Source: a virus (taxonomy: Duplodnaviria > Caudoviricetes). From it: DNA of 64,000 nucleotides. How positions within the stretch are numbered: position 1 is the first letter of the stretch; each line of letters opens with the position of its first letter. Location of the stretch: positions 26,530-90,529 of the IMG/VR virus record IMGVR_UViG_3300004255_000002. One strand, written 5' to 3'. Under the pieces are notes generated by a model. That model saw only the letters and a program-made list of their open reading frames with translations, was not told the DNA's origin and did not search any database. Both the position numbers and the translations under genes were made by a program. This document shows, piece after piece, positions 1-64,000 of this stretch.

Positions 1-1
1 T

Positions 2-319
2 ATCGCTGACGACGAAACATGGAACAAGGTCAAGAAGGGTGAAATCAACGGCTTTAGTATGGAAGCCATGGTCACCCGCACCAAGACCCAGTTAGAGATA
101 GAAGTACCTCCTGTCATCCGTGGGCTCACAGCTAAAGCGGCAGATGATGACCATGAGCATGAGTTCTTCGTAACCTATGACCCAGAGGGCAACTTCGTCG
201 GTGGGCGTACAGGTATGGCAGAGGATGGGCACTTCCACGAAATCCGTAAGGGCACCACCACAGAGACCACTAATAACCACTTTCACTTGTTTAGCTTTGT
301 AGAGGGCTTGATAGCATGA
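2..319 (+). CDS. XkdF-like prohead serine protease, C-terminal part (5' truncated by window)
   Basis: Frame is open from base 2: IADDETWNKVKKGEINGFSME matches the W-x-x-VK-x-GE-x-x-GFS motif of XkdF-type proteases. His-rich tail (DHEH, GHFH). Lies upstream of the capsid gene. Confidence 0.7.
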   Translation: MADDETWNKVKKGEINGFSMEAMVTRTKTQLEIEVPPVIRGLTAKAADDDHEHEFFVTYDPEGNFVGGRTGMAEDGHFHEIRKGTTTETTNNHFHLFSFVEGLIA

Positions 320-486
320 CCGACCTATTGAAAGTATTAAAGGCAGAGCCTGTGCAGAAGGTGGGTAACGGTAATAATCAGTATCAAAAGAAATACCCAC
401 GCAAAGGCTCTAAAACACACAGTACCAAAGATGAAACAGGTCTGACTCATAACTTCTATAGTCAATTAGGTGTGCGCACAGATTAA
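316..486 (+). CDS. Small basic hypothetical protein (56 aa)
   Basis: ATGA overlap with the upstream stop. MTDLLKVLKAEPVQKVG...LGVRTD*. Below the ORF-track cutoff. Confidence 0.5.
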   Translation: MTDLLKVLKAEPVQKVGNGNNQYQKKYPRKGSKTHSTKDETGLTHNFYSQLGVRTD

Positions 487-500
487 ATTAGTATAAAATG

Positions 501-522
501 CCTGTGCAGTTAATTGCACAGG
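501..522. promoter_or_regulatory. Palindromic operator-like site
   Basis: CCTGTGCAGTTAATTGCACAGG, a 22-bp near-perfect inverted repeat. The core recurs about 19 times in the window. Confidence 0.7.
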
Positions 523-577
523 TTGTTAGGTAGAGGAACTATCTGTTACATTTCATAAAACGGTTGAGGTAAATACG

Positions 578-1771
578 ATGGCACTAGTTACAGTAAATGC
601 AACAAAACTGGAAGAGGCGAACGTCTCGTACATCTCATTGGTAAAACGTGGGGCAAACAGGATTCCGTTTCGTGTCATCAAGAGTGATAAACAGGAGAAA
701 GATATGATTAATTTAGCTAGTATTTTTAAGGCCGATAAGACTGTGAAAGCTGAGAAGCCTACAGTTGGCATTATGGGTATTGTGGTTGAGAAATGTGACC
801 ACAACGCTCAAGTACAGGAGGCTATTAAAAAAGCTGGCCTAGACTTCAACTTCATGGAAGAACGTGAAGACGGCACTGTAGTGTTCAAAGCTACAGAAGC
901 ACCACTAGAGATGGAAGGTCTGCAAATCGTTAAGATGAGCGACGACACTGTAGTACTGATGAAAGGTTTCGACCCCTACTCAGACATCTTGACTTTCATG
1001 GACGCCGCTAACGCACAAGGCTTCTACCCAGCAATCGGTAACGCATTTGATGCATTGCGCACAGTAACAAGCAAAGCATTGCGTGAATCAGCTAGCCCAG
1101 AAGAAGCAGTAACTAAGATGGGTGAAATCCTTGGAGAGTTTACTAAATACGTGTTAGATGCCGCTAACAAAATACCAGCGGTGGCGTTCAAGGCTGACGA
1201 CGAAGTATCTGCTACATTGAAGGCAGAGAAATCTAAGTCTAAGATTTTGACCGAGCAAGAAATGAAAGACAAAGGTATGTCTGATGTTGAAATCAAGGCA
1301 TACATGGAAAAGAACAAGGTTACCCCAGCGGCTAAAGCAGATGAGCCTACAGGTACCGATGCAAGTGCTGTTACAGATACAGGCACCACAGAGACTACCG
1401 TAAAGGCAGAAGGCGATAAGCCTACAGAACCAGCTACCGATATGGCGGCAGTGATTAAAGCGGCACTAGATGCGGCTTTAGCTCCACTAACCGAAGCACT
1501 CTCTACAGTTACAGGCGCGGTAGATGCCGTAACTAAACAAGTATCTGATATGGCAGAAGTCCAAACTACATTGACTTCTAAAGTAGCGGAAGTAGAAACA
1601 GTAGCGAAGTCTGCTAGTGATTCTATGAAGGGTATCGTAATCGGGTCTGTACCTGCGGACGACACTCAACGTCATTCAACGACTACTAAGTCAGTGGATG
1701 ATGAAGACCCTCGCACAGGGGTGTTCGACACAGCGTTCATTAGTAAGAGCGCTCGTGGCGGTAAGCGTTAA
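578..1771 (+). CDS. Putative capsid scaffolding / head maturation protein
   Basis: N-terminal VSYISLVKRGAN motif, Ala/Thr-rich coiled-coil C-terminal half, directly upstream of the major capsid gene. Confidence 0.55.
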   Translation: MALVTVNATKLEEANVSYISLVKRGANRIPFRVIKSDKQEKDMINLASIFKADKTVKAEKPTVGIMGIVVEKCDHNAQVQEAIKKAGLDFNFMEEREDGTVVFKATEAPLEMEGLQIVKMSDDTVVLMKGFDPYSDILTFMDAANAQGFYPAIGNAFDALRTVTSKALRESASPEEAVTKMGEILGEFTKYVLDAANKIPAVAFKADDEVSATLKAEKSKSKILTEQEMKDKGMSDVEIKAYMEKNKVTPAAKADEPTGTDASAVTDTGTTETTVKAEGDKPTEPATDMAAVIKAALDAALAPLTEALSTVTGAVDAVTKQVSDMAEVQTTLTSKVAEVETVAKSASDSMKGIVIGSVPADDTQRHSTTTKSVDDEDPRTGVFDTAFISKSARGGKR

Positions 1772-1808
1772 TAGCTGTATTTCTTAATAAACAAATTGGA
1801 GTATTAAT

Positions 1809-2747
1809 ATGTCAACAAATCAAGACCTTATCAAGAAAGCAGACATTGCGCTAGCAGACTTGAGTTCAGACGGTGGTTTACTTAACCCAGAGCAAACGGA
1901 CAAATTCATCCGTACATTGATTGATAGCCCAACGCTATTGAATCGCGCTCGTGTGGTTACAATGAACTCACCACAACGCAAGATTAACAAAATCGGTTTC
2001 GGTTCACGTATCATGCACGCGGCTACATCTGGCGTTGCATTAGGTTCTGGTAGCCGCTCTAAACCTGACTTAGGTCAAGTAGAGTTGAACACCAAAGAAA
2101 TCATCGCTGAAATCAATATTCCATACGATGTATTGGAAGACAACATCGAAGGCGGTAATATCGGTGCGGCGTTACAACAAGGTGGTGGCGGTCTACACAA
2201 CACAATCGTGCAATTAATTGCAGAGCGTGCGGCGTTAGACTTGGAAGAGTTGGGTATCTTGGGTGATACAAGCTCAGGCGACCCATACCTAGCTTTAGTT
2301 GATGGTTACTTGAAACGTGCTACAGGCCACATCGTTAATGGTGGCGGCGGCGCTATCAGTAAGAACTTGCTTAAAGCTGGTGTTAAAGCCATGCCAGACA
2401 AGTACCTACGTAACCGTGGCGCACTAGCTCACTTGGTTTCAGTGGACAATGAAACAGAATACCGTGATACCTACGCAAGCCGTCAAACAGCTTTAGGTGA
2501 TGCACAGTTACAAGGTACAAGCCCATTGTTCGCATACGGCTCTAACATCTTGGCAGTGCCTTTAATGCCACAAGCCCAAGGTCTGTTCACTGACCCACAA
2601 AACTTGATTTTCGGTGTGCAACGTAAAATCAACATCGAATTTGATAAAGATATCCGCGCTCGTACATTCATCATCGTGTTGACTGCTCGCGTGGACTTCC
2701 AAATCGAAGAAACCGATGCAGTGGTGCAGTACACCAACATTGGCTAA
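1809..2747 (+). CDS. Major capsid protein, XkdG-like (HK97 fold)
   Basis: N-terminus LIKKADIALADLSSDGGLLNPEQTDKFI and C-terminus IVLTARVDFQIEETDAVV are typical of PBSX XkdG-type capsids. 312 aa, GGAG RBS. Confidence 0.88.
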   Translation: MSTNQDLIKKADIALADLSSDGGLLNPEQTDKFIRTLIDSPTLLNRARVVTMNSPQRKINKIGFGSRIMHAATSGVALGSGSRSKPDLGQVELNTKEIIAEINIPYDVLEDNIEGGNIGAALQQGGGGLHNTIVQLIAERAALDLEELGILGDTSSGDPYLALVDGYLKRATGHIVNGGGGAISKNLLKAGVKAMPDKYLRNRGALAHLVSVDNETEYRDTYASRQTALGDAQLQGTSPLFAYGSNILAVPLMPQAQGLFTDPQNLIFGVQRKINIEFDKDIRARTFIIVLTARVDFQIEETDAVVQYTNIG

Positions 2748-2770
2748 TCGTAACTGATTAGTGTTAAACT

Positions 2771-2805
2771 AAAAGCTCTCGACTGTAGTGGTTGGGAGCT
2801 TTTTA
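2771..2805 (+). terminator. Rho-independent terminator after the capsid gene
   Basis: AAAAGCTCTC-13 nt-GGGAGCTTTTT hairpin with U tract. Confidence 0.7.
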
Positions 2806-2823
2806 CTTATACGGAGAGATATC

Positions 2824-3477
2824 ATGGCAGTAAACCTAAGCAAGAATGATAAGGCGCAAGCTAAAGCGCAAGCCCAACAAGCCGCTAAAGCAGGTACACA
2901 AGACCAAGCCAAAGACCAGAACCAAGCGCCAGTTGCGGCGGCAAAGGCACCAGAAGTGACCTTTCTTAAACTAGCCCAGTTGTCTACCTACGTGCACTCA
3001 GACGGTAGCGTATTCCGTGGCGCAGACATCTATGAAGTAACCCTGCCTAAAGCGGAAGAGTTACTGGCAGAAGCGTCACCAGCAGGCGTACCATACTTTA
3101 AAGAAGTAGCAGACCCAGACGCTACAGCAGTTGTGTCTAAGATTGCTAAGGTAGCCCAAACGGTTGAACCAGACCCAGCACCAGCAGAAACAGGTGATAT
3201 CACTACAGATACCCAAACTCAAGCCCAAGGCGACGTGATTGACACGACAGCAGGCGAGGACGAAGACGACTTAGGCGACGACACAATCACTATCACTCAT
3301 GCAGAAGGCACTGGCGAAGGCGCTGATGAAACAGGTGAGCAAGGTGTGGTAATTGGTGAAGGTACTGGCGAAGGTTCAGAAGGTACAGGTGCTGATGCAG
3401 ACAACACAGGTGAGACCGATACAGGTACAGTAGCGCTTAAAGATGCTAACGGTACTGATGTTGGTGTGACTGTTTAA
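2824..3477 (+). CDS. Acidic low-complexity hypothetical protein (head module)
   Basis: GGAGAG RBS before ATG 2824 (the track start at 2788 is an upstream extension). D/E/G/T-rich with GEGTGEG repeats. Confidence 0.7.
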   Translation: MAVNLSKNDKAQAKAQAQQAAKAGTQDQAKDQNQAPVAAAKAPEVTFLKLAQLSTYVHSDGSVFRGADIYEVTLPKAEELLAEASPAGVPYFKEVADPDATAVVSKIAKVAQTVEPDPAPAETGDITTDTQTQAQGDVIDTTAGEDEDDLGDDTITITHAEGTGEGADETGEQGVVIGEGTGEGSEGTGADADNTGETDTGTVALKDANGTDVGVTV

Positions 3478-3495
3478 TAAGTAAAGGGGATAGGC

Positions 3496-4095
3496 ATGGC
3501 AAGCATTATAACGGCACAGGACGTAATGGGACGTATGGGCCTACCTGATGTAGACGGTGTGGTGGAGACAATTAACTCTGCGCTAGTAGCCGCCCATGCC
3601 CGATTCCAAGGATTGTTGGACACTAAGTTCGATGAGACCCCGACTACTAAAACAGACCTATTCTTCCCAGAGTCTGACTACTTCCCAGTGGTAGAGAATA
3701 AGTACATCAAGCTAAGATTGCGCAGAGCGTTTATCAATCCAGCGGGTTCAGTGTTGGTGCGTGTGGGCAGAGAAATAAACTCTGAATCAACCACGCTAGC
3801 ACCGCCTGACTACTTCGTAGACCATGAGAAAGGGATTGTGCATGTAGCGGAGAAGTACCTAGACCAGTACATAGCCGTATCGTATCTGGCTGGCTTCACT
3901 GATACCGACAACCCAGCACCAGAGTGGTTGAAAGAGGCGATACTAGCTTACATGCCATTCGTACTTAATAATCAGCAGTCCACAAATCGGTCTGACGAGC
4001 AAACAGGTATATCCAAGAAGATTGCCGATATGTCGGGTGATATGGTTGCTCCATACATGCGCGGATTTGCGTTTCAGTACAGGCCGATGTTCTAA
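3496..4095 (+). CDS. Head-tail connector/adaptor protein
   Basis: Position after the capsid genes. DYFVD...GIV...AVSYLAGF...P-x-x-LKEAIL pattern of gp6/gp15-like adaptors. Confidence 0.7.
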   Translation: MASIITAQDVMGRMGLPDVDGVVETINSALVAAHARFQGLLDTKFDETPTTKTDLFFPESDYFPVVENKYIKLRLRRAFINPAGSVLVRVGREINSESTTLAPPDYFVDHEKGIVHVAEKYLDQYIAVSYLAGFTDTDNPAPEWLKEAILAYMPFVLNNQQSTNRSDEQTGISKKIADMSGDMVAPYMRGFAFQYRPMF

Positions 4096-4520
4096 TGCTT
4101 AGCGTAGGGCTTAAGCTTAACGATAAGGCACTTCATGAGCTTGCAGATAAGCTCATCCCTGCCTTAGACACCACTGACATCCTAGATGAGGCCAGCGCCA
4201 TCCTATTGAATCGGATACGTACTAGATTCCTTGCAGAGACAGACCCAGAGGGTAAACCATGGGTACAATCGCAAGCGGCTAAGCGTAGACGTGAGAAGGG
4301 CGGCACGGGTACATTGTTTGCCACAGGTAGATTGTTCAGGTCGATTCAGTTGCACTCTGTAGGTCCTGACAGTAGAGCGATTAGCACAGATGTACCGTAT
4401 GCTAAAGTTCCACAGTTAGGGTTAGCAGGGCAAGAGAAGCGGGTGTACTTAGGCTTTGTGGATGAGGATGCGCGGCTAGTAGAGCGCCTATTAGAAATCA
4501 GAGTAGGAAAGGTAATGTAA
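4095..4520 (+). CDS. Phage virion morphogenesis protein (Mu gpG / tail completion S family)
   Basis: RFLAETDPEGKPW...LFATGRLFRSI...TDVPYA family signature. Confidence 0.85.
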   Translation: MLSVGLKLNDKALHELADKLIPALDTTDILDEASAILLNRIRTRFLAETDPEGKPWVQSQAAKRRREKGGTGTLFATGRLFRSIQLHSVGPDSRAISTDVPYAKVPQLGLAGQEKRVYLGFVDEDARLVERLLEIRVGKVM

Positions 4521-4972
4521 TGGCACAACCAACGGCACAGGATTGTATAGATGACGTAGTAGCCAAGCTTAAGGCTTCTGGTGAGTTTGGGGTGACGGCT
4601 AATAAAGAGAAGGTGTTCACTGTTTACTCAGAGGAGGACCTATTCGATAAGTCTAAGTACGTAGAGTTCCCCGCGGTAGGTCTGATGTATGAGGGCACCC
4701 GCGCTAATGGTCTCGACCCTAGCAAGCAGGGCTTAGCCTCTGACTGCACACTTGCCATCGTCCTACTGCTTAACGGTAAGTCTGTGGGCGGGATAAACAC
4801 ACAGCACGAAGGGTCACGCATCCTTAGTGAGGTGCGTAAGCAGTTCAAGAATAACTGCGGTAATTCACCAACAGGGCACAAATGGCGCTTTGTTAGTGAG
4901 ATACCTGCGGGGCAAGTCAATGGCTTGTTTGTATTCATTCAACGCTGGTCTACCGCTATCATCATGACCTAG
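4520..4972 (+). CDS. Putative tail terminator/completion protein (Mu gp37-like)
   Basis: Synteny between the morphogenesis and tail tube genes, 150 aa, stop/start overlap. Confidence 0.55.
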   Translation: MAQPTAQDCIDDVVAKLKASGEFGVTANKEKVFTVYSEEDLFDKSKYVEFPAVGLMYEGTRANGLDPSKQGLASDCTLAIVLLLNGKSVGGINTQHEGSRILSEVRKQFKNNCGNSPTGHKWRFVSEIPAGQVNGLFVFIQRWSTAIIMT

Positions 4973-5019
4973 AAAGATTTGGTCGGAGGAATGCGGGGCG
5001 TATAGAATCTAACCTAGTA

Positions 5020-5223
5020 ATGGAGAGCACTATGATTAACGGTATTAAAGTCAAATTTATTCGTAACCATGAGCATAAAGGTAGCCAATACCGCCATGGC
5101 ACAGAATTAACAGTTACACCAGAAGAAGCTAATTTGTTCTTTAGCTTGGATGTGGCTGAGAAGGTAACCGAAGCACCAGCACCTAGAGTGACTGAGGCCA
5201 GAGGTGAAAAGGGTGCGGACTAA
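5020..5223 (+). CDS. Small hypothetical virion-associated protein
   Basis: ORF in the tail operon. VKFIRNHEH...G-x-x-L-x-V...EA pattern of small phage neck proteins. Confidence 0.55.
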   Translation: MESTMINGIKVKFIRNHEHKGSQYRHGTELTVTPEEANLFFSLDVAEKVTEAPAPRVTEARGEKGAD

Positions 5224-5265
5224 CCGCAAGAAGTAACTATCAACGTAGTTTATTAGGGAGGCATT

Positions 5266-5976
5266 ATGTCTACAGAAAAGATATCAATTAACGCATTACT
5301 TGGTGATGGTGGGGCTAAACTTAACGACGGACTACGTGCCGTCCTACAAGAACTCCAAGGTTTTACTCAAGTAGTGGTTACAGGTGCGGCGGCAGGTGTG
5401 GCTATGGCAGTGGACACTATTCGTGACACTGACCACATTTGCGGTGCGGTAGTTTATACCAATGCTGGTGGTGCACCAGTTGACGGCAAGGCTAATATCA
5501 CAGCACAGAGCGTGCGTGCACAAGGTACAGTTACATTGGCGGCAGTGTTGGACGGCGATACGTTCACAACTAACGACACTGTGTACACGTTTAAGGCCAC
5601 ACCTACAGCGGCAACAGATGTACGCTTAGCTGGCACCAACGCAGAAAACGCGGCTAAACTAGTTAAGGCTATTAATGACCATGAGAACCGCCGTGTGAAT
5701 GGCAGTCCTAACTTAGTCTTAATCAAGGCCTCAGCAGTGGGTGCAGTGGTAACTATCCGTGCGGTTCGTGAAGGTGTAACAGGTAATGACATTTCATTAC
5801 TAAGCTCAAACAACACTCGCTTAGCAGTAACGGCTGGTGGCAAATTATCTGGCGGCACATCTATTGGTAGCATCAAGTCTACAGACAACTTGACTGGTAA
5901 GACAATCGTACTGTCCTACTACTCAAAACCAGTAGCACAAGACTACAATGAGTACGACCCAGAAGAAGTAGCGTAG
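5266..5976 (+). CDS. Virion structural protein with a tail-sheath-like insertion domain
   Basis: GGGAGG RBS. GTVTL...AENAAKLVKAIN...ASAVGAVVTIRAVREGVTGNDISL resembles an accessory domain of sheath proteins. Confidence 0.55.
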   Translation: MSTEKISINALLGDGGAKLNDGLRAVLQELQGFTQVVVTGAAAGVAMAVDTIRDTDHICGAVVYTNAGGAPVDGKANITAQSVRAQGTVTLAAVLDGDTFTTNDTVYTFKATPTAATDVRLAGTNAENAAKLVKAINDHENRRVNGSPNLVLIKASAVGAVVTIRAVREGVTGNDISLLSSNNTRLAVTAGGKLSGGTSIGSIKSTDNLTGKTIVLSYYSKPVAQDYNEYDPEEVA

Positions 5977-6027
5977 TCAGGCCACGGCTGTTTAACAAAG
6001 AAATAATAGAAATCAAAGGAGTACACA

Positions 6028-7047
6028 ATGAGTACGTTTGACGGTAATAACTTCTACTTTTCAGGGCAAGGTGTTGTTCTGATTGGTAAGCGCGATGCGC
6101 AAGGTAAGTCTAAAGGCTTATCACCAGTAGGTAACGTGTCTGACTTAAAAATCAGTATCGCTACTACTAGCTTAGAGCACAAAGAATCACAAACAGGCCA
6201 ACGCGGTATTGACTTACGCTTGACGACAGAAACTAAGGCCACTTTATCAGTGACTTTGGAAAACTTCGTAGCGGCTAACTTGGCACTTGCTTTACGCGGT
6301 GGCGAAACACGCAAGACTGCTGGTGCGGTTACAGCAGAAGCACCTAAGTTATACTGGGGTAAAGTAAGCCCATTGAAATACGTGGGTGTGAGTGCAGTGG
6401 TAGTTCAACGTGGCGCACAAACTTTGACAGCGTATGTAGATGAAAACACTGCGTATGACTACAAGTTGAATGCACAAGCTGGCTCAATCCTGTTTAACGA
6501 TGGTAAAACATTGGCATTGACTACTAATGCAACTACAGGTGGTGTGGTGCCGACTGCGGTTGTTGTGGGAGCTGATACTACTATCACTGTAGCTAATACT
6601 GCCTCAGCAGGTGATTCAGTTGCGTTAGCTGGTTTCACAGGTGCAGATGCGGCATTGTTGAATAACAAGACTCACGTTATTGTTTCAGCAACACCAACAG
6701 CCATCGTGATTGAAACAGACACTCTAGGTAAAACAATCACAGTGGGTACACCACTAGCAGTATTTGACGGTGTGGCTACAAGCATCGCTTACAACTTTGC
6801 AGGCCAGAACATTGTTGATGCATTGACCGAAGGTACCCAAGAGCGCTTCCTACGCTTTGAAGGCCTGAACACTGCGGATGACAATGCCGCTGTGGTGGTT
6901 GAAGTGTTCAAGTTCGTAGTTGACCCAACTAAAGACTTGTCTTTGATTGGTGACGGTATCGGTCAGTTCGTATTGGAAGGCAACGTACTAGCCGACCCAT
7001 TACAACCAACTGGTTCTAAGTACTTCAAGCAAACATTGCTACGTTAA
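6028..7047 (+). CDS. Major tail (tube) protein
   Basis: YFSGQGVVLIGKRD...VGNVSDLKI...EHKESQTGQR motif of D3112/YuA-type siphophage tail tubes. Strong RBS and downstream terminator. Confidence 0.85.
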   Translation: MSTFDGNNFYFSGQGVVLIGKRDAQGKSKGLSPVGNVSDLKISIATTSLEHKESQTGQRGIDLRLTTETKATLSVTLENFVAANLALALRGGETRKTAGAVTAEAPKLYWGKVSPLKYVGVSAVVVQRGAQTLTAYVDENTAYDYKLNAQAGSILFNDGKTLALTTNATTGGVVPTAVVVGADTTITVANTASAGDSVALAGFTGADAALLNNKTHVIVSATPTAIVIETDTLGKTITVGTPLAVFDGVATSIAYNFAGQNIVDALTEGTQERFLRFEGLNTADDNAAVVVEVFKFVVDPTKDLSLIGDGIGQFVLEGNVLADPLQPTGSKYFKQTLLR

Positions 7048-7067
7048 TCCGTAACTAGTGATACACT

Positions 7068-7100
7068 AATGCAGAGGCCTCAAAACCCTCTGCATTTTTG
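7068..7100 (+). terminator. Rho-independent terminator
   Basis: AATGCAGAGG-9 nt-CCTCTGCATT followed by TTT. Confidence 0.75.
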
Positions 7101-7120
7101 TTTATCCTTAGGAGCCGTGT

Positions 7121-7567
7121 ATGCAAGTAGTAAAATTGTCAGACCTTATTCCCCAGACTGATACTGTAGAAGTACAGACAGGTATCAGCATCCAATTGAA
7201 CCCGCTTAGCCTAGAGCAGATTGCCAAGCTATTCTGGGAGCAACAAGACCAATTCCTAGCTATCTACCAAGAAGGCACCAAAGCTGAGCCGAACTACGGC
7301 CCAATGGTACTAGCCGCCCCTCGTATGGTGGCTGAGATGATTGCTATGAGTGCAGGTCAAGAAGAACAAATAGACACCGTACTCAATCTAGCTGGTACTG
7401 TGCAATTAACTGCACTCGCTAAAGTGTGGCGCTTATCGGTGCCCGACCCAAAAAAATTGACCGAAGCTCTAACGGAACTAATGGGAGAGCTTCGCAAAAC
7501 AAGCGCGGCAGTGGCTCAGCCAAAAGTAACAGAGAAAGAGCAATCGAAGCCTTCGAGCACGACATAG
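7121..7567 (+). CDS. Tail assembly chaperone (gpG equivalent)
   Basis: Between tail tube and tape measure. Contains slippery A-AAA-AAA at 7450-7456. Confidence 0.8.
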   Translation: MQVVKLSDLIPQTDTVEVQTGISIQLNPLSLEQIAKLFWEQQDQFLAIYQEGTKAEPNYGPMVLAAPRMVAEMIAMSAGQEEQIDTVLNLAGTVQLTALAKVWRLSVPDPKKLTEALTELMGELRKTSAAVAQPKVTEKEQSKPSSTT

Positions 7568-7773
7568 CCTCATCAATCTCTATCCTACTAAGGGATGGAT
7601 TTACCTTGGATAAGGTTCTGAGATTGTCCTTGCGGCAGATTCAGGGCTTTATTAGTCTGTCTGTAAAAAGTAAGGCCAGTGAGGACCTAGCGCTGGCTTT
7701 AATTATTAGGATGGCTCATCATGCAGATGGAAAGAAGTTCAAGGAATTTATGCAAGCCTTAGATAAGGAGTAG
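7450..7773 (+). CDS. -1 frameshift extension of the tail chaperone (gpGT equivalent)
   Basis: The -1 frame is open from the slippery site to TAG 7773 (IDRSS...MQALDKE), immediately before the tape measure gene. Confidence 0.75.
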   Translation, partial: KKIDRSSNGTNGRASQNKRGSGSAKSNRERAIEAFEHDIASSISILLRDGFTLDKVLRLSLRQIQGFISLSVKSKASEDLALALIIRMAHHADGKKFKEFMQALDKE

Positions 7774-7776
7774 ACC

Positions 7777-10700
7777 GTGGCAGTGTCAGCAGAATTACAG
7801 ATACTAATTACGGCAGTTAATAATGCCAAAGCCCAAATCACCAGTCTGGTTAAAGACCTATCTGGTGTGTCTGCGGGTGTCGATAAGATTAACGGTAAGG
7901 ACATTGGTACCAAACAGAATACCCAGCTAAAGGAGCTCGGCGCTAATGCTAAGAGCGCGACTGATAGCATGGGTATGTTTGCACTTAAAGCCGCCGCCGC
8001 GGTGGTCGCTATTCGTGGTCTTATTGCCATCCCAGAGACGTACAAGCAGATTGACGCTAGACTACGTATCGCCGCTGACAGTCAAGCGGACTACAATCGC
8101 TCTCAAGAAGAAACTACCCGTATTGCATTGGCCTCACGCTCATCACTAGAGGGTGTAGCAGGTCTTTACACCAAGCTTAGGGTCAATGCACGGTTAGCCT
8201 CAGACGACGCGGCACGCCTCACAGAAATCATTGGCAAGGCTACTCAGCTAGACGGTGGCGGTGCAGGTGCAGATGCGGCTATCTTCCAGTTACAACAAGG
8301 CTTGTCCTCAGGCACATTACGTGGTGAGGAATTAAACTCTGTCTTAGAACAAACACCATCACTAGCTAAAGCGTTAGCAGACGGCTTAGGTGTGTCTGTG
8401 GGCGGTTTACGTCAGATTGCGCAAGACGGTAAGCTTACGGCTGAGGTGGTGCGAGACTCCCTATTCAAGATGCAGGGCGACGTAGAGAGCAAGTTCAACC
8501 AACTACCAGTAACGACAGGTCAGGCGTTTGAGAACATCAAGACCAAGGCCATCCTAGCTATTGGTAGTATCGACCAGCAACTAGGTATCACCTCTACTAT
8601 TGCTAAAGGTATCCAAGCAGTTGCGGATAACTTAGAGCCTATCATTAAGGCTGGTGCAATCGTAGGCGCAATTTTTGTTGGGTTAAAGGTACAGGCACTC
8701 ATCGCGTCCTCAGGTATGCTCACGCTCGCAGGGGCTACAGGTGCCTTAGGTGTGGTCATGGCGGCAGTGTTCTCACCTGTTACTCTGGTTATAGGCGCAT
8801 TCGCGGGTCTGATTAAGTTCTTCACAGACGGGATAAACGCATCCAATGCACTCACAGAGACGGTGGCAGAAGAGGTTACTGTGTGGGAGGTGTTTGGTGC
8901 GGTCTTGGGTATCGTGGGTGATTCTATCTCTAACGTGATAGGCTTCATAGGGGACCTTACAGGGCTCATGCCTGTGGGTGGAAAAGCTATAGATGAGTTT
9001 GGTAAGCAAAACGAAAAGACTTGGACAGAATCAGGCGGGTTCGCTCGTAACTTCTTTAACGGTATCGTCGGGTTCCTGCCTATGCTGGGTCGTGCATTAG
9101 CGGCTACAGCGGTTCTAATCAAAGAGGGCATATCACAACTATTCTCAAGCATCGCGGATGAGGCTAGGGCATTAGGCAAAGACCTACAGAACGTACTCAA
9201 GGGCGACCTCACATTCAGCAACCTAATTAAGTCAGGCGCTGATAGCAAGAAGGCGTTCTCTAACCTAGGTAAGCAGTACGCCGAGAACATGAAGGATGCA
9301 CTAGATGCAGGCCTAGGCACGGACTATGCGGCTGATATATTCAAGTCAATCAATAGTCGTATCAATGAGGAACGTAAAAAGAAACCAATCGTAGCGGATA
9401 AGCCTGCCTCACTATTACCTGAGCAGACTAAAAAGGGCTCAGCGGCTAGTGCATTTGGTTTAGGTCAAGATGAAATCAATGCGCTTAAGACCGTGCTTGA
9501 TGGCATCACCAACGACATTAAATCTAGCCTAGCCCAAGCGTCTAAAATCTACGATGAGTCCTATAAAGACAACCTCATTAGTATCAATGAGTTCTACATC
9601 GCACGTCAGGGCATTATCGACAAGCAAGCCGATACTGAGATAGAGGCAGAGCGTACATTGCTGTCTGCACTCCAAGCAGAGCGTGCTAAGGTCGCTAACA
9701 CGGCTGTGGGTGATAAAGAGCAAGAGAAGAAACGTGCCAAGCTCGCGGACATAGATAACGAGATATTCAAAATAGGGCAGAAAGTCCTACAGATAGACAA
9801 AGAGCGTGGTTTCGCTACCTCAGATATTGCCCGTAATCGGGAACGAGATAGCAAAGCGTTACGTGAACAACTTGCAGACATAAGATTAGCCAATGATTTG
9901 GTTGCAGGGGTAGCTACCTCTGAACAACGTGCCGATGCAATCCGTTTACGTAACGCCGAGCTATTACGCAAGGCTCAGGAAAACGAGTCAGAGAACAAAG
10001 GCGCAACTGCGGCAGTAGAGCGCAAGATAGAGATTGAGATTAATCAGGAGACTCTTGACCGCACTGAGACTGAGTTTAATGCAGTCATGGCTCGCTTGCG
10101 TGCTAGTCAAGAAACAGTCGATATCCAACGCAAGAACGGTATCCTAACCGAGACTCAAGCGCGTGAGCAATTAGTCATCCTAAACCGCCAAGCGGCAGAT
10201 GACTTGGATGTACTCATTCCTAAATTGGAAGAAGCGGCTAAGGCATTAGGCCCTGAGGCTCAAGCAAGGGTAGCAGAGTGGCGTAATCAAATAGCGCAGA
10301 CTCGCTTAGTGGTGGACGAAACCGCTGTGCGTATCAACGGCGCATTCAAGGATGGAGCAAGCACTCTATTCAAAGACCTAATCACTGGCGCTAAGAATGC
10401 TAAAGAGGCTGTGTTGGACTTCGCTAATACCTTCCTTAAGGCGGTAGCAGATGTAGCGTCCCAGAAGCTTACAGATAGCATCTTTGGTGGTGTGGCAGGA
10501 GGCGGGGGTGGTATCGGTGGTATATTATCTGGCCTATTCGGGGATAAACCGAAAGAGAAGGGCTCTAATCCAGCCGACCCATTGTACGTGCAGGACGCAA
10601 GCAAGGCGACAGAGAAACTAGGCGACGTAGTTAATCCAACTGAGGGCGTGCTTGATACCTTCTTTACTAAAGTGAAGACAGGCTTCAATAGCTTAGTAGA

Positions 10701-11226
10701 CATTGGCTCTAATGTATTCAAGCAAATCGGTGGGTTCATTAGTAATCTATTCTCTAGCACAGGGGGTAGCGGTGGCGGCGGGATGGGTAGTCTGTTCGGC
10801 TCTATAGCGGGTATCTTCGGCTTTGCTGAGGGTGGTTACGTGTCAGGGGCTGGTACAGGTACATCTGATTCCATCGTAGCCAAGCTATCAAACGGTGAGC
10901 ATGTTACTAGGGCTAGTCAGACAGCTAAGTGGTTGCCATTGTTGAATGCAATTAATTCAGGCGCGATAGATAGTATGTCTGGGTTATTTGGTATGAGCAT
11001 ACCGACACGACCTTACTTCGCTGGCGGTGGTTTAGTAGATACGGCGGCTCAGGCTGGTGGTCAAGGTACGCAAGCTAGTCAGTCTAACCAAGCACAGACA
11101 ACCAGAATCGTAAACGTGATTGACCCTGCTATGGCTGGAGAGTACTTGCAATCAGCCGCTGGTGAGAAAGTCCTAATGAATTTTATTACGAGGAATAAAT
11201 CTGGGGTAAAATCGGCTATCAGCTAA
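7777..11226 (+). CDS. Tape measure protein
   Basis: 1149 aa, GTG start, Ala/Gly-rich helical. AIFQLQQGLSSGTLRGEELNSVLEQ tape-measure domain and C-terminal FAEGGYVSGAGTGTSDSI...LSNGE motif. Confidence 0.93.
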   Translation: MAVSAELQILITAVNNAKAQITSLVKDLSGVSAGVDKINGKDIGTKQNTQLKELGANAKSATDSMGMFALKAAAAVVAIRGLIAIPETYKQIDARLRIAADSQADYNRSQEETTRIALASRSSLEGVAGLYTKLRVNARLASDDAARLTEIIGKATQLDGGGAGADAAIFQLQQGLSSGTLRGEELNSVLEQTPSLAKALADGLGVSVGGLRQIAQDGKLTAEVVRDSLFKMQGDVESKFNQLPVTTGQAFENIKTKAILAIGSIDQQLGITSTIAKGIQAVADNLEPIIKAGAIVGAIFVGLKVQALIASSGMLTLAGATGALGVVMAAVFSPVTLVIGAFAGLIKFFTDGINASNALTETVAEEVTVWEVFGAVLGIVGDSISNVIGFIGDLTGLMPVGGKAIDEFGKQNEKTWTESGGFARNFFNGIVGFLPMLGRALAATAVLIKEGISQLFSSIADEARALGKDLQNVLKGDLTFSNLIKSGADSKKAFSNLGKQYAENMKDALDAGLGTDYAADIFKSINSRINEERKKKPIVADKPASLLPEQTKKGSAASAFGLGQDEINALKTVLDGITNDIKSSLAQASKIYDESYKDNLISINEFYIARQGIIDKQADTEIEAERTLLSALQAERAKVANTAVGDKEQEKKRAKLADIDNEIFKIGQKVLQIDKERGFATSDIARNRERDSKALREQLADIRLANDLVAGVATSEQRADAIRLRNAELLRKAQENESENKGATAAVERKIEIEINQETLDRTETEFNAVMARLRASQETVDIQRKNGILTETQAREQLVILNRQAADDLDVLIPKLEEAAKALGPEAQARVAEWRNQIAQTRLVVDETAVRINGAFKDGASTLFKDLITGAKNAKEAVLDFANTFLKAVADVASQKLTDSIFGGVAGGGGGIGGILSGLFGDKPKEKGSNPADPLYVQDASKATEKLGDVVNPTEGVLDTFFTKVKTGFNSLVDIGSNVFKQIGGFISNLFSSTGGSGGGGMGSLFGSIAGIFGFAEGGYVSGAGTGTSDSIVAKLSNGEHVTRASQTAKWLPLLNAINSGAIDSMSGLFGMSIPTRPYFAGGGLVDTAAQAGGQGTQASQSNQAQTTRIVNVIDPAMAGEYLQSAAGEKVLMNFITRNKSGVKSAIS

Positions 11227-11228
11227 TT

Positions 11229-11242
11229 TGCAGTTAATTGCA
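11229..11242. promoter_or_regulatory. Palindromic operator-like site
   Basis: TGCAGTTAATTGCA in the gap after the tape measure gene. Confidence 0.65.
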
Positions 11243-11261
11243 CAAACAATAAGGAATCAAG

Positions 11262-12488
11262 ATGGCATACGAAATTGATACTGCTTCCAACCACGTAGAC
11301 CTGTTAGCTAGATTGCGCAGGTTTATTACTGGTCGGGCAATCCTCACTACTCCAGTTAAGACAGGCACAGGTAATGGTGTGATGTCGGCAGTAGATAGCT
11401 ACCCAGTGGCAGTGACCGAAACATGGACAATTACTTGTACAGTAGCGGCGGCGAATGGGGGCACGTTCTCGGTGGTGGGCTCTGTGTCTGGTGCTCAGAC
11501 CTCAGCAACCGTGGGGACGGCTTACGACAACGGTATAGTTAAGTTCTTGATTAGTGATGGGTCAGCAGACTTTATCGTGGGCGATAACTTTGTCTTTAGT
11601 GCCACTCGTGGGGCAATGTCCGTAGAGGGCACCCCATGGGAGTTACTGCGTTCAGACAGCACAACTCTTATGGTTAAAGGCAAAGGCTTAGCAGGTACTG
11701 AGGAGATATACGTTAACTTCAAGATATTTGAAAACATCCCCTCAGACATCTATAACTTTGTGTGTCAGGGTGCGGCAGGGTACGTGGGAGCAAGTGCGGT
11801 AGACAATCAACCGGGGCAGTCACCTAAAGTGGGTTTGACCTTATGGAATGCACCAATGAAGTACTGGTTCATTGTTAATGGTCGCAGGGTTATTATTGTG
11901 GCTAAAGTTTCTACCTACTACATTGCTGGATACTTCGGTTTAATACTTCCGTATGGTACGCCACAGCAGTACCCGTACCCATTGTTTATTGGCGCAAATA
12001 TGCCTAATAACAGTGATGCCACTAATAGTAATTACAACACTAGCAACTATTCTCTGAACTCAGGAGTGAACTCTAATTATTGGAGCCCAAGATGCGCTAG
12101 CAACAATCACCCCTCTGAGTACAACGCACAGACCGATGTAACTCAGTCAATGCTGTATTGGGTAGACGGCTCATGGCAGGACTTTACGCAATTCTCCTCT
12201 AGTTTGAACTACCACACGTCCGTTCCTACGAATGTGAATGTAGTCCTCCCTATTAACAACAATTGGATAAGAGACAACGTAGACGGCACCTATGAGTTAA
12301 CACCACATCAACTAGCCATAGTAACGCCAGCTAATGCGCTAGCGGGAGAGTTGGACGGTAGTTTCTTTGTGTCTGGCTTTAGTAATGGCTCAGAGAACAT
12401 AATCAACGTAGGGGCAGATTCCTATGTAGTGGTTCAAAATGTATTTAGAAACGGCGTAGCAGATTTCGCCGCTATAAAATTAGCTTAA
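11262..12488 (+). CDS. Tail tip/virion structural protein (D3112/YuA-type)
   Basis: MAYEIDTASNHVDLL start and YWFIVNGRRVIIVAKVSTYY...G motif of this tail module. Confidence 0.75.
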   Translation: MAYEIDTASNHVDLLARLRRFITGRAILTTPVKTGTGNGVMSAVDSYPVAVTETWTITCTVAAANGGTFSVVGSVSGAQTSATVGTAYDNGIVKFLISDGSADFIVGDNFVFSATRGAMSVEGTPWELLRSDSTTLMVKGKGLAGTEEIYVNFKIFENIPSDIYNFVCQGAAGYVGASAVDNQPGQSPKVGLTLWNAPMKYWFIVNGRRVIIVAKVSTYYIAGYFGLILPYGTPQQYPYPLFIGANMPNNSDATNSNYNTSNYSLNSGVNSNYWSPRCASNNHPSEYNAQTDVTQSMLYWVDGSWQDFTQFSSSLNYHTSVPTNVNVVLPINNNWIRDNVDGTYELTPHQLAIVTPANALAGELDGSFFVSGFSNGSENIINVGADSYVVVQNVFRNGVADFAAIKLA

Positions 12489-12497
12489 GGAAAGATA

Positions 12498-13493
12498 ATG
12501 GCTTACGAATATGGTATAGCAACAAGCGCGGCAGACCTCCTAGACAAGATTAGGGTGGTGGCACTGGCTCGAGGGTGGACAGTAGATAACGACAGTAACC
12601 CATCAGCTACATCACGTAGGTTATCATTGCATGTAGGTGACGCATACTTCCACCTAGTCTCTGAGACCGCTAACGCTAGTAATTCCCCCTCTCAATTAGG
12701 GCCATGGATATACGGCATGATGTCCACAGGGTATAGCGGCGCGGCAGACTACTTAAACCAACCCGGTACTGCTAACATAGCTGGGGACAGTAACGCCTAT
12801 CGTAGATGTATGTGCAATAACTTGGTTGGCCCATTCACGTCTTACAGGATATTCTCAGGGGCTAACTATATCCATACAGTGATTGAGACTAGCCCTAACG
12901 TGTTTTCCCATATCGCCATAGGCGTACTGAATAAGTATGGTACCTACACAGGCGGTGGCTATATGTCCACGACTAGCTGGTACACCTCCTCATCATCAAA
13001 TAGTTACCCAGACCGAATTGAACACTGCTACCTATTTGATATGAACACAGGGCTAATAAACTCTGGGTATAGATGGAACTCCATACTATTTAGGGGAGAT
13101 ATTGACGGTAAAACATGGTTTTACAATATGAACACTGCTGACCCTAGAGTGCTAGGGTTCATGAGGACTGAGAATACCTATTCAGGGCTTAATAATGCAG
13201 TAGGGCCAATGGCAGTACATATGGCTAGAACACCTAATGCCTTTAACTTGGTGTCGCCGTTGCTACCCGCGGTTCTGCATGTGGCTAGGGGCTCTGGCCT
13301 ATATTCTCCTTTAGGTGAAATACCAGACCTAAGAGCAGTGAACATGACCTACTTAAACGCAGGGGATGAGCTAACGATAGGGGCAGATACATGGATTATT
13401 CTCCCAGCTAAATCTGCATCTTTCCCTATTAATACCGCAGGAGCGGCAGTTTCTTCTGGCACCTATGGGTACGCCTATAAGAAAGTAATGTAA
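12498..13493 (+). CDS. Tail tip/virion structural protein
   Basis: MAYEYGIATSAADLL start similar to the preceding gene. Ends with the GYAYKKV motif. Confidence 0.7.
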   Translation: MAYEYGIATSAADLLDKIRVVALARGWTVDNDSNPSATSRRLSLHVGDAYFHLVSETANASNSPSQLGPWIYGMMSTGYSGAADYLNQPGTANIAGDSNAYRRCMCNNLVGPFTSYRIFSGANYIHTVIETSPNVFSHIAIGVLNKYGTYTGGGYMSTTSWYTSSSSNSYPDRIEHCYLFDMNTGLINSGYRWNSILFRGDIDGKTWFYNMNTADPRVLGFMRTENTYSGLNNAVGPMAVHMARTPNAFNLVSPLLPAVLHVARGSGLYSPLGEIPDLRAVNMTYLNAGDELTIGADTWIILPAKSASFPINTAGAAVSSGTYGYAYKKVM

Positions 13494-15193
13494 TGGCTAC
13501 GTTAACTGGCATCTACAAACCCGCAGTCGTATTCAAGAACCCTACGGGGTACAGTACTCCTATTCTTGAATCTAAATCTCGCATGCCTAATGCTAGAGCA
13601 CTGTGGGCACCTACTGCTAATAAAGTAGGTACTGACAATAACGGGGCCCAACCAGTTCAGACCCCATCTCGTGCCGTGGGCGGCGGTAGAGCTACGTCCT
13701 ACTTGAATGACTACTACTATAGAACGCACATAGTCCCAGCTAAGATTGACGTAGGTAATATTCTATCCACCCAGCTAAAAACAGTTGAGGTGTGGAATGC
13801 TCACTTCGTGCCTAATCAGTTAACTAGTATCACTGAACAGGCGACAGATGGCATAACCTTATCCAACGTGGCAAGTCCTCCCCTAACATACCAAGGCTTA
13901 CAGTCAAGGGTGTACACGGTGAGTATATCTACTAACGGCCCAGCGACTATCAATGCCAAGTTCAGCTATGACTTTACACTAGACAGCTACAACCCCTTGT
14001 TGAACATCGTAGGCTTGCGTGTACTCGCTTGGTGGCCTAGACCTAACTGGGATACACCGTTACTAGAACGCTGGGAGTGGTTGACTAATGTAATGACCTC
14101 TACCAATCGTAAAGAGCAACGAGTAAAACTACGTGGTATGCCTCGTAGAAGTCTTGAGTACGCTACCGTCATTAAGAGCAACAGTGACCGCCAAAAGATG
14201 GAGAACCTCTTGTTCTCATGGCAGTCTCGTACCTTTGGTTTACCTATGTGGTTTGACCAAGAGTTCTTACAGGCTGACTTAGCCGCTGGGCAAATCAATA
14301 TCCCTTGCACCACAGCTACCCGTGATTACCACATTGGTGGGTTGGTGGCCTTACTCAACAATGAAAGCGATTTTGAGATTGGGACTATCACTAATGTGGG
14401 TGCAAACAGTGTGACCGTGAATACCCCGATAGCCAAAACATGGCCTACTGGTAGTAAGGTGGTGCCTATGCGCACAGCTAGACTAACTGCTAACCAGAAG
14501 TTTGTACGGGTAACGGATTCATTGCTAAGTCTAACTGTTCAGTTCTCTATGTTAGAAGGGGATGACACCGTACCCGTAACAGAGGCAACCACCTACAGAA
14601 CCTACCCAGTGCTAGAGGTGAGACCAAATTGGCGGGAAGAGATTAACAGTGAGTATCAACGTGATATCAACCTGTTAGACTTTGCAACAGGTGCAGTACT
14701 GGCAGATGACACTAGTGGCACGCCAGTTGCGATACATCAGTATCATTGGCAAGCAGGCACCCGTGCCCAGATTAGTACGCTTAAGAAGTTCCTATTCGCT
14801 AGGTACGGTAAGTGGAAGCCTATTTGGGTGCCTACCTTTATCAAAGACCTTGTACTAACTGATTTGGCGGCATCTTCTAGCTCTGTTATGTATGTAGAGG
14901 GTACTGAGTACACCAGAAACATTGCTTTGGCAGTACAGCGTCGAGACATTCGTATTCAACTCACTAACGGCACCCTTATCTACCGTAGAATTTTATCTTC
15001 CACAGAAGAGGGTGCAAAAGAGCGGATAGTAGTGGATTCAGCCTTCGGCACTGAGATTCGACCAGATAACGTGGCGGAGATTAACTTCATGACCTTATCA
15101 AGGCTAGAGGCAGATTCCATTGAGGTTAAGTGGGAGACCGATAGTATAATGGAGATATCAACAGCGTTTAGAAGCCTAAGGGATGATGCGTAA
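13493..15193 (+). CDS. Distal tail/virion structural protein
   Basis: DYYYRTHIVP...VWNAH, PNWDTPLLERWEWLT...EQR...PRR motifs typical of D3112-like tail proteins. Confidence 0.75.
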   Translation: MATLTGIYKPAVVFKNPTGYSTPILESKSRMPNARALWAPTANKVGTDNNGAQPVQTPSRAVGGGRATSYLNDYYYRTHIVPAKIDVGNILSTQLKTVEVWNAHFVPNQLTSITEQATDGITLSNVASPPLTYQGLQSRVYTVSISTNGPATINAKFSYDFTLDSYNPLLNIVGLRVLAWWPRPNWDTPLLERWEWLTNVMTSTNRKEQRVKLRGMPRRSLEYATVIKSNSDRQKMENLLFSWQSRTFGLPMWFDQEFLQADLAAGQINIPCTTATRDYHIGGLVALLNNESDFEIGTITNVGANSVTVNTPIAKTWPTGSKVVPMRTARLTANQKFVRVTDSLLSLTVQFSMLEGDDTVPVTEATTYRTYPVLEVRPNWREEINSEYQRDINLLDFATGAVLADDTSGTPVAIHQYHWQAGTRAQISTLKKFLFARYGKWKPIWVPTFIKDLVLTDLAASSSSVMYVEGTEYTRNIALAVQRRDIRIQLTNGTLIYRRILSSTEEGAKERIVVDSAFGTEIRPDNVAEINFMTLSRLEADSIEVKWETDSIMEISTAFRSLRDDA

Positions 15194-16008
15194 TGACCTA
15201 CTTATCTAAAGAACAGAGTACCCACGACAGTGAGCCATTAGAGCTGTACGAGTTCACCCGTGGGGCTATTCGGTATGCATACACATCTAGTGACTCGGAC
15301 ATCACGTTTAATTCAAGCGTGTATGATTCTGTGCCTATGGATAGAACCAACCTAGAATCGTCTGGTGAGCTAGGCAGGGCTGGGCTTAAAATCCGTATGC
15401 CTCGTGATACAGCATTCTTACTGGACTACATCATCTCACCTCCATCAGAGGTGACGACACTCACTATATACAGAAAGCACCGTGGCGAGATAGATGCGAA
15501 CGCGGTAGTGATATGGATGGGTAGATTGCTCTCATTAAAGTGGGAGGAGTCTATTGTTGAATTGAGTTGTGAGCCTATCTACACTAGCATTGTGCGCTTA
15601 GGGTTACGTAGGCAGTTTTCACGTACATGCGGTCATGTACTGTATGGGCCTAAATGCGGGGTGAATGCTACGGCATACAAACTATCAGGCTCAGTGATTG
15701 GTATTGCGGCGAACGTAGTGTCAGTTTCTACAGGCAGTACCAACGGTGATAACTACTTCTCTGGTGGTTACTTGCAGTGGGATTACCAAGGGCGCAAAGA
15801 AAAGAAAATGATACTCAGACAGGTAGGTAGTGCTCTTACTCTGTCTGGGATTCCCACAGGACTGTTAGGTGGTGATACTGTAGAGATGTTCCCCGGTTGC
15901 GACCACGCATTAACGACTTGCAACGGTAAGTTTAATAACAAGCTGAACTATGGTGGACAACCATGGATTCCTTCAAAAAACCCTTTCGGCTCTATAGCCT
16001 TGTGGTAG
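15193..16008 (+). CDS. Phage BR0599 / DUF2163 family tail tip protein (gpL-like, Cys-ligated cluster)
   Basis: C-terminal GDTVEMFPGCDHALTTCNGKFNNKLNYGGQPWIP-x-x-NPF signature. Confidence 0.85.
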   Translation: MTYLSKEQSTHDSEPLELYEFTRGAIRYAYTSSDSDITFNSSVYDSVPMDRTNLESSGELGRAGLKIRMPRDTAFLLDYIISPPSEVTTLTIYRKHRGEIDANAVVIWMGRLLSLKWEESIVELSCEPIYTSIVRLGLRRQFSRTCGHVLYGPKCGVNATAYKLSGSVIGIAANVVSVSTGSTNGDNYFSGGYLQWDYQGRKEKKMILRQVGSALTLSGIPTGLLGGDTVEMFPGCDHALTTCNGKFNNKLNYGGQPWIPSKNPFGSIALW

Positions 16009-16015
16009 GTGGATT

Positions 16016-16246
16016 ATGTGGTTTCAATTATTTGTATTAGTCGCATCTTACGTACTACAGGCCGCGTTAGCCCCAAAACCCCAAGCACCCAAGGCGGCGG
16101 CTTTAGCTGACTTTGATGTACCGACAGCGGAAGAAGGCCGACCTATCCCTGTAGTATTCGGTACGGTGGTTGTGACAGGTGCTAACTGCGTGTGGTATGG
16201 TGACCTTGGTAAGTCGGCTATCAAGTCTAAGAAAGGTAAGAAGTAA
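16016..16246 (+). CDS. Small tail assembly protein
   Basis: PTAEEGRPIPVVFGTV...NCVWYGDL motif. Confidence 0.75.
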   Translation: MWFQLFVLVASYVLQAALAPKPQAPKAAALADFDVPTAEEGRPIPVVFGTVVVTGANCVWYGDLGKSAIKSKKGKK

Positions 16247-16458
16247 TGGGCAAGTATGACAACCTTGTTGTTACCGTGGACGATATGAGAAGCATCCAGT
16301 ATTGTTCTCGTGGGGCAAAAGAGTTTGCTAAGCGGTACAACTTGGATATGCGCTCATTCCTAGATAACGGGATTCCAGCTAATGAACTGTTAGCACTGGA
16401 CAATGCAATGGCGACAGCCGCAGTAGAGGCGGCGGCAAAAAGGGCAGGGATTGAATAA
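16246..16458 (+). CDS. Small tail assembly protein
   Basis: YCSRGAKEF-x-x-RY-x-LD-x-x-x-FL-x-x-GI motif conserved in this tail module. Confidence 0.7.
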   Translation: MGKYDNLVVTVDDMRSIQYCSRGAKEFAKRYNLDMRSFLDNGIPANELLALDNAMATAAVEAAAKRAGIE

Positions 16459-18668
16459 TGTCAAAAGGTAAAGCGGCAATAGTTGGGTGGAAGTATTCAC
16501 TGGGCATGCATATGATTTTGTGCCATGGGCCAGCTAATGAGGTTCAAGCCATCTCCTTTGGTGGTCGCCAAGCGTGGTCAGGTGCTCGTGTGGGTTCTGG
16601 GGATATCTCAGTCAACAACCCTAGCTTGTTTGGTGGAGACCAGCGTGAGGGCGGTGTAGTCGGAACCGTTCACGTAGCTATGGGTGATGCTAGCCAAGAC
16701 CAGAATCCCTACCTAGTGTCACAGTTGGGTTCCAACGTGCCTGCCTACCGTGGATTGGTGAGCATGATATTCAACAAGTTCAATATCGGCTCTAACAACC
16801 CTTATGTGAAGTCACTGGCTATCCGCATCAAGAGGACTACGGCAGGGTGGCTAGGGGACGTTCCTTGGTACACAGCTAAGGTAGACATCAGCGGCGCTAT
16901 GAACGCGGCTCACATTGTCTACCAGTGCTTAACTGACCCAGAGTGGGGCATGGGCTACCCATCTACCAGCGTGGACGATAATCAGTTTAAAGCCACTGCG
17001 GACACCTTATTCACTGAGGGCTTTGGTCTATGTTTGATGTGGAATCAGCAAGGTAAGATTGAGGACTTCATTGGTGACGTGTGCAACCACATTGGGGCAG
17101 TGTTAAGAACCGACCCACTCACAGGTAAGTTCCAGCTTAAGCTTATTCGTGAGGACTACACGGCAGGTAGTTTATTCCTGTTTGATGAAAGCAACTCTAA
17201 AATAGAAGAGTATCAACGCCCTAACTGGGGTGAGACCACTAACGAGATTGTTGTGGGCTACACCGATATGGCCTCAGGGCTCAAGAGGGTAACCGCTGTA
17301 CAGGACTTGGCAAACATCGCAGTGCAAGGTTCCGTGGTGTCTGCTTCTCGTGAATACCCCGGTATTGTTTCAGATGCAATCGCTGGCAGAATCGCTATGC
17401 GTGATTTACGTGCGGCATCTACCCCATTAGCGAAAGTGCAGTTAATTGCAAATCGTAAAGGACTGAACTTAAACATTGGGGACGTAGCGAAATTCAGCAA
17501 TGCGAACTATGGCATCGTGGGTATGCCCCTTCGTATATTGGGTATATCCTACGGCACCCTCTTAGATGGGACTATCAAGATTGACGCGGTAGAAGACATC
17601 TATGGTATGCCTACGACATCCTATGTAACCCCTCAAGGCGTGAGTTGGGTGGACCCAGCAATTCAGCCAACCCCAGTGGTGCTTAGCAAGTTGATAGAGG
17701 TGCCTTACTGGGAGGTGCTACGTTCGTCTACCACCGCTGATTTTAATACCCTAGACAACCTCTCAGCATTCGTGTCAGCGGTTGCTGATAAGCCTGCATC
17801 GGGGATGTTCAGCTTCAATCTAAGTATCAATGATGGGTCAGGTAACTATCTACTGGATGATGGTAGCACCTTCACCCCAACCTGCTTGTTATCGGCAGGT
17901 ATCGGGTATGCAGATGTAACACTGACCTACACCAGTGAAGTAGACCTATCCTCAGTCGTCATGAACACATATGGCTACATAGACAATGAGTGTGTAGTGG
18001 TCACAGCCATTAATACGATTACCAAGGTCATCACTATCAAGCGTGGCATGATGGACACCGTACCAGAGATTCACAACTCTGGTGCTAGATTATGGTTCTC
18101 AGAAGAGTTCACAGCATTCTCACAGGTAGAGCGGTTGAGTGGGGATGCAGTCAACGTGAAGTTGCTTACCGTATCTGCGTTAGGTGTATTGCCAGCGGTA
18201 TCAGCCACTAACATAGGTATTACTATGGCTGGGAGATTCGGGTCACCTTACCCACCAGCTAGGGTGAGGATTAATGGCTTAGAGTACCCAGACATTATTT
18301 CTGATACCTTGGTGCTTACATGGGCACACAGAGATAGAACCACTCAAACAGGCCCAACATTAGTAGACCAGTACGCTGGTAACATCGGACCTGAGCCGAG
18401 CACCACCTACACTGTGAACTACTACCGAGTGACCAATGGGGCGTTGTTAGCCTCAGCTTCTGGGCTGACAGGTACTACACACACCCCAACACTACCAGCA
18501 GGGTCATACTTTATTCGTATTGAGTTGCGTAGCTGGCGTGCTGGCTACATGAGCTGGCAGAAGCATTCAATCGTTGCGTTGTTTGTGAATACAGCCCAAA
18601 CTAGGATTTTAGAGAACTTAAATAGACGGGTTCTTGAAGACGGTGTATCAGTTCGAGTAACTCAATAG
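16458..18668 (+). CDS. Central tail hub / tip attachment protein (gpJ-like)
   Basis: YSLGMHMILCHGP...PAYRGL...MNAAHIVYQCLTDPEWGMG...F-x-x-A-x-TL-x-x-EGFGL motifs, 736 aa. Confidence 0.85.
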   Translation: MSKGKAAIVGWKYSLGMHMILCHGPANEVQAISFGGRQAWSGARVGSGDISVNNPSLFGGDQREGGVVGTVHVAMGDASQDQNPYLVSQLGSNVPAYRGLVSMIFNKFNIGSNNPYVKSLAIRIKRTTAGWLGDVPWYTAKVDISGAMNAAHIVYQCLTDPEWGMGYPSTSVDDNQFKATADTLFTEGFGLCLMWNQQGKIEDFIGDVCNHIGAVLRTDPLTGKFQLKLIREDYTAGSLFLFDESNSKIEEYQRPNWGETTNEIVVGYTDMASGLKRVTAVQDLANIAVQGSVVSASREYPGIVSDAIAGRIAMRDLRAASTPLAKVQLIANRKGLNLNIGDVAKFSNANYGIVGMPLRILGISYGTLLDGTIKIDAVEDIYGMPTTSYVTPQGVSWVDPAIQPTPVVLSKLIEVPYWEVLRSSTTADFNTLDNLSAFVSAVADKPASGMFSFNLSINDGSGNYLLDDGSTFTPTCLLSAGIGYADVTLTYTSEVDLSSVVMNTYGYIDNECVVVTAINTITKVITIKRGMMDTVPEIHNSGARLWFSEEFTAFSQVERLSGDAVNVKLLTVSALGVLPAVSATNIGITMAGRFGSPYPPARVRINGLEYPDIISDTLVLTWAHRDRTTQTGPTLVDQYAGNIGPEPSTTYTVNYYRVTNGALLASASGLTGTTHTPTLPAGSYFIRIELRSWRAGYMSWQKHSIVALFVNTAQTRILENLNRRVLEDGVSVRVTQ

Positions 18669-18677
18669 GAGTATTAA

Positions 18678-19025
18678 ATGGCAGACATAAAAATCAGTGA
18701 CCTACCCGCGGCATCAGCCTTAACTGGTGTTGAGAAAGTAGAGGTCTTACAGTCCAGTGCAAATCGGGCAATGACGGTAGACGACATCCTTGCGTATATC
18801 AACAGCAAGCAGTCCTACAGCGCCAACGTGGGTGATGGCTCAGCGGTGAACATTGTGCTCACCCATAATCTGAATACCAGAGATGTGCATGTAACCTTAC
18901 GCAGTAATTCGACCCCATGGGCAGAGGTTACAGTGGTGAACGAGGCGACTAGTGTTAACACCGTTACCTTACGCTTTGTGACAGCCCCAACAGCGGCACA
19001 GTACAGGGCAACAATCACTAAATAA
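18678..19025 (+). CDS. Putative tail fibre-associated protein
   Basis: MADIKISDLPAASAL fibre-type N-terminus and THNLNTRDV C-terminal beta domain. Confidence 0.55.
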   Translation: MADIKISDLPAASALTGVEKVEVLQSSANRAMTVDDILAYINSKQSYSANVGDGSAVNIVLTHNLNTRDVHVTLRSNSTPWAEVTVVNEATSVNTVTLRFVTAPTAAQYRATITK

Positions 19026-19082
19026 CATTTAATAGGAAGCTGAGTATCCCTTATACTCAGACCAAATTAGAAGGAGATAAAC

Positions 19083-19361
19083 ATGAGTACAAGTATAGTT
19101 ATAGGGCGTAAAAATGGCACCCTAGCAGATGTGACCCCAGTTGATGTTCCAGTTCACGAAATAGTCCCACCTATGACCGTCTTCGTGCGCAACGCGGCAC
19201 CTTTTGCACACCAGATTGAGATATCTGTGGATGGTGGCTACGAGTTCTTCGAGCCTATCTACGACTTTGAATCAGCAACACAGAAGGCGGTATCTGTAGG
19301 CACGCCTATTACCCATGTACGCTTTAGTGGCACCACAGATTCAGTGTGGGGCGTTCTTTAG
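19083..19361 (+). CDS. Hypothetical protein
   Basis: AGGAGA RBS, 92 aa in the tail-distal block. Confidence 0.6.
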   Translation: MSTSIVIGRKNGTLADVTPVDVPVHEIVPPMTVFVRNAAPFAHQIEISVDGGYEFFEPIYDFESATQKAVSVGTPITHVRFSGTTDSVWGVL

Positions 19362-19388
19362 TCTTAACTAAATACATGGAGAATAATT

Positions 19389-20195
19389 ATGGCATTTCCA
19401 AATAAAGGCGCTGGCGGTGGTTTAGTAGATAAGGACTACGGCGACGTAACCGTATCTGAATCAGGTGGTGTAATGGTAGTGGATGATGATTCCATTACCT
19501 ATGCAAAAGTACAGAACGTCTCAGCAGGTGATAGACTTCTAGGCCGTGCAACAGCAGGCGCAGGCGACATAGAAGAGATTCTGTGTTCAGCGGCAGGTCG
19601 TGCATTGTTAGACGATGCCAATGCAGGTGAGCAACGTAATACCCTAGGCTTAGGCTCAGCGGCTATTCATGCACATGGTGAGTATGCTACAGCGTCTCAA
19701 GGCGCTAAGGCTGATTCAGCTCTACAGTCAGCGGATATCGCTAACGTACTTAGAACCACTAATATTGGTAGCTCAGTACAGGCATACCATGCAAAGACAG
19801 CGCGTACCGACTTAGGTATGGCGTATGAAATGGGTAACTCTGGTCGTGTAGCTACAGTTGGTGACGGCTCAGGTGCTATCGCTATTGCGGCTGGTACTAT
19901 CACGCTTGACTTAACGAAGGCTAGCTTCTTTGACCTTGGCGTATTGACAGCGGCGATAGCGTACACATTGGGTGCTCCTACAGGTCTGGCAGATGGTAAA
20001 AGCTTCAATGGCTGGATTAAAGCAACCCAACCAGCATCAGGTACACCACCTACATTGGCCTACCATGCAACATGGGACTTTGCAGGCGGCACAGCACCAG
20101 CCCTAAGCACACCAGCTAACTCTCAAGACTACCTAGACTTTAGCTCAGTCAATTCAACACGAGCACGCTTAGCCCTTGGTAAAGCTTGGTCTTAG
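19389..20195 (+). CDS. Tail fibre-like protein
   Basis: GRALLDDANAGEQRNTLGLGSAA fibre repeat and C-terminal TLDL...F...TL...PT...W-x-F-x-GG-x-AP-x-LST domain. Confidence 0.65.
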   Translation: MAFPNKGAGGGLVDKDYGDVTVSESGGVMVVDDDSITYAKVQNVSAGDRLLGRATAGAGDIEEILCSAAGRALLDDANAGEQRNTLGLGSAAIHAHGEYATASQGAKADSALQSADIANVLRTTNIGSSVQAYHAKTARTDLGMAYEMGNSGRVATVGDGSGAIAIAAGTITLDLTKASFFDLGVLTAAIAYTLGAPTGLADGKSFNGWIKATQPASGTPPTLAYHATWDFAGGTAPALSTPANSQDYLDFSSVNSTRARLALGKAWS

Positions 20196-20225
20196 TCAAT
20201 AGCTACTAAACAGGACACTAAAAAA

Positions 20226-20630
20226 ATGAGATACACATATAATGGAGTGGATGTCACAGCGGCAGGGTTCTTAGATGCCGAGGGTACTAACTACCCAGCT
20301 AACTGGGCACTACTAGCCTCACCAGAGGACAGAGCCCGTGTTGGGATTGTGGAGACAGAGGACCCAGTTGTTGAGGAGCCAACCCCACAGCCTAAAGTGC
20401 GGTTCTACCCTCTTGAGTTCTTGGAGCTCTTTACAGAGGCAGAGCAACTAGCAGTCGTATCAGCTACCTTGGCTAATGCACAGGTTAAGCTCTGGTATGA
20501 CAAGATGCTAGGGGCTAGCTACGTGGATATCACTGACCCACGCACTACCTCTGGGCTAGAGGCATTGGTAGGTGCTGGTCTGTTAACAGAAGCGCGTAAG
20601 GTAGTTATCCTTACCCCAGTGACGGAGTAA
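20226..20630 (+). CDS. Putative tail fibre assembly/chaperone protein
   Basis: GTNYPANW N-terminal motif and FLELFT-x-AEQ...D-x-RT-x-x-GL-x-x-L-x-x-x-GLLT C-terminal motif, downstream of the fibre gene. Confidence 0.5.
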   Translation: MRYTYNGVDVTAAGFLDAEGTNYPANWALLASPEDRARVGIVETEDPVVEEPTPQPKVRFYPLEFLELFTEAEQLAVVSATLANAQVKLWYDKMLGASYVDITDPRTTSGLEALVGAGLLTEARKVVILTPVTE

Positions 20631-20633
20631 GCC

Positions 20634-20951
20634 ATGAATAGACTAGCTTTAATAGTTGTATTCATTGGTTGCCAAGTGCTCCACATCATTGGCTCGGTAT
20701 GGATGCTGTGTGCCATTGTGGTTAATTCAAACCGAGCATGGCGCATAGCTATCGGTCAAGACCAAGCATGTAACGCCGCTCTTGGTGGTGATGAGGATGA
20801 GACTATCTCTAGTAGGGCGTGGAGGTCTAGGGACAGAAGTAAGTTCTGGGCCAAGGCATACCGAGTGATAGACTTTCTATTCCTACCTAGGGAGAAAGAC
20901 CACTGCAAGAAGTCTTATGAGAAAGAGTTAAGAAAGCGGAGGTTCCTATGA
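20634..20951 (+). CDS. Conserved phage membrane protein
   Basis: N-terminal hydrophobic helix and DQ-x-x-N-x-x-LGG-x-x-DETISSR...HC motif. Confidence 0.6.
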   Translation: MNRLALIVVFIGCQVLHIIGSVWMLCAIVVNSNRAWRIAIGQDQACNAALGGDEDETISSRAWRSRDRSKFWAKAYRVIDFLFLPREKDHCKKSYEKELRKRRFL

Positions 20952-21826
20952 TACCGGGGAGTTTCAATTCCATGCAGTTGGCTAATGGGGTGGCAGGACA
21001 GCTCCCAGCGGGTCTTGTGTTGGATGTGGTACCTAATGCGAAGACTGCATTCTCTGCGGCTAGGCGGTTACGTGCGGCGGCTACTTACATATTCATCGCG
21101 GCTCGTGGGGATTCCTCTAGTGTAGCTACTCAGACTATCGGCTTTACCAACGATGAAGTGAACGAGGCAGGACTAACCAGCTTTATCTCATCTAGCACGA
21201 ACGCCAGAATACGTGAGTGGGCTGACCAATCAGGTAATTCTATTCATGCTGACTCTGGTGATATCTGGGGACTTGCAGGTACTATTTACAGAAGCTCAGC
21301 AGGGGGCTTAGTGAAGGTCGGCGGTAAACTAGCGCTACGCTTTGGTATTGACGCAACAGAGAACTACTACCTACCTGTAATCAGTAATGAGTTTGCCGCA
21401 ATGACAGGTGAGTACACCTTCTTCATGGTAGGCAAACCGAATAACAACATTGCCCAGCTCGCAGGTACAGGGTCTGGTAATGGTGGCGCTAACTCTATTG
21501 CTCGTTTGGGTACAACTAGTCACATCATCGCTGACTCTGGTGGTTTCGATATCACTACCTCAGGTACCTCGACTCAGTCCATACTGACAGCGTACAAGCG
21601 TGGTAGTGACCGTGAGATACGAGTGAACGGTGTGGCACAAAGCACTAACACCACAGTGTCTACTCGTAACTTGGGTATTAATCGTATTGGTAGTAGTCCG
21701 TACTTTACGCCAGTCGTTTACCATGACGGCACCATCTCAGAGGTTATCTTCTATGACCGCGGCTTAAGCGATTCAGAGATAGCGTTCGTTGAGGCTAATA
21801 TGAAAGCGTTCTACGGTATCGCATAG
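20948..21826 (+). CDS. Putative receptor-binding / carbohydrate-binding (concanavalin A/LamG-like) protein
   Basis: AFSAARRL...IGF...F...WADQSGN N-terminal pattern and DGTISEVIFYDRGLS LamG-like end. Confidence 0.6.
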   Translation: MIPGSFNSMQLANGVAGQLPAGLVLDVVPNAKTAFSAARRLRAAATYIFIAARGDSSSVATQTIGFTNDEVNEAGLTSFISSSTNARIREWADQSGNSIHADSGDIWGLAGTIYRSSAGGLVKVGGKLALRFGIDATENYYLPVISNEFAAMTGEYTFFMVGKPNNNIAQLAGTGSGNGGANSIARLGTTSHIIADSGGFDITTSGTSTQSILTAYKRGSDREIRVNGVAQSTNTTVSTRNLGINRIGSSPYFTPVVYHDGTISEVIFYDRGLSDSEIAFVEANMKAFYGIA

Positions 21827-21831
21827 TAGTT

Positions 21832-21967
21832 TGCAGTTAATTGCACACGATACGGCCTGCTTATTTGTGGGTCGTATCCATTCTTGTGGGTGTATTAGTA
21901 CAGTAGTTCTTCTTATGTAGTGAAAGTTACGGTTATAATGGCCTAACGAAAATTGCAACTAATTGCA
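21832..21967. promoter_or_regulatory. Pair of palindromic operators flanking a candidate lysis promoter
   Basis: TGCAGTTAATTGCA 21832-21845 and TGCAACTAATTGCA 21954-21967, with TATAAT at 21934-21939 between them. Confidence 0.55.
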
Positions 21968-21990
21968 CTAATAAAAACAGGAGAAGTGTT

Positions 21991-22386
21991 GTGTCTGAGA
22001 ATAACCGTAGAGTGACTGATGATGCCAATGACGAAATAAGTCAGTTAATTCGTCAAGAGAATGACCCAGAGCGTCGCGCCTTCTTGCTTATCCTGCAAAA
22101 CATTAATCTATCGCTGGCGTCCAATACGACCACGGTCAATGAAATCGACACCCAGCTTAAGCAACACCTTATTGAGTTCCGTACCACCACCGATGCACAA
22201 GAAGCCCTCCTGAATAAAGGTCGTGGCGTTTGGAAGTTCGCAGGCGTGGTATTAGGTATAGCACAGAGCGCAGTAGTGGGTATGGTCATATACGGCTTCA
22301 CAGAGCTACGTAGCCTGCACGAAGAAGACATCCGCCTCAGCACCCGCTTAACCATTCAAGAAACAATCAATAAGGGCAAGCCATGA
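21991..22386 (+). CDS. Membrane protein of the lysis cassette (holin/antiholin-like)
   Basis: CAGGAG RBS, GTG start, coiled coil followed by one C-terminal transmembrane helix. Confidence 0.55.
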   Translation: MSENNRRVTDDANDEISQLIRQENDPERRAFLLILQNINLSLASNTTTVNEIDTQLKQHLIEFRTTTDAQEALLNKGRGVWKFAGVVLGIAQSAVVGMVIYGFTELRSLHEEDIRLSTRLTIQETINKGKP

Positions 22387-22787
22387 ACCTCAAACTGATT
22401 CGTAAAGACTTTACCAACAACTCCACCATAGGCGAGCTATTCGTGGACGGTGTGTTTGAATGCTATGTGTTGGAAGACGTGGTACGTTTACCTCATATCA
22501 AGGTAGCAGGCGAGACCGCTATCCCTTATGGTACTTATCCTGTCATCATCGACTTTAGTAATCGCTTCCAAAAGCTTATGCCATTGTTATTGAACGTGCC
22601 CAACTTCGCGGGTGTACGCATCCACAAAGGCAACACCAAGGCGGACACAGACGGTTGCTTACTGCTAGGTACAACCAAAGGTAAAGACATCGTGGGTGGT
22701 AGCAAGATAGCCTATGATGCATTCTTTAAAAAGCTCACAGCGGCCTACAAGAAGGAAAAGGTCACGATTGAAATAGTGGAGAGCTAA
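22383..22787 (+). CDS. Putative endolysin, DUF5675 family
   Basis: STIGELFVDG...CYVLED...TAIPYGTY...GVRIHKGNT-x-x-DT-x-GCLLLG signature, lysis cassette context. Confidence 0.8.
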   Translation: MNLKLIRKDFTNNSTIGELFVDGVFECYVLEDVVRLPHIKVAGETAIPYGTYPVIIDFSNRFQKLMPLLLNVPNFAGVRIHKGNTKADTDGCLLLGTTKGKDIVGGSKIAYDAFFKKLTAAYKKEKVTIEIVES

Positions 22788-22791
22788 TGCC

Positions 22792-23082
22792 ATGCAGAAG
22801 CCTAATACCATCTCGTGTTTCTGGGACTGGATTGATTGCCGTAATGTAGTTAGTCGGATTGTCCTAGGTATCACTGTGTGGATGACGTGGCGTGCCTTCC
22901 TGTGGGCTGGGGACTTCGCCCAGATGTCATTGAACCACCCAAGCCCATCAAGCGGCTTAGAGGCCTCTACAATGATTGCCGCAGTGACCGCACCGATTGC
23001 CGCATTACAAGGGTACATCTTTAAAGTGTATGCAGATGTACGTACTAAAGACAAAGCATCAGCGAAAGAGGAAGCAGAATGA
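22792..23082 (+). CDS. Putative holin
   Basis: 96 aa with two transmembrane segments and a charged C-tail, between endolysin and spanins. Confidence 0.65.
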   Translation: MQKPNTISCFWDWIDCRNVVSRIVLGITVWMTWRAFLWAGDFAQMSLNHPSPSSGLEASTMIAAVTAPIAALQGYIFKVYADVRTKDKASAKEEAE

Positions 23083-23495
23083 ATCCAATTAGCGTAGGCG
23101 CGTGGCTAGCAAACAATAAGGGCAAGCTAGGAATTGCTCTGGTGGTTCTGCTATTGACTGTGTACATCGGTACTCTGCATTACAGTATCTACAGCAAGGG
23201 CAAGCAAATCAAAGAGCTGGACGCCAAAGTAGTAGAGCTTAAGGCCGACCTCCTAACAGAGAAAGGTAAAGTGAAAGTACTTGAGACCAAGCTAAGCGCT
23301 ATGGTGGTGGCTGGTCAGAAGGCTATTGAGAATGCGCAAGTATGGAAACAGCTTTACGAAGGCGCTAGTAAGAAGTACGATAAAAACATAGCCGCTATAA
23401 CCCAATGGAAGAAAAAAGATAATGAGACAGATTGCCAAGCTACTAGTCGTTTGCTTCATGACTATTCTGCTAACCGCGTGCCACTTATTCAGTAA
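23079..23495 (+). CDS. i-spanin (Rz-like)
   Basis: N-terminal transmembrane helix followed by a long coiled coil. Confidence 0.7.
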   Translation: MNPISVGAWLANNKGKLGIALVVLLLTVYIGTLHYSIYSKGKQIKELDAKVVELKADLLTEKGKVKVLETKLSAMVVAGQKAIENAQVWKQLYEGASKKYDKNIAAITQWKKKDNETDCQATSRLLHDYSANRVPLIQ

Positions 23496-23709
23496 GCCAG
23501 ACCCAGAGGTTATCTACGTAGACGTGCCGACCCCAGTGTCATGCGTAACGTGGGAGCCAGAGGTACCTGTGTCTGCGTACGAAACACTTATACGACCCGC
23601 CCAGATGTGGCAGGAAGTCAAAGCCTTACTAGTGGATAGGGAGTCCTCTAAAAAGCTGGTAGAAGGCCAGCGCAGTGTGATAGAAGGATGCAAGCTCCCA
23701 AACCCCTGA
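23422..23709 (+). CDS. o-spanin lipoprotein (Rz1-like)
   Basis: Lipobox LLTAC, Pro-rich mature region, overlaps the i-spanin 3' end in another frame. Confidence 0.75.
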   Translation: MRQIAKLLVVCFMTILLTACHLFSKPDPEVIYVDVPTPVSCVTWEPEVPVSAYETLIRPAQMWQEVKALLVDRESSKKLVEGQRSVIEGCKLPNP

Positions 23710-23741
23710 GTAGTTACCGTTCTCGTGCCGTGCCTCGCCCT

Positions 23742-23769
23742 GACCCACCTAAGACGTGGGTCTCTTTTT
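23742..23769 (+). terminator. Rho-independent terminator ending the late operon
   Basis: GACCCAC-CTAAGAC-GTGGGTC followed by TCTTTTT. Confidence 0.75.
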
Positions 23770-23770
23770 G

Positions 23771-23822
23771 TGCAATCAATTGCAAATACATTGCTTGACA
23801 AATTATACCAATCTGCTATTAT
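23771..23822 (+). promoter_or_regulatory. Operator plus sigma70-type phage promoter
   Basis: TGCAATCAATTGCA 23771-23784. TTGACA 23795, 16 bp, TG-C-TATTAT 23817. Confidence 0.8.
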
Positions 23823-23843
23823 GAACATATACCAAATGATGCC

Positions 23844-24512
23844 ATGGAGGGCAGTATGAAAAAGGTAATCCCAATAGTCGCAGTCGGCGGCGCAACACCC
23901 TTGCCTAGTGAAGCAGAGCTAGAAGCAAGCATCCAACTTAACCTTAGACGCTTAAAACCGTCAGTCCCAGAGATACAACGCCTATTGCACGAAGAACTAC
24001 GTGACACGGTGCACATGGAAGCCACTCAGCACGTTAAGAATGGTCGTCTATTGGAAGCCATCAATAAGATTAGTGCGCTCATGGAACCAGCCGTAGCATG
24101 CGGCAAAGGGTGCTCACACTGCTGTCATATGGCTGTAGGTATCTCAGCGTGGGAGGCAGAGCAAATCGGTAAGTACATCGGTATCAAGCCAGCCAACCCA
24201 CCAGCCATCACGATAGAGAACGCCTTGGAGGTTCAAGAGGCCTCAATTCAGAAGTACATGGGTAAAACCTGCCCGTTCCTACAGAACAATGAATGCTCTA
24301 TCTACGAGGTAAGGCCGTTCGCATGCCGTACCAACTTCAATATCTCGGCGTACCCTCAACAGTGCAACCTGTTTGAGCACCCGCAAGCAACGGTACCAAA
24401 CTTCGACTTAAGCAACTTATGGACGGCTTCTGCTGTCATTAATTCTGACCCGCCTGTATTTGGCGACCTGCGTCAGTTCTTTCCAATGGACCAATATGGA
24501 GCGTTCAAATGA
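23844..24512 (+). CDS. YkgJ / CxxCxxCC family Zn- or Fe-S-binding protein
   Basis: CGKGCSHCCH and CPFL-x-x-x-x-CSIYEVRPFACR motifs. The likely start is the downstream MKKVIP after GGAGGG. Confidence 0.85.
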   Translation: MEGSMKKVIPIVAVGGATPLPSEAELEASIQLNLRRLKPSVPEIQRLLHEELRDTVHMEATQHVKNGRLLEAINKISALMEPAVACGKGCSHCCHMAVGISAWEAEQIGKYIGIKPANPPAITIENALEVQEASIQKYMGKTCPFLQNNECSIYEVRPFACRTNFNISAYPQQCNLFEHPQATVPNFDLSNLWTASAVINSDPPVFGDLRQFFPMDQYGAFK

Positions 24513-24757
24513 CCAAACACACGAAAACCGTCATGAAGGTGCAACGACCTTTAAGTAGCAATGTAGAAAACCCGCTATGCTTGTTCTACAACCAAGACAG
24601 AAGCATCCTATTTGAGTACCCGATGACAGATGACCTGCGTGTACTGTTCGGTCCGTACCATAAGGTGTACTGCGTGGTTACGCTTATTCCCGACCCTGTG
24701 GTTGAGGGTGGGTTCAGTGTGGAGATTGGTAACCTCGTGGACTACCAGCCTTGGTAA
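24509..24757 (+). CDS. Hypothetical protein
   Basis: ATGA overlap with the upstream gene. Confidence 0.6.
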   Translation: MTKHTKTVMKVQRPLSSNVENPLCLFYNQDRSILFEYPMTDDLRVLFGPYHKVYCVVTLIPDPVVEGGFSVEIGNLVDYQPW

Positions 24758-24811
24758 AGACAAAGTAAAGAGACAGGCCTATACTAGTAGGTCTGATACA
24801 TCAATCAGGAG

Positions 24812-25204
24812 ATGAAAATGAGTGCCGAACAAACAGAAGTCCAAGTACTAAGCCATACCATTAAGACCATGGTAGAAATACTAGACAACGAGTTAGACCA
24901 TACCAAACCAGACGGGGATATGGCGCACCCAGCTAATCATTCCTGCCTCAAGCACATCAAAGCCTCATATGAGCAACTACTAAACTCCCCACCAGTAATC
25001 CTACAGCCGTGTTTGCTCAAGCTACAGCGTGAGAGCCTTATCAAAGAGATAGCGAACTACGACAGAGCCCACCTTCCAAGTGTGGTACAGAAGCTGGTTA
25101 ATGAGGCTATCCACGAAGACCGCACCAAGACTGCGGAGCGTGTAAAGCAGTGGATAGACAACGATGCGAAGAAGTCTATATTCGATATAATTCTTGACAA
25201 ATAA
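24812..25204 (+). CDS. Hypothetical protein
   Basis: AGGAG RBS, 130 aa. Confidence 0.6.
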   Translation: MKMSAEQTEVQVLSHTIKTMVEILDNELDHTKPDGDMAHPANHSCLKHIKASYEQLLNSPPVILQPCLLKLQRESLIKEIANYDRAHLPSVVQKLVNEAIHEDRTKTAERVKQWIDNDAKKSIFDIILDK

Positions 25205-25221
25205 AATGAATCTGCTATTAT
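25194..25221 (+). promoter_or_regulatory. sigma70-type phage promoter
   Basis: TTGACA-16 bp-TATTAT with extended TG. Confidence 0.75.
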
Positions 25222-25255
25222 GAACAGGTAGCAAAAATTATCAAACACTCTATGG

Positions 25256-26470
25256 ATGGAGACCCAAATGGAATACCTAAAACTGGCTATTAAGACAGGC
25301 CTACCCCTCATACATCTACGCACTGATGACATTCTGAACGTAGAGAAAATCTTAAGTTATATCGCTGGCGAACCAGTAAAGCCCCTACAAGTACCAGAAA
25401 CCATAGTGAAGACCGCAGACCTCAAAGTACCCGAAGGTCGCGTGTTCTTTACTAGCGCAGAATGCAAGTCGTTAGTGAAGTTGTATAACTGGTGCGAAGA
25501 CGAGGGCAAGACAATCATTTTCGTCAACACTGATAAGTCTGTCCTACATTACGATGGCAATACCTTAGTCACCCCGAAAGAGCTGATTATTGAGTTGTTA
25601 AGTGATGTAGTAGAAGACCCAGAATCATTGGTGCCGTCATTCGCTGGCTTGACTTTAAAAGACGTGGGTGAGATGGCGCAACTAACCATGACCCGTGATG
25701 AAACACTTACTGTACGCGGTATCACTGAAACCCGCCGTAGCTACAATAACCTTAAAGGCATCCAGCAAGTCGATACCAACCTAGACTACTACGTATGCCC
25801 AGTCTACCTAGATAAGTGGATGAAAGAGAACTCCAAGTTCTTTACCGAAGCGAAGCACCCTAGCCTTATCCCTCGTGGTTTGCTATTCGATGGCCCACCG
25901 GGTACGGGTAAGACCCTTGCGAGTAAATACATCGCAAATAAACTAGGTGTGCCGTTATATCGCCTAGACCTAGGTGCCATGATGGGCAAATACGTAGGCG
26001 ACAGTGAGAGTGCTCTGAACTCAGCGCTAGCCCAGATTGATAGCGTAAGTCCAAGTACAATTATTTTGGACGAAGTGGAGAAGGTATTCCAAAGCCAAGG
26101 GGATAGCGGTGTGACCTCACGCTTATTGAGCCAACTATTATGGTGGCTACAAGAGCATAAAAGCCGCTCATTCGTGGTGATGACTACCAATGACATTACC
26201 CGCATTCCTGAGGAGCTCTACCGTGAGGGTCGTATCGACGGCACCATGGAGTTCCTAGGTATTGATTCTGTAGAGGCTGGTATGGAGTTCGGTAAGAATG
26301 CATTCATCCAGTTGGCTAATGAAGTCGGTATCAATACCCAACCAGAAAGCTTTAGTTCCCTTAACAAACGTATTAAGCGCTTATTCACAGACAGCGACCA
26401 TGTACCGCAAGCAAAGATTGTACAAGAGGTTCGTGGCTTAGTTCGTGAAATTAGCGTGGAGGAGGCATAA
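25256..26470 (+). CDS. AAA+ ATPase (SpoVK/Ycf46-like)
   Basis: Walker A GPPGTGKT, Walker B IILDEVEK, MTTN sensor, REGRID arginine finger. Confidence 0.9.
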   Translation: METQMEYLKLAIKTGLPLIHLRTDDILNVEKILSYIAGEPVKPLQVPETIVKTADLKVPEGRVFFTSAECKSLVKLYNWCEDEGKTIIFVNTDKSVLHYDGNTLVTPKELIIELLSDVVEDPESLVPSFAGLTLKDVGEMAQLTMTRDETLTVRGITETRRSYNNLKGIQQVDTNLDYYVCPVYLDKWMKENSKFFTEAKHPSLIPRGLLFDGPPGTGKTLASKYIANKLGVPLYRLDLGAMMGKYVGDSESALNSALAQIDSVSPSTIILDEVEKVFQSQGDSGVTSRLLSQLLWWLQEHKSRSFVVMTTNDITRIPEELYREGRIDGTMEFLGIDSVEAGMEFGKNAFIQLANEVGINTQPESFSSLNKRIKRLFTDSDHVPQAKIVQEVRGLVREISVEEA

Positions 26471-27093
26471 TGAGTTTCGCATATAAAGCTAATGTTCACT
26501 TTCCTAATGTGCAATGGACAGGCGAGTCTAATATCCACGTATCTCAGGCTAAGTATGGCGTCCTTCCAGCCTCTGCTGATACTTGGCAGAAGGTCTTATC
26601 CCTGATTAGCCGTGGTGACTTTGGTCGCCATATCTACCGCTATCTTACTGGTACCTTTACTGGTATTGAGTGGTTGGTGAATGAGGAGGAGTTCGTCACT
26701 CTATTCCTCGTGGATATGTACCGCCACTTACGGGGTATGAAGGACACCCAGAACGAAACCAAGCTACAGAACCCTTACACTGGTAATGTGTTTCACCGTA
26801 TTGGCTTAATCGGCAATATCGTGACAGGCATCCGCTTCTGGGTTGGTAATCAAGAGCATGATGATACTGGCCTTGGATTAGAGGGCGGAGGCTATGAGGT
26901 AGGGTACCGCTTCCGTATTGAGCACCTTGCTGACGATGAAGAGGAACACACCCGCGTCCGTGCCCGTGAGATTGTCGAAGAGGCCAACGAAATGATTGAG
27001 ATGGTGATGGACTCATTCATGGAGATTCAAGAGCCGACTAAAGAAGTGCTTAACCAATTGGTTGAGTTTGAGAAACAACTGGAGATTATGTAA
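26470..27093 (+). CDS. Hypothetical protein
   Basis: 207 aa, translationally coupled to the ATPase gene. Confidence 0.7.
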   Translation: MSFAYKANVHFPNVQWTGESNIHVSQAKYGVLPASADTWQKVLSLISRGDFGRHIYRYLTGTFTGIEWLVNEEEFVTLFLVDMYRHLRGMKDTQNETKLQNPYTGNVFHRIGLIGNIVTGIRFWVGNQEHDDTGLGLEGGGYEVGYRFRIEHLADDEEEHTRVRAREIVEEANEMIEMVMDSFMEIQEPTKEVLNQLVEFEKQLEIM

Positions 27094-27653
27094 TGAAAGA
27101 GCTAATGGAAGTAGATATTAATAAGAGCACAGGTAGTGTGTTCTATCGTATCGGCACGAATGACGAGTTCTCTGTCTCGGTGCGGTTATGGAAAGGTATC
27201 TCAGAGCAACCTAACACTACTTTATTAGGGTTTCGTGTTCGGGTTACTCTGCATGATAATCTCCCTCAGCCTATCTCCATGGTGGGTCTGCTTAAAGACC
27301 GATTCCCTAAGGTGAAAATGTGGACAGGTACATCAGGTCGCCACGGTTCGGTGGCTGGACTACTGACTATCCCTGTTAATCAATACAATGCACCTTTAGT
27401 TCTAGCTAAGATACACGAAGAGGAGCTCATGGCTAAGCTCTGGGAGACGCTAATCCGTGACCTTGATACCTTCGTATACAACGTGGACAAAGAACAGTTT
27501 GTAGCGCTTATGACAGAGATTGCAAAAGAAGAACTACAGGCAGGTATCTTACCTAACGCACAGGGAGCAGTAGTATTAGACTTTGCATCCCACAAGGTCA
27601 AGTACCTAGGTGGCAAGGAAGTAGACACCGCTACGGAAGACAACCATGAGTGA
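27093..27653 (+). CDS. Hypothetical protein
   Basis: 186 aa, coupled stop/start. Confidence 0.7.
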   Translation: MKELMEVDINKSTGSVFYRIGTNDEFSVSVRLWKGISEQPNTTLLGFRVRVTLHDNLPQPISMVGLLKDRFPKVKMWTGTSGRHGSVAGLLTIPVNQYNAPLVLAKIHEEELMAKLWETLIRDLDTFVYNVDKEQFVALMTEIAKEELQAGILPNAQGAVVLDFASHKVKYLGGKEVDTATEDNHE

Positions 27654-27930
27654 TACCTTGGTAGTCCATACTAACGATGAGCACCAGATGCTTGGAGACC
27701 AAATGGGCTTGCCTATGTCTCCCTCTGATGTTGTTCTTCTGTTAGAGAAGTGCTTAGCCCACCTAAGCCTGTCTAAAGAGGTGATGTTCTTTCGCGGGTA
27801 CGAAATGCTTAAGGCCAATGCAGGTACGATGCGTGAGCAGTTAGATGAGTCCTATATTGTCAACGGCTACGAAGAGGCAATGACTAAGCGTGACGAATTG
27901 TTGCGGGAGTTTGGCAAATGCTTGAAGTAA
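27646..27930 (+). CDS. Hypothetical protein
   Basis: 94 aa, overlapping neighbours in the operon. Confidence 0.6.
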   Translation: MSDTLVVHTNDEHQMLGDQMGLPMSPSDVVLLLEKCLAHLSLSKEVMFFRGYEMLKANAGTMREQLDESYIVNGYEEAMTKRDELLREFGKCLK

Positions 27931-28925
27931 TAGACCATAGCCCAAAAGACGTGTTGTTTAAGGTCGAGTACTTTGACTACTTTAAAGACCACCTAGTGTG
28001 CCTGATGCTGTCTCAGTTACATTACTGGTACACACCAGACAGTAAAGGTAATTCTAAACTCAGGGTGCACCGTAACGGTAAGTGGTGGTTAGCTAAGACC
28101 CACGTAGAGTGGTACAAAGAACTCAGACTATCTCGCAGTCAGGTTAATCGTTGCTTAAAAGTGTTAGAGGATGCAGGAGTGATTGAAGTTATCACTATGG
28201 GTTTTAACGGTAGGCCAACTACTCATATTATGGCTATCGGGGTGAACGGTAACTACCCGTTAAAGGGTAATCAATTGCTGATAGACCACCTCCCTAATGC
28301 TCATACATGTGCATTACATTGCACGTCATCGAACAATGCATTGCACGTAGGCGAGCAATCTAATACAGAGAGTACAGCAAAGAGTACTACAGAGACTTTG
28401 GCAATCGCTAAAGCTCAGCCCACAGATACATCTTTAAATAAGGATACAGATATGAAAGGTCCATCCACAGCTAATCAAGCTCTGGCCCACATGAAGCAAC
28501 TACAAGCCAAACAGTCTGGTGTTGTGGTTCCTGATAAGGTGACCAGTAAAACATTACAGGATGTGTGGAAGCGCTCATGCACTATCTTTGTTGCCGCGTT
28601 TACTGCTAAGCAACGAGGTCAGTTCACGCACATCCTAAAACGCATCCCACAAGAACCAGTACACACGCTCAATTACGTGCTGGAAAACTGGGTGGAATTT
28701 ACCAAGTATGTAGAGGTAAACGCCGCCGCGAAAAATACACCACTAACGCCAAATGTGGATTTTGTATTAAAGTATTGTTCTGAGGCCTACAATTATTACC
28801 TCAGTTCCAAGCCTGTGCAATTAATTGCAAAACCTAAACAGGTGAAAGAAGTGAAGAAGGTAGTGGTCGAAGAGAACCCAGACGATGCTCCTGCAACACT
28901 AGAACAATTGCTGGCAATGGAGTAA
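27918..28925 (+). CDS. Putative replication initiator (N-terminal winged HTH)
   Basis: LSQLHYWY...KT-x-x-EW-x-x-EL-x-LSRSQVNRCLKVL-x-x-x-GVI HTH, S/T-rich linker, directly upstream of the loader-like and DnaB genes. Confidence 0.7.
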   Translation: MLEVIDHSPKDVLFKVEYFDYFKDHLVCLMLSQLHYWYTPDSKGNSKLRVHRNGKWWLAKTHVEWYKELRLSRSQVNRCLKVLEDAGVIEVITMGFNGRPTTHIMAIGVNGNYPLKGNQLLIDHLPNAHTCALHCTSSNNALHVGEQSNTESTAKSTTETLAIAKAQPTDTSLNKDTDMKGPSTANQALAHMKQLQAKQSGVVVPDKVTSKTLQDVWKRSCTIFVAAFTAKQRGQFTHILKRIPQEPVHTLNYVLENWVEFTKYVEVNAAAKNTPLTPNVDFVLKYCSEAYNYYLSSKPVQLIAKPKQVKEVKKVVVEENPDDAPATLEQLLAME

Positions 28926-28928
28926 GTC

Positions 28929-29501
28929 ATGAACAAAGATATAGTGGTACCTGATTGGGTATTCAGTGAGAACGTGTTGAACAAGGACTACCACGAGCGA
29001 CTGCTTGCTAGTCTGTACGAGTTCACCCGCACCGCGAATATCCAGCCTAAGTACGTATGGGCTAAATTAGTCGATTACTGCGTAGGCGAGGACTTTGATT
29101 GGGTGAAGGGGATTAAGCATTCGGATGATTCTGGTATGGCCTATATAGGTAAGTCATCCACCATCCCTATTGAGGACAAGATGGCGGCTATCGCTGGTTG
29201 TTTGCTACGTAACTATATCGACGCTAGGGTGATGACCTTGCAATCGGTTGTAGACCACCTAGCAGACGGCACGATGCCACAACCTACTGTCCTGCTCATC
29301 CCTAATTTCTACCTGTCAGCCAATAATGGGGGCAAGGTAGCGACGTGGGAGGTATCTAGCTTGCTAGGCCTACTTTACGAGCGCATGGCGGCTAACTTAA
29401 AGACCGTTGTGTACATAAGCAATCATGATGAGATGACAAAGGATTACGGGTCTTCGTTTAGTGACCACATCCTCAATCATTACTCAATCGTTAATCTATA
29501 A
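28929..29501 (+). CDS. Degenerate DnaC/IstB-like helicase loader
   Basis: Position between initiator and DnaB. PTVLLIPNF, LLYER, TVVYISN and FSDHI echo the DnaC Walker B and downstream motifs, but there is no intact GxxGxGKT. Confidence 0.5.
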   Translation: MNKDIVVPDWVFSENVLNKDYHERLLASLYEFTRTANIQPKYVWAKLVDYCVGEDFDWVKGIKHSDDSGMAYIGKSSTIPIEDKMAAIAGCLLRNYIDARVMTLQSVVDHLADGTMPQPTVLLIPNFYLSANNGGKVATWEVSSLLGLLYERMAANLKTVVYISNHDEMTKDYGSSFSDHILNHYSIVNL

Positions 29502-29510
29502 GGTAATAAT

Positions 29511-30809
29511 ATGGCTACAGTTGGACGCAGATTGCTTTCCGCCATCGTACAGGCTGGAAGTGTTCAGACCTATTTAAAATTATCACTAGACGCCTACCTG
29601 TTCAGGGAATCAGAAGTAGAGTTATATGAAGCAATCAATACCCATGTAAGTAAGTTCGGCAAGATACCAAGTGAAGCAACCCTCAAGGATAAAGACTTCG
29701 GGGACGTGCTCGTGGATGCACCAGAGCCACCAGAGTACTACATGGAAGAGGTAGAGAAACGCTACCTACGCTCAAGCCTTAAAACCATTGTGGTTGAGGC
29801 CAATCAGATGCTAGTGGACGAGGAAGAAACCGAAGCCTACGACCACATCATGACTACGCTTGCCAATGTGCATAAGAAGCGTAACCGTAAGAACCTGTTC
29901 GACTTCCGCGAATCGCATAACCTAGTCTGGGGCGAGTACATCAAACAGAAAACCATGGGCGATGATTATGCCTTGAAGTTCGGCTGGCCTAAGGTAGATG
30001 AAATGACAGGCGGGATGAAGGGTGGCGACTTTGTAACTTTCGTGGGTAGACCTGCATCAGGTAAGACATTCAAACTCCTGTACATTGCCTACAACTCATG
30101 GCGTCAAGGTCGGGTACCGTTGTTCGTATCCATGGAGATGAATACCACCATCATCGCTCAGCGTTTGGCGACCATGCACACGCAACAGAACCTAACCAAC
30201 CTGCTCAAAGCCCAAATGTCTACCGCGGCCTCCAAGCAGTTAAAAGCAGGGCTTACCCAAGCAGGTACGGCAGAGAATCCATTGTGGGTGGTGGACGGTA
30301 ATTTAACCTCTACCGTGGAGGATGTGATTATGCTGTGTCGTCAGTTAGGTGTCACGGATGTATATGTGGATGGGGCATACTTGCTACGCCACCCAAATGC
30401 CAAGATAGGCAAGTGGGATAAGATGTCTGAGAATGCTGAGTGGTTGAAGCAGAAGGTGGCTCAAGACCTAAATTTACCTGTGGTAGCTTCTTATCAGTTC
30501 AGTAAAGACAGCAAGAAGAAAAAGCACGGCAACAAGGATGAAGAGGCAGGTCTTGAGGATATTTACGGCTCAGATGCAATTGCGCAGTTGTCCACCATCG
30601 TCATGGGCTTATTCCAGCCTGAGGGGATTGAGACACAACACCAGCGTGATGTTAATATCATGAAAGGTCGTAATGGTGAGAAGGGGCGATTCAGCATTCA
30701 CTGGGACTTCAATAAGATGGACTTTAGCCAAGTGCTAGAGAAGTCAGACAAGCAAGCGGCGTCACCAGACCTTCCACAAGAAGGCTCAGACGACCTTATC
30801 TATTTATAA
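29511..30809 (+). CDS. dnaB: Replicative DNA helicase, DnaB-like
   Basis: VGRPASGKT (H1), FVSMEM (H1a), VYVDGAYL (H2), SDAIAQ and KGRNG (H4). Confidence 0.9.
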   Translation: MATVGRRLLSAIVQAGSVQTYLKLSLDAYLFRESEVELYEAINTHVSKFGKIPSEATLKDKDFGDVLVDAPEPPEYYMEEVEKRYLRSSLKTIVVEANQMLVDEEETEAYDHIMTTLANVHKKRNRKNLFDFRESHNLVWGEYIKQKTMGDDYALKFGWPKVDEMTGGMKGGDFVTFVGRPASGKTFKLLYIAYNSWRQGRVPLFVSMEMNTTIIAQRLATMHTQQNLTNLLKAQMSTAASKQLKAGLTQAGTAENPLWVVDGNLTSTVEDVIMLCRQLGVTDVYVDGAYLLRHPNAKIGKWDKMSENAEWLKQKVAQDLNLPVVASYQFSKDSKKKKHGNKDEEAGLEDIYGSDAIAQLSTIVMGLFQPEGIETQHQRDVNIMKGRNGEKGRFSIHWDFNKMDFSQVLEKSDKQAASPDLPQEGSDDLIYL

Positions 30810-30823
30810 CGGATTGGAGTAAT

Positions 30824-31018
30824 ATGGTTATTATCGTAGTTGACAAATCGGATGAAGACGAGGTAATGGACAAAGCCACGAACCTTGACTTTATCAACCG
30901 TGAGTACCGCGGCGCTAAGGTGCTGATACGATTCCATGATACCGATATCGACGACTTAGAGCGACTAGGCGCAAACCTAGATAATAGCAATATTGACCAC
31001 CAAATCATTGAGGAGTAG
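30824..31018 (+). CDS. Small acidic hypothetical protein
   Basis: GGAG RBS, 64 aa. Confidence 0.55.
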   Translation: MVIIVVDKSDEDEVMDKATNLDFINREYRGAKVLIRFHDTDIDDLERLGANLDNSNIDHQIIEE

Positions 31019-31020
31019 TA

Positions 31021-31212
31021 ATGAGTACCAAAAACTATATTGCCATTGGATTTAATGCCGACGGCGTAGTCTTACCTGATAACTTTAACGGCGGCGAGAA
31101 GCTATCCAAAAAGGATGCCCACCGTATCGCCACCAACCTAAGCAAACAGCAGGGCGTTATTCAGGCAGAGGTACTAGAATCAGTGCTGGTGGTCAGACCA
31201 GAAAGCTCTTGA
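31021..31212 (+). CDS. Small hypothetical protein
   Basis: GAGGAG RBS, 63 aa. Confidence 0.55.
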   Translation: MSTKNYIAIGFNADGVVLPDNFNGGEKLSKKDAHRIATNLSKQQGVIQAEVLESVLVVRPESS

Positions 31213-31236
31213 TTAATTAAGCCAAAGTGGTATAAT
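31209..31236 (+). promoter_or_regulatory. sigma70-type phage promoter
   Basis: TTGATT-16 bp-TATAAT with extended TG. Confidence 0.7.
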
Positions 31237-31282
31237 AAACAGGTAGTAAATAATTAACTAATTCCTATAGAGGAGAAATAAG

Positions 31283-31765
31283 ATGACGATTACCGTAACC
31301 AAACCAAAGCAGGTGGAGAAGGCAAAAGAGCAAGCCCTCTTAGTCGATGCCACAGGCGCAACGCTTAGCCCAGAAGAGATGGACTACGAGCAACTAGCCG
31401 ACCTGTACGGTAGCCTAGAAGACCAAATCGAAGCACTCAAAACCAACCCAATCTACACACAGTTCGACCTTGTTAAAAAGGCGCTAGTCACTAAGATTAA
31501 TGCCGAAGTTGAAGCGGCAGACATTGCTGAAATCAAAGGCGAGCACTGGTTGCTAGAGATTGGCGCATGCGGTAAGAACCCACGTAAAGTGAAAGACGTA
31601 GGCCTGATTCAAACCTTTGTAGGTCAAGAAGTGTTCGCTCAGATTGCCAAGGTGAATATCACGGATGTAGAAAAGTACCTAACCCCAGACCAAGTAGCTA
31701 AAGTACTTGATTCGGATACAGGCTACTCGGCTAACCGTAAAATCACTGCTAAGTTCTTAGGCTAA
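31283..31765 (+). CDS. Hypothetical protein
   Basis: GAGGAG RBS, 160 aa. Confidence 0.65.
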   Translation: MTITVTKPKQVEKAKEQALLVDATGATLSPEEMDYEQLADLYGSLEDQIEALKTNPIYTQFDLVKKALVTKINAEVEAADIAEIKGEHWLLEIGACGKNPRKVKDVGLIQTFVGQEVFAQIAKVNITDVEKYLTPDQVAKVLDSDTGYSANRKITAKFLG

Positions 31766-31767
31766 TC

Positions 31768-32241
31768 ATGGCTATAGACGAGAAACGACTCAAAATCAAA
31801 GAGCGTTCTCATATCTGGGCAGAGGAGTTTATTAAGGCTCCTCGCCAGACGATGAACGACGAGCAGGTTAGTATCTTCATGCGGTGCTGTCTCAGTGAAA
31901 AAGACCCAGACTTCCCACCAGAAGAAGTACGCAAGAGCTTCCAGTGGCGTATGTTGGAGTCACGACTACAGCACTACAACGTGAATGCTACCAATGCATT
32001 AAAGACCTTCATTACCTGCATCGCAGACCGTCCAGCGATTGTGACGATGTGGAGCGTGGCACTGGTATACATGAGTATCTTTAAGACCCATGAAGATGCA
32101 CAGATGGATATTGACGTGCTAGCCAGAACATTCCCTAACGGCTTCCCTACAGCCAAGGCACTGCAAGAGTTGTGGGATGCACAGAAGGGCTTTAATATTG
32201 ACCTAGATGTAGACAATCTATTAGACGTAGCGGAGTTCTAA
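31768..32241 (+). CDS. Hypothetical protein
   Basis: 157 aa, coupled to the primase gene. Confidence 0.65.
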   Translation: MAIDEKRLKIKERSHIWAEEFIKAPRQTMNDEQVSIFMRCCLSEKDPDFPPEEVRKSFQWRMLESRLQHYNVNATNALKTFITCIADRPAIVTMWSVALVYMSIFKTHEDAQMDIDVLARTFPNGFPTAKALQELWDAQKGFNIDLDVDNLLDVAEF

Positions 32242-33218
32242 TGCGCAAGGATAAGGTACTGGCATTATTGGTGGCCTTAAAAACCAAGAAGACAGGTGAA
32301 CGCGCTGGCACATGGATGGAGGCTAAATGCCCATTTGTGTGGAAGCACGGCGGTGTAGACCAACACCCGTCATTCGGTATCAAGGTATCTGACAAGAAGA
32401 AGTCCATTTGTAAGTGCTGGTCATGTGGGTATGGCGGGGACTTGCAGGACTTAGTATTAGACATCGCTCAGCATGTTCGTAAGCATAAGTTGACGGGCTA
32501 CAATCTCAAGTTGGCAATGCAATTAACTGCAAATGAGGCAGAGGATATGGATATCAACCCAGAAGATATCCCTGACTATGACGCGGCAATTGCGGAGGCA
32601 ACCGAGGTAGTGTTTCCGTCTTACTGGCTAGAAAGCTTCCCAAAGGTTCAGAAGTACAAAGAGCCAATGGCATACCTACTAGGCAGAAACATGACCCACA
32701 GTATGATAGAGATGCTGGATGTGCGCTACGACCCGCTACAGAAGCGAGTGTGCTTTCCGTTCTACAACTTTAAAGGCGAGTTGATGGGTGTGCAGGGCAG
32801 GGACTTAAATAAAGAGTCTAACCTGCGCTACTATCAATATGGCTATAATGGTCAAAGAAACGGTATGTGCTGGTACGGTGAAAACCGCGTAACATTGGAC
32901 AAACCAGTCGTATTAGTTGAGGGTGTGTTCGACTATGTGAGCATACTGCGGGTGTATCCAAATGTACTCGCCAGCTTTACCTCTGGGCTGTCAACAGAGA
33001 AGGTCAAGCGGGTAGCTGATGCTGATTCAATTATCAGCTTGTATGACTACGGCAACGGTGGTAATGCGGCTCGTGAAGCACTACCTAAGAAGCTTAAGAA
33101 AGTTCCGATGAGGCACCTTATACCCACGGAACTGGAGGATGATGCAGGTAACATGACATTAGAGCAAGTTACCGCGCATTTGCAAGGCCACGTTAAGCTA
33201 TCTAGCTACGTGTATTAA
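32241..33218 (+). CDS. DNA primase (Zn finger + TOPRIM)
   Basis: CPF...H...PSF...C-x-CWSC Zn finger. VLVEGVFD and LYD-x-x-x-x-G TOPRIM motifs. Confidence 0.88.
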   Translation: MRKDKVLALLVALKTKKTGERAGTWMEAKCPFVWKHGGVDQHPSFGIKVSDKKKSICKCWSCGYGGDLQDLVLDIAQHVRKHKLTGYNLKLAMQLTANEAEDMDINPEDIPDYDAAIAEATEVVFPSYWLESFPKVQKYKEPMAYLLGRNMTHSMIEMLDVRYDPLQKRVCFPFYNFKGELMGVQGRDLNKESNLRYYQYGYNGQRNGMCWYGENRVTLDKPVVLVEGVFDYVSILRVYPNVLASFTSGLSTEKVKRVADADSIISLYDYGNGGNAAREALPKKLKKVPMRHLIPTELEDDAGNMTLEQVTAHLQGHVKLSSYVY

Positions 33219-33252
33219 CGTCCATACGGACAAACTATAAGGAGAGGTTGTA

Positions 33253-34092
33253 ATGGCAATATCGTTAGGCAAGAAAAAAACACCAGCACCAGAGGCTGAC
33301 CAAGAAACCAAAGCGGAAGCACCTACAAAACAGGCTGAACCCACTTCAAAGAAAGATGCACCAGCAAAGGGTGAGGACAAACCGAAAGGCTTTGTTAGCG
33401 CCCTTAAACGTGGTAAAGCCGCCGCCGAAGCACTAGCGGCAGAAGACCACCGTGCTGAGCAGAACAGCAAGAATCAAAACCTCAGATTCTTTATGAAGGA
33501 TGGAGACGAAGCCTCTATCACATTCTTAGACGGTGACTTAGACGCGGACGGTATGCTGGATATCCCGTTCTATTTTGAGCATAACGTCACAATCGGCGGC
33601 AAGTACGGTAACTTCTTTGTATGCACCTCAGAGACAGAGCCATGCCCTATTTGTGAAGGCGGTATTCAAGCGTCCTACGTTGGCTTGTTGACAATCATCG
33701 ACCATCGTTCTTACGAGTCGAAGAAAGACAGCAAAACCTACAAAGACCAAGTACGCTTGTTTGCGGCAAAACGCGGTACCATCAAAATGCTACAGAAAAT
33801 CGCAGAGAAGCGCGGTGGCCTAGCAGGTGCACGATTTGATGTGTCTCGTACTGGTGCCCAGTCAGCGGCTGTGGGTAGTATGTTCGACTACACAGACAAG
33901 ATGACTAAAGCACAAATCTTAGCTAAGTACGGTGAGAAAGCAGTGCCGTTGGATTACGATACTATCGTGGGTGAGATTTCATTACCTGCTAGCGAGTTAC
34001 GTAAACTAGGTTTCGGCTCACTCAAGGGCCCTATGGGCTCTGAATCAGGTGCAGATGGTGGCACTGGCGACGACTACGCGGACAAGATGTAA
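33253..34092 (+). CDS. Single-stranded DNA-binding protein (gp32-like)
   Basis: RFFMKDG...ITFLD...EH...C...CPIC Zn site, F-x-V-x-R-x-G motif and acidic C-terminal tail. Confidence 0.7.
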   Translation: MAISLGKKKTPAPEADQETKAEAPTKQAEPTSKKDAPAKGEDKPKGFVSALKRGKAAAEALAAEDHRAEQNSKNQNLRFFMKDGDEASITFLDGDLDADGMLDIPFYFEHNVTIGGKYGNFFVCTSETEPCPICEGGIQASYVGLLTIIDHRSYESKKDSKTYKDQVRLFAAKRGTIKMLQKIAEKRGGLAGARFDVSRTGAQSAAVGSMFDYTDKMTKAQILAKYGEKAVPLDYDTIVGEISLPASELRKLGFGSLKGPMGSESGADGGTGDDYADKM

Positions 34093-34097
34093 CAATC

Positions 34098-35450
34098 ATG
34101 GATAAGATAAATCAACCCCCTATTTATGTTGGCTCAGCGGCAGTGTATCCATACTCTGATGCGTTAATGGAGCAGTGTGCGAAGGTTACTAACTACGGGG
34201 ATGATTTCTCGTTAGCCAGAGTCATTGGGGCGGGGGAGAACAAGCGTATCTGGCTCCCTCGTAACATGGCTAATAGTATTCCAAAAGATATGCGGGTGAG
34301 AGGCGAGTACTTTGACTTTAACTCAAACTTTGCACCACGGAATACAGAGCAATCAAGGGTCATTAAAGAGACCACAGAATTACTAAAACTAGGTGAAAGC
34401 TTTGTAGCCCAAGCACCTACAGGATTTGGCAAGACCTACTGCGCTATGGATGTGGTGGCGAGGGTAGGTAAGAAGACCATCGTAACGGTCACCAAGGAAG
34501 ACATTCGTGACCAGTGGATTGCGGCGGCAGAAGATGTACTAGGCCTCAAGGTAGGTAAAGGTATTGGCCTCATCCAAGGCAATAACTGCGTAACGGTTGG
34601 TCAAGGTATCGTCATCGCAATGATTCAATCCCTAGCGAAAGAATCACGCTACCCAGAGCATGCGTTCCGTGACTTCGGTCTGGCTATCTGGGACGAAACC
34701 CACCGCGTTGGTGCTGACTACTTTAGCCAGTCATGCTACAGAATACCAGCTAAGCTACGCCTAGGTATCTCAGCAACCCCGAAACGCAAGGACGGTAAAG
34801 GTGTTGTGATTGAAGGCCATATCGGTAAGACAAGGGTAGTGACTACCCAAGCACCAATGACCCCTAAAATCATTACCAGAAAATCCCCATGGGAGATACC
34901 ACTTAAGCGTGAGAGAACAGAAGACGGTCTCTGGGTGATGAAGCAAATACCACACAGCCCAGCACGATGTGGGCATGTGATTAACCTACTGTCCCGCCAC
35001 CATGGGCGTAACCAGATACTCGTTGACTTCATCTTCGCGGCGTACAAAAAGGGACGTAAGATTCTCATACAGTCAGACCGTGTAGAGCACTTAGAGCAGT
35101 TAGAGGCCATGATTGCCAACCGCGGGGTACCAAGCACCTCTATCGCCTATTACGTCGGCGGTATGACCCAAGGCACACGCGAGCAGGCTAAAGAAAAGCA
35201 ACTCATCATGGCAACGTATCAAATGACAGCAGAGGCCACAGATATTCCAGCATTAGACACGCTGGTGATGTGCACCCCTAAGTCAGATGTAGTACAAATC
35301 GTGGGGCGTATTTTACGTACCTGTGATGGTAAACAAGAGCCTGTAGTATTTGATATACGGGACGACACAAGCAGTGTATTTGCAGGGTACTCAAAGGCGC
35401 GGATGAAGTGGTATGCGTCTATCGGGGCTAAAGTGGACACGATATCATAG
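34098..35450 (+). CDS. Superfamily II helicase (UvsW/RadD-like)
   Basis: APTGFGKT, IWDETH, GISATP-x-R-x-DG and QIVGRILR motifs. Confidence 0.9.
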   Translation: MDKINQPPIYVGSAAVYPYSDALMEQCAKVTNYGDDFSLARVIGAGENKRIWLPRNMANSIPKDMRVRGEYFDFNSNFAPRNTEQSRVIKETTELLKLGESFVAQAPTGFGKTYCAMDVVARVGKKTIVTVTKEDIRDQWIAAAEDVLGLKVGKGIGLIQGNNCVTVGQGIVIAMIQSLAKESRYPEHAFRDFGLAIWDETHRVGADYFSQSCYRIPAKLRLGISATPKRKDGKGVVIEGHIGKTRVVTTQAPMTPKIITRKSPWEIPLKRERTEDGLWVMKQIPHSPARCGHVINLLSRHHGRNQILVDFIFAAYKKGRKILIQSDRVEHLEQLEAMIANRGVPSTSIAYYVGGMTQGTREQAKEKQLIMATYQMTAEATDIPALDTLVMCTPKSDVVQIVGRILRTCDGKQEPVVFDIRDDTSSVFAGYSKARMKWYASIGAKVDTIS

Positions 35451-35501
35451 ATTGATTAAGTGTGTTAAACTTGCTTATATGAAAGCTTAAGGAGAATCAT
35501 C

Positions 35502-35999
35502 ATGGCAACAGAAGAGAAACAATCAGAAGAGGTAAAGCAGTCAGCTACCTTTAAAGACTGGTACAAAAAGAACAAAGAAAAACTACTAGAGAAGCGTCGC
35601 GCTCAGTACGCCAATGACCCAGACAAGCGGGAGAAGGCAAGAGCCGCGGCACTAGCCCAGCGCTCCTCTAATCCTCGCGCATCGACAGCAGGGCAACCTC
35701 TGTACAAAATGGTTGGGGATGTCAGAACCCGTGTGTATCGCATAGGGGATGCGGCGAAGAAAGTAGGCCGTAAAGAACAAGTACTACGCTTGTGGGAGAA
35801 CAAGGGCTGGGTACCGCCTCCACAAGTAGATTCAAGCCACCGCTACTACACAACAAAGCAGATAGAACTACTGCGTGAGTTTGCTTTGTTGATAGACCAA
35901 GTGCGTTATAAACCTGCGAGCCGCACTATCGCAATCAATACCAAGTCTGTGGAGATTTGGGCTAAATGGGGAGAAACAAATGGGAATCAAAGTAACTAA
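35502..35999 (+). CDS. MerR-type HTH DNA-binding protein
   Basis: YRIGDAAKKVGRKEQVLRLWENKGWVPPP...HRYYT is a MerR winged HTH. Confidence 0.75.
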   Translation: MATEEKQSEEVKQSATFKDWYKKNKEKLLEKRRAQYANDPDKREKARAAALAQRSSNPRASTAGQPLYKMVGDVRTRVYRIGDAAKKVGRKEQVLRLWENKGWVPPPQVDSSHRYYTTKQIELLREFALLIDQVRYKPASRTIAINTKSVEIWAKWGETNGNQSN

Positions 36000-36300
36000 G
36001 GCAATAACCAAGCAACAAGGCGTCGGTACTGTGGAAAAACAGCACAAAGACGGTTCAATCGAATCACAGGAGGAAGTCGTGTCAGAAACTACAAGCGAAA
36101 AAGCAACAGCCAGTATCAATGTCTCTATTGGCCTAACTAAAAACCTAGGCAACTATGAGTCAGTGAAAATCACTGTAGGTATCACTCTGCCATGCGAGCC
36201 AACAGAAGAGGATATCGAAGCAACCTATGCCAGCGGTAAGGCGTGGGTGGACGATAAAGTCAACGAAATCAATGCGGAGATTGAAGAAGGTCTAGCGTAA
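35980..36300 (+). CDS. Conserved phage hypothetical protein
   Basis: TKNLGNYESVKITVG motif common in phage replication modules. Confidence 0.65.
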   Translation: MGIKVTKAITKQQGVGTVEKQHKDGSIESQEEVVSETTSEKATASINVSIGLTKNLGNYESVKITVGITLPCEPTEEDIEATYASGKAWVDDKVNEINAEIEEGLA

Positions 36301-36329
36301 GCACACTACTGATTAATAGGGAGAAGTAA

Positions 36330-37394
36330 ATGAGTAGTGCTAACGACGTATTAAAAGCCATGAAGAAGGAACATGGCGACCTAGTAGCGAAGAAGGGGAG
36401 TGAGGGGTACACCAAGGTAACGCGATTACCTACAGGTATATTCCCACTTGACCTCGCTATTGGGGGTGGGTTTCCTATGGGTCGGGTATCAATTGTATTC
36501 GGCCCTGAATCAAGCAATAAGACCAACATCTGCCTCAAAGCAATTGGTGTGGCTCAGAAGCTTATGCCCCATAAAAAGGCAGTGTTCGTGGATGCAGAGG
36601 GCGGCTATGACCCGAACTGGGCACGTAAGATGGGCGTCAATACCGACGAGCTCATCCTAATCACCCCAGAGTTCGCAGAGCAAGCCGTGGACTTGATTGA
36701 GGCATTCTTATACGCTGATGACGTGTCTGTGGTGGTGTTGGATTCTATCGCGGCATTATCTACCCAGAACGAGATTGAGTCATCTGCTGAGAAAATGTCA
36801 GTAGGCGGAGCGTCCTTGGTACTGGGTAAGATGTTCAAGAAAGCCACAGTATCATTCAACCGCATGCGCAACCAAGGCTTAGAACCACCTGCATTTATCG
36901 GTATCAATCAGACCCGCTTCAAAATCGGTGTTATGTTTGGCGACCCAGAGACTATGCCCGGTGGTCAGGCCTTAAAATTCGCAAGCTCAATGACCCTGAG
37001 ATGCTACGGTAAGAATGAGCTAGACAAGAAAATCCACCCAGTCCTACCAGCATACAAGGTGACTAGTATTGTGGTGCGTAAGTGGAAGGTGGGCGTATTA
37101 GCAATTAACTGCGAGTTCAAGATGCAGATGATTGATACCGCAGAAAACGAGGCTGGATACGTCAATGACTGGAATACGGTAAGCACTTACTTGAAAGAGC
37201 TAGGCTACCTAGAGAAGTCTAAGGTGGGTTGGGTCTTCAATGGTACGCCTTACAAGTTGTTGGACGACATCAAGGCTGTGTTGTACTCAGACCCGATACT
37301 CCTCAACGACGCCAAGCAAAGCGTGATTGATGAGATGATGGCTAAAGGTACTATCGGTGAAAGCAAGGATGAAGATGTAGGGGCAAGTCTATGA
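36330..37394 (+). CDS. recA: RecA/UvsX-like recombinase
   Basis: PTG-x-x-x-LD-x-AIGGGFP-x-GR, FGPESSNKT, FVDAEG, VVLDSIAAL, INQ-x-R-x-KIGVMFGDPET-x-PGG-x-ALKF. Confidence 0.93.
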   Translation: MSSANDVLKAMKKEHGDLVAKKGSEGYTKVTRLPTGIFPLDLAIGGGFPMGRVSIVFGPESSNKTNICLKAIGVAQKLMPHKKAVFVDAEGGYDPNWARKMGVNTDELILITPEFAEQAVDLIEAFLYADDVSVVVLDSIAALSTQNEIESSAEKMSVGGASLVLGKMFKKATVSFNRMRNQGLEPPAFIGINQTRFKIGVMFGDPETMPGGQALKFASSMTLRCYGKNELDKKIHPVLPAYKVTSIVVRKWKVGVLAINCEFKMQMIDTAENEAGYVNDWNTVSTYLKELGYLEKSKVGWVFNGTPYKLLDDIKAVLYSDPILLNDAKQSVIDEMMAKGTIGESKDEDVGASL

Positions 37395-37759
37395 GTGTGA
37401 ACCCAGTACTAAACAGGCTGAACAAAGTCGATAACGGCAGGGCAGGACGTAATGCAGAGAAGCGCATGGCGAAGCGGGTAGGCGGCAGACAGCAGGTAGG
37501 TTCTGGGGCAATAGACAGCATGAAGGGGGATATTATCAAAGGCGGTTTCTTGATAGAATCCAAGACCACGGTAGGGCAATCATTCTCAGTTAAAAAGGAA
37601 TGGTTGCTCAAGGTCTACCAAGAGGCACTAGAGATGAATAAAACCCCTGTCTTTGCAATTAACTTCACCGACGCCGCAGGTAACTCTGAAAAGCGTGAGC
37701 GCTGGATGGCGATACCAGAACACCTATGGCTGGAATTAATAGCCGACGATTGCAACTAA
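37391..37759 (+). CDS. Putative Holliday junction resolvase (Hjc-like PD-(D/E)XK)
   Basis: G-x-x-AEKR...GSGA...KGD...LIESK motif. Confidence 0.75.
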   Translation: MSVNPVLNRLNKVDNGRAGRNAEKRMAKRVGGRQQVGSGAIDSMKGDIIKGGFLIESKTTVGQSFSVKKEWLLKVYQEALEMNKTPVFAINFTDAAGNSEKRERWMAIPEHLWLELIADDCN

Positions 37760-37764
37760 TTGCA
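37751..37764. promoter_or_regulatory. Palindromic operator-like site
   Basis: TGCAACTAATTGCA overlapping the stop codon and next RBS region. Confidence 0.55.
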
Positions 37765-37775
37765 CAAGGATAAAA

Positions 37776-38723
37776 ATGGCAATCAAACTACTAAAGGCAC
37801 TCAAAAAAGAAGTGTCTATCAAGAACATGATTCATAGTCGATTAGCAGGATGGGAGAAGCCCAGAAGCCACGCTAAGATTCATGCCTCAGACCTCATGAA
37901 AGACGGGGAGTACTGCCCAAGGGAACTAGCCTTGCTTGACCTAGGTCTAGGTAAGAAGAAGGACTCTTACGTGGGAACTGCGTTACGCATTACGTTTGAC
38001 CATGGCAGAGATATTGAGCACCGTATCCGTAATGACTGGTTACGTGACGCGGCAGTAGGTAAATGGAAGTGCGCCGTATGCGGTAATCACCATGCAACCT
38101 TTGGTAAGGTGCCTAAAGTAGCATGCAAGTGTGGCTACAATAAGTGGGAGTACGATGAGTACCGCTTCATGGATGAGCAGTCAGGTACCTCATGCGGTGT
38201 GGACGTGATGCTGGATGTGGGCGAACCTAAGCTTCGTATCGTGGAGATTAAGACTATTGATAAGGATGAGTGGAAGAAACTAGTGGCACCGATGGCTGAG
38301 CACAAGTTCAGAACCTCGTTGTACCTACGCTTAGCTCATGCAAGCACGGATGAGGTCTCACAGCGGGTCAATACCAATGTGGCAACCCTTCTGTACATAA
38401 GCAAGTCGTATGGTTCCAAGGACGAAAGTCTTAAGGCCAGCGGTATACCAGATAGCCCGTTCAGTCCGTTTAAAGAGTTCACCATCCACCGTGACGACAG
38501 CTTATCGGATGTACCTCTAGCCAAGGCCGAGGTAGCTACAGCGTGGCGTCAGGACCGAAGTAAAGGCATGCCAGCAGGGGTATGTCACTCAGCCCTCATT
38601 GGCAGAGCCCAGAAGTGCCCGTGCGCAGTGGCTTGTTTCTCAGGTAAGCACCCGCAGGTAGTAACGTGGATGGAGAACGGTACCAAAAGACACCCAGACA
38701 AACCACTACTAAGCGAGCTATAA
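37776..38723 (+). CDS. Cas4-like / PD-(D/E)XK exonuclease with Zn/Fe-S cysteines
   Basis: HASDL...CPR, G-x-x-IEH, GVDVMLD...VEIKT, and a C-terminal Cys cluster (C...C-x-C-x-x-x-C). Confidence 0.75.
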   Translation: MAIKLLKALKKEVSIKNMIHSRLAGWEKPRSHAKIHASDLMKDGEYCPRELALLDLGLGKKKDSYVGTALRITFDHGRDIEHRIRNDWLRDAAVGKWKCAVCGNHHATFGKVPKVACKCGYNKWEYDEYRFMDEQSGTSCGVDVMLDVGEPKLRIVEIKTIDKDEWKKLVAPMAEHKFRTSLYLRLAHASTDEVSQRVNTNVATLLYISKSYGSKDESLKASGIPDSPFSPFKEFTIHRDDSLSDVPLAKAEVATAWRQDRSKGMPAGVCHSALIGRAQKCPCAVACFSGKHPQVVTWMENGTKRHPDKPLLSEL

Positions 38724-39250
38724 TGACGAAACCAATTCGAGTATTAGGTCTTGACCTCTCAACCAAAGCAGGTGTCGCAGTGGTTGAGATGGGCAGGAAG
38801 GTATTGTTCACCGAAGAGGTGGAGTTCAAGAAGCTAACAGGATGGCCTAGGGTGTGTGAGATAGCTTCACGCATCGTGGAGGTACGAGATGAGTATAGGC
38901 CAGACCTCATTGTGATTGAGGAGTTGTTTATCGGTCACGCATCCTCAGCCATCGTGCTAGCCCAAATTAATTCCATCGTGCGCTACATGCTCTGGCAGGA
39001 AGAACACACCTACCGAGACGTATCAGCAACCCATCTAAAGAAGTGGCTAACAGGCAAAGGCAATGCCCAGAAAGACACCATGATGATGGAGGTGTTCAAG
39101 CAGTTCGGGTATGAATCAAAGACTAACAACATTGCGGATGCAGTAGCGCTAGGGATGTTCGGGTTATGTACTCTGGGGGATAAGTTCACAGCCGCTCAAA
39201 GACAGGCCACGGTAGTACCTGAGAAGAAAAGCAGAAAGAAAGCAGAATAA
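38723..39250 (+). CDS. ruvC: RuvC-like Holliday junction resolvase
   Basis: VLGLDLSTKAG, IVIEE, KKWLTGKGNAQK and NNIADAVAL. ATG overlaps the upstream TAA. Confidence 0.85.
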   Translation: MTKPIRVLGLDLSTKAGVAVVEMGRKVLFTEEVEFKKLTGWPRVCEIASRIVEVRDEYRPDLIVIEELFIGHASSAIVLAQINSIVRYMLWQEEHTYRDVSATHLKKWLTGKGNAQKDTMMMEVFKQFGYESKTNNIADAVALGMFGLCTLGDKFTAAQRQATVVPEKKSRKKAE

Positions 39251-39251
39251 G

Positions 39252-39311
39252 TGCAGTTAATTGCAATTAATTGCATAAAAACATTGACTAATTATATCAA
39301 TATGATATTAT
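39252..39311 (+). promoter_or_regulatory. Tandem overlapping operators plus phage promoter
   Basis: TGCAGTTAATTGCAATTAATTGCA 39252-39275. TTGACT 39284-16 bp-TATTAT. Confidence 0.8.
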
Positions 39312-39357
39312 TAGTTATGGCTTTTAACGAGGCCCACCACATAAAACTAAGGAGCAT

Positions 39358-40272
39358 ATGATGAGCAAGGCAGACGAGACAGTAGAAACCAAAGCACCAG
39401 TTAAGAAATTGCTTAAAACAAAACCAAAGGCTAAAGAAGAAGTAGTTGAGCAAGCAACTGAGGCGGCAGAAGTTGCAGACGTGAAAGCGGACACAACAGA
39501 AGCCCAATCGTTGGTAGAAGCTAAACCAGCAGTAGTAAAAGAAACAGACCTTATCGTGCTAGCAGTAGCCGAAGTGGATAAGTTGAAAGAAGACAAGGCC
39601 TTTAAACTAGTGCCAGAGTTGTTGAACTCAATCGACCACGATTACTTCAAACTAGGCGGCGTGTTGGCATTAATCCAAACTAATGGCTGGTACCTAGACC
39701 GCGGCTTTGAAAACTTCCGTCAATACGTGGAAGCTGATGGCGGTATGCTGTACCGTAAAGCAATGTACCTAATCAGCATCTACAATGGCCTATCAGCAAG
39801 TGGTGTGCCATGGGATAAAGTTAAAGGCCTAGGCTGGACAATGCTGAAAGAGCTGGCAACCATCTTGACACCAGAAAACGTGGACGAGTGGGTAGCGGCT
39901 GTGACAGGTATGACTGTGTTACAAGCACAAGAATACATCAAGGTTAAATCGGCTGGCTTATCACAAGGCGACAGTGCTGATGAAGCGGCTAAGGTAGAAG
40001 TTAAAAAGACCTCTACAATGTCATTCAAGGTGCATGAAGACCAGAAAGATACAATCCGTGAAGCGTTGGACAAAGCTAAGCATGAATCGGGTACTGAGTA
40101 CGATGCAGTGGCGTTAGAAAACATCTGCTTGGACTTCTTATCGGGTGATTCTAAGCTTAAGAAAATGCCGACCTTACAAGAGCTGATGACTGGTATGAAT
40201 GTGCATGATGTGATTGAAGTACTGGATAAAGTATTTCCTGATTGCAATTTTGAAATACAAGTGCCAGAATAA
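39358..40272 (+). CDS. Conserved phage protein, probably DNA-binding
   Basis: FKLGGVL-x-x-I...WY...GF-x-x-F-x-x-YVE...RKAMYLI motif (DUF3102-like) and acidic N-terminal tail. Confidence 0.6.
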   Translation: MMSKADETVETKAPVKKLLKTKPKAKEEVVEQATEAAEVADVKADTTEAQSLVEAKPAVVKETDLIVLAVAEVDKLKEDKAFKLVPELLNSIDHDYFKLGGVLALIQTNGWYLDRGFENFRQYVEADGGMLYRKAMYLISIYNGLSASGVPWDKVKGLGWTMLKELATILTPENVDEWVAAVTGMTVLQAQEYIKVKSAGLSQGDSADEAAKVEVKKTSTMSFKVHEDQKDTIREALDKAKHESGTEYDAVALENICLDFLSGDSKLKKMPTLQELMTGMNVHDVIEVLDKVFPDCNFEIQVPE

Positions 40273-40543
40273 GGCCTTAAGTAAAAAGCCGTGGTTGGCG
40301 ACTTAAGTTCAACCAGTGCCCTCTAGTGAATCTCCCGACAGCTAGAGGGTTACTTTATAGAGGTGTTGATGGGTGCGCATACACCAAAAGGACGTTAGCA
40401 TCTCTATAAAGTAAGACCACACTCAAGAGTCAGTATGTCTAAACTAAGAATACTGGAAGCAATCACCTGCATCCACATTATCACCAACACTTGGCTTACT
40501 CACGGTAAGACCATCCTAGCAATACTCCACCTGTAATATAACC

Positions 40544-40571
40544 TTGACTAATTATATCAATATGCTATAAT
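40544..40571 (+). promoter_or_regulatory. sigma70-type phage promoter driving the modification operon
   Basis: TTGACT-16 bp-TATAAT with extended TG. Confidence 0.85.
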
Positions 40572-40595
40572 GGTTTATCTTATGGGAGAACATTA

Positions 40596-41489
40596 ATGAT
40601 TTTAAAAGTACCAAGTAGCACAGACAAATCCAAATTCTACTTTGTGGACGTTGTTCACAGCACATGCACCTGCCCTGCGTTTCTAAAAGCCCACCGTGAG
40701 TGCAAGCACATCAAGTATGTGCATGACCTAAATGAAGCTGGCGACCTGAGCTTAGAGAAGGTTAGCCGTGAAGAATACGATGCGCTGTTTGGTGCGGTGT
40801 CTCACGATAAAGCCCGATTCAATATGAAGACCTCAGACGGTCAAGCGATGTACGATTTAATGGAAGAGTTCTCGCTCACTAGATTGTCCAAGAACTTCAT
40901 CATGCGAGACTTCCTACATACCAACTACAACTCAGTAGCGGGTGTTTGCAACTACCCAGAAAAGCCAGAGGTGGTAATCAAAGCAGGTAAGGCACTGTGC
41001 GAGAACATCTTAGAGCCTATCATTGCCAAGTGGGGCAAGATATTCATTACCTTTGGTTATCAGTCGCGTACTGGCCTAGAGATGGCTGATAGCAAGATGA
41101 AAGACAAGCCAAAAGGTTCCAGCCCTCATCAATGGGATAGAGGCACCTACGGCACTAAAGTCTATTGCCGCGTGGACATCTTGCCTGCATGCGTACAAGA
41201 CGGCGAAGTTACCAAGAAAGAATTCAGAGATTGGATGTTTCACAACCTAGACCTTGACCTCATCATGAGTTGGGGTAAGTCCAATGTATTCTGTCTAACG
41301 TATTCTGAGTTTAAGCCAAGACGTGTCGCCCTAGAATGGGTGCAGTCTGGCACAGGTGAGAATGGCACCAATCGGGTAACTTACTACGGTGAGGCGTATT
41401 GGGGCTACAAGTTTAATAAACTACCAAAGGAACAGCGGCCTAAGTTTTACCCTAGTCACTCAGACGGTAAAATGTGGCACACTTACTAA
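40596..41489 (+). CDS. SWIM Zn finger fused to a peptidase M15-like domain
   Basis: CTCPAF...ECKH SWIM. RLSKNF-x-x-x-DFL...LCE-x-x-LEP...ITFGY-x-S...S-x-HQWD M15-like domain. Confidence 0.65.
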   Translation: MILKVPSSTDKSKFYFVDVVHSTCTCPAFLKAHRECKHIKYVHDLNEAGDLSLEKVSREEYDALFGAVSHDKARFNMKTSDGQAMYDLMEEFSLTRLSKNFIMRDFLHTNYNSVAGVCNYPEKPEVVIKAGKALCENILEPIIAKWGKIFITFGYQSRTGLEMADSKMKDKPKGSSPHQWDRGTYGTKVYCRVDILPACVQDGEVTKKEFRDWMFHNLDLDLIMSWGKSNVFCLTYSEFKPRRVALEWVQSGTGENGTNRVTYYGEAYWGYKFNKLPKEQRPKFYPSHSDGKMWHTY

Positions 41490-41908
41490 TGAAACCTACC
41501 ACAGACCCTAAGGATATTGAGTATGCTATCTCACTCGTTAAAATGCACCCTGATTGTTTCTCTGGTGTATCTAAGTCTGAGTTATCTACAGGCTTTCTAT
41601 TTGTCGATAGGGTGCGCGGCGTCATGCTACACATCCGTCCCGAAACCAGAACAGGCACCTATGGTGTTAAATTCCCGTTCGGGTCTAACCAGATTACGCA
41701 CATTGCCTCAGCCCAAAAAGGGGTGGCGTCAGAATACCTCAAGGAATACATATCGTGGTCGGGTGGGGCACCGATATGGCTATTCGTAAAGACAGACAAT
41801 AAACGGGCGATTGCCTTCTATGAGCGCTTCGGCTTCGAGAAGAAGAATATCGTTAAATTCCCTACCTTCTCATCATTTATCATGGTACGACCAAGGACAC
41901 CAGTATGA
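41474..41908 (+). CDS. GNAT family acetyltransferase
   Basis: THIA...KGVA-x-x-x-L (motif A) and IWLFVKTDNKRAIAFYERFGF (motif B). Confidence 0.85.
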   Translation: MAHLLMKPTTDPKDIEYAISLVKMHPDCFSGVSKSELSTGFLFVDRVRGVMLHIRPETRTGTYGVKFPFGSNQITHIASAQKGVASEYLKEYISWSGGAPIWLFVKTDNKRAIAFYERFGFEKKNIVKFPTFSSFIMVRPRTPV

Positions 41909-43116
41909 AAATAAACGCTAAGTGGGATGCCAAGAATCCCCTGATGTTTGAGAACATCGACACCGTAACCACTATCAAATCTATGCGCAGTTTAGGCGGC
42001 GGGGTCAGCATCCCAGAGGAAGGCGTAGAGACCAGAGTAGTTGGTGGTCGTACAAAGTGCTACTTCCACATTAGTCCACCGGGTATGCAACCGTTGTACT
42101 ACGCGATTGATGGCACTAAAATCTACATCAACTCGTACAAGCTGGCACTACGCAAGCAATGCCCTAAGGCCAAGATTGAGCAAGCCATGGATGGGGTGGT
42201 GTACGTGTTTGATGGCGTCATGCGTAAGTTCAAAGGCCAGACCATTAATCTACCTGCGATTGCTTCTGTAGAAGAACGCACCCCTAGAAAGTTCCTAGAC
42301 GTATTACTACGTGCCACGGAAGACATCTACACTAAGATGGGTAGACAAGAGGTAATCACGTCTATCTCTGGCGGCACAGATGGTATCTTGACTGCCTACT
42401 TACTAAAGGCAATCGGAGCTAAGCAACGATGTGTATGCGTAGGCAGGACTGAGGAAGACTTCGACCCACACCATGCTTTAATCTATGCGAATCACTTGGG
42501 GCTGAACTACGAGTTCATCCCTCTACCGCACACATCCAATGATGATAAGTTGTCCATGCTTCTACTAGAGACATTGCAGAGCATTGAACAGACAGACTTC
42601 TCTAACGTGCTGATGGGTATGTGTAACGTGCTGATACGTCGCTATGGTGTGAACCATGGTATCTACCACCACTTTAATGCGGACTTTGCAGACGTGGTGC
42701 TAGGCAACGATATGCTGACCGTGGGTAGTTATAACAAAGGAAGACGCGAGTCAGGGCAGGAAGCCACAGCAGAGTCATGGGCACAGTATCGCCTAGATAG
42801 CGGACTGCATACCCTGCCAACCAACCTACAAATCGCTAAGGTGTTTGAGCGTGATAGCGGTTTAGTTCGTCAAGTGTTCTACCACCCAGATGTGGTAAAC
42901 TTCCTGATGTCAAGTCCATTGGAGTGGGTGCCAGCAAGCAAGAATAAGGTCTTATATAAAGAGGTCCTTAAGCTAGTCGGCTCAGATATCCCGTGGAGTT
43001 TCGATAAGAAAATAGGGTTCTACACAGGTGCAGGGATAGGCAAGATACGCCTAGAAAACCCTGTACTATCTGATGAGAACATCCGTAAAGTATTCAGTCA
43101 AATCAAAGGAACTTAA
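41905..43116 (+). CDS. Asparagine synthetase-like ATP-dependent amide ligase (no glutaminase Cys)
   Basis: G-x-x-PLYY Ntn remnant, PP-loop SISGGTDG, FNADFAD-x-V-x-G, K-x-LYK...PW...KK-x-GF. Confidence 0.75.
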   Translation: MKINAKWDAKNPLMFENIDTVTTIKSMRSLGGGVSIPEEGVETRVVGGRTKCYFHISPPGMQPLYYAIDGTKIYINSYKLALRKQCPKAKIEQAMDGVVYVFDGVMRKFKGQTINLPAIASVEERTPRKFLDVLLRATEDIYTKMGRQEVITSISGGTDGILTAYLLKAIGAKQRCVCVGRTEEDFDPHHALIYANHLGLNYEFIPLPHTSNDDKLSMLLLETLQSIEQTDFSNVLMGMCNVLIRRYGVNHGIYHHFNADFADVVLGNDMLTVGSYNKGRRESGQEATAESWAQYRLDSGLHTLPTNLQIAKVFERDSGLVRQVFYHPDVVNFLMSSPLEWVPASKNKVLYKEVLKLVGSDIPWSFDKKIGFYTGAGIGKIRLENPVLSDENIRKVFSQIKGT

Positions 43117-43770
43117 ATGAGCGAACCAGTAGCAGTACCTGAATTAGAAATGAAGTTAATTGCACTAGATGCAATCCTCCCATACCAAAACAACCCACGC
43201 CAGAATGAAGATGCTGTGCAGGGTGTGGCAGATAGTATCAAGGCATTCGGATTCAATGTACCTATCGTGGTAGACAGCGATATGGTGGTGATTACAGGCC
43301 ATACTCGCCTCAAAGCCGCACACCTTCTGAACCTAACCCAAGCACCTGTTATCATTGCTACCCACCTCACGCCTGAGCAAGTAGCGGCCTATCGTATCGC
43401 GGATAACCGCGTGGCAGAGAATGCTAAGTGGGACAACGAAAAGCTAAGTGAAGAGTTGCAAATCTTGCAATCAATGGGTATTGACCTGATTGAGACAGGT
43501 TTCAGCATGGAAGAAATCTCATGCTTGCTGGACAACGTATCGGCTGATTGTTTGGAAGACTTAAGTGCCCAAGCAGTATGCGGGGACGTGAACCACTTGG
43601 TTATCAACAAGAACAAAGAGGCTGGCTTTACCTTGGGTGACTTCCGCTTCTTGGTGCCGTTAGAGCAGTACAACAAATGGCGTATGGCGATGCTAGAAAC
43701 CCATGGCTCAGCTAACGATATGATTGTCTGGGTTAAAGAACAAATCGGCATCAATAAGTTCGGAGCATAA
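43117..43770 (+). CDS. ParB/Srx N-terminal domain protein
   Basis: PYQNNPR...SIKAFGF-x-x-PIVVD...ITGHTRL-x-AA...YRIADNR. Confidence 0.88.
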   Translation: MSEPVAVPELEMKLIALDAILPYQNNPRQNEDAVQGVADSIKAFGFNVPIVVDSDMVVITGHTRLKAAHLLNLTQAPVIIATHLTPEQVAAYRIADNRVAENAKWDNEKLSEELQILQSMGIDLIETGFSMEEISCLLDNVSADCLEDLSAQAVCGDVNHLVINKNKEAGFTLGDFRFLVPLEQYNKWRMAMLETHGSANDMIVWVKEQIGINKFGA

Positions 43771-43771
43771 G

Positions 43772-45310
43772 ATGAAAGAAGCCATACGACTAATGCCTAT
43801 TGACCTCGTAAAAGGGGCAGAGTACAACCCGCGGGTACGGGTGCCAGAGCGGTTTGCTAAGCTCATAGACTCATTAAAACACCTAGGCTTTGTTCTACCC
43901 TTATACGTAAACAAAGACGGCATGCTCTTATCAGGCCACCAGCGTACAGCGGCGGCAAAAGAGTTAGGCTACAAGTTTGTACCTGTAGTCGATGTGGATA
44001 TCTCTGAGGCTGATGAGAAAGGCCTTAACGTGTTCTTTAATCGGGCAACGAATGACTTTGAGGGCATAGAGACCAGCAAGGATGTGTTCGACGGATTCTC
44101 AGCAATGGAAGCCTCTATCGACTTTGATAACCTTGAAGTGATTGAGCCAGACACACGCTACCCATGCATGGAATCACAAACCATGCTGGTAGAGACACTG
44201 TTCAAGACTATCCAAGCACCGTCAGACGCATCTATTACCTCAACCACCACGCTAGCGACTAAAGGTATCCGTATGCCTGTGGTTATCTCTGAATCGGGTA
44301 AAGTCCTGAACGGGGTACCGCGGGTATATGCCTACCAATTCGCTGGGCACAAAGAGTGTGAGGTAGTCACAGTACCTGACCATATGGCGGAGTACGCTAC
44401 ATGGGTGTTAAACGGTATTTCGATGGACTTCAACATCCAAGAAGCCTATGCGGATGAGTTACGCTACAACGCATACCGTCGTTTAGCGGTACAGGCGCAG
44501 ATGGTGGGCTTTTCTCGCACTTACTCATGGTTTCCTATGGGTAGGACAATTGGCGCGACTAGAGGCTCAGCACACAAGGATGAGGATGTGAACACAGACT
44601 TAGGTTTGATGCCGCACCTAGACCCAGAAGTGAAGCGTAAGTACAAAGAGGTCTACGAGCCTAACTTCATCGACTTTGGTTGTGGTACAGGCCATGACGC
44701 CGAGCTATTGGCTAAGGGTGGCTGGAATGTCCTAAGCTTTGAGCCGTATCGATATGGCGATGACAAGAAAATCTGTTCAGAAGTATCACGGGCTAAGAAC
44801 CTAGAGTTCCTGACCCAGTTGGAAGGACTACTCAAAACCAATGAGCCACGCTCTATCCTCAGCTCATACGTATTGAACTCTATCCCACACCACAAAGACC
44901 GTATGGCCTACCTAGCGATTATGTCGGCAATGGCGGCACCGCGGACTAAGGTGTATATCGGTACCCAACACGTATCAGTACGTAAGGGCAGTATGCGCGA
45001 TAAGATTACTGCCAACATGGAACCCAACATGACGATAGGAGATACCGTGTCTTCATTCAAGGTGCAGAAGTACTTCTACAATGAAGAACTAGAGTCCATG
45101 CTCAAGGTGTTCTGGGTGCGTGTGAAGGTCGTGGAGAAGGACAACACCATTTATGCTCTGTGTGAATATCCAAAGCGTCCTAGCGCCAACCTATTGAAGG
45201 AAGCACTAGAGCTGGAGTTCAACTTGCCATACGCAGATGGAACCACTATGAACCTACACGAGTATGCCAAGCAGATTTTCGGGGCGTACCATAAACTAGA
45301 TTTATCTTAA
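43772..45310 (+). CDS. ParB (tandem) domain fused to a SAM-dependent methyltransferase
   Basis: YNPR...SGHQR ParB plus a second degenerate ParB (PVVI...LNG-x-x-R). C-terminal IDFGCG-x-G-x-D and SSYVLNSIP motifs resemble the phosphorothioation-associated MTase family. Confidence 0.8.
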   Translation: MKEAIRLMPIDLVKGAEYNPRVRVPERFAKLIDSLKHLGFVLPLYVNKDGMLLSGHQRTAAAKELGYKFVPVVDVDISEADEKGLNVFFNRATNDFEGIETSKDVFDGFSAMEASIDFDNLEVIEPDTRYPCMESQTMLVETLFKTIQAPSDASITSTTTLATKGIRMPVVISESGKVLNGVPRVYAYQFAGHKECEVVTVPDHMAEYATWVLNGISMDFNIQEAYADELRYNAYRRLAVQAQMVGFSRTYSWFPMGRTIGATRGSAHKDEDVNTDLGLMPHLDPEVKRKYKEVYEPNFIDFGCGTGHDAELLAKGGWNVLSFEPYRYGDDKKICSEVSRAKNLEFLTQLEGLLKTNEPRSILSSYVLNSIPHHKDRMAYLAIMSAMAAPRTKVYIGTQHVSVRKGSMRDKITANMEPNMTIGDTVSSFKVQKYFYNEELESMLKVFWVRVKVVEKDNTIYALCEYPKRPSANLLKEALELEFNLPYADGTTMNLHEYAKQIFGAYHKLDLS

Positions 45311-45320
45311 GGAGAAGCAC

Positions 45321-45533
45321 ATGGGATTAGGTATTGAATTAGCAAGACAGGATAACCCTGAGCATGCAGAGGCGATTGACAACCACAAAGACCAGCTACT
45401 TATCGTCTTCCTTAAACGCTTAGGCGGCAAGGTACAGATACCAGTAGCAGAGGTGGATGATACAGGCGGCAGTCTCATGATGATGCAGGTAGTGAATGGT
45501 GTGTTCACCTTTGGGATAGAGAAGAAGCAGTAA
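45321..45533 (+). CDS. Hypothetical protein
   Basis: AGGAG RBS, 70 aa. Confidence 0.6.
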   Translation: MGLGIELARQDNPEHAEAIDNHKDQLLIVFLKRLGGKVQIPVAEVDDTGGSLMMMQVVNGVFTFGIEKKQ

Positions 45534-45778
45534 TGTCTCTGTGTAAGTATCTTGATGGAGAGAACATCAAACCATCCACTAATAGCGAGGCCAAGGCTTT
45601 GATAGGTACAAAGGTCAAGTATCTGTGTACCAAAGACATTGATACGTCGGGCAGAGGCTACTTCTTTCCTCGCTATGGCACCATTGTGGAAGTAGAGCGC
45701 AGGAACATTGCCATGGATGTGGCTGGTAACTTCGTGGTGTGGATGCCAGACCTCATAGAAATGATAAAGGTAGAGTAG
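45533..45778 (+). CDS. Hypothetical protein
   Basis: Coupled ORF, 81 aa. Confidence 0.6.
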   Translation: MSLCKYLDGENIKPSTNSEAKALIGTKVKYLCTKDIDTSGRGYFFPRYGTIVEVERRNIAMDVAGNFVVWMPDLIEMIKVE

Positions 45779-45985
45779 ATGAACACCCTAATCAAATACG
45801 GGGCGCTAGAGGTGTACTACGACGTGCGCAGGAATGGGTATATCGTAGTAGAGGAGCACCCTAATGGCCTCACCGTCAAAGACCGAAGCAACCTAGTGTC
45901 TGAAACTATAGCAAACACCTTGCGAGACCTGTGGCAAGAAGAGATAGCAACGGGGCTGATACCTAGCTTCGACATACCTGACTAA
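45779..45985 (+). CDS. Hypothetical protein
   Basis: Adjacent ORF, 68 aa. Confidence 0.55.
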   Translation: MNTLIKYGALEVYYDVRRNGYIVVEEHPNGLTVKDRSNLVSETIANTLRDLWQEEIATGLIPSFDIPD

Positions 45986-45995
45986 CCATCCAAAC

Positions 45996-46045
45996 AGCCT
46001 CACCTAAGACGTGGGGCTTTTTAACGCCCAGTGCAATCAATTGCA
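45996..46045 (+). terminator. Rho-independent terminator followed by an operator
   Basis: AGCCTCAC-CTAAGAC-GTGGGGCT-TTTT, then TGCAATCAATTGCA 46032-46045. Confidence 0.75.
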
Positions 46046-46249
46046 AATCGCGGCGGGTTACCGACCCAGTAATTCGTGGGCCGACCCATATAAGAGATAA
46101 GACTACATAGAGTAATAAGAGTATCTGTATAGAGAAGAACTAGAGATAATATGCAAAAAGCTATACACCTCCGATAAGATAAATACTATACTTACGTAAG
46201 AAAATAAACAGATTCGTAAGTCATTGATTTACTTAGAAGAGACAGAGGC

Positions 46250-47098
46250 ATGATAAAAACGACTATTTTACCCAAATCAACCCTCCCTTTAGACCATACA
46301 AAACAAGGACTTACGGGCAAGTCAGACCTAGTATTACCGACTGGTATTGCTAAGGTATCTGTGAAGAAAGTGGGAGATAACCATGCTAATACACCAGTGG
46401 AACCTGCACCCGCAAAACCTAAGCGCAAGGTACATCCTAAGCAGTTAGAGGGAAGACCGCATAAGAAGACAGCGGCAGAAAAGTTGGCAGAGAAGCAAGC
46501 CAAGGCCAAACTAAAAGATGCCCCAGAGAAAACTGACTTCACCCTAGAGGCAGTGGAAGGCATACTCAAGGAAGACGGCTTAGAGGAAGTGCCTGACCGC
46601 GGGTATAACGTGAAGGCTACCGCAGAGGAGAAAGAGTTCCGCCGCAAGCAAATCATGCGACTCATGTTGCGAGGCGTCCCACGTTCGACCATAGGGCAAT
46701 ACCTCAAACTACCGATGCCGACCCTGAACCTTGAGATACGTGAGATTAACCGTATTACCAAGCAGGAGATGCTACAGCTTGATTACCCGCTATTCGTGGG
46801 CATGGCGGTCAACTTCTATGATGAAGCCCGTAACATTGCCTTACGTCTAGCGACAGATACTAATGAGAAGTCCAACCTAGTGAAGATGCATGCGCTGAAT
46901 GTAGCGATATCAGCAGAGAACAATAAGCATAAGTATCTACAGATGGTTGGCCTATACAAATCGACATCCCCAATTACACTGAACAATGCTGAGAACCAAA
47001 CTAGTGACGCGGACGACTTCATTGACCTATTACAGCAGGCGAGTAGGAACACAGTAGAAGGCGTGTACGAACAAGTAGGGCTAGGAGACAATACGTGA
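46250..47098 (+). CDS. Putative terminase small subunit
   Basis: HTH segment RRKQIMRLMLRGVPRSTIGQYL, overlaps the large-subunit start. Confidence 0.65.
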   Translation: MIKTTILPKSTLPLDHTKQGLTGKSDLVLPTGIAKVSVKKVGDNHANTPVEPAPAKPKRKVHPKQLEGRPHKKTAAEKLAEKQAKAKLKDAPEKTDFTLEAVEGILKEDGLEEVPDRGYNVKATAEEKEFRRKQIMRLMLRGVPRSTIGQYLKLPMPTLNLEIREINRITKQEMLQLDYPLFVGMAVNFYDEARNIALRLATDTNEKSNLVKMHALNVAISAENNKHKYLQMVGLYKSTSPITLNNAENQTSDADDFIDLLQQASRNTVEGVYEQVGLGDNT

Positions 47099-56685: not shown

Positions 56686-57140
56686 GTAAGTACCTATTTA
56701 TTGGTGGCCCACGCGACGGCGAGTGGTTGCATGTACCAGACCAGAACCCTATGCCACCGAGTTGGAAGGTGGATTCAGCCCCTAAACTGAATCAAGTGTA
56801 TACCACTCACCTAGAAGACCCATCGCCACCAGAGGCTATGAATTACACGTATTACACACTGGTTAAGTTCATGGGAAGCTCAGCAGAACTAGTGGTTTAT
56901 GTGTACGCGGGTGAGGCCAAGTACGCACTAGATATGTTGCTGTCAGGATACAGACGCCTAGACATATTTGAGTACGATGCGTGGCTACAAGAGGTCAGGG
57001 TATGCAATGAGTACATGGTATCCAGTACTGGTAAGATACTAAACACAGGAAACAAGAAAGAAGAGTTGCTGGCGTTATTTAAGCAAGGGGTATCCCCGCT
57101 TAAGGCGTACCTACGGGTAACAGTTGGTATTAACGCTTGA
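56682..57140 (+). CDS. Hypothetical protein
   Basis: LFIGGPRDG N-terminal motif of small phage proteins. Confidence 0.6.
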   Translation: MSKYLFIGGPRDGEWLHVPDQNPMPPSWKVDSAPKLNQVYTTHLEDPSPPEAMNYTYYTLVKFMGSSAELVVYVYAGEAKYALDMLLSGYRRLDIFEYDAWLQEVRVCNEYMVSSTGKILNTGNKKEELLALFKQGVSPLKAYLRVTVGINA

Positions 57141-57164
57141 CAAATTAATTCAATATGGTATTAT
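57137..57164 (+). promoter_or_regulatory. Phage promoter
   Basis: TTGACA-16 bp-TATTAT. Confidence 0.8.
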
Positions 57165-57200
57165 GAAGTATAGATAACGCAGACAGCCACGGAGGGCGAG

Positions 57201-57413
57201 ATGATTAAAGCGATACCAAAACAAGCATACTTCAAGACATTGAACGACGCACTAGAGGCAGAGGGCTTGGTACAGGACTGGCCTCTAGGCTTAAACATTC
57301 AATACGGTCATACAGAGAGCACAGTAAGCAACGGTAAGTACATTTCTGTATACCGTGATGAGCGTGGTATGTATGAACGACCAATCCATTACAAAACACA
57401 AATGGCGGCATAG
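57201..57413 (+). CDS. Conserved small phage protein
   Basis: GGAGG RBS. F-x-TL-x-x-AL-x-x-EGL...ISVYRDE-x-G-x-YERP-x-HY. Confidence 0.65.
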   Translation: MIKAIPKQAYFKTLNDALEAEGLVQDWPLGLNIQYGHTESTVSNGKYISVYRDERGMYERPIHYKTQMAA

Positions 57414-57414
57414 T

Positions 57415-57888
57415 ATGAAAGTACTAGCTAAATCACACGGCGAAACCACTGAGTTAGATATAGAGGCTAATCCAATCAAGGTACTGGTAATGCAGAACGG
57501 CATTAAGGTTGATGTACCTGAGGCATTGGAAATCAGCAGTGACACCACCATCAAATGCATGAAAGATATGAGCCAGAAGGCGTGGGAGCACATCAGTACA
57601 GGAGAGCTATTTAAGCACTTCTACTTCATGCTATTTGGCGCAGACCGCTACCTACCAATAACGATAGAGGGTCTCAACGATGAAGACCGCGGCACGATAC
57701 ACGGCACAGGGCTAATCATCCAACTCATTGAGGCTAGATTCGAGTCAGTGCCAAAAGTATTCCTACGCACACCAGAAGACCACCTGCATCCGAAACAAAC
57801 CATCATGCTAATGTCGGTAGTGCTAGGCATACAGAAAATACCGCTAGGCGGGGATATGGAAGTAACCATGGAGAACCCAAATGAATAG
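57415..57888 (+). CDS. Hypothetical protein resembling a degenerate ABC-ATPase C-terminal segment
   Basis: GTG...VFLRTPEDHLHPKQ resembles LIEEPE-x-HLHP of OLD/AAA_21 ATPases. Confidence 0.5.
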   Translation: MKVLAKSHGETTELDIEANPIKVLVMQNGIKVDVPEALEISSDTTIKCMKDMSQKAWEHISTGELFKHFYFMLFGADRYLPITIEGLNDEDRGTIHGTGLIIQLIEARFESVPKVFLRTPEDHLHPKQTIMLMSVVLGIQKIPLGGDMEVTMENPNE

Positions 57889-58102
57889 AGAAATAGAGCT
57901 AAAACTAAAAGCAGTAAAGAGCAAGGTAGAGGCGTTCAAGAAAAATCTGAGTAAGGCACCTATGCGGGAGAACTTAGGACGGAAAGAAGTCCGTGCCCTG
58001 CAAGACCTAATCGGCAAAGACCTATATGCGCGGGGTAGCATGGGTCAGCTTCTATTCACACCAATCACCAACGATTTTGATAACTTCGTGGACAACCTAT
58101 AA
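57881..58102 (+). CDS. Hypothetical protein
   Basis: GGAG RBS, 73 aa. Confidence 0.55.
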   Translation: MNREIELKLKAVKSKVEAFKKNLSKAPMRENLGRKEVRALQDLIGKDLYARGSMGQLLFTPITNDFDNFVDNL

Positions 58103-58111
58103 GGATTAATC

Positions 58112-58603
58112 ATGACCAGCAAACGAGCAAAAGACGCCGCACTACAGGCCGAGGTAGAAGCAACATTCACCACTAGACGCACTACTAAACGCTATGTGCT
58201 ACTAGAGTACACCGAAGACCTGCCAAGCTATGATAAGGACGACAAGCACGTACCTATTCCAAACTGGCCTGAAATCCTAGACGGTGCAGTTAAGGTCACT
58301 AACTGGAAAAATATCACACAAGACAGTCTGCTTGACTTCGCAGTGGCCTCAGGGGTTGGGCAGGTTATCTCTGAGCATGAAGGCTTGACGGCGGAGGAAG
58401 TAGTTACCTCCCTAGAGGCCTCAGTAACGGATGGTACGGATGTGCAAGAAGAGATTAACCCATGGGAAGGCTTTGAGGGCGTGGAAGCGGGTGTCTTATT
58501 AGAGGCAATTGAAGAGACAGGCCTAGGTATTCTTACTGAGGTGATGGGCTTCTTGCAGATAGACCGCGGTATCCTAGGTACGGAGGAAGGCATTGATGAG
58601 TAA
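58112..58603 (+). CDS. Acidic hypothetical protein
   Basis: AAGGA RBS, 163 aa. Confidence 0.6.
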   Translation: MTSKRAKDAALQAEVEATFTTRRTTKRYVLLEYTEDLPSYDKDDKHVPIPNWPEILDGAVKVTNWKNITQDSLLDFAVASGVGQVISEHEGLTAEEVVTSLEASVTDGTDVQEEINPWEGFEGVEAGVLLEAIEETGLGILTEVMGFLQIDRGILGTEEGIDE

Positions 58604-58979
58604 CCCAGACGTAGTACCTAAACACCCTATACAACCTCAGGTGGTAGTATCTGGGCTCGTGCGGTTCAAACCTAATGCCATCATTGACCATATGTGGAAA
58701 GAAGGCATCATAGACCTCAATGCGCTGGCACGGATACCCTTCCCAGCAGAAGACCGCCAGCAACTAGCCCAGCTACTAGGGTATTCACTGGCAGGGTATA
58801 GCACTCTGTCTTATGTGGACAACCTCGCCTTTGAGTTAGCGCAACAGCAGGGCGTGGGGCCTGATGATAAGGACAAACGTATCGCGTACCTAGAGGCTAA
58901 GTTAGAGAAGCTTAGGGAAGCGTTACGAGACCCTATCGCTGAGCTGTACGATATCCACCCAAATAACTTGGACAGGTAG
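58593..58979 (+). CDS. Conserved phage hypothetical protein
   Basis: KHPIQP...RFK-x-N-x-I...DLN-x-L...F-x-x-EDR-x-Q-x-AQL-x-GYSL-x-GY-x-x-LSYV block. Confidence 0.65.
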   Translation: MMSNPDVVPKHPIQPQVVVSGLVRFKPNAIIDHMWKEGIIDLNALARIPFPAEDRQQLAQLLGYSLAGYSTLSYVDNLAFELAQQQGVGPDDKDKRIAYLEAKLEKLREALRDPIAELYDIHPNNLDR

Positions 58980-58980
58980 C

Positions 58981-59382
58981 ATGACACGCCAACATACAAC
59001 CCCATGCAATCAATGCCCGTGGCGCAGGAAGGCCGCAAGAGGATACTTAGGGGATAGTACCCCAGAAGAGTTCCTCGCATGCTCAGACGCCGATGCGTTC
59101 ATGCCTTGCCACATCCATGTGGACTATGAAGACCCAGATTGGCAGGATACTGTGGGCGAGAAACCACAATGCGCAGGTCGGGCGATTCACTTTGCTAATC
59201 GGTTCAAGCTATCTAAGAATCCTGTGTTACTGGTACTGCCTAAAGATGTAGAGAATGTATTCCAGTGGCCTCAAGAGTTCCTAGACCACCATACGCGAAC
59301 AGGCACCTTAAGAGGCACCCGCACAGGCAGGATGAGTGCGGCAGAGCCTCAAGAGAGTAACCCACCTAAGACAGGAGACTAG
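58981..59382 (+). CDS. Cys/His-rich metal-binding protein (DUF6283-like)
   Basis: PC-x-x-CPWR...F-x-x-CH...CAG motif. Confidence 0.6.
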   Translation: MTRQHTTPCNQCPWRRKAARGYLGDSTPEEFLACSDADAFMPCHIHVDYEDPDWQDTVGEKPQCAGRAIHFANRFKLSKNPVLLVLPKDVENVFQWPQEFLDHHTRTGTLRGTRTGRMSAAEPQESNPPKTGD

Positions 59383-59383
59383 T

Positions 59384-59575
59384 ATGCTGTTCCTCATTAC
59401 ATGCCCACCAAAGCACGAGTATCGAAAACAGTTAGTGACATATATTACCGTGGTAGACGCGGGTACCCCAAACCAAGCGCGGGAGAAGGCTAACGATATG
59501 GTAGGCAAAATGCGGGAGCACTACGCTAGACCAAACATTAGACCACTGGAGTTAGGCAGAACCTATACCGCATAA
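59384..59575 (+). CDS. Hypothetical protein
   Basis: AGGAG RBS before ATG 59384. Confidence 0.5.
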   Translation: MLFLITCPPKHEYRKQLVTYITVVDAGTPNQAREKANDMVGKMREHYARPNIRPLELGRTYTA

Positions 59576-59579
59576 TTTG

Positions 59580-59629
59580 TGCAGTTAATTGCACAAACTT
59601 ATTGACTAATTTAGTCAATCTGTTATTAT
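59580..59629 (+). promoter_or_regulatory. Operator plus phage promoter
   Basis: TGCAGTTAATTGCA 59580-59593. TTGACT 59602-16 bp-TATTAT. Confidence 0.8.
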
Positions 59630-59663
59630 AAGTATATGGAAGCTAACTTAACAGGAGACAAAA

Positions 59664-59885
59664 ATGGCACGTAAAAAGAAACCACTCACTAGAGTAGGTG
59701 GTCACATTGATGGCGCAGTCCTCACCAGCATGCGCGATACCGCGTGGGGCGACAAGGCATTAGCTCAAACCAGAAACACATTGGATAAAGCTATCCGTAT
59801 GCGTGATGACGACGGTCTCCTACAACAAGCAGAAGTCAAACGTGCGGCGAAAGCGGCTAAAAGGCTAGCACAGGCTCAGAAATGA
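59664..59885 (+). CDS. Small basic hypothetical protein
   Basis: AGGAG RBS. Confidence 0.6.
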   Translation: MARKKKPLTRVGGHIDGAVLTSMRDTAWGDKALAQTRNTLDKAIRMRDDDGLLQQAEVKRAAKAAKRLAQAQK

Positions 59886-60109
59886 GTAACGAGCATCAAG
59901 TAGCACCACGCATGGAGCTCCTAGAAAGTTCCAATAAGTTACGATTCTCTATTGAGTACCCTGAGGGCTACATCATGACACCAGAGATGACACCAGAAGA
60001 ACTACGTACCTCTATCATCAAGCAGATTGAGGTGCTGAGCTACTACAGTGAGAATCCAACAGAGGTATTTAATCGGTTTAACATAGCAAGATACGGGGAG
60101 ACAGTATGA
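59882..60109 (+). CDS. Hypothetical protein
   Basis: ATGA overlap. Confidence 0.6.
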   Translation: MSNEHQVAPRMELLESSNKLRFSIEYPEGYIMTPEMTPEELRTSIIKQIEVLSYYSENPTEVFNRFNIARYGETV

Positions 60110-60369
60110 CCAGAAACCAAGCAATCAAGCTCCTACAGGAAAACGCCAAGGCGTACCCAGAGAGCTATTTTTCAGAGCCGTTCACACCACATGAGTGGAC
60201 GATTCAGGCAGTTATTGAAGCCACCAAGCGTGAGCGCGATAAGTGTATCAATGACGTAGAATCCGCGGACGGCGATAAACCTGCGGCAACATGGGAGGGC
60301 ATTGAGAAAATTCATGCTCGTGTAACAGAAGAACAACGTATCGACATCGCGGAGGCATCAATACTATGA
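60106..60369 (+). CDS. Hypothetical protein
   Basis: ATGA overlap. F-x-PHEW-x-I-x-A motif. Confidence 0.6.
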   Translation: MTRNQAIKLLQENAKAYPESYFSEPFTPHEWTIQAVIEATKRERDKCINDVESADGDKPAATWEGIEKIHARVTEEQRIDIAEASIL

Positions 60370-60626
60370 ACGCAATTCAACTAGCAATTTTACTTCACCA
60401 TTATTGGAGCCCAGAGAAGTACAAATCCAATACTGGTAACGCTGAGTACAGTCAGGCCGAAAAAGAAGGCCTAAACTATCTCTACAGCAATGGCCTACTA
60501 GAGAAAGAGGCAGAGGCCAGTGCTAAGTACTCTATCTCTGAAAAGGGTCAAGTGCATATCGTGGCACTACTAGACTTGCCGTTACCTGTATTGTCATGGA
60601 CATCTCCAATCAAGGCGAAGGTGTAA
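60366..60626 (+). CDS. Hypothetical protein (possible winged helix)
   Basis: L-x-x-x-GL-x-E...Y-x-ISEKG pattern. Confidence 0.55.
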   Translation: MNAIQLAILLHHYWSPEKYKSNTGNAEYSQAEKEGLNYLYSNGLLEKEAEASAKYSISEKGQVHIVALLDLPLPVLSWTSPIKAKV

Positions 60627-60628
60627 CC

Positions 60629-60862
60629 ATGGACCAAGTAATTAAAGTCGGTGATGTAGTTGAGCGCAAGGACGGTAGTCTTTTACGTAGTGGTGCGCAG
60701 ACCTATTTCAATGTAGTATGCGTATCCGTTGACCCATTCACCTTAGTCTCTGGTGGGGCTGATATGATGTGGACGACTACGGTTAAGCCAGAGCAGTTCA
60801 AGGTCGTGGCAAAGTGTCCTGTAGATATTCTTGAACAATGTATGAAAAGACTTGAAGAATAA
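60629..60862 (+). CDS. Hypothetical protein
   Basis: AAGG RBS before ATG 60629. Confidence 0.6.
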   Translation: MDQVIKVGDVVERKDGSLLRSGAQTYFNVVCVSVDPFTLVSGGADMMWTTTVKPEQFKVVAKCPVDILEQCMKRLEE

Positions 60863-60864
60863 GC

Positions 60865-60892
60865 TTGACCAATTGTTTGAATGTGTTATGAT
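60865..60892 (+). promoter_or_regulatory. Phage promoter heading the RNA island
   Basis: TTGACC-16 bp-TATGAT with extended TG. Confidence 0.75.
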
Positions 60893-60898
60893 GTATCT

Positions 60899-61336
60899 AC
60901 GTTGCAAGATTAAGGTAGCGAAGAACACAAGAATTGATGGGTGGGTTGAGTCTCTCCCTTAACTGGTGACCGAATAATTCGGGGTACTAACGAGCTTTTA
61001 GCGGGGCTTTCGTGGCGGTAGAGCATACGATTAGGTTAGGAAGAAATACATGGTGCAACAGTGAGACTCAGGATAAGGTTCATTTGGGTACCTTATCCCC
61101 AGTGTTGGCGGGTAATGGGAAGTACAACCATTGGTCGAAAGTGAAATCCCAGCACTGGGGATAGGGTAAGCAGAATCCTTGCAAGGTAGTTAGTAGCCTA
61201 GGGCATCGTAAGTGAAGGTGGAAACCCTGATACGCGATATCCCTAAGTGGCTAACCAGTAGTAAGATGGAGGTATATAGAGGCACCTTACTTCGTAAGGA
61301 AGGTCGATACCAGAATATTACTGATTAGGTATTTAT
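60899..61336 (+). ncRNA. Candidate large structured ncRNA (about 440 nt), family unassigned
   Basis: No ORF of 60 aa or more. 18-bp helix 61091-61108/61149-61166 with G-U pairs, 8-bp long-range helix 60947-60954/61063-61070, further stems. Confidence 0.6.
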
Positions 61337-61412
61337 AGGCGAGTAGTTCAACTGGTAGAACAGTACCCTTTGACGGTATATGTTGGAGGTTCAAGTCCTT
61401 CCTCGCTTGCCA
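61337..61412 (+). tRNA. tRNA-Gln (anticodon TTG)
   Basis: Full cloverleaf: AGGCGAG/CTCGCTT acceptor, GTACC-CT TTG AC-GGTAT, GGAGG-TTCAAGT-CCTTC, G73, encoded CCA. Confidence 0.93.
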
Positions 61413-61425
61413 GAATAGATATAAA

Positions 61426-61501
61426 GGCGAAGTAGCTCAGTTGGCAGAGCAGAGGGTTCATATCCCTAGGGTCGATGGTTCAACTCCATCCTTCGCAACC
61501 A
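61426..61501 (+). tRNA. tRNA-Met (CAT), initiator-like
   Basis: Cloverleaf with unpaired 1:72 (G/A), three G-C pairs in the anticodon stem (GGG/CCC), A73, CCA. Confidence 0.88.
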
Positions 61502-61506
61502 GTTAT

Positions 61507-61634
61507 GCAGTGCGTTACAGGTCTGCCCGTCCACCAGCCCCAATTGCAAAAGGCAGGTTAAGGGAATACAGATAGGGTAGGAAGTGGGAGTCGCGCTCCA
61601 CTTAGGGAGGTTCGAGCCCTCTCGCATTGCGCCA
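61507..61634 (+). ncRNA. Enlarged tRNA-like RNA A (128 nt)
   Basis: 8-bp acceptor GCAGTGCG/CGCATTGC, T-arm GGAGG-TTCGAGC-CCTCT, long variable-type arm, G-CCA end, no canonical D or anticodon arm. Confidence 0.75.
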
Positions 61635-61642
61635 GTTTTAAT

Positions 61643-61788
61643 GGGTAGTAGAAGCACGAATGAAAGCTAAATGGCCTTATAGGTAGTGCACGGTCTTTAA
61701 GATAGATAGGTGAGTAATTAGGGTGGATGCTTGAGTAGAGAGATAAGCTCCTCTATGACGTGGGTTCGACTCCCATTACTACCTGCCA
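61643..61788 (+). ncRNA. Enlarged tRNA-like RNA B (146 nt)
   Basis: 8-bp acceptor GGGTAGTA/TACTACCT, T-arm GTGGG-TTCGACT-CCCAT, variable-type arm TAGAG/CTCTA, G-CCA end. Confidence 0.75.
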
Positions 61789-61796
61789 GAGTTATA

Positions 61797-61883
61797 GGAG
61801 GGTTCCGCTAGGTTGGCTGGCAAATCGGTTTGAACCCGATGGGAACCGAAAGGTTAGGGGTTCGACTCCTCAGCCCTCCGCCA
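61797..61883 (+). tRNA. tRNA-Ser (TGA), 8/4 acceptor/T-stem type
   Basis: GGAGGGTT/AGCCCTCC 8-bp acceptor, 4-bp T stem, ATCGG-TT TGA AC-CCGAT, variable arm AACC-GAAA-GGTT, G73, CCA. Confidence 0.9.
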
Positions 61884-61887
61884 GTTA

Positions 61888-61990
61888 TGTTGGGTAGTGT
61901 AAGCAGCACAGCATCGTGATAGTGGGCACCAAAATCTCTTGAGGTCACACAGCGGAGCAAGATAAGGGACGACACCTTAACCAACTACCA
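61888..61990 (+). ncRNA. Degenerate tRNA-like RNA C (about 103 nt)
   Basis: GTTGG/CCAAC acceptor core, TA linker, GTG/CAC D-like stem, TAAGG-7 nt-CCTTA T-like arm, A-CCA end. Confidence 0.5.
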
Positions 61991-61991
61991 G

Positions 61992-62152
61992 TAAAGTGCG
62001 GCGTGGAGAATCATAGACACGCAAAAGCTAGAAATATGCTGAGGGTCTGTCCTTGGGGAAGAAAAGAGAATCCCGCTTCTAGGCTCGTGCGGGAGGAGGA
62101 CTTAGTTGCCAGTCCTAGAGCAACGAGTGGGAGTAATGACCCACCACTTAAA
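61992..62152 (+). ncRNA. tRNA-shaped RNA D with a large central insertion (about 160 nt)
   Basis: TAAAGTG/CACTTAA acceptor-like stem, D-like arm GCGTG/CACGC, T-like arm GTGGG-AGTAATGA-CCCAC, no encoded CCA. Confidence 0.45.
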
Positions 62153-62155
62153 GAA

Positions 62156-62485
62156 CGGAGAAGCCTGTAGGTACAGGTATGGCATCCTTATGGGGTGGCA
62201 TGGTAGCGCGAAACTAGACTAGGTTATGCAGGGGTACTTTTCAGACGGGGTACAAATGCAGGGCAGTGGAGCTAGACCTTCGTAGCCCAAGGTAGAAGAC
62301 CGAACTACCCTCTAGCTACACCAAAGCAGTAGACGTAGCCATGCCTGAATCCCTATACGGTCAAGACACGGTGCGATTGTCCGATGGAAACAAAATGCCG
62401 CAAGGCCAGCGACCTAACTAAGTCGTTAAGTGTAGGGCTACCAGAACAGTCACAAAGTCGGCGACAGGGTGCAAAGCCCTGACCA
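62156..62485 (+). ncRNA. Candidate structured ncRNA E (about 330 nt)
   Basis: Non-coding with multiple helices (GGCATGG/CCATGCC, GCTAGA/TCTAGC, GGTAG/CTACC, GCC-GCAA-GGC). Ends CAGGG-TGCAAAG-CCCTG-ACCA. Confidence 0.45.
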
Positions 62486-62493
62486 ATTAAATA

Positions 62494-62521
62494 TTGACAA
62501 ATTAATTCAATCTGTTAATAT
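62494..62521 (+). promoter_or_regulatory. Phage promoter (second RNA transcription unit)
   Basis: TTGACA-16 bp-TAATAT with extended TG. Confidence 0.75.
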
Positions 62522-62815
62522 ACAAGTAAGGGAGTGAAAGTTGGTACATTAGGTATTCGAGCATAGGAGAGACCAACAATGCTACTCCAACCAAATAGAG
62601 TGAAGGTGTCCAAGCAATTATGGGGCAGTGCCATAGGCCAACCACTACTAGGAGACAGACCTAGCACTCGACCAAATCCAAACGCGAAGTGCGCTAGACG
62701 CCGAAATCGGAAAGACTGGAACGTGCGCTGACCTGCGGATAATTGCCATACCCTACAGAACTAAAACTGAGTGGCTGTAAGATGGGTGACAGGGCGGAAA
62801 GCACGCTCAAACTAA

Positions 62816-62865
62816 CATCCCTGATGAGCTAGTGAAATCCTAGCGAAACGTGAGAGCGTAGGATG
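62816..62865 (+). ncRNA. Hammerhead ribozyme, type I
   Basis: CATCC / CTGATGA / GCTAG-TGAAATC-CTAGC / GAAA / CG-TGAGAG-CG / TA / GGATG. All core nucleotides are present. Predicted cut after GUA at 62860. Confidence 0.9.
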
Positions 62866-63142
62866 CGCCACACTAAAGGCATATAGGTGGAAACAAGTGG
62901 CTATACCACCTCAGTACTAGGCAGACGATATGACCCAGCCCGAAGGGAGAATCTAACAGGCCCTAGTAGCAAAAATCGTGAATAGCAAACGTGATACTTG
63001 GCACGTAGTCCAAGTACAGGAGAAGACCTGATAGGGACATAAACCCTTACGAGAACGAGCCTAGCGAACTGGCGTGATAGGCAAGAAACTTCAATTCAGA
63101 GCGCAGGAGGCTAAAGCCGACTCTCAGAGCTTGAGAGACCAC

Positions 63143-63217
63143 AGCCCTATAGCTCAGAGGTAGAGCAGAGGACTCATAATCCTTTGGTCACTGGTTCGAG
63201 ACCAGTTGGGGCTACCA
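63143..63217 (+). tRNA. tRNA with CAT anticodon, most likely tRNA-Ile2 (lysidine, reads AUA)
   Basis: Cloverleaf closely resembling E. coli ileX (C4-G69, C5-G68, CTCATAA loop, TGGTC variable loop), A73, CCA. Confidence 0.85.
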
Positions 63218-63238
63218 TAAAACTACACGGAGGTAGAT

Positions 63239-63418
63239 ATGGCAGTAGAAGTACCGAAAGACTTTACACCATGGATGACATTCACCGAGGCACTAGAACA
63301 GTACCTAGACCAGCGAGAAATCATCCAATCTTGTCACGTAAGCCACGGCCCTAAGTATGATACCGCCGTAGAGCATGCTCAGAATGCCGCAATCCATATG
63401 GAGTACTTCACATCATGA
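63239..63418 (+). CDS. Small hypothetical protein (59 aa)
   Basis: GGAGG RBS, ATGA overlap with the next gene. Not in the ORF track. Confidence 0.6.
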   Translation: MAVEVPKDFTPWMTFTEALEQYLDQREIIQSCHVSHGPKYDTAVEHAQNAAIHMEYFTS

Positions 63419-63729
63419 AGTTCCACCTCCAACGCAAACACATCCAAAATTGTATTACCTTAGACATCTCAGAACAGGTCGCTAAAGCCGATAGCGTTGC
63501 TCTAGCGTCCAAGATAACCATGGTCACCGTGGATGCAGGTGAATACCACGAGCCGTGTATGTCTCTCAGTATGGACGAGGCACAGCAACTCATGGACGAG
63601 TTATGGCTAGTAGGCTTACGTCCAAGCGAAGGCACAGGAAGCGCGGGTGCACTGGCGGCAACCCAGAAGCATTTAGATGATATGCGCAAGATAGCCTTTG
63701 ACCAGTTAGCCATCCAATATAAAACATAA
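63415..63729 (+). CDS. Conserved phage hypothetical protein
   Basis: AQQLMDELW-x-x-GLRPSEG-x-GSAG-x-L-x-A-x-x-x-HL-x-DMRKI block. Confidence 0.7.
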   Translation: MKFHLQRKHIQNCITLDISEQVAKADSVALASKITMVTVDAGEYHEPCMSLSMDEAQQLMDELWLVGLRPSEGTGSAGALAATQKHLDDMRKIAFDQLAIQYKT

Positions 63730-63732
63730 TCC

Positions 63733-63760
63733 TTGACTAATTAATTCAATATGATATTAT
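63733..63760 (+). promoter_or_regulatory. Phage promoter
   Basis: TTGACT-16 bp-TATTAT. Confidence 0.8.
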
Positions 63761-63765
63761 GACGT

Positions 63766-64000
63766 ATGGGATTTAATTACTTAACACATAGACTAAACCA
63801 CGACACCACTTGGATGATGAAGACAGGTCAAATCGTCAAAATCACTGATATGGGTTGTGGTCATCTTCAAAACAGTATCGCTATGCTGGAGAGAGCAAAG
63901 CAGGAATACACCAAAGCCTATGATGGGCTCATGGCAGAATGGATACGCCGTCAAAACAGCGGCAATCCATGCCCAGAGAATCCTAAGTTAGTACATCTAA
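63766..64000 (+). CDS. Hypothetical protein, 3' truncated by window
   Basis: Open frame W-x-x-x-x-G...I-x-DM-x-x-x-HL-x-N-x-I-x-ML-x-R. Alternative start at 63814. Confidence 0.55.
   Translation, partial: MGFNYLTHRLNHDTTWMMKTGQIVKITDMGCGHLQNSIAMLERAKQEYTKAYDGLMAEWIRRQNSGNPCPENPKLVHL

Follow-up and report, generated by a model that had tools for sequence, protein, structure and literature searches.

The stretch of viral DNA analysed here (64,000 nucleotides, hereafter the window) most likely comes from a phage that makes the rare cofactor carboxy-SAM (Cx-SAM) and carboxymethylates its DNA with an uncharacterised ParB-fused enzyme, and not with the one known DNA carboxymethyltransferase. An AsnB-type ligase and an acetyltransferase probably extend the carboxymethyl group. 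We lean, with modest confidence, towards reading the region as a post-replicative, carboxy-SAM-based DNA hypermodification system, in which a CmoA-family protein, a ParB-ParB-methyltransferase fusion (ParB-MT), the ligase and a GNAT acyltransferase would each perform a step. No publication on this gene set was found in the literature searched.

Operon organization

A sigma-70-type promoter with an extended -10 element (TTGACT-16-TGcTATAAT, 40544-40571, + strand) stands at the operon head; with 11 of 12 consensus matches it is the best site within 39.5-50.5 kb. On the same strand follow the genes for a SWIM zinc-finger protein (40596-41489), a GNAT acyltransferase (41489-41908), an AsnB-fold amide ligase (41905-43116), a stand-alone ParB-N protein (43117-43770) and ParB-MT (43772-45310). 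The junctions in this 40596-45310 operon (TAATG, ATGA, TAAATG and TAAgATG) show tight coupling. The operon is closed by an intrinsic-terminator-like hairpin and T run, read from the sequence at 45996-46022 (+), in which AGCCTCAC/GTGGGGCT at 45996-46018 form an 8 bp stem with a 7-nt loop, followed by TTTT. The simple terminator scan needs five T, so this hairpin is not on its list.

The preliminary description had set one promoter (40544) and one terminator (45996) around these coupled genes, and all of these features were found in place. Its gene content stood, but its end at 45310 omitted three small coupled ORFs of 70, 81 and 68 aa (45321-45985, +) within the operon's transcription unit, of which no relatives were found in any fetched locus. 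These ORFs and the SWIM/M15_3-like gene have no place in the proposed pathway, which we counted against it.

Packaging genes and the CmoA-family protein

The protein encoded at 46250-47098 (+) is called small-terminase-like by position only: it gave no family match, its gene is coupled to that of the large terminase subunit (GTGA), and 31 other loci have a homologue upstream of terL. The large terminase subunit (terL, 47095-48945, +; phrog_2, E 1.1e-5) shares 35% and 32% identity with the corresponding proteins of phages HJ05 and SM1. The CmoA-family gene (48945-49715, +), encoding the proposed carboxy-SAM synthase, overlaps the stop codon of terL (TAATG), and its start lies 3635 nt past the ParB-MT stop, in agreement with the earlier report of a CmoA homologue 3.6 kb away and coupled to terL. 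It belongs to a separate transcription unit behind the operon terminator, and this was counted against the pathway.

TIGR00740 was the top family for this protein (E 1.5e-16), as for every CmoA partner tested. The score of 60.8 bits is far under the cut-off of 193.3; the validated SpCmoA is likewise under it, with 115.6 bits. Among solved structures, CmoA 4gek and 1im8 are its best relatives, and the closest cultured relative is the CmoA of Moraxella phage Mcat8 (48% identity). The SAM/Cx-SAM contact residues Y39, D62, G64, S66, D117, F137 and E164 of E. coli CmoA (PMC3663124) are kept in the window CmoA alignment, where E replaces the further contact residue D89, and F replaces N132, at which SpCmoA has L. 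The column of Arg199, which in E. coli CmoA salt-bridges the cofactor carboxylate (PMC3663124), holds Glu in the window CmoA and also in the validated SpCmoA, with a conserved QRP Arg 9 residues later. The low score was counted against the pathway, and so, with uncertain weight given the SpCmoA residue, was the Glu at this column.

The whole 90.5 kb genome contains neither PF00145 (C5 methylase) nor the CmoB-type PF08003. A partial N6_N4 methylase-like match in the early region of the genome was also counted against the pathway.

Partners of CmoA

Among the 80 ParB-MT loci from IMG/VR, 75 have a CmoA-family ORF that follows closely in the same orientation, and two of the remaining five hold CmoA elsewhere in the record. 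The trio of ParB, ParB-MT and CmoA is also present in cultured phages (Aeromonas HJ05, Pseudomonas SM1/PaMx31 and Gordonia Evaa).

The C5-cytosine enzyme CmoX of the published CmoA-CmoX-CmoY system was recognised by criteria taken from PMC12783734 (a C5-methylase fold, SPPC, and the R350 equivalent or Arg of GRMV). When the 80 loci of the window's CmoA subfamily were sorted by partner, the SPPC-type C5 methylase (CmoX) was found in 61 and ParB-MT in 13, no locus had both and six were cut off; any C5 methylase found in a ParB-MT locus was of the ordinary kind without SPPC, at a distance of 3 kb. Within this one CmoA subfamily, ParB-MT and CmoX exclude each other as partners.

The two partner labels interleave in the CmoA tree. 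A ParB-MT locus (L117) and a CmoX locus (L112) have CmoA proteins that are 99% identical, and their nucleotide identity of 95.7% is confined to cmoA; judged by these identities, the pair is a natural cassette swap around a common CmoA. The gene order in Mcat8 is ParB, C5 methylase, CmoA, a small ORF (terS by position) and an annotated terminase, and its methylase has both signature elements of CmoX, the SPPC motif and the GRMV Arg.

ParB and ParB-MT

The stand-alone ParB (PF02195, 28.5 bits, above cut-off; phrog_620, 1.4e-48) has 58 distinct homologues encoded immediately before ParB-MT in the loci that were fetched, and shares 37% identity with the ParB in the CmoX cassette of Mcat8. ParB-MT is a ParB-ParB-class I methyltransferase fusion (phrog_5475; ParB_N, Methyltransf_23), for which the start ATG 43772 was preferred over TTG 43724; its predicted model has a pLDDT of 93.6. 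The second ParB-like domain was detected by hhalign (97.6%, E 4e-12), and the family profile matches Myxococcus ParB 7bnk (E 3.9e-10). The nucleotide-binding/hydrolysis motif GERRxR is replaced by GHTR in ParB, GHQR in domain 1 of ParB-MT and NGxxR in its domain 2, and because of this, CTP hydrolysis like that of segregation ParB is doubtful for both proteins.

The methyltransferase domain (Methyltransf_23, E 4.7e-10) contains DFGCG and SSYVLNSIP. PC[QH]/PPC, DPPY and a conserved Cys are found in this domain in none of the 78 family members, and the sole PC dipeptide, YPCM, lies within the inter-domain linker; this agrees with the earlier statement that the enzyme, lacking a PC motif, is not a C5 enzyme. 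Since ParB-MT has no catalytic Cys, its acceptor should be a heteroatom (N or O) and not pyrimidine C5. At the motif IV position after strand 4, the 78 members have (L/M)NS(V/I)P with N369, S370 and P372 conserved, and none has the (D/N/S)PP(Y/F/W) of DNA amino-methyltransferases. Among the best 50 Foldseek and the best 50 VIA-align matches listed, all fold neighbours are class I enzymes that act on small molecules or tRNA or are uncharacterised, and none is a DNA methyltransferase.

Transfer to an exocyclic amine (N6-A or N4-C), as had been proposed, is not supported: no DPPY-type motif is present, and the fold neighbours listed are class I methyltransferases of small molecules and tRNA. The missing amino-methyltransferase motif and the lack of a DNA methyltransferase among the structural matches listed were also counted against the pathway as a whole. 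The preliminary description had named alignment with non-nucleic-acid methyltransferases as grounds for refutation; given how generic the class I fold is, we do not regard this outcome as decisive. The possibility that ParB-MT itself is a CmoX was considered and rejected, as it has no PF00145 fold, no SPPC and no PC/PPC in the methyltransferase domain.

Ligase, GNAT and SWIM genes

The AsnB-fold ATP-dependent amide ligase (403 aa) was assigned from its PP-loop SGGTDG and a structure match. Its predicted model (pLDDT 93.2) gave as top Foldseek matches beta-lactam synthetase (E 2e-14, TMq 0.68), E. coli AsnB (5.6e-14) and human ASNS, over ~400 columns. Compared with the expected SGGxD[ST], the last PP-loop position is Gly, and S155, G156, G157 and D159 are invariant. 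PF00733 is on record for six ligase relatives and was not detected in the window's own ligase. The N-terminus, MKINAKWD, begins an Ntn-like domain that is kept without Cys2; the glutaminase Cys2 or an MCG start occurs in none of the 23 family members, and glutamine is therefore unlikely as nitrogen donor.

All of the ~10 distinct contexts examined for the ligase family have ParB/ParB-MT within 8 kb, and no other context was found; CmoA was seen wherever the contig extends far enough. The ligase-family profile scores the CmoY-type ligases of CmoX loci at 24-44 bits, whereas solved AsnB-family proteins reach at most 21.8 bits. The family is thus remotely related to CmoY ligases, and we propose the window's ligase as an analogue of CmoY. 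The long CmoY-type ligases of CmoX loci begin with MCG.

The GNAT (PF00583, 25.7 bits, cut-off 20.7) has the acyl-CoA motif A (Q/R-x-x-G-x-G/A) as QKGVAS, and its gene is coupled on both sides (TAATG, ATGA). Homologues directly upstream of the ligase were found in L007, L010 and L093/94 only. The GNAT is an optional addition whose gene, where present, immediately precedes that of the ligase. The acetylation step of the preliminary description is weak because only 4 of ~10 distinct ligase contexts have a GNAT. Its absence from most ligase-bearing relatives was counted against the pathway.

The SWIM zinc-finger protein (PF04434, E 0.003) has a C-terminal LAS/Peptidase_M15_3-like domain. This part resembles PF08291 clusters (TM 0.80-0.83 by the match, with the Atlas's own model), and its M15_3-like identity is a lead only. 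Homologues of the SWIM gene occur upstream of ParB in loci L007-L012, syntenic in closer relatives; locus L008 keeps the SWIM gene and has no ligase, and in the fetched 20 kb of Aeromonas phage HJ05 no homologue of the SWIM/M15_3-like gene was found.

The distribution of the genes is nested: the core is found most widely, some of the core loci also have the ligase, and some of those with the ligase have the GNAT as well. Of the genes whose co-occurrence was suggested earlier as a check, ParB-MT is paired near-universally with CmoA, the ligase is tied to ParB/ParB-MT, and the GNAT is present in 4 of ~10 ligase contexts. The idea that these genes act as one hypermodification system together with the CmoA-like gene further away gains support from the 75/80 co-occurrence, the exclusivity with CmoX, the ligase found solely beside ParB/ParB-MT and the remote relation to CmoY.

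Proposed pathway and alternative explanations

Homology and context suggest that the CmoA-family protein (48945-49715) would convert SAM and prephenate to Cx-SAM. ParB-MT (43772-45310), aided by the stand-alone ParB, would then move the carboxymethyl group onto phage DNA, filling the slot of the C5-cytosine enzyme CmoX in the published system; co-occurrence, mutual exclusivity and the natural cassette swap point to this step. The stand-alone ParB may be a partner or activator of the transferase on DNA. The Cys-less ligase would adenylate the carboxylate and join it to an amine other than glutamine-derived ammonia, consistent with its fold, its exclusive linkage and its remote homology to CmoY. 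In the last and weakest step, the GNAT would acylate an amine left free on the added group. The expected result is a bulky base that would shield the DNA from host nucleases; an anti-restriction function and a link to packaging we only infer.

It is unlikely that CmoA and ParB-MT use carboxy-SAM on an acceptor other than DNA, such as phage or host tRNA (in a CmoB-like way), a packaging or virion protein, or a small molecule. The fold neighbours do include the tRNA enzymes METTL6 and Trm9 along with numerous methyltransferases of small molecules, enzymes acting on tRNA and peptides are among the known users of Cx-SAM (PMC10491745), and ParB/Srx-fold domains are not always DNA binders, SbnI being a weak match; however, ParB-MT sits exactly in the CmoX slot of the order ParB - transferase - CmoA - terS - terL, it has two ParB domains and always a stand-alone ParB before it, and CmoY-type ligases act on DNA (PMC12783734). 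Slightly less probable again is that ParB-MT is an ordinary SAM-dependent DNA methyltransferase leaving a plain methyl mark, with the CmoA-like protein and the ligase/GNAT pair unrelated to it. This would leave unexplained the near-universal CmoA partner of ParB-MT, the zero overlap with CmoX among the 80 CmoA loci, the 99% identical CmoA of a ParB-MT locus and a CmoX locus, and the exclusive linkage of a carboxylate-activating ligase to the ParB-MT module, although the domain shows the generic class I fold of Methyltransf_23 and CmoB accepts SAM at a low rate (PMC4482062). Phage ParB-methyltransferase fusions by terminases are common and many are annotated as adenine methylases, but the annotated ParB-adenine methylases are PF01555 enzymes and match only the ParB part of ParB-MT.

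AsnB-family enzymes amidate peptidoglycan precursors in some bacteria. This, together with the peptidase fold that the M15_3-like fold represents and the position of the SWIM, GNAT and ligase genes as the first three of the operon, would suit a separate peptide or cell-wall set (peptidase, amidating ligase and acetyltransferase) that merely has a common promoter with the ParB genes. We consider this improbable: the ligase is near ParB/ParB-MT in ~10 of ~10 contexts, including HJ05 with no SWIM homologue found in its fetched 20 kb, L008 has the SWIM gene without the ligase, the ligase profile picks up CmoY-type ligases of CmoX cassettes, and the ligase lacks the glutaminase Cys required by known amidotransferases.

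Comparison with known systems

Beta-lactam synthetase and CarA retain the N-terminal domain without glutaminase activity. The window ligase has the same two-domain fold as beta-lactam synthetase, carbapenam synthetase and AsnB (PDB 1mc1, 1q15 and 1ct9) and has in common with them the PP-loop that forms the acyl-adenylate; it differs in its low identity to them (12-17%), its shorter N-terminal domain (~120 aa) and its context, which here is a phage DNA-modification cassette.

The CmoA-CmoX-CmoY system of Synechococcus phage S-B43 makes 5-carboxymethylcytosine and its glycine amide (Yang et al., Nat Commun 2025, PMC12783734), so that the cyanophage pathway of CmoA, C5-carboxymethyltransferase and amide ligase, named in the preliminary description, is real. 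Like it, the window has a CmoA homologue as proposed cofactor source, an AsnB-type ATP-dependent extending ligase and an associated ParB-domain protein; the S-B43-type cassette in relatives such as Mcat8 adjoins packaging genes, as the window's does, and the window CmoA shares its subfamily with CmoAs that have an SPPC-type CmoX as partner. The window transferase, in contrast, is a ParB-ParB-class I Rossmann enzyme without PF00145, SPPC or a conserved Cys, and as it is not a C5-cytosine methylase, its acceptor atom must differ from that of CmoX. The window ligase, with 403 aa and a dead Ntn-like domain, is neither of the 271-aa SpCmoY type nor of the MCG-starting glutaminase type, and the window adds a GNAT and places cmoA after terL.

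E. coli CmoA/CmoB makes cmo5U34 in tRNA (PMC4482062, PMC3663124) and likewise combines a CmoA-family synthase with a class I Rossmann transferase, here a proposed Cx-SAM user, with a heteroatom acceptor and no Cys catalysis. Unlike that system, the phage genome has no PF08003, and its transferase forms a fusion with two ParB domains and is linked with the packaging genes. A phage ParB-like protein is required for the activity of a DNA-modifying enzyme on dsDNA in the thymine dioxygenase pair 5mYOX176/ParB176 (PNAS 2026, PMC13229309); there, too, a small phage ParB-like gene lies beside a post-replicative DNA-modifying enzyme, often near terminase genes. 5mYOX176 is an Fe/2OG dioxygenase, whereas the window enzyme has a methyltransferase fold and itself carries two ParB-like domains.

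Mom of phage Mu, a single glycyl-tRNA-dependent GNAT-fold enzyme, makes N6-carbamoylmethyl-adenine (PMC13219725), and in this way a phage places an amide derived from carboxymethyl on the amine of a purine by means of a GNAT fold. The window's GNAT, by contrast, is optional and has an acetyl-CoA-type motif, and the proposed route would depend on Cx-SAM and on a ligase that consumes ATP. The two routes could end in one product, provided that ParB-MT modified N6-A and ammonia served as the ligase's amine.

Operon organization and neighbourhood

The source genome is a 90.5 kb phage record in IMG/VR, 99% complete, in which the window occupies bases 26530-90529. Eight plus-strand genes are located between a near-consensus promoter at 40544 (+) and a hairpin with T-run at 45996-46022 (+), which form the 5′ and 3′ boundaries of the operon. 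The gene junctions are, in order, TAATG, ATGA, TAAATG, TAAgATG, a 10-nt spacer with GGAG, TAATG and TAGATG. The first gene (40596-41489, +) encodes a SWIM-finger protein, of which the C-terminal part was Peptidase_M15_3-like in the Atlas model only. It is followed on the same strand by a GNAT gene (41489-41908; PF00583 above cut-off, motif QKGVAS), a 403-aa PP-loop protein with the AsnB/beta-lactam synthetase fold (41905-43116), a ParB-N protein (43117-43770) and a 512-aa ParB-ParB-methyltransferase fusion of phrog_5475 (ParB-MT, 43772-45310). Three small coupled plus-strand ORFs of 70, 81 and 68 aa (45321-45985) fill the space between ParB-MT and the terminator, and no homologues of them were found in the roughly 170 fetched loci. 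Downstream of the terminator are a terS-like gene, terL (47095-48945) and a CmoA-family gene (48945-49715, +) that overlaps the terL stop. The genes, promoter, terminator and CmoA position given in the preliminary description were accurate in each particular checked. A gene with SWIM zinc finger and LAS/Peptidase_M15_3-like domain was also found upstream of ParB in related IMG/VR loci (L007-L012), including L008, which has no ligase.

No match to the operon was detected by megablast against 50,697 phage records. The 20 genes around it have replication and recombination functions in PHROGs, and no hydroxymethylase or other base-modification pathway was found by PHROGs in the window, including these 20 neighbours, which makes canonical bases the likely substrate. 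Outside the window, at 9741-10736 of the genome (L171:874-1869), a 331-aa early-region ORF partially matched N6_N4 DNA methylases. The match to PF01555 covered model positions 2-61 only, at 24 bits, just below cut-off, and the six-frame match crosses a TAA; the next ORF is dUTPase_2. This ORF could encode an amino-methyltransferase that is truncated or atypical.

The 14-bp palindrome TGCARYYAATTGCA gave 39 strand-matches with at most one mismatch, or about 22 sites (expected 0.2). One copy is located at 46032-46045, 10 nt past the operon terminator, and another at 47150-47163, within the first part of terL; a tandem pair at 39252-39275 precedes the gene at 39358, and about 18 further sites were found. 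The palindrome may act as an operator or as a site where the ParB proteins load.

Linkage of ParB-MT to CmoA

Searches with single operon proteins as query found no relatives, while family alignments did yield loci. The ParB-MT family profile retrieved at least 384 relatives from IMG/VR. Among the best 80 of these, a CmoA-family ORF was directly downstream on the same strand in 75; two of the remaining five have CmoA elsewhere in the record, and the others are short fragments. A stand-alone ParB (58 distinct sequences) precedes ParB-MT almost everywhere. In Aeromonas phage HJ05, the Pseudomonas Samunavirus phages and Gordonia phage Evaa, the same ParB/ParB-MT/CmoA core was found beside the terminase, which was either annotated or identified by tblastn as a terL homologue; CmoA was the top family for the partner methyltransferase in each.

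Carboxy-SAM (Cx-SAM), the cofactor attributed to CmoA, is used in phage S-B43 by CmoX, an SPPC-type C5-cytosine carboxymethyltransferase. The 80 loci taken from the window's CmoA subfamily comprised 61 with an SPPC C5 methylase, 13 with ParB-MT and none with both; the other six were truncated or had ParB-MT beyond the fetched range. Three ParB-MT loci carry a C5 methylase, which is ordinary, non-SPPC and 3 kb away. The closest cultured CmoA (48% identity) belongs to Moraxella phage Mcat8, with the order ParB, SPPC/GRMV C5 methylase, CmoA, a small ORF that is terS by position, and annotated terminase. L008 showed the same slot order, ParB, ParB-MT, CmoA and terS. The most telling case is a CmoA of 99% amino acid identity that is common to L117, with ParB-MT, and L112, with an SPPC C5 methylase. 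These contigs are otherwise unrelated, and the nucleotide match (L117:2531-3162 against L112:1579-2210, 95.7% identity) covers cmoA only, which looks like a recent cassette exchange. The two partner types also interleave on the CmoA tree, a quick search tree with two rows mislabelled C5. From the co-occurrence, the mutual exclusivity, the shared slot order and the cassette swap, we conclude that ParB-MT is probably a non-orthologous replacement of CmoX that would use the same cofactor.

CmoA-family protein

Among families as well as among solved relatives, the best match of the window's CmoA-family protein was CmoA. Most residues through which E. coli CmoA contacts SAM (residues from PMC3663124) are conserved in the aligned window protein. 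At the position of Arg199 in the E. coli enzyme it has a Glu, and Glu is also found there in SpCmoA (PMC12783734), a phage protein validated by experiment. The score of SpCmoA is itself below the NCBIfam cut-off, so the low score of the window protein carries little weight against the assignment. Neither a C5 methylase nor CmoB was found in the 90.5 kb genome, which therefore has a CmoA homologue without either known partner.

The window protein has a 36-aa N-terminal extension. G002, a relative of 98 kb that has terminal repeats, carries the CmoA domain at the end of a 545-aa open frame (L088:1501-3135, −), of which the first 300 residues are Ala/Lys/Pro-rich and of low complexity. We rejected a CmoA fusion protein there, because the frame consists largely of the low-complexity stretch ahead of the CmoA domain and, as in the window, comes after terL.

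Fold and proposed acceptor of ParB-MT

In the predicted model of ParB-MT (pLDDT 93.6), ParB-N is followed by a second ParB-like domain, which is degenerate (hhalign 97.6%, E 4e-12), and by a class I Rossmann methyltransferase domain at about residues 215-512. Fold searches were run with the whole 512-aa model and returned generic class I methyltransferases only, the neighbours of the methyltransferase domain being small-molecule and tRNA enzymes with Z up to 14.3. Basic residues are conserved at R377, K430, K433, R231, R236 and R237. A DPPY-type motif, a PC motif and a conserved Cys were found in the methyltransferase domain of none of the 78 family members. A C5 mechanism was rejected on the missing Cys, and the acceptor should then be N or O. 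N6-adenine or N4-cytosine, as proposed in the preliminary description, is possible but without specific support. That the acceptor is DNA we infer from the positional replacement of CmoX together with the ParB domains.

Amide ligase and GNAT

Across both domains and about 400 columns, the ligase model (pLDDT 93.2) matched beta-lactam synthetase, E. coli AsnB, human ASNS and carbapenam synthetase (E about 1e-14, TM 0.63-0.68). The PP-loop was present and the N-terminal Cys always missing in the ligase and its 22 relatives. Since it combines an AsnB-type fold and PP-loop with the loss of this Cys, the protein is predicted to be an acyl-adenylate-forming amide ligase unable to take ammonia from glutamine. 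QueC, TilS, NAD-synthase and GMP-synthase were rejected as identities, because these weak sequence matches cover the PP-loop only and the whole fold is that of AsnB/beta-lactam synthetase.

The ligase profile scored 24-44 bits with CmoY-type ligases, the AsnB-type enzymes located between CmoX and CmoA, against at most 21.8 bits with solved AsnB-family proteins. CmoY-type ligases of CmoX loci occur in two forms, a short one like SpCmoY and a long one whose MCG start indicates an active glutaminase; the window ligase is a third form. AsnB-like ligases of 456-503 aa were seen between a C5 methylase and CmoA in L119, L121, L126, L135, L140, L141, L161 and L164, and those of L119, L121, L126 and L161 start with MCG(I/L)AG, so that the glutaminase nucleophile is intact. 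For MCG-type cassettes the product would be 5-carbamoylmethylcytosine, which has been proposed and is unproven (PMC12783734).

The ligase family is small, with 23 clusters in 5.8 billion proteins. In every readable context (the window, L007, L009, L010, L011/12, L090/91, L092, L093/94, HJ05 and a Burkholderia contig), ParB and ParB-MT were adjacent to the ligase or within 8 kb. Because a carboxylate-activating ligase is tied exclusively to the ParB-MT module, there is independent genomic support for a carboxyl group on the putative ParB-MT product. The preliminary description treated these genes as one functional set; the ParB-MT/CmoA and ligase linkages held in relatives. Of about 10 distinct ligase contexts, 4 have a GNAT gene, which occurs nowhere but immediately before the ligase. 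The distribution is nested: the core is found most widely, some of the core loci also have the ligase, and some of the ligase loci also have GNAT, as expected from successive tailoring steps. In L009 the SWIM gene and the ligase are separated by a 172-aa Cys-rich ORF (8128-8646) that is unrelated to GNAT and has no Pfam match.

Proposed pathway and comparison with known systems

Gene order, coupling, folds, motifs, co-occurrence, mutual exclusivity and the cassette swap were observed directly, and the enzymatic steps may be read from them as follows. The CmoA-family protein would produce Cx-SAM, ParB-MT with ParB would place carboxymethyl on DNA, the ligase would form an amide from the carboxyl group and an amine, and GNAT would acylate the product of the ligase step. 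A phage ParB is known to activate a DNA dioxygenase on dsDNA (PMC13229309). We tentatively propose, as a possible rather than a probable reading, that the phrog_5475 ParB-ParB-methyltransferases (at least 384 in IMG/VR) are a second, unrelated natural family of DNA carboxymethyltransferases, alkylating a ring or exocyclic heteroatom and not cytosine C5; that in this phage lineage the Cys-less AsnB-type ligase and GNAT extend the carboxyl handle to a new N-acylated amide base; and that ParB proteins bring the enzyme onto DNA, perhaps at TGCARYYAATTGCA.

If ParB-MT is such a second, non-homologous carboxymethyltransferase, carboxymethyl chemistry reaches other bases or atoms, and a widespread orphan phage family, including members in the Pseudomonas Samunavirus phages, gains a function. 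ParB-MT would also offer a new enzymatic means of labelling DNA at directed sites with a carboxyl handle, and the ligase and GNAT, tied exclusively to its module, predict a new multi-step hypermodified base. The idea is directly testable, since cultured phages carry the system: HJ05 with the ligase, SM1/PaMx31 (Samunavirus) and Evaa with the core only.

No paper describing a ParB-methyltransferase/CmoA system came up in full-text literature searches. The first Cx-SAM-dependent DNA modification was reported in December 2025 for a single enzyme family, the C5-cytosine methylase CmoX (PMC12783734). The window system would work like the CmoA-CmoX-CmoY system of phage S-B43 described there. It differs from the S-B43 system in having a transferase from outside the CmoX family, a new form of ligase and an additional GNAT.

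Follow-up and report, generated by a model that had tools for sequence, protein, structure and literature searches.

We found that positions 60863-63238 of a 64,000-nt stretch of viral DNA (IMGVR_UViG_3300004255_000002:26530-90529, hereafter the window) are non-coding, and the sequence supports the view that this island is a protein-free, promoter-driven and polycistronic tRNA/ncRNA region. It is probably the tRNA/ncRNA operon region of an uncultured tailed phage of ~90 kb, divided into two units, in which two unusual RNAs (A and B) are tRNA-derived and three long segments (S1, S2 and S3) serve as transcribed leaders and spacers, with one long hairpin in S1 as the only sign of a folded functional RNA.

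Two copies of an early-type promoter belonging to the phage itself would let host sigma-70 RNA polymerase transcribe the island into two polycistronic precursors; no terminator is predicted between them, nor elsewhere on the + strand inside the island. Unit 1 would consist of S1, tRNA-Gln, an initiator-like tRNA-Met, A, B, an 8/4 tRNA-Ser and S2, and unit 2 of S3 with a hammerhead ribozyme, tRNA-Ile2 and the downstream genes. Six tRNA-shaped molecules would then be released by RNase P and by trimming of the 3' side at the encoded CCA, a prediction drawn from how the acceptor and T arms are built and from the uniformly short spacers. Self-cleavage of the hammerhead would split the leader of tRNA-Ile2 into a ~333-nt and a ~282-nt piece. 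Of a tRNA, A and B would retain no more than the acceptor/T minihelix, G73-CCA and a long extra arm of the class II type, and they would be unable to decode. Most likely they would build up as stable tRNA-like RNAs, in the manner of T4 species 1 RNA, and interact with proteins that bind tRNAs (RNase P, the CCA-adding enzyme and possibly SerRS). All features are listed in Table 1.

Table 1. Features of the island, with positions counted from the first nucleotide of the window.
Feature	Position	Strand	Description
Promoter P1	60865..60892	+	TTGACC-16-TATGAT with TG; divergent member of sigma-70-type family; predicted start ~60899
S1	60899..61336	+	Non-coding leader, ~438 nt; runs straight into tRNA-Gln
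Long hairpin	61089..61168	+	20-nt arms, 90% complementary; branched 40-nt tip
tRNA-Gln(UUG)	61337..61412	+	ARAGORN and Rfam RF00005 (63.5 bits); CCA encoded
tRNA-Met(CAU), initiator-like	61426..61501	+	ARAGORN and Rfam RF00005 (56.2 bits); CCA encoded
tRNA-like RNA A	61507..61634	+	128 nt; acceptor/T-arm geometry; no Rfam or ARAGORN call
tRNA-like RNA B	61643..61788	+	146 nt; acceptor/T-arm geometry; no ARAGORN call
tRNA-Ser(UGA), 8/4 (allo-tRNA-type)	61797..61883	+	ARAGORN, pairing in relatives; G73-CCA
S2	61889..62485	+	Non-coding, ~600 nt; no structure signal
Promoter P2	62494..62521	+	TTGACA-16-TAATAT with TG; near-consensus family member; predicted start ~62528
S3	62528..63142	+	Non-coding leader of tRNA-Ile2, ~615 nt; contains hammerhead
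Type I hammerhead	62793..62869 (core 62816-62865)	+	Motif pattern; predicted cut 62860/62861
tRNA-Ile2(CAU)	63143..63217	+	ARAGORN and Rfam RF00005 (68.1 bits); CCA encoded; presumably lysidine-modified

A non-coding region under two phage promoters

A previous reading of the window, made from the sequence only (the sequence-only reading), had claimed that the island holds no credible CDS, and ORF length, stop-codon excess and a codon model all agree. A six-frame search found no ORF longer than 63 aa. Stop-free runs extend to 81 codons at most, whereas the median for shuffled sequences is 122, and only 1.6% of the shuffles stayed as short. Scored with the phage codon model, every + strand ORF in the island came to at most 0.22 bits/codon, compared with 0.31-0.59 for real small neighbouring genes. 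It is very improbable that small protein genes are nevertheless hidden here, for instance in a 50-codon ORF (62579-62731) ~50 nt past promoter P2. A Shine-Dalgarno-like AGGAG (62565-62569) does lie 9 nt upstream of its ATG, but this ORF scores -0.085 bits/codon, and its low-complexity product, with many R, K, N and P residues, is what translation of A-rich sequence would give.

The island is the only large ORF-free gap in these 64 kb. Its sequence is 100% identical in two further assemblies of the same phage (three in all), which excludes an assembly artefact and also means that no variation was gained from them.

Both promoters belong to a 12-copy phage family (TTGACW-AATTAWWTCAATMTG-N-TATTAT) with all 12 members on the + strand and none on the - strand, in agreement with the earlier proposal that two copies of the phage promoter head two units. 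Letter for letter, we also confirmed the successive CCA ends and the similar short spacers reported to follow them (GTTAT / GTTTTAAT / GAGTTATA / GTTAT).

Standard tools (ARAGORN and Rfam) leave >80% of the island unannotated. Running them, as had been suggested, returned the four tRNAs but neither A, B nor the complete hammerhead at the gathering score. The assertion that the island is mostly non-canonical RNA that a tRNA scanner would miss is therefore borne out for A and B, but not in the sense of mostly large structured RNA, for which there is no thermodynamic signal.

Apart from its four tRNAs, the island might also be mostly junk, that is, a larger tRNA cluster that has decayed, plus non-functional spacer, with A, B and the segment earlier called C as pseudogenes and the hammerhead as a relic or passenger. 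We regard this as unlikely. Unannotated gaps with broken tRNA-like pieces are found in other phage tRNA arrays too, but neutral decay does not predict ORF depletion and a stop excess beyond composition, and genes are otherwise densely packed in the phage, where these 64 kb contain one other gap >400 nt.

Canonical tRNAs

All four tRNAs claimed earlier (tRNA-Gln, a tRNA-fMet-like molecule, an 8/4 tRNA-Ser and tRNA-Ile2) are present, as seen from ARAGORN, Rfam, identity to E. coli genes and pairing in relatives. With the gathering score of Rfam RF00005 (29 bits) and an ARAGORN call as the tests for membership, Gln, Met and Ile2 exceed 29 bits, and ARAGORN calls all four, Ser included. The tRNA-Met(CAU) combines initiator traits (G1 and A72 mismatched, and an anticodon stem closed by three G-C pairs) with an elongator trait (C11-G24), and no match to it was found in E. 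coli. Aligned over 99% of its length, the 3' CAU tRNA shares 81-84% identity with genes that carry the annotation tRNA-Ile in 5258 of 5426 E. coli genomes; by sequence, it is tRNA-Ile2 with an ileX/ileY-like body, and not tRNA-Met. The next gene follows it directly, with a Shine-Dalgarno site and an ATG (63239).

The tRNA-Ser has an 8-bp acceptor stem, a 4-bp T stem, the long variable arm AACC-GAAA-GGUU and G73 (serine identity), with U8-A65 paired and A49·A65 unpaired. Among its relatives in IMG/VR, N8:N65 is paired in 50/50 unique sequences through five pair types (G-C, U-A, A-U, C-G and G-U), and 41/50 lack the canonical 49:65 pair. Relatives were also found in phages of Klebsiella, Salmonella and Shigella. 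Judged by this pairing, the island's tRNA-Ser(UGA) is a member of the (8/4) tRNA-Ser / allo-tRNA group, which has been reported in bacteriophages (PMC5389517; Mukai et al., 2017) and from which it shows no difference of substance.

In this phage, CAA makes up 55% of Gln codons, AUA 20% of Ile codons and UCA 28% of Ser codons. The canonical tRNAs are consistent with ordinary codon supplementation, in which the elongator tRNAs Gln, Ser and Ile2 would read CAA, UCA and AUA and so supplement the decoding of the phage's favoured A-ending codons.

Two tRNA-like RNAs

RNA A consists of an acceptor stem, an irregular central hairpin of ~60 nt that replaces the D and anticodon arms, an extra arm of ~9 bp, and a T stem with the loop UUCGAGC, ending in G-CCA. 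RNA B has an acceptor stem, a large central domain, an extra arm of ~8 bp, a T arm with the same core (GGGTTCGACTCC) as the neighbouring tRNA-Ser, and G-CCA. Both have a perfect 8-bp acceptor stem, a long extra arm, a TTCGA loop on a 5-bp T stem and the encoded G-CCA. Comparing the two by hand, we found that 6/8 acceptor pairs and 2/5 T pairs have changed on both sides with pairing kept. As whole molecules they fold no more stably than shuffled sequences (z -1.5 for A and 0.0 for B). The detector that picks up A and B found no other 8/5 element >100 nt on either strand of ~2 Mb of phage loci.

The sequence-only reading had listed four tRNA mimics, A to D. A and B hold up, with their 8-bp acceptor stems, T arms and G-CCA ends, but C and D were not confirmed; neither has a T arm, an in-register CCA or significant similarity to A, B or tRNA-Ser. 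C, the first ~100 nt of S2, could form a 6-bp terminal helix (61893-61898/61984-61989) and opens with a 27-nt junction motif also present at the start of B, the sole link between the two. If the island were junk, C would be easy to account for, as it resembles a truncated copy of B's start. The same cannot be said of A and B, which keep perfect acceptor helices, canonical T loops and G-CCA around bodies with no relation to a cloverleaf. The acceptor helix, T loop and CCA are what random decay would destroy first, so their survival speaks against pseudogenes.

We rejected two other identities for A and B. As intron-bearing tRNAs, they gave no ARAGORN call with introns at default settings and only implausible ones at the 85% threshold. 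As a one-piece or permuted tmRNA, only the 3' end of B matched RF00023 (12.3 vs 47 bits), position 3:70, where G3·U70 is required, holds A-U in A and G-C in B, and ARAGORN called none at default settings and a spurious one at the 85% threshold. A and B also differ from the (8/4) tRNA-Ser group in having an 8/5 (13-bp) branch and no D or anticodon arms; bacterial tRNA-Sec likewise has an 8/5 (13-bp) branch.

RNAs other than tRNAs are long-known members of phage tRNA clusters. Two small stable RNAs inside the T4 tRNA array, species 1 RNA (rnaC, 139 nt) and species 2 RNA (rnaD, 119 nt), offer a comparison. Their function is still unknown (PMC9697503) after some fifty years, and neither matched an Rfam family at E<=1. 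The rnaC homologue of phage EcS1 sits between tRNA-Phe and tRNA-Trp, and eleven of the pairs in rnaC covary across three phages (T4, EcS1 and UFV01). In architecture, A and B agree with rnaC: a terminal acceptor-like stem is followed by a central hairpin of ~60 nt, an extra arm of ~10 bp directly before a canonical T arm, and the 3' strand of the terminal stem, all placed inside a phage tRNA array. Homology was not detected, as a covariance model of rnaC built from the same three phages (R1) matched only T-arm fragments of A and B, at E>1. The terminal stem of the T4 RNA is also shorter (7 bp) and includes two U·U mismatches, and its CCA is not encoded, in contrast to the perfect 8-bp stems (within the 13-bp acceptor/T branch) and encoded G-CCA of A and B. 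Thus A and B would be two clean, independent examples of the rnaC body plan with no sequence relationship to it, hinting that an acceptor/T minihelix with an extra arm and a large central hairpin is a recurrent solution and not an oddity of T4. Each recognisable part of the island has a precedent, in the 8/4 tRNA-Ser, the phage type I hammerhead and the architecture of T4 rnaC. With their 13-bp branch and encoded G-CCA, A and B lend themselves to simple biochemical assays of cleavage by RNase P, repair of the CCA end and charging by SerRS.

A more ambitious reading is that A and B found a new class of anticodon-less phage RNAs, defined by the tRNA-Sec-like 13-bp branch, class II extra arm and G73-CCA, which are processed by the tRNA machinery of the host, perhaps charged with serine by SerRS, and act as decoys or carriers, and that in addition at least one of S1-S3 is a new large structured RNA freed by RNase P and the hammerhead. 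We think this combination improbable. If true, A and B might be decoys against tRNA-directed defence nucleases, or aminoacyl donors for non-ribosomal reactions. A role for the island in translation takeover or in countering tRNA-targeting defences, as previously suggested, is conjecture, and we found nothing in the island's sequence that points to either.

Long non-coding segments

Structured RNAs of 440 nt, 330 nt and ~615 nt had been described in the parts of the island that we call S1, S2 and S3, a description not borne out when we compared the folding of these segments with that of shuffled sequences. S1 as a whole does fold more stably (z -3.4), but the source is a single hairpin (Table 1), whose surrounding window (61060-61179) reaches z -6.0 to -6.9 on the + strand and about -3 on the - strand. 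S2 (z -0.05) and S3 (z -0.7) show no excess, and the remaining 120-nt windows lie within about +/-2. The hairpin is thus the only strongly structured element of the island, and over the other ~1.6 kb folding does not differ from that of shuffled sequence. An upstream segment (61066-61079) is an alternative pairing partner for its 5' arm, and the hairpin is a candidate RNase III or processing site. A stretch of 1.6 kb may lack ORFs and stand under a promoter without being structured RNA, and the island is a warning to that effect.

Several other possibilities were examined in these segments. A CsrA sponge of the CsrB/RsmZ type was rejected, with GGA at or below the shuffle expectation in S1, A/B, S2 and S3 (z -1.4 to -0.5), and Rfam matches to YrlA and Plastid-ycf2 were artefacts of adjacent or antisense tRNAs. 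A search of S1-S3 for repeated motifs and binding sites gave nothing convincing, and inverted repeats between parts of the island are, by our estimate, about as numerous as expected by chance.

Phages can carry large RNAs near their tRNAs, such as GOLLD (RF01998) and ROOL (RF03087) (PMC5737381; bioRxiv 10.1101/2024.12.08.627333), and S1-S3 resemble these in being large non-coding stretches that adjoin tRNA genes in phage DNA. One or more of them might be new large 'ornate' RNAs of this kind, freed by RNase P and the hammerhead and with a function of their own. Their sizes (440-615 nt), position beside phage tRNAs, promoters, purine-rich composition (like that of large structured RNAs), ORF depletion and ends definable by the hammerhead and RNase P sites would all fit. 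However, they match no Rfam family, GOLLD and ROOL included, either at the gathering score or at E<=10, no homologue that could supply covarying pairs was found, and they show no sign of a conserved or thermodynamically favoured fold apart from the one hairpin. S3 is also A-rich and T-poor (34% A vs 17% T), which limits pairing. We consider such RNAs improbable here, and a function as leaders and spacers the better explanation of S1-S3.

That S2 and S3 fold no better than shuffles, and are conserved in no relative, would also be expected of junk. Yet the remains of a tRNA graveyard should carry some residual tRNA signal, and Rfam found none in S1-S3 even at E<=10.

Searches for related islands

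INPHARED, the relatives' records that we searched, and pattern scans of IMG/VR and of JGI metagenomes yielded no homologue of the non-tRNA segments. In blastn against 50,697 phage genomes, the island, and separately A, B and tRNA-Ser together, gave tRNA matches only. The upstream 88-aa protein has no relative besides itself, and relatives of the downstream 104-aa protein lie in loci with neither tRNAs nor synteny. We searched 14 IMG/VR records whole, seven found through a 616-aa protein (~50% identity) and seven with relatives of the 104-aa protein, and none held a homologue of the non-tRNA parts. Among five related records checked for tRNAs, two had them, each with two isolated tRNAs and no island, which sits well with a junk origin. 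The metagenome search and the other IMG/VR searches were scans for exact patterns; in IMG/VR the B/C junction motif and the consensus of the A/B 3' half gave no match and the promoter consensus five chance matches, and in JGI metagenomes the promoter consensus gave 60 loci, none related by blastn or tblastx. The flanks of the sister hammerheads, and those of the 75 loci that hold an 8/4 tRNA-Ser, have nothing in common with the island's. With no homologues of A, B, S1, S2 and S3, no covariation stands behind any of these non-tRNA folds.

A hammerhead in the leader of tRNA-Ile2

Type I hammerheads of phages and prophages are known (Rfam clan CL00010). The one predicted earlier for unit 2 is complete, with the core and all three stems present. 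Stem I is open and consists of CAUCC/GGAUG (5 bp) and a distal GGCG/CGCC (4 bp). The core CUGAUGA is followed by stem II (GCUAG/CUAGC, 5 bp, with loop UGAAAUC) and GAAA, and stem III is short (ACG/CGU, 3 bp, with hexaloop UGAGAG) next to the cleavage triplet GUA. Every conserved core position is found at 62821-62860 (C3-U4-G5-A6-N7-G8-A9, G12-A13-A14, A15.1-U16.1, H17 and the G10.1-C11.1 pair). A search for CTGATGAG-N(8-30)-CGAAAC gave a single match in the window and none in 100 shuffles. The ribozyme should cut at the predicted site, although the minimum-energy fold of the region contains a competing ACGCUC/GAGCGU helix, which makes self-cleavage a real question. A relic, as the junk explanation has it, would not be expected to be intact in every core nucleotide and all three stems.

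The hammerhead falls below the Rfam gathering score (RF00008, 20.8 vs 48.5 bits) and has no RF00163 match at E<=10. Seven sister hammerheads that share its stem II and loop also fall below gathering; one reaches 30.8 bits on RF00008, and six have no hammerhead match at E<=0.1. The Rfam models are therefore insensitive to this class of hammerhead. The island's copy resembles other phage and prophage type I hammerheads in its full catalytic core, three stems, open stem I and short stem III, and differs in lying in the middle of a 615-nt tRNA-Ile2 leader with flanks unrelated to any others. About 45 type I hammerheads in IMG/VR have the same 5-bp stem II length and loop UGAAAUC, and among these stem II covaries, with seven other sequences that are fully paired or have one mismatch.

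Genomic setting and coding content

The phage is tailed, encoding a tape measure protein, a tail protein, a DnaB-like helicase and a DEAD/ResIII helicase, and its + strand carries every long gene. The window runs from base 26530 to base 90529 of an IMG/VR virus record that is 90.5 kb long and for which CheckV gives a completeness of 99%. The island is surrounded by small orphan early-type genes, and none of these neighbouring small genes matched a Pfam family. Two more assemblies of the same phage are identical in sequence to the island, which shows that the island sequence is real, though they provide no variation to compare. The nearest phages (~50% identity in one 616-aa protein) lack the island; no comparative evidence for it was obtained from the relatives searched. 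The same phage also extends beyond the window's right end on a Logan contig (SRR5431164, L122:8611-12234), which carries small genes, a dCMP deaminase and a Phage_phiTE_072 family protein there; the genome thus does not physically end where the IMG/VR record does.

The sequence-only reading held that the island contains no credible coding sequence and that two copies of a phage promoter head its two units. Both points are borne out. The longest six-frame ORF is 63 aa, and with a 70-aa cut-off this is the sole long ORF-free gap in 64 kb, where the one other gap above 400 nt measures about 410 nt. The longest stop-free run is 81 codons, against a median of 122 in composition-matched shuffles, only 1.6% of which had a run as short. 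Stop triplets on the + strand number 152 (128.6 +/- 8 in shuffles), and TAG occurs at twice its frequency in the remaining window. By a codon model for which the long genes of the phage served as training set, the small genes nearby reach 0.31-0.59 bits per codon and all island ORFs 0.22 or less. The sole ORF with a plausible Shine-Dalgarno site was considered as a hidden small gene and rejected (-0.085 bits per codon).

A strict promoter pattern, comprising TTGACW, a conserved spacer (AATTAWWTCAATMTG), N and a TG-extended TATTAT box, matches 12 sites on the + strand of the window (spread over 23795-63733) and none on the - strand. P1 and P2 both belong to this family; P2, a copy of which is found again elsewhere in the phage genome, is close to the consensus, while P1 is more divergent. 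No + strand terminator is predicted within the island, so transcription of unit 1 can run on into unit 2, and that of unit 2 into the gene that follows at 63239. Close relatives of the phage should bear the promoter consensus many times over; searching IMG/VR and JGI metagenomes for it gave no genuine match and no relative. The island is a genuine tRNA/ncRNA region that is non-coding and driven by promoters.

Features of the island (window coordinates)
Feature	Position	Description
Island	60863-63238	ORF-free stretch
P1	60865	promoter heading unit 1
P2	62494	promoter heading unit 2
S1 upstream segment	61066-61079	alternative partner of the S1 hairpin 5' arm
S1 hairpin	61089-61168	source of the S1 fold signal
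Possible two-state element	61066-61168	
A	61507-61634	perfect 8-bp terminal helix, 5-bp T stem, G-CCA end
B	61643-61788	perfect 8-bp terminal helix, 5-bp T stem, G-CCA end
Rejected ORF	62579-62731	candidate hidden small gene
Hammerhead core	62816-62865	every core nucleotide present

Canonical tRNAs

ARAGORN recovers the tRNAs called from sequence, namely Gln(UUG), Met(CAU), Ser(UGA) and a second CAU tRNA, three of the four also exceeding the Rfam gathering score. The 3' CAU tRNA is 81-84% identical over its full length to E. coli genes annotated as tRNA-Ile, so its assignment as tRNA-Ile2 holds. The first CAU tRNA, which has no match in E. coli, had been labelled fMet-like; despite an elongator-type 11:24 pair, "initiator-like" is fair given its 1:72 mismatch and the three G-C pairs closing its anticodon stem.

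The score of the tRNA-Ser(UGA) on the Rfam tRNA model is below threshold; the tRNA-Sec model gives it 25 bits. IMG/VR and cultured phages of Klebsiella, Salmonella and Shigella hold relatives of it at 75-82% identity. All of 50 unique relatives form the eighth acceptor pair (N8:N65), with five pair types among them, and 41 lack the canonical 49:65 T-stem pair, confirming the proposed 8/4 fold (8 bp in the acceptor stem, 4 in the T stem). This is the 8/4 tRNA-Ser reported in bacteriophages by Mukai et al. (PMC5389517). The elongator tRNAs read CAA, AUA and UCA, which account for 55% of the Gln, 20% of the Ile and 28% of the Ser codons in the phage, and this fits ordinary codon supplementation.

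A pair of oversized tRNA-like RNAs

The distinctive element of the island is the 8/5 tRNA-like pair with G-CCA ends, A and B. Both have a 7-nt T loop of the UUCGA type and a long helix that abuts the T arm on its 5' side, and in both a larger irregular domain replaces the D and anticodon arms; no credible anticodon arm was found in either. Reading by hand, 6/8 acceptor pairs and 2/5 T-stem pairs are changed on both sides between A and B with pairing kept. The T-arm core of B (GGGTTCGACTCC) is the same as in the adjacent tRNA-Ser. Neither RNA is called by Rfam or by ARAGORN with or without introns. Their folds are no more stable than shuffles (z -1.5 for A, 0.0 for B), so the case is built on motifs specific to tRNAs, on the helices that close each RNA and on a position within a tRNA array whose spacers are uniform. 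Such uniform short spacers do follow each CCA end, as had been stated, and the helices, T stems, G-CCA ends and array position uphold A and B as tRNA-like.

A detector built for the purpose picks up A and B in the window; across both strands of ~2 Mb of phage loci, including many tRNA clusters, it found no further 8/5 element of more than 100 nt. Four of its 7-bp matches were folded and rejected as A/B-like: three are run-ons from neighbouring tRNAs, and the fourth, in Klebsiella phage vB_KpM_FBKp34 (L126:2211-2324), is a tRNA-Asp with one extra hairpin.

This 114-nt tRNA-Asp(GUC) is annotated in its record and missed by ARAGORN; the extra hairpin (~36 nt) sits between the D and anticodon arms. 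In Shigella phage B2, the tRNA array has an unannotated gap of 328 nt (L125:2173-2500) just upstream of an 8/4 tRNA-Ser, and this gap holds a tRNA-like element of T arm and acceptor without CCA. The tRNA coordinates of that record are 28 nt off from ARAGORN's.

The closest precedent is found in T4, where rnaC (species 1 RNA, 139 nt) and rnaD, whose function remains unknown (PMC9697503), lie at the end of the tRNA cluster. Folding and a three-phage alignment give rnaC 11 covarying pairs and a terminal stem, ~60-nt central hairpin, 10-bp extra arm and canonical T arm, the same arm order as in A and B; the rnaC homologue of phage EcS1 is flanked by two tRNAs. An rnaC covariance model detected neither A nor B. 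The likeness is architectural, and homology is not demonstrable. As rnaC and rnaD also match no Rfam family, a blank in Rfam says little for such an RNA.

The remaining non-coding segments

About 1.6 kb is taken up by S1 (the ~438-nt leader before tRNA-Gln), S2 (~600 nt after tRNA-Ser) and S3 (the ~615-nt leader of tRNA-Ile2). The suggestion that most of the island is large structured RNA found no computed support: neither S2 (z -0.05) nor S3 (z -0.7) stands out from shuffles, and nor does either of the predicted hammerhead products (z +0.6 and -1.5). S1 as a whole folds better (z -3.4) because of a single hairpin, which in a 120-nt sliding scan reaches z -6.9 on the + strand and -3.0 on the - strand. 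Its 5' arm (ACCTTATCCCCAGT) can pair with either the downstream arm (20 nt, 90%) or the upstream segment (14 nt, 86%), and the region is possibly a two-state element; no U-tract follows it. S3 is 34% A and 17% T. We saw no GGA excess in the island's non-tRNA RNA and no repeated motif in S1-S3.

Two further proposed look-alikes did not survive. "Mimic C" lacks a T arm and an in-register CCA, and it is not significantly similar to A, B or tRNA-Ser; its region can close a 6-bp helix and has a 27-nt motif in common with the A-to-B junction (22/27). "Mimic D" was not found in the island. Nothing computed supports a role in translation takeover or anti-defence.

The hammerhead motif

The hammerhead described in unit 2, within S3, is present as a sequence motif with a full core and three stems; the core pattern occurs once in the window and in 0/100 shuffles. 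It has the G10.1-C11.1 pair and the GUA triplet. Stem II is 5 bp long, stem III has 3 bp and a hexaloop, and stem I has 5 bp and is extendable by GGCG/CGCC. Its Rfam score is under threshold, and the minimum-energy fold of the region forms a competing helix instead. We regard the four tRNAs, the 8/4 fold, A, B and this motif as solid sequence features; we infer the processing and function of the island RNAs.

Scanning IMG/VR for the hammerhead core with the same loop II (UGAAAUC) gave 86 stretches, about 45 of them clearly type I, with stems I and III properly formed. Seven other stem II sequences occur in these sisters, each fully paired or with one mismatch. When seven sisters were run against Rfam, one had any hammerhead match, and that too was under threshold. 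The sister flanks are unrelated to S3.

In one IMG/VR contig (L036:2793-3337, - strand) and about 25 sister contigs, a type I hammerhead with loop II UGAAAUC lies directly 3' of a phage permuted alpha-type tmRNA gene (RF01849, 128.7 bits, and RF04321, 116.5 bits, in the former), placed as if it trims the tmRNA precursor.

What the first reader, a model, noticed from the sequence alone, without database searches (positions are those of the whole stretch)
61507..61788. Two tandem oversized tRNA-like RNAs with 8/5 acceptor branch, long extra arm and G-CCA end
Seen: RNA A (128 nt) and RNA B (146 nt) each have an 8-bp acceptor stem, a 5-bp T stem with a TTCGA loop, a long hairpin just before the T arm and a G-CCA end. 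The D and anticodon arms are replaced by a larger domain. In A, TCTGCCC/GGGTAGG closes a long irregular arm topped by CCAATTGCAAAA. In B, AAGCA/TGCTT closes about 75 nt. Known: an 8/5 branch with long variable arm and G73 is the tRNA-Sec layout, and bacterial SerRS recognises the long variable arm without reading the anticodon. Inference: these may be serylated but non-decoding RNAs, for example decoys for anticodon nucleases or toxin sensors, or aminoacyl carriers for a non-ribosomal reaction. I do not recognise this architecture as a described family.
Basis: partly seen in the sequence, partly recalled or inferred. Interest (0 to 1): 0.85.

Follow-up and report, generated by a model that had tools for sequence, protein, structure and literature searches.

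The report
Two oversized non-decoding tRNA look-alikes
An uncultured freshwater-sediment phage carries, inside its tRNA gene row, two genes for 128- and 146-base RNAs that keep the upper half of a serine/selenocysteine-type tRNA but show no credible anticodon; they resemble phage T4's still unexplained 'species 1' RNA, and their function is untested.

Summary
At 61507-61634 (A) and 61643-61788 (B) each RNA has:
- an 8-bp acceptor stem
- a 5-bp T stem with a canonical UUCGA loop
- a 7-9 bp hairpin just before the T arm
- G73-CCA

A descriptor for these features hits only true tRNAs, A and B in the 90.5-kb genome. Shuffled genomes give 0.02 hits.

A and B sit between tRNA-Met and tRNA-Ser with the same CCA-G-(A/U-rich) spacing as the real tRNAs. 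They lie downstream of a phage promoter, in a 2.3-kb stretch without ORFs. A metatranscriptome contig covers them colinearly with the DNA.

ARAGORN and Rfam call neither one, even with introns allowed. 'Hidden tRNAs' obtained by deleting segments are no more frequent than in shuffled controls.

No homologue was found in named phages, IMG/VR, JGI metagenomes, GTDB genomes or the protein-cluster collection. The phage is an orphan, so covariation could not be tested.

Best reading: these are non-decoding RNAs derived from class II tRNAs and processed like tRNAs, built like T4 RNA C. A decoy or charged-carrier role is inference only.

This scan has noted similar oversized tRNA look-alikes about 110 times in other phages, but never this sequence.

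The parts
60865..60892 (+). Phage promoter (TTGACC, 16-nt spacer, TG-TATGAT) heading the RNA unit that contains A and B
   Evidence: matches 10 of 12 consensus positions with an extended -10. Near-identical copies lie at 62494 and 63733. The scan found no terminator-like site on the + strand anywhere in 60500-64000.
61426..61501 (+). tRNA-Met(CAU), the upstream neighbour; a 5-nt spacer GUUAU separates it from A
   Evidence: ARAGORN; Rfam tRNA 56.2 bits.
61507..61634 (+). RNA A, 128 nt: a tRNA look-alike with no detectable anticodon arm
   Evidence: The tRNA-like fold is the minimum-free-energy fold. Acceptor pair probability is 1.0 for seven pairs and 0.38 for the eighth.
61507..61514 (+). A: 5' strand of the acceptor stem (GCAGUGCG). 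It pairs with 61623-61630, followed by G73 at 61631 and CCA at 61632-34.
61515..61521 (+). A: unpaired linker UUACAGG in place of a D arm. It ends in GG, which could cap the T loop (inference).
61522..61581 (+). A: long irregular arm closed by UCUGCCC/GGGUAGG, with apex UUGC-AAAAG-GCAG. It replaces the anticodon arm.
   Evidence: minimum-free-energy fold. No covariation data exist.
61582..61603 (+). A: extra-arm hairpin, about 9 bp with one bulged G
61606..61622 (+). A: T arm GGAGG-UUCGAGC-CCUCU (G49.U65, G53:C61)
61643..61788 (+). RNA B, 146 nt: a tRNA look-alike. An alternative 108-nt form would start at 61681.
   Evidence: The 8-nt A/U-rich spacer before 61643 matches the other spacers in the array.
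61643..61650 (+). B: 5' strand of the acceptor stem (GGGUAGUA). It pairs with 61777-61784, followed by G73 at 61785 and CCA at 61786-88.
61651..61735 (+). B: poorly defined 85-nt middle domain. It includes a possible AAGCA/UGCUU closure (61652-56/61728-32), a second copy of the 5' strand (61681-88), and a weak anticodon-like arm UUAGG-GUGGAUG-CUUGA (61718-34).
   Evidence: The anticodon-like arm is not above the shuffled-control rate.
61736..61755 (+). B: extra-arm hairpin UAGAGAG-AUAAG-CUCCUCUA (7 bp with one bulged C)
61760..61776 (+). B: T arm GUGGG-UUCGACU-CCCAU (G49.U65). It shares GGGUUCGACUCC with the neighbouring tRNA-Ser.
61797..61883 (+). tRNA-Ser(UGA), the downstream neighbour. It is a class II tRNA that can be drawn 8/4, or 7/5 with an A49.A65 mismatch, and has G73-CCA.
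   Evidence: ARAGORN. It falls below the Rfam tRNA threshold and scores 25.2 bits on the tRNA-Sec model. 8/4 tRNA-Ser is known from phages (PMC5389517).

Best explanation
A and B are genes for tRNA-derived RNAs that cannot decode.

Proposed pathway:
1. They are transcribed with tRNA-Gln, tRNA-Met and tRNA-Ser from the phage promoter at 60865.
2. The host tRNA-processing machinery probably cuts them out. RNase P would act at the 5' end, guided by the acceptor/T helix and the GCCA. An endonuclease would cut in the 'G + A/U-rich' spacer. Exonucleases would then trim back to the encoded CCA.
3. The products are stable 128- and 146-nt RNAs.

Each product keeps only the upper half of a class II (Ser/Sec-type) tRNA: a 13-bp acceptor/T helix, a canonical T loop, a long extra arm and G73-CCA. 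A long arm (A) or a loosely folded 85-nt domain (B) stands where the D and anticodon arms should be, so no codon can be read.

They would therefore act through proteins that read only the upper half of a tRNA. The role I think most likely is a decoy or sponge for enzymes that attack or modify the acceptor end of Ser-type tRNAs. A possible alternative is a charged but non-ribosomal carrier.

Shown here: the sequence features, that they are not chance, the array context, presence in an RNA library, and the absence of a detectable anticodon arm or intron.

Inferred: processing, stability, charging, and the decoy function.
For: - The features are present, and chance gives 0.02 such elements per genome.
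- In the descriptor scan all five correctly placed T-arm+CCA modules of the genome lie in this one island on the + strand.
- Spacing is the same for tRNAs and look-alikes: CCA, then G, then 5-13 A/U-rich nt.
- The promoter is at 60865 and no ORF of 60 aa or more lies on the + strand in 60863-63238.
- The stretch is in a metatranscriptome as one 5.7-kb contig colinear with the DNA. That contig has word depth 60, against 5.6-21 for the three contigs upstream. The DNA run is flat at 13.
- ARAGORN and Rfam call neither RNA, with or without introns.
- T4 rnaC folds with the same layout and also gets a weak tRNA-Sec match.
- B's T arm shares 12 nt with the neighbouring tRNA-Ser, which fits an origin from a class II tRNA.
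- Precedent that the upper half is enough for a toxin. The DUF1814 nucleotidyltransferase toxin MenT3 belongs to the family that includes the abortive-infection toxin AbiEii (PMC7450476). It selects tRNA-Ser through the long variable loop and modifies the CCA end (PMC11162799, PMC11541572).
Against: - No homologue was found anywhere, so no covariation or conservation supports any stem.
- B's fold is no more stable than shuffled sequence (z 0.02) and A's only weakly so (z -1.4).
- In the longer precursor context the folding program does not recover the acceptor stems. It also misses the real tRNA-Met there, so this counts for little.
- B has two candidate 5' strands.
- None of the ~50 phage proteins screened against Pfam is a tRNA-related enzyme.
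- The RNA evidence is contigs only, so mature ends and abundance are unknown.
Confidence: 0.6

Rival explanations
1. Decaying genes. A and B are class II tRNA genes that took up insertions or duplications in their lower half. They are still transcribed and perhaps processed, but do nothing.
For: - There are no relatives at all, so no sign of purifying selection.
- Folding z-scores are weak, especially for B.
- B carries a second copy of its 5' strand, and the next unit (C) starts with nearly the same 14 nt. This looks like duplication scars.
- The units downstream (C, D) are progressively less tRNA-like.
Against: - In both RNAs all 13 pairs of the acceptor/T helix, the canonical T loop, the extra-arm hairpin, G73-CCA and the spacer pattern are intact, while only the lower half differs. 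Random decay should hit the stems as well.
- Elsewhere in this 90-kb genome the genes are tightly packed.
- T4 keeps an RNA of the same design.
Confidence: 0.2
2. tRNA scaffold. The tRNA-like ends serve only for processing and stability, and the inserted domains are the active parts (protein-binding aptamer, small regulatory RNA or similar). A and B would belong to one series with the larger CCA-ended units that follow.
For: At least ten units in the island end in NCCA followed by G. This includes a 332-nt unit (62112-62443) closed by a 7-bp terminal stem. Insert sizes grow along the array.
Against: - The inserts have no complementarity to phage mRNAs beyond what shuffled inserts give.
- No known RNA motif is found in them.
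- B's insert is not stably folded.
- Keeping the long extra arm and G73 is not needed for a mere scaffold.
Confidence: 0.1
3. Working tRNAs. B would be a tRNA-Ser(GGA) with an enlarged D region. Alternatively A and/or B carry an intervening sequence that is removed to give a normal tRNA.
For: After deleting 45-55 nt from B's 5' half, ARAGORN calls tRNA-Ser(GGA) using the arm UUAGG-GUGGAUG-CUUGA. Other deletions give tRNA-Ile(UAU).
Against: - The same deletion scan on B with a shuffled interior gives calls in 29 of 40 shuffles (median about 20; the real sequence gives 117, within the range). A gives none.
- The candidate anticodon loop has G32 and U37, which are not canonical.
- ARAGORN with introns allowed makes no call at default stringency.
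- The inserts are far shorter than group I introns, the kind known in bacterial tRNA genes.
- No RNA ligase is among the proteins screened.
- The RNA contig is colinear with no joint, though contigs can miss rare forms.
Confidence: 0.05

Closest known systems
Bacteriophage T4 species 1 RNA (rnaC, 139 nt; NC_000866 70908-71046), with its neighbour species 2 RNA (rnaD)
   Same: - It lies in the phage tRNA gene cluster.
- It folds as terminal stem, long arm, about 10-bp hairpin, then a 5-bp T arm with UUCGA loop. This is the same order of parts as A.
- Neither tRNA detectors nor any Rfam family call it; it gets only a weak tRNA-Sec match.
- Its role is unknown (PMC3014915).
   Different: - There is no detectable sequence similarity.
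- T4's terminal stem is imperfect and its CCA is not encoded.
- A and B have a perfect 8-bp stem, a 13-bp helix and an encoded G73-CCA.
- T4 rnaC folds far more stably than chance (z -4.6); A and B do not.
Bacterial tRNA-Sec (Rfam RF01852)
   Same: 8/5 acceptor/T helix (13 bp), long extra arm, G73, and a G49.U65 pair. In E. coli tRNA-Sec that pair is one of three read by SelB and rejected by EF-Tu (PMC9976931).
   Different: - There is no 6-bp D stem, no anticodon arm and no UCA anticodon.
- There is no Rfam match at E up to 10.
- G49.U65 alone is not diagnostic: it also occurs in tRNA-Gly species that bind EF-Tu tightly (PMC7826273).
allo-tRNAs and 8/4 tRNA-Ser of phages (Mukai et al., PMC5389517)
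   Same: Lengthened acceptor stem, long extra arm, G73, occurrence in phage tRNA clusters and in polycistrons of irregular tRNAs, some thought not to be used in translation. The neighbouring tRNA-Ser(UGA) here can be drawn 8/4.
   Different: allo-tRNAs keep 12 bp (8/4 or 9/3), a full cloverleaf of about 90 nt, and an anticodon. A and B have 13 bp, are 128 and 146 nt long, and have no credible anticodon arm.
tRNA-like domain of tmRNA
   Same: Acceptor stem, T arm, a D loop without a stem, and a long helix where the anticodon arm would be. It is charged without an anticodon.
   Different: A and B have no tag reading frame and no pseudoknots, and their discriminator is G. They have an extra arm, which tmRNA lacks. 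ARAGORN makes no tmRNA call, and Rfam tmRNA gives 8-12 bits on the T arm only.

Membership tests
Canonical tRNA (Rfam RF00005 / ARAGORN) | Cloverleaf with D arm and a 7-nt anticodon loop; score at or above the 29-bit gathering threshold | tested here: not met
   ARAGORN makes no call, with or without introns. Rfam gives no tRNA match at E up to 10.
Canonical tRNA (Rfam RF00005 / ARAGORN) | Acceptor stem, T arm with G53:C61 and the U54-U55-C56-R57-A58 loop, NCCA end | tested here: met
Bacterial tRNA-Sec (RF01852) | 13-bp (8/5) acceptor/T helix, long extra arm, G73 | tested here: met
   A can also be drawn 7/6.
Bacterial tRNA-Sec (RF01852) | 6-bp D stem with 4-nt loop, 6-bp anticodon stem, UCA anticodon; score at or above 47 bits | tested here: not met
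   No such arms appear in the folds. No Rfam match.
allo-tRNA / 8/4 tRNA-Ser (Mukai 2017) | 12-bp branch split 8/4 or 9/3, with a complete cloverleaf and anticodon | tested here: not met
   The branch is 13 bp and there is no anticodon arm. Definition taken from PMC5389517.
T4 species 1 RNA-like phage RNAs (no curated family) | Located in a phage tRNA cluster; layout of terminal stem, long arm, hairpin, T arm | tested here: met
   Met fully for A. For B, all parts are met except a well-defined long arm.
T4 species 1 RNA-like phage RNAs (no curated family) | Sequence or covariance homology to T4 rnaC | tested here: not met
   blastn of A and B against 50,697 phage records, which include T4, finds only T-arm-sized matches.
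T4 species 1 RNA-like phage RNAs (no curated family) | A stable, discrete RNA species in infected cells | not testable with these tools
   Only assembled RNA contigs were available, and contigs cannot show RNA ends.
tmRNA (RF00023) | tRNA-like domain plus a tag reading frame and pseudoknots | tested here: not met
   ARAGORN makes no tmRNA call. Rfam gives 8.4-12.3 bits against a 47-bit threshold, on the T arm only.
Intron-containing bacterial tRNA | Removing one segment restores a cloverleaf more often than chance; the intron is of group I size and fold | tested here: not met
   A gives 0 of 1470 deletion variants called. B's calls fall within the shuffled-control range. The inserts are 50-70 nt, and Rfam finds no intron family.

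The most novel reading that the evidence does not exclude
A and B, perhaps together with the following CCA-ended units, are serylatable tRNA upper halves with no anticodon. The phage would make them to soak up host defence enzymes that recognise Ser-type tRNAs by the long extra arm and attack the CCA end (AbiEii/MenT-type nucleotidyltransferases or similar). Alternatively they would carry serine for a non-ribosomal reaction. This would be a phage counter-defence that works by tRNA mimicry rather than by replacing a damaged tRNA.
Probability: 0.12. Interest if true: 0.85.

Novelty: new variant of a known kind. Interest (0 to 1): 0.45.

Why it matters
Phage tRNA clusters are usually read only as codon-usage helpers or as spare parts against anticodon nucleases. 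RNAs that keep just the acceptor/T/extra-arm half retain what RNase P, the CCA-adding enzyme, SerRS and acceptor-end toxins read, and lose what the ribosome needs.

If such RNAs are functional, they would help explain a 50-year-old puzzle, T4 RNA C and D. They would also point to a class of phage counter-defence or non-ribosomal aminoacyl carriers that current annotation tools miss.

This case adds a clean tandem example with a 13-bp Sec-like helix and an encoded CCA. As an orphan with no relatives, it cannot yet show selection.

Tried and rejected
**Homologue searches, all empty**
- blastn of the island, and of A and B alone, against 50,697 phage records found only tRNA or T-arm matches.
- Exact or degenerate patterns for A, B, tRNA-Ser and tRNA-Met found nothing in IMG/VR. 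The B pattern found nothing in GTDB genomes.
- Relatives of the flanking 104-aa gene (7 in IMG/VR, 25 in JGI metagenomes) and one relative of a 242-aa gene have no ARAGORN tRNA in the fetched loci (242-aa relative: Rfam whole-record check only). blastn finds no similarity to the island in any of them. An Rfam tRNA search of five whole records also found nothing.
- The upstream 88-aa gene and the DNA polymerase have no relatives by these tools.
- The other contigs that carry the 88-aa gene are 100% identical to the window, so they offer no variation to use.
- The genome search cannot draw relatives for a virus record.

**Hidden tRNA or intron**
- ARAGORN with introns allowed and exhaustive single deletions gave nothing above the shuffled-interior controls.

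**Antisense target**
- Complementarity of the inserts to phage transcripts is no better than for shuffled inserts.

**Paralogy**
- A, B, C, D and tRNA-Ser show no significant pairwise similarity beyond the T arm.

**Partner enzyme**
- Pfam on about 50 phage proteins found no synthetase, RNA ligase, CCA-adding enzyme, peptidyl-tRNA hydrolase or Fem-type transferase. Many of these proteins have no family at all.

**Other**
- RNA ends, levels and rare spliced forms could not be read because all four runs were served as contigs. Stretches without RNA contig cover are not evidence.
- The AATTGCA half-site in A's apical loop: lone half-sites are no more frequent than chance.
- G49.U65 as a sign that EF-Tu is rejected: dropped, because the same pair occurs in tRNAs that bind EF-Tu tightly.

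Full report
**Where it is.** The window is the last 64 kb of a 90.5-kb IMG/VR virus record rated 99% complete. The record comes from freshwater sediment. It is a tailed phage with a tape-measure protein, and its tail proteins are about 40% identical to those of YuA/M6-like Pseudomonas and Erythrobacter siphoviruses. Genes run on the + strand.

Between 60863 and 63238 the + strand has no ORF of 60 aa or more. In this stretch ARAGORN finds four tRNAs:
- tRNA-Gln at 61337-61412
- tRNA-Met at 61426-61501
- tRNA-Ser(UGA) at 61797-61883
- a second CAU tRNA at 63143-63217

Three near-identical extended -10 promoters lie at 60865, 62494 and 63733. The finding occupies the 295-nt gap between tRNA-Met and tRNA-Ser.

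RNA A (61507-61634) has these parts:
- an 8-bp acceptor stem (7 Watson-Crick pairs, 1 G.U)
- a 7-nt linker ending in GG
- a 60-nt irregular arm closed by UCUGCCC/GGGUAGG
- a hairpin of about 9 bp
- a T arm GGAGG-UUCGAGC-CCUCU
- G-CCA

This tRNA-like fold is the minimum-free-energy fold.

RNA B (61643-61788) has these parts:
- an 8-bp acceptor stem
- an 85-nt middle domain
- a 7-bp hairpin
- a T arm GUGGG-UUCGACU-CCCAU
- G-CCA

Both RNAs have the invariant T-arm features (G53:C61 and U54-U55-C56-R57-A58). Both start the T stem with G49.U65. In both, acceptor plus T stem add up to 13 bp, one more than in ordinary tRNAs.

I tested chance with a descriptor: 5-bp T stem, TTCRANN loop, 7-9 bp acceptor and NCCA, with total length 60-260 nt. 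On both strands of the whole genome it hits only tRNA-Gln, A, B and the second tRNA-Met. One hundred dinucleotide shuffles give 0.02 hits per genome.

The array has one punctuation throughout. Each unit ends in CCA, then G, then 5-13 A/U-rich nt, and then the next unit starts. This holds for the true tRNAs and for A and B alike. It also favours 61643 over the second possible 5' strand at 61681 as B's start.

**What A and B are not.**
- Rfam has nothing for either RNA at E up to 10, apart from a T-arm-sized tmRNA fragment.
- ARAGORN calls neither, also with introns of up to 300 nt allowed.
- I deleted every possible segment and re-ran ARAGORN. A never becomes a tRNA. B does, as Ser(GGA) or Ile(UAU).
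- The same scan on B with only its interior shuffled gives calls in 29 of 40 shuffles. The real count falls within that range.
- The Ser(GGA) loop has G32 and U37, which are not canonical.

So there is no evidence for a hidden anticodon arm or an intron. The inserts (50-70 nt) are far below group I intron size, a comparison made from general knowledge. No RNA ligase is among the roughly 50 proteins screened.

**Expression.** One metatranscriptome holds 90% of the island's sampled words. A single 5,721-nt RNA contig (57072-62792) runs through A and B with no joint and no difference from the DNA.

Contig depths in that RNA run are uneven:
- 5.6-21 for the three contigs upstream
- 60 for the contig holding A and B
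- 417 for 62968-63777

The DNA run is flat at about 13. This argues that the library contains real transcripts rather than carried-over DNA. Because only contigs were served, nothing can be said about mature ends or about rare spliced forms.

**Relatives.** None were found.
- blastn against named phages gives only tRNA or T-arm matches.
- Patterns for A, B, tRNA-Ser and tRNA-Met hit nothing in IMG/VR, and the B pattern nothing in GTDB genomes.
- Thirty-two relatives of the downstream 104-aa gene and one relative of a 242-aa gene carry no ARAGORN tRNA in the fetched loci (242-aa relative: Rfam whole-record check only) and no similarity to the island.
- The upstream 88-aa gene and the DNA polymerase have no relatives by these tools.
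- The other contigs of this phage are identical to the window.

The phage is therefore an orphan, and no stem can be tested by covariation. This is the main weakness of any functional claim. It is compounded by weak folding statistics: z is -1.4 for A and 0.02 for B.

**Comparison with known RNAs.**

The closest design is phage T4 species 1 RNA (rnaC). It is annotated in the T4 tRNA cluster. Its fold is terminal stem, long arm, 10-bp hairpin, then the T arm CCGGG-UUCGAAU-CCCGG. That is the same order of parts as in A. Rfam has no family for it. Its 3' 93 nt get a sub-threshold tRNA-Sec match of 17.5 bits. Its role is still unknown (PMC3014915).

Mukai et al. (PMC5389517) describe 8/4 tRNA-Ser in phage tRNA clusters and polycistrons of irregular tRNAs, some apparently not used in translation. 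The neighbouring tRNA-Ser(UGA) here can be drawn 8/4. It shares 12 nt of its T arm with B. This suggests that A and B derive from class II Ser-type tRNAs with lengthened acceptor stems.

The 8/5 helix, long extra arm and G73 match tRNA-Sec. The D stem, anticodon stem and UCA anticodon that define tRNA-Sec are absent.

**Mechanism.**

What remains in A and B is what RNase P, the CCA-adding enzyme, the T-loop modifiers and, through the extra arm, SerRS read. This rests on established knowledge of these enzymes and was not tested here. What is lost is what the ribosome needs.

There is a concrete precedent that the upper half suffices for a toxin. MenT3 belongs to the DUF1814 family that includes the abortive-infection toxin AbiEii (PMC7450476). 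It picks tRNA-Ser by its long variable loop and extends the CCA end (PMC11162799, PMC11541572).

I therefore rank the readings as follows:
- 0.6: non-decoding tRNA mimics processed like tRNAs, with a decoy role as the favoured but unproven function.
- 0.2: functionless decaying tRNA genes.
- 0.1: tRNA-ended scaffolds whose inserts are the active part.
- 0.05: working or intron-bearing tRNAs.

G49.U65 is shared with E. coli tRNA-Sec, where it helps reject EF-Tu (PMC9976931). The same pair occurs in tRNAs that bind EF-Tu tightly (PMC7826273), so I draw no conclusion from it.

**Verdict.** A and B are real, non-random, tandem tRNA look-alikes that cannot be shown to decode. They follow a design known from T4 but are never annotated.

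Here they have a Sec-like 13-bp helix, a long extra arm and an encoded G73-CCA. I class them as a new variant of a known but unexplained kind.

This scan has flagged comparable oversized tRNA-like RNAs about 110 times in at least 107 other genomes, but no look-alike of this sequence.

I rate interest as moderate (0.45). The case is clean, but it has no relatives, no end-mapped RNA and no tested function.

Noticed in passing
window 62816-62865: A complete hammerhead ribozyme core in the RNA unit upstream of the second CAU tRNA. Parts in order: stem I CAUCC/GGAUG, CUGAUGA, stem II GCUAG/CUAGC, GAAA, a short stem III, and a GUA cleavage triplet. Rfam scores it only 20.8 bits against a 48.5-bit threshold.
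   Followed up: partly
window 60893-62443: At least ten consecutive units end in NCCA followed by G and an A/U-rich spacer. The ends are at 61257, 61312, 61412, 61501, 61634, 61788, 61883, 61990, 62111 and 62443. The units after tRNA-Ser (about 98, 120 and 332 nt) are progressively less tRNA-like. The 332-nt unit (62112-62443) closes with AGUCCUA/UAGGGCU plus ACCA.
   Followed up: partly
whole genome, e.g. window 505, 2209, 11229, 59580: The 14-bp near-palindrome TGCA-RYY-AATTGCA occurs 22 times on the + strand and 9 times on the - strand of the 90.5-kb genome. AATTGCA occurs 26 times against 6.9 expected. This is probably an operator for a phage regulator. One lone half-site lies in the apical loop of RNA A (61542-61548), which is compatible with chance.
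   Followed up: partly
window 61797-61883: The tRNA-Ser(UGA) falls below the Rfam tRNA threshold and matches the tRNA-Sec model better (25.2 bits). It can be drawn as an 8/4 tRNA of the kind Mukai et al. reported in phages, or as 7/5 with an A49.A65 mismatch.
   Followed up: partly
window 62968-63777: In the metatranscriptome this contig (end of the second RNA unit, the CAU tRNA and two small ORFs) has word depth 417. The contig holding A and B has 60, and contigs further upstream have 5.6-21. The DNA run is flat at 13.
   Followed up: no
L010:1109-1247 (- strand; T4 rnaC): T4 species 1 RNA has an inner strand ACGGAACG that pairs perfectly with its 3' CGUUUCGU, giving a 93-nt 8/5 form. The annotated 5' end pairs imperfectly. 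RNA B here likewise has two candidate 5' strands.
   Followed up: no
L039:1211-1324 and L038:1501-1586: Klebsiella phage FBKp34 annotates a 114-nt 'tRNA-Asp' that is a cloverleaf with a 40-nt insert in the anticodon arm. Salmonella phage As2 has an unannotated 86-nt tRNA-Ser-like gene, and further unannotated gaps of 160-400 nt in its tRNA cluster.
   Followed up: partly
L037:5665-7089 and L036:13360-15576: Outside the window the phage encodes a head-associated (Mu F-like) protein fused to an ADP-ribosyltransferase domain. It also encodes a PPDK-like protein with ATP-grasp and swivel domains but no Pfam match to a PEP/pyruvate-binding domain, next to two dual-specificity-phosphatase-like proteins.
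   Followed up: no

Follow-up and report, generated by a model that had tools for sequence, protein, structure and literature searches.

Hammerhead ribozymes have been known in phage genomes since 2011, and the effect of their cuts is still largely guesswork. The locus described here raises this question in a simple form: what would a lone hammerhead do in a long non-coding stretch of a phage transcript, well ahead of a tRNA? The stretch of DNA analysed, called the window throughout, makes up the final 64 kb of an IMG/VR phage record of 90,529 nt, rated 99% complete by CheckV. The large terminase shares 50-55% identity with its counterparts in the Stenotrophomonas phages DLP_3, DLP_5 and Summit and in several Vibrio siphophages, and because of this likeness the host is probably a gammaproteobacterium. 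With a single ribozyme, a well-defined promoter and no nearby coding sequence, the locus is a clean test case for the function of the cut, and the downstream tRNA supplies an independent RNase P processing site within the ribozyme's transcription unit. The reading we favour, and hold with moderate confidence, is that a promoter-driven hammerhead of a recurrent subclass is co-transcribed with tRNA-Ile2 and cuts in order to uncouple transcripts.

A type I hammerhead motif

A descriptor scan of both strands of the 64-kb window returned 62816-62865 as the sole hammerhead. Its parts are as follows.

62816-62865, + strand: type I hammerhead ribozyme motif, 50-nt, with core, stems I, II and III and a GUA triplet
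62816-62820 (CAUCC) with 62861-62865 (GGAUG), + strand: stem I, 5 bp; C62820-G62861 adjoins the core
62821-62827, + strand: core CUGAUGA (C3 U4 G5 A6 N7 G8 A9)
62828-62832 (GCUAG) with 62840-62844 (CUAGC), + strand: stem II, 5 bp; G62828-C62844 adjoins the core
62833-62839, + strand: loop II, UGAAAUC
62845-62847, + strand: G12-A13-A14 (GAA)
62848-62851 with 62856-62859, + strand: stem III, 4 pairs (A62848-U62859, C62849-G62858, G62850-C62857, U62851.G62856)
62852-62855, + strand: loop III, a GAGA tetraloop (GNRA)
62860/62861, + strand: predicted self-cleavage site, 3' of H17 (A62860), placed by the hammerhead consensus position

All invariant positions of the hammerhead core and all closing pairs are present in this segment. 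Three helices surround the core, each with its standard closing pair; the A15.1-U16.1 pair corresponds to A62848-U62859, and H17 is A62860, not G. Loops cap stems II and III while the two strands of stem I run on into the flanking transcript, which is type I topology. The earlier note on this DNA had described a complete type I hammerhead cut between 62860 and 62861, and core, helices, topology and GUA triplet bear out this description, as does the agreement of the cut with the consensus position. Its stem III was placed at the right location, but the 3 bp and hexaloop drawn there are better read as four pairs closed by a GNRA tetraloop.

When 62 nt are folded, the structure of minimum free energy is that of the hammerhead (-12.6 kcal/mol). 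In a 70-nt context, a rival fold of -14.7 kcal/mol pairs GCGUA with UGCGC over the cleavage site, about 2 kcal/mol below the hammerhead fold, where the energy models used leave tertiary contacts out of account. No Watson-Crick pseudoknot was evident by eye in the window hammerhead.

Detection by descriptors and covariance models

At the observed quality, the descriptor gave no match in 300 dinucleotide-preserving shuffles of the window, and a relaxed descriptor gave four matches in 300 dinucleotide shuffles (0.013 per window). Loop II has a 14-nt look-alike at 61140-61153, which lacks a hammerhead core. A leave-one-out covariance model was made from 13 other members of the subclass described below, without the window copy. 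It scored this copy at 53.1 bits (E 2.7e-11), a value that is partly circular because the members were picked via the stem II pattern of the window itself, a choice that has no bearing on stem I, stem III and the 5' UAA. The window copy was the only match of the model in the 64 kb and also across the whole 90.5-kb record. Judged by its sequence, 62816-62865 is a genuine type I hammerhead motif and a further example of a ribozyme kind known from phages.

A search with the Rfam hammerhead models, which the earlier note had proposed as a check, gave a sub-threshold result only. In Rfam 15, Hammerhead_3 (RF00008) scored 20.8 bits against a gathering score of 48.5, and Hammerhead_1 (RF00163) had no match at E values up to 10 in the whole record. 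The other subclass members tested, some of which score far higher on the subclass model, likewise gave no gathering-level match in Rfam 15. Since these members are missed too, the missing Rfam match is a matter of model coverage and not counter-evidence. The hammerhead models of Rfam 15 overlook a whole recurrent phage subclass, a blindness that matters for annotation.

A recurrent subclass with its own stems I and III

The pattern CTGATGAGCTAG-N7-CTAGCGAAAC was found in 15 other IMG/VR contigs, and the window's exact 29-nt module of core, stem II and loop II in 10 metagenome contigs; in total, the stem II/loop II module is present in 25 other viral or metagenomic contigs. Wherever the whole motif was readable, the flanks complete a type I hammerhead with stems I and III of its own. 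In the 10 metagenome contigs with the identical module these two stems differ, yet they are complementary, and the contexts of the exact 29-nt pattern are all unrelated to the window locus. A covariance model of the copies revealed further copies within the same contigs. Of the cells in the subclass alignment, 95% pair; 13 of the 16 pairs vary on both sides, and sliding the partners brings the paired share down to 25-35%. The core letters are identical in 32 of 32 aligned members, save for N7 (U in 30 of 32) and one A at G12. Hallmarks of the subclass (L009-L023, L030-L039) are a 5-bp stem I after UAA, the stem II GCUAG/CUAGC and the loop UGARAUY; the three positions directly 5' of stem I are U, A and A in 22, 27 and 30 of the 32 members, respectively.

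Many copies sit between genes. Of 23 copies, 13 have the stop of the upstream ORF among the 5 nt that immediately precede stem I, where the consensus has UAA, and in 10 the next ORF of at least 60 aa begins 9-30 nt past the aligned segment. Small contigs of the subclass carry two or three copies, most of which follow a stop codon and precede the next ribosome-binding site, and five large phage or provirus records (99-238 kb) have one or two subclass copies each. By TerL, the large phages with this subclass are unrelated to the window's phage, and the five cultured phages with the nearest TerL had no match to the hammerhead model.

The window copy shares with the other copies the same or nearly the same 29-nt module, the 5-bp stem I and the conserved 5' UAA, and it keeps the loop II UGAAAUC. 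Its cleavage triplet is GUA, where the subclass has GUC or GUA. In most subclass copies the upstream gene ends with this UAA, and a ribosome-binding site comes no more than 30 nt later, whereas the window copy has no adjacent ORF.

62813-62815, + strand: UAA directly 5' of stem I, here preceded by just 14 open codons

The presence of UAA although so few open codons precede it hints that these letters also have a structural role. The A-rich 3' tail of the subclass copies is missing here, stem III is the shortest of the set, and stem I is followed directly by C in place of the A seen in 23 of 32 members. Because of this C, the tertiary contact required for rapid cutting at cellular Mg2+ may be weaker in the window copy. 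On the subclass covariance model it scored 61.5 bits against a maximum of 85.6 among the members, which places it in the lower half.

Potentially, the motif might be an inactive relic of an intercistronic ribozyme whose neighbour genes have decayed, or a chance look-alike, and no longer cleave. The departure from consensus 3' of stem I, the shortest stem III and the lower-half score would fit such an origin, and so would the rival fold of similar predicted energy over the cleavage site, the Rfam scores below threshold and a UAA retained with only 14 open codons ahead of it. However, decay would be expected to strike core positions first, and the invariant core positions and closing pairs are all intact; the strict descriptor found nothing in 300 shuffles, and Rfam misses the other members tested as well, including far higher scorers. 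We consider a relic or look-alike very unlikely.

The probable transcription unit and its promoter

The ribozyme lies in an untranslated stretch between a promoter-like site and a tRNA gene.

62494-62521, + strand: promoter-like site, TTGACA, 16 nt, TAATAT, with TG before the -10
62528-62815, + strand: ORF-free 5' leader, 12-18 stop codons per frame
62861-63142, + strand: ORF-free spacer from the predicted cut to the tRNA, 282 nt
63143-63217, + strand: tRNA with CAU anticodon and encoded CCA, Ile2-like; labelled Met by ARAGORN from the anticodon
63239-63729, + strand: two overlapping small ORFs (59 and 104 aa) of no family and with no promoter of their own

The site at 62494, named as a promoter in the earlier note, belongs to a promoter family of this phage. 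The 28-nt consensus TTGACNAATTNNTTNAATNTGTTANNAT occurs in 12 copies between 23795 and 63760 of the window, all on the + strand, where 0 are expected by chance; these copies include 55547, 57137, 59602, 60865, 62494 and 63733. The spacer within the 28-nt consensus is conserved as well, which suggests recognition beyond host sigma-70 alone. Transcription would start near 62528. No terminator-like site was found on the + strand between 60500 and 64000, hence none from the promoter to the tRNA. Since no terminator follows the promoter at 62494, the ribozyme is probably carried on the same transcript as tRNA-Ile2 and the two small ORFs. The most economical transcript map runs from the promoter at 62494 through about 295 nt, the ribozyme, 282 nt and tRNA-Ile2 to the 59-aa and 104-aa ORFs. 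The 59-aa ORF has a GGAGG ribosome-binding site, and the next promoter copy lies past both small ORFs, at 63733-63760. The 615-nt untranslated leader could be open to Rho, ending transcription before the tRNA, though its C/G ratio is below 1. This region (62528-63142) is strongly purine-rich and U-poor (A 34%, G 26%, U 16-17%), beyond the rest of the window.

The tRNA at 63143-63217 is 84% identical over 74 nt to E. coli tRNA-Ile genes with a CAU anticodon (5426 of 5426 genomes), and it has the pairs C4-G69 and C5-G68. It is probably a lysidine-dependent tRNA-Ile2 of the E. coli ileX/ileY type, and the 84% identity agrees with the assignment to tRNA-Ile2 that had been made from the letters alone. 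The wider region 60865-63239 has no credible ORF and encodes a tRNA-Gln, a CAU tRNA, a tRNA-Ser and, at 63143-63217, the second CAU tRNA. Read-through from the upstream tRNA unit into the ribozyme unit is possible. Two oversized tRNA-like elements can be drawn by eye in the same island, at 61505-61635 and 61643-61790, each with a 7-bp acceptor-like pairing, a GGTTCGA T-loop and an encoded G-CCA end; neither ARAGORN nor Rfam called them as tRNA.

No orthologous locus of the ribozyme unit was found. A comparison of the DNA of 62450-63250 with GenBank phages matched the tRNA alone. Seven relatives of the 104-aa ORF were identified; all of them lack an upstream tRNA or hammerhead as well as the ORFs that lie next to it here. 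IMG/VR contained no relatives of the 88-aa and 274-aa ORFs, and the small ORFs of the tRNA island had no PHROG match.

Proposed effect of the cut

In the reading we favour, the phage promoter at 62494 would drive a transcript from about 62528 through tRNA-Ile2 into the two small ORFs. The hammerhead would fold in the nascent RNA and cut after A62860. This would free a 5' RNA of about 333 nt, made up of leader and ribozyme body and ending in a 2',3'-cyclic phosphate, and would leave the downstream RNA, with spacer, tRNA and ORFs, with a 5'-hydroxyl. RNase P would presumably release the tRNA 5' end independently and thereby free the spacer as a 282-nt product. The fragment sizes given earlier (about 330 and 280 nt) are thus right in their arithmetic.

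At 282 nt before the tRNA start (63143), the predicted cut is too distant to trim the tRNA or form one of its ends. Ribozymes that form tRNA ends cut at a mature tRNA end or within a few nt of it, which is not the case for the site at 62860/62861. The distance of 282 nt supports the earlier statement that the ribozyme would not trim the tRNA directly. Instead, the likely effect of the cut would be to sever the upstream RNA from the part that holds the tRNA and the ORFs. Such a role is proposed because of the intercistronic members of the subclass and because phage hammerheads cut polycistronic RNAs in vitro: the hammerheads that flank genes in phages and prophages cleaved polycistronic RNAs of about 2 kb (Perreault et al., 2011; PMC3088659). 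At this locus, the cut would uncouple the downstream RNA from the RNA ahead of it, including any transcript that reads through from the upstream tRNA unit. Both new ends would carry chemistries that are poorly handled by the host's 5'- and 3'-end-dependent RNases. The idea that the RNA is cleaved and religated was discarded: the record was searched and encodes neither an RtcB nor an RNA ligase domain.

Flanking RNAs and ORF-free units in other phages

Transcript uncoupling leaves about 600 nt of ORF-free RNA at this locus unexplained. The earlier note had concluded that the cut matures two separate structured RNAs, and in this form the phage RNA island would yield two distinct functional, structured non-coding RNAs of 333 and 282 nt. 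The unit is free of ORFs (12-18 stops per frame), has its own promoter and is unusual in its purine-rich, U-poor composition (A 34%, U 16-17%), and unrelated large phages also hold a single hammerhead of the subclass in long ORF-free units, all of which would suit such a function. The claim of structure found no support, however. The fold stability of the flanks is no different from that of shuffles, with the 5' flank no better (z = +0.83) and the 3' flank slightly better (z = -1.46); in a sliding-window test of low power, the mean fold z was -0.19 for the unit and +0.38 for coding DNA. No homologues of the flanks were found in GenBank phages, IMG/VR or the fetched loci, the flanks match no Rfam family, and the ORF-free units of L010, L014, L015 and the window share sequence only in the ribozyme. 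It is unlikely, in our view, that the cut matures two such RNAs.

The ORF-free units of two other records are organised as follows.

L015, 4888-6195, + strand: ORF-free unit of about 1.3 kb; promoter-like site, 240 nt, ribozyme, about 900 nt, rho-independent terminator
L014, 4826-3835, - strand: ORF-free unit of about 1.0 kb; promoter-like site, about 560 nt, ribozyme, about 270 nt, rho-independent terminator

L014 and L015 lie in unrelated phages of about 100 kb; in each, the ribozyme is the genome's only hammerhead of the subclass, and about 70 nt are inserted into its stem III. In L010, the order is ribozyme, 240 nt, a 53-aa ORF, tRNA-Arg and tRNA-Leu. A further hammerhead, unannotated, is present in Pseudomonas phage phita81A (PQ738200.1, 54346-54406; L040:1501-1561) and in nine near-identical IMG/VR contigs (L041-L049). 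A tRNA-Thr lies about 246 nt downstream of this hammerhead in phita81A and in 8 of the 9 contigs, and in one contig (L046) a C-to-U change keeps the affected stem I pair as U.G.

A non-coding unit punctuated by a ribozyme could be a recurrent phage design, in a sample that is small and was selected by pattern. It is tempting to speculate that the single hammerhead in promoter-driven ORF-free units of 0.6-1.3 kb (window, L014, L015 and in part L010), often among tRNA genes, processes fast-evolving phage non-coding RNAs whose halves act separately. If true, the ribozyme would parallel the punctuation by RNase P that the tRNAs provide elsewhere in the same RNA island. We regard this as a long shot.

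Alternatively, a larger conserved phage RNA might be the functional unit and carry the hammerhead as an optional insert in one of its loops. Helices that would enclose the ribozyme can be drawn in the window (GGCG 62783-62786 with CGCC 62866-62869), in L010 (7 pairs) and in phita81A (CUGACC/GGUCAG). However, helices of this kind are expected by chance within 40 nt per side, and no motif is common to the flanks of the window, L010, L011, L014, L015 and L040. Most members moreover abut a stop codon and have a start codon about 30 nt or less downstream, so that a larger RNA would not fit. This alternative appears highly improbable.

Comparison with known systems

With the type I hammerheads of phages and prophages (PMC3088659; Rfam clan CL00010), the window copy has in common the core, the three-helix junction and the open stem I, and like them it is part of a phage transcript, where it occupies non-coding sequence between functional units (PMC3088659). 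Unlike the hammerheads of PMC3088659 and CL00010, it scores below the threshold of every Rfam 15 hammerhead model. It also differs from those of PMC3088659 in its position, in a 615-nt ORF-free leader before a tRNA and not between protein genes, and in number, with one copy per genome where those hammerheads occur as several that flank genes.

The hammerhead of phage phita81A resembles the window copy in its 5' flank AACUAA, its loop II UGAAAYY, the lack of ORFs around it and its position upstream of a phage tRNA. It is unlike the window copy in its 4-pair stem I and in H17, which is U, and the phage is unrelated; in addition, its ribozyme and tRNA are separated by a terminator-like hairpin with a U run.

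Like the ribozyme described here, the HDV-like theta ribozymes (PMC10879173) belong to the small self-cleaving ribozymes and occur within transcription units of phage tRNAs. In 77% of the tRNA-associated theta ribozymes the cleavage site lies at most 1 nt from the tRNA 3' end (Kienbeck et al., 2024; PMC10879173), and removal of the 3' trailer has been proposed as their role (PMC10879173). The fold differs as well, HDV-like in theta ribozymes and a hammerhead in the window, where the predicted cut lies 282 nt before the tRNA 5' end.
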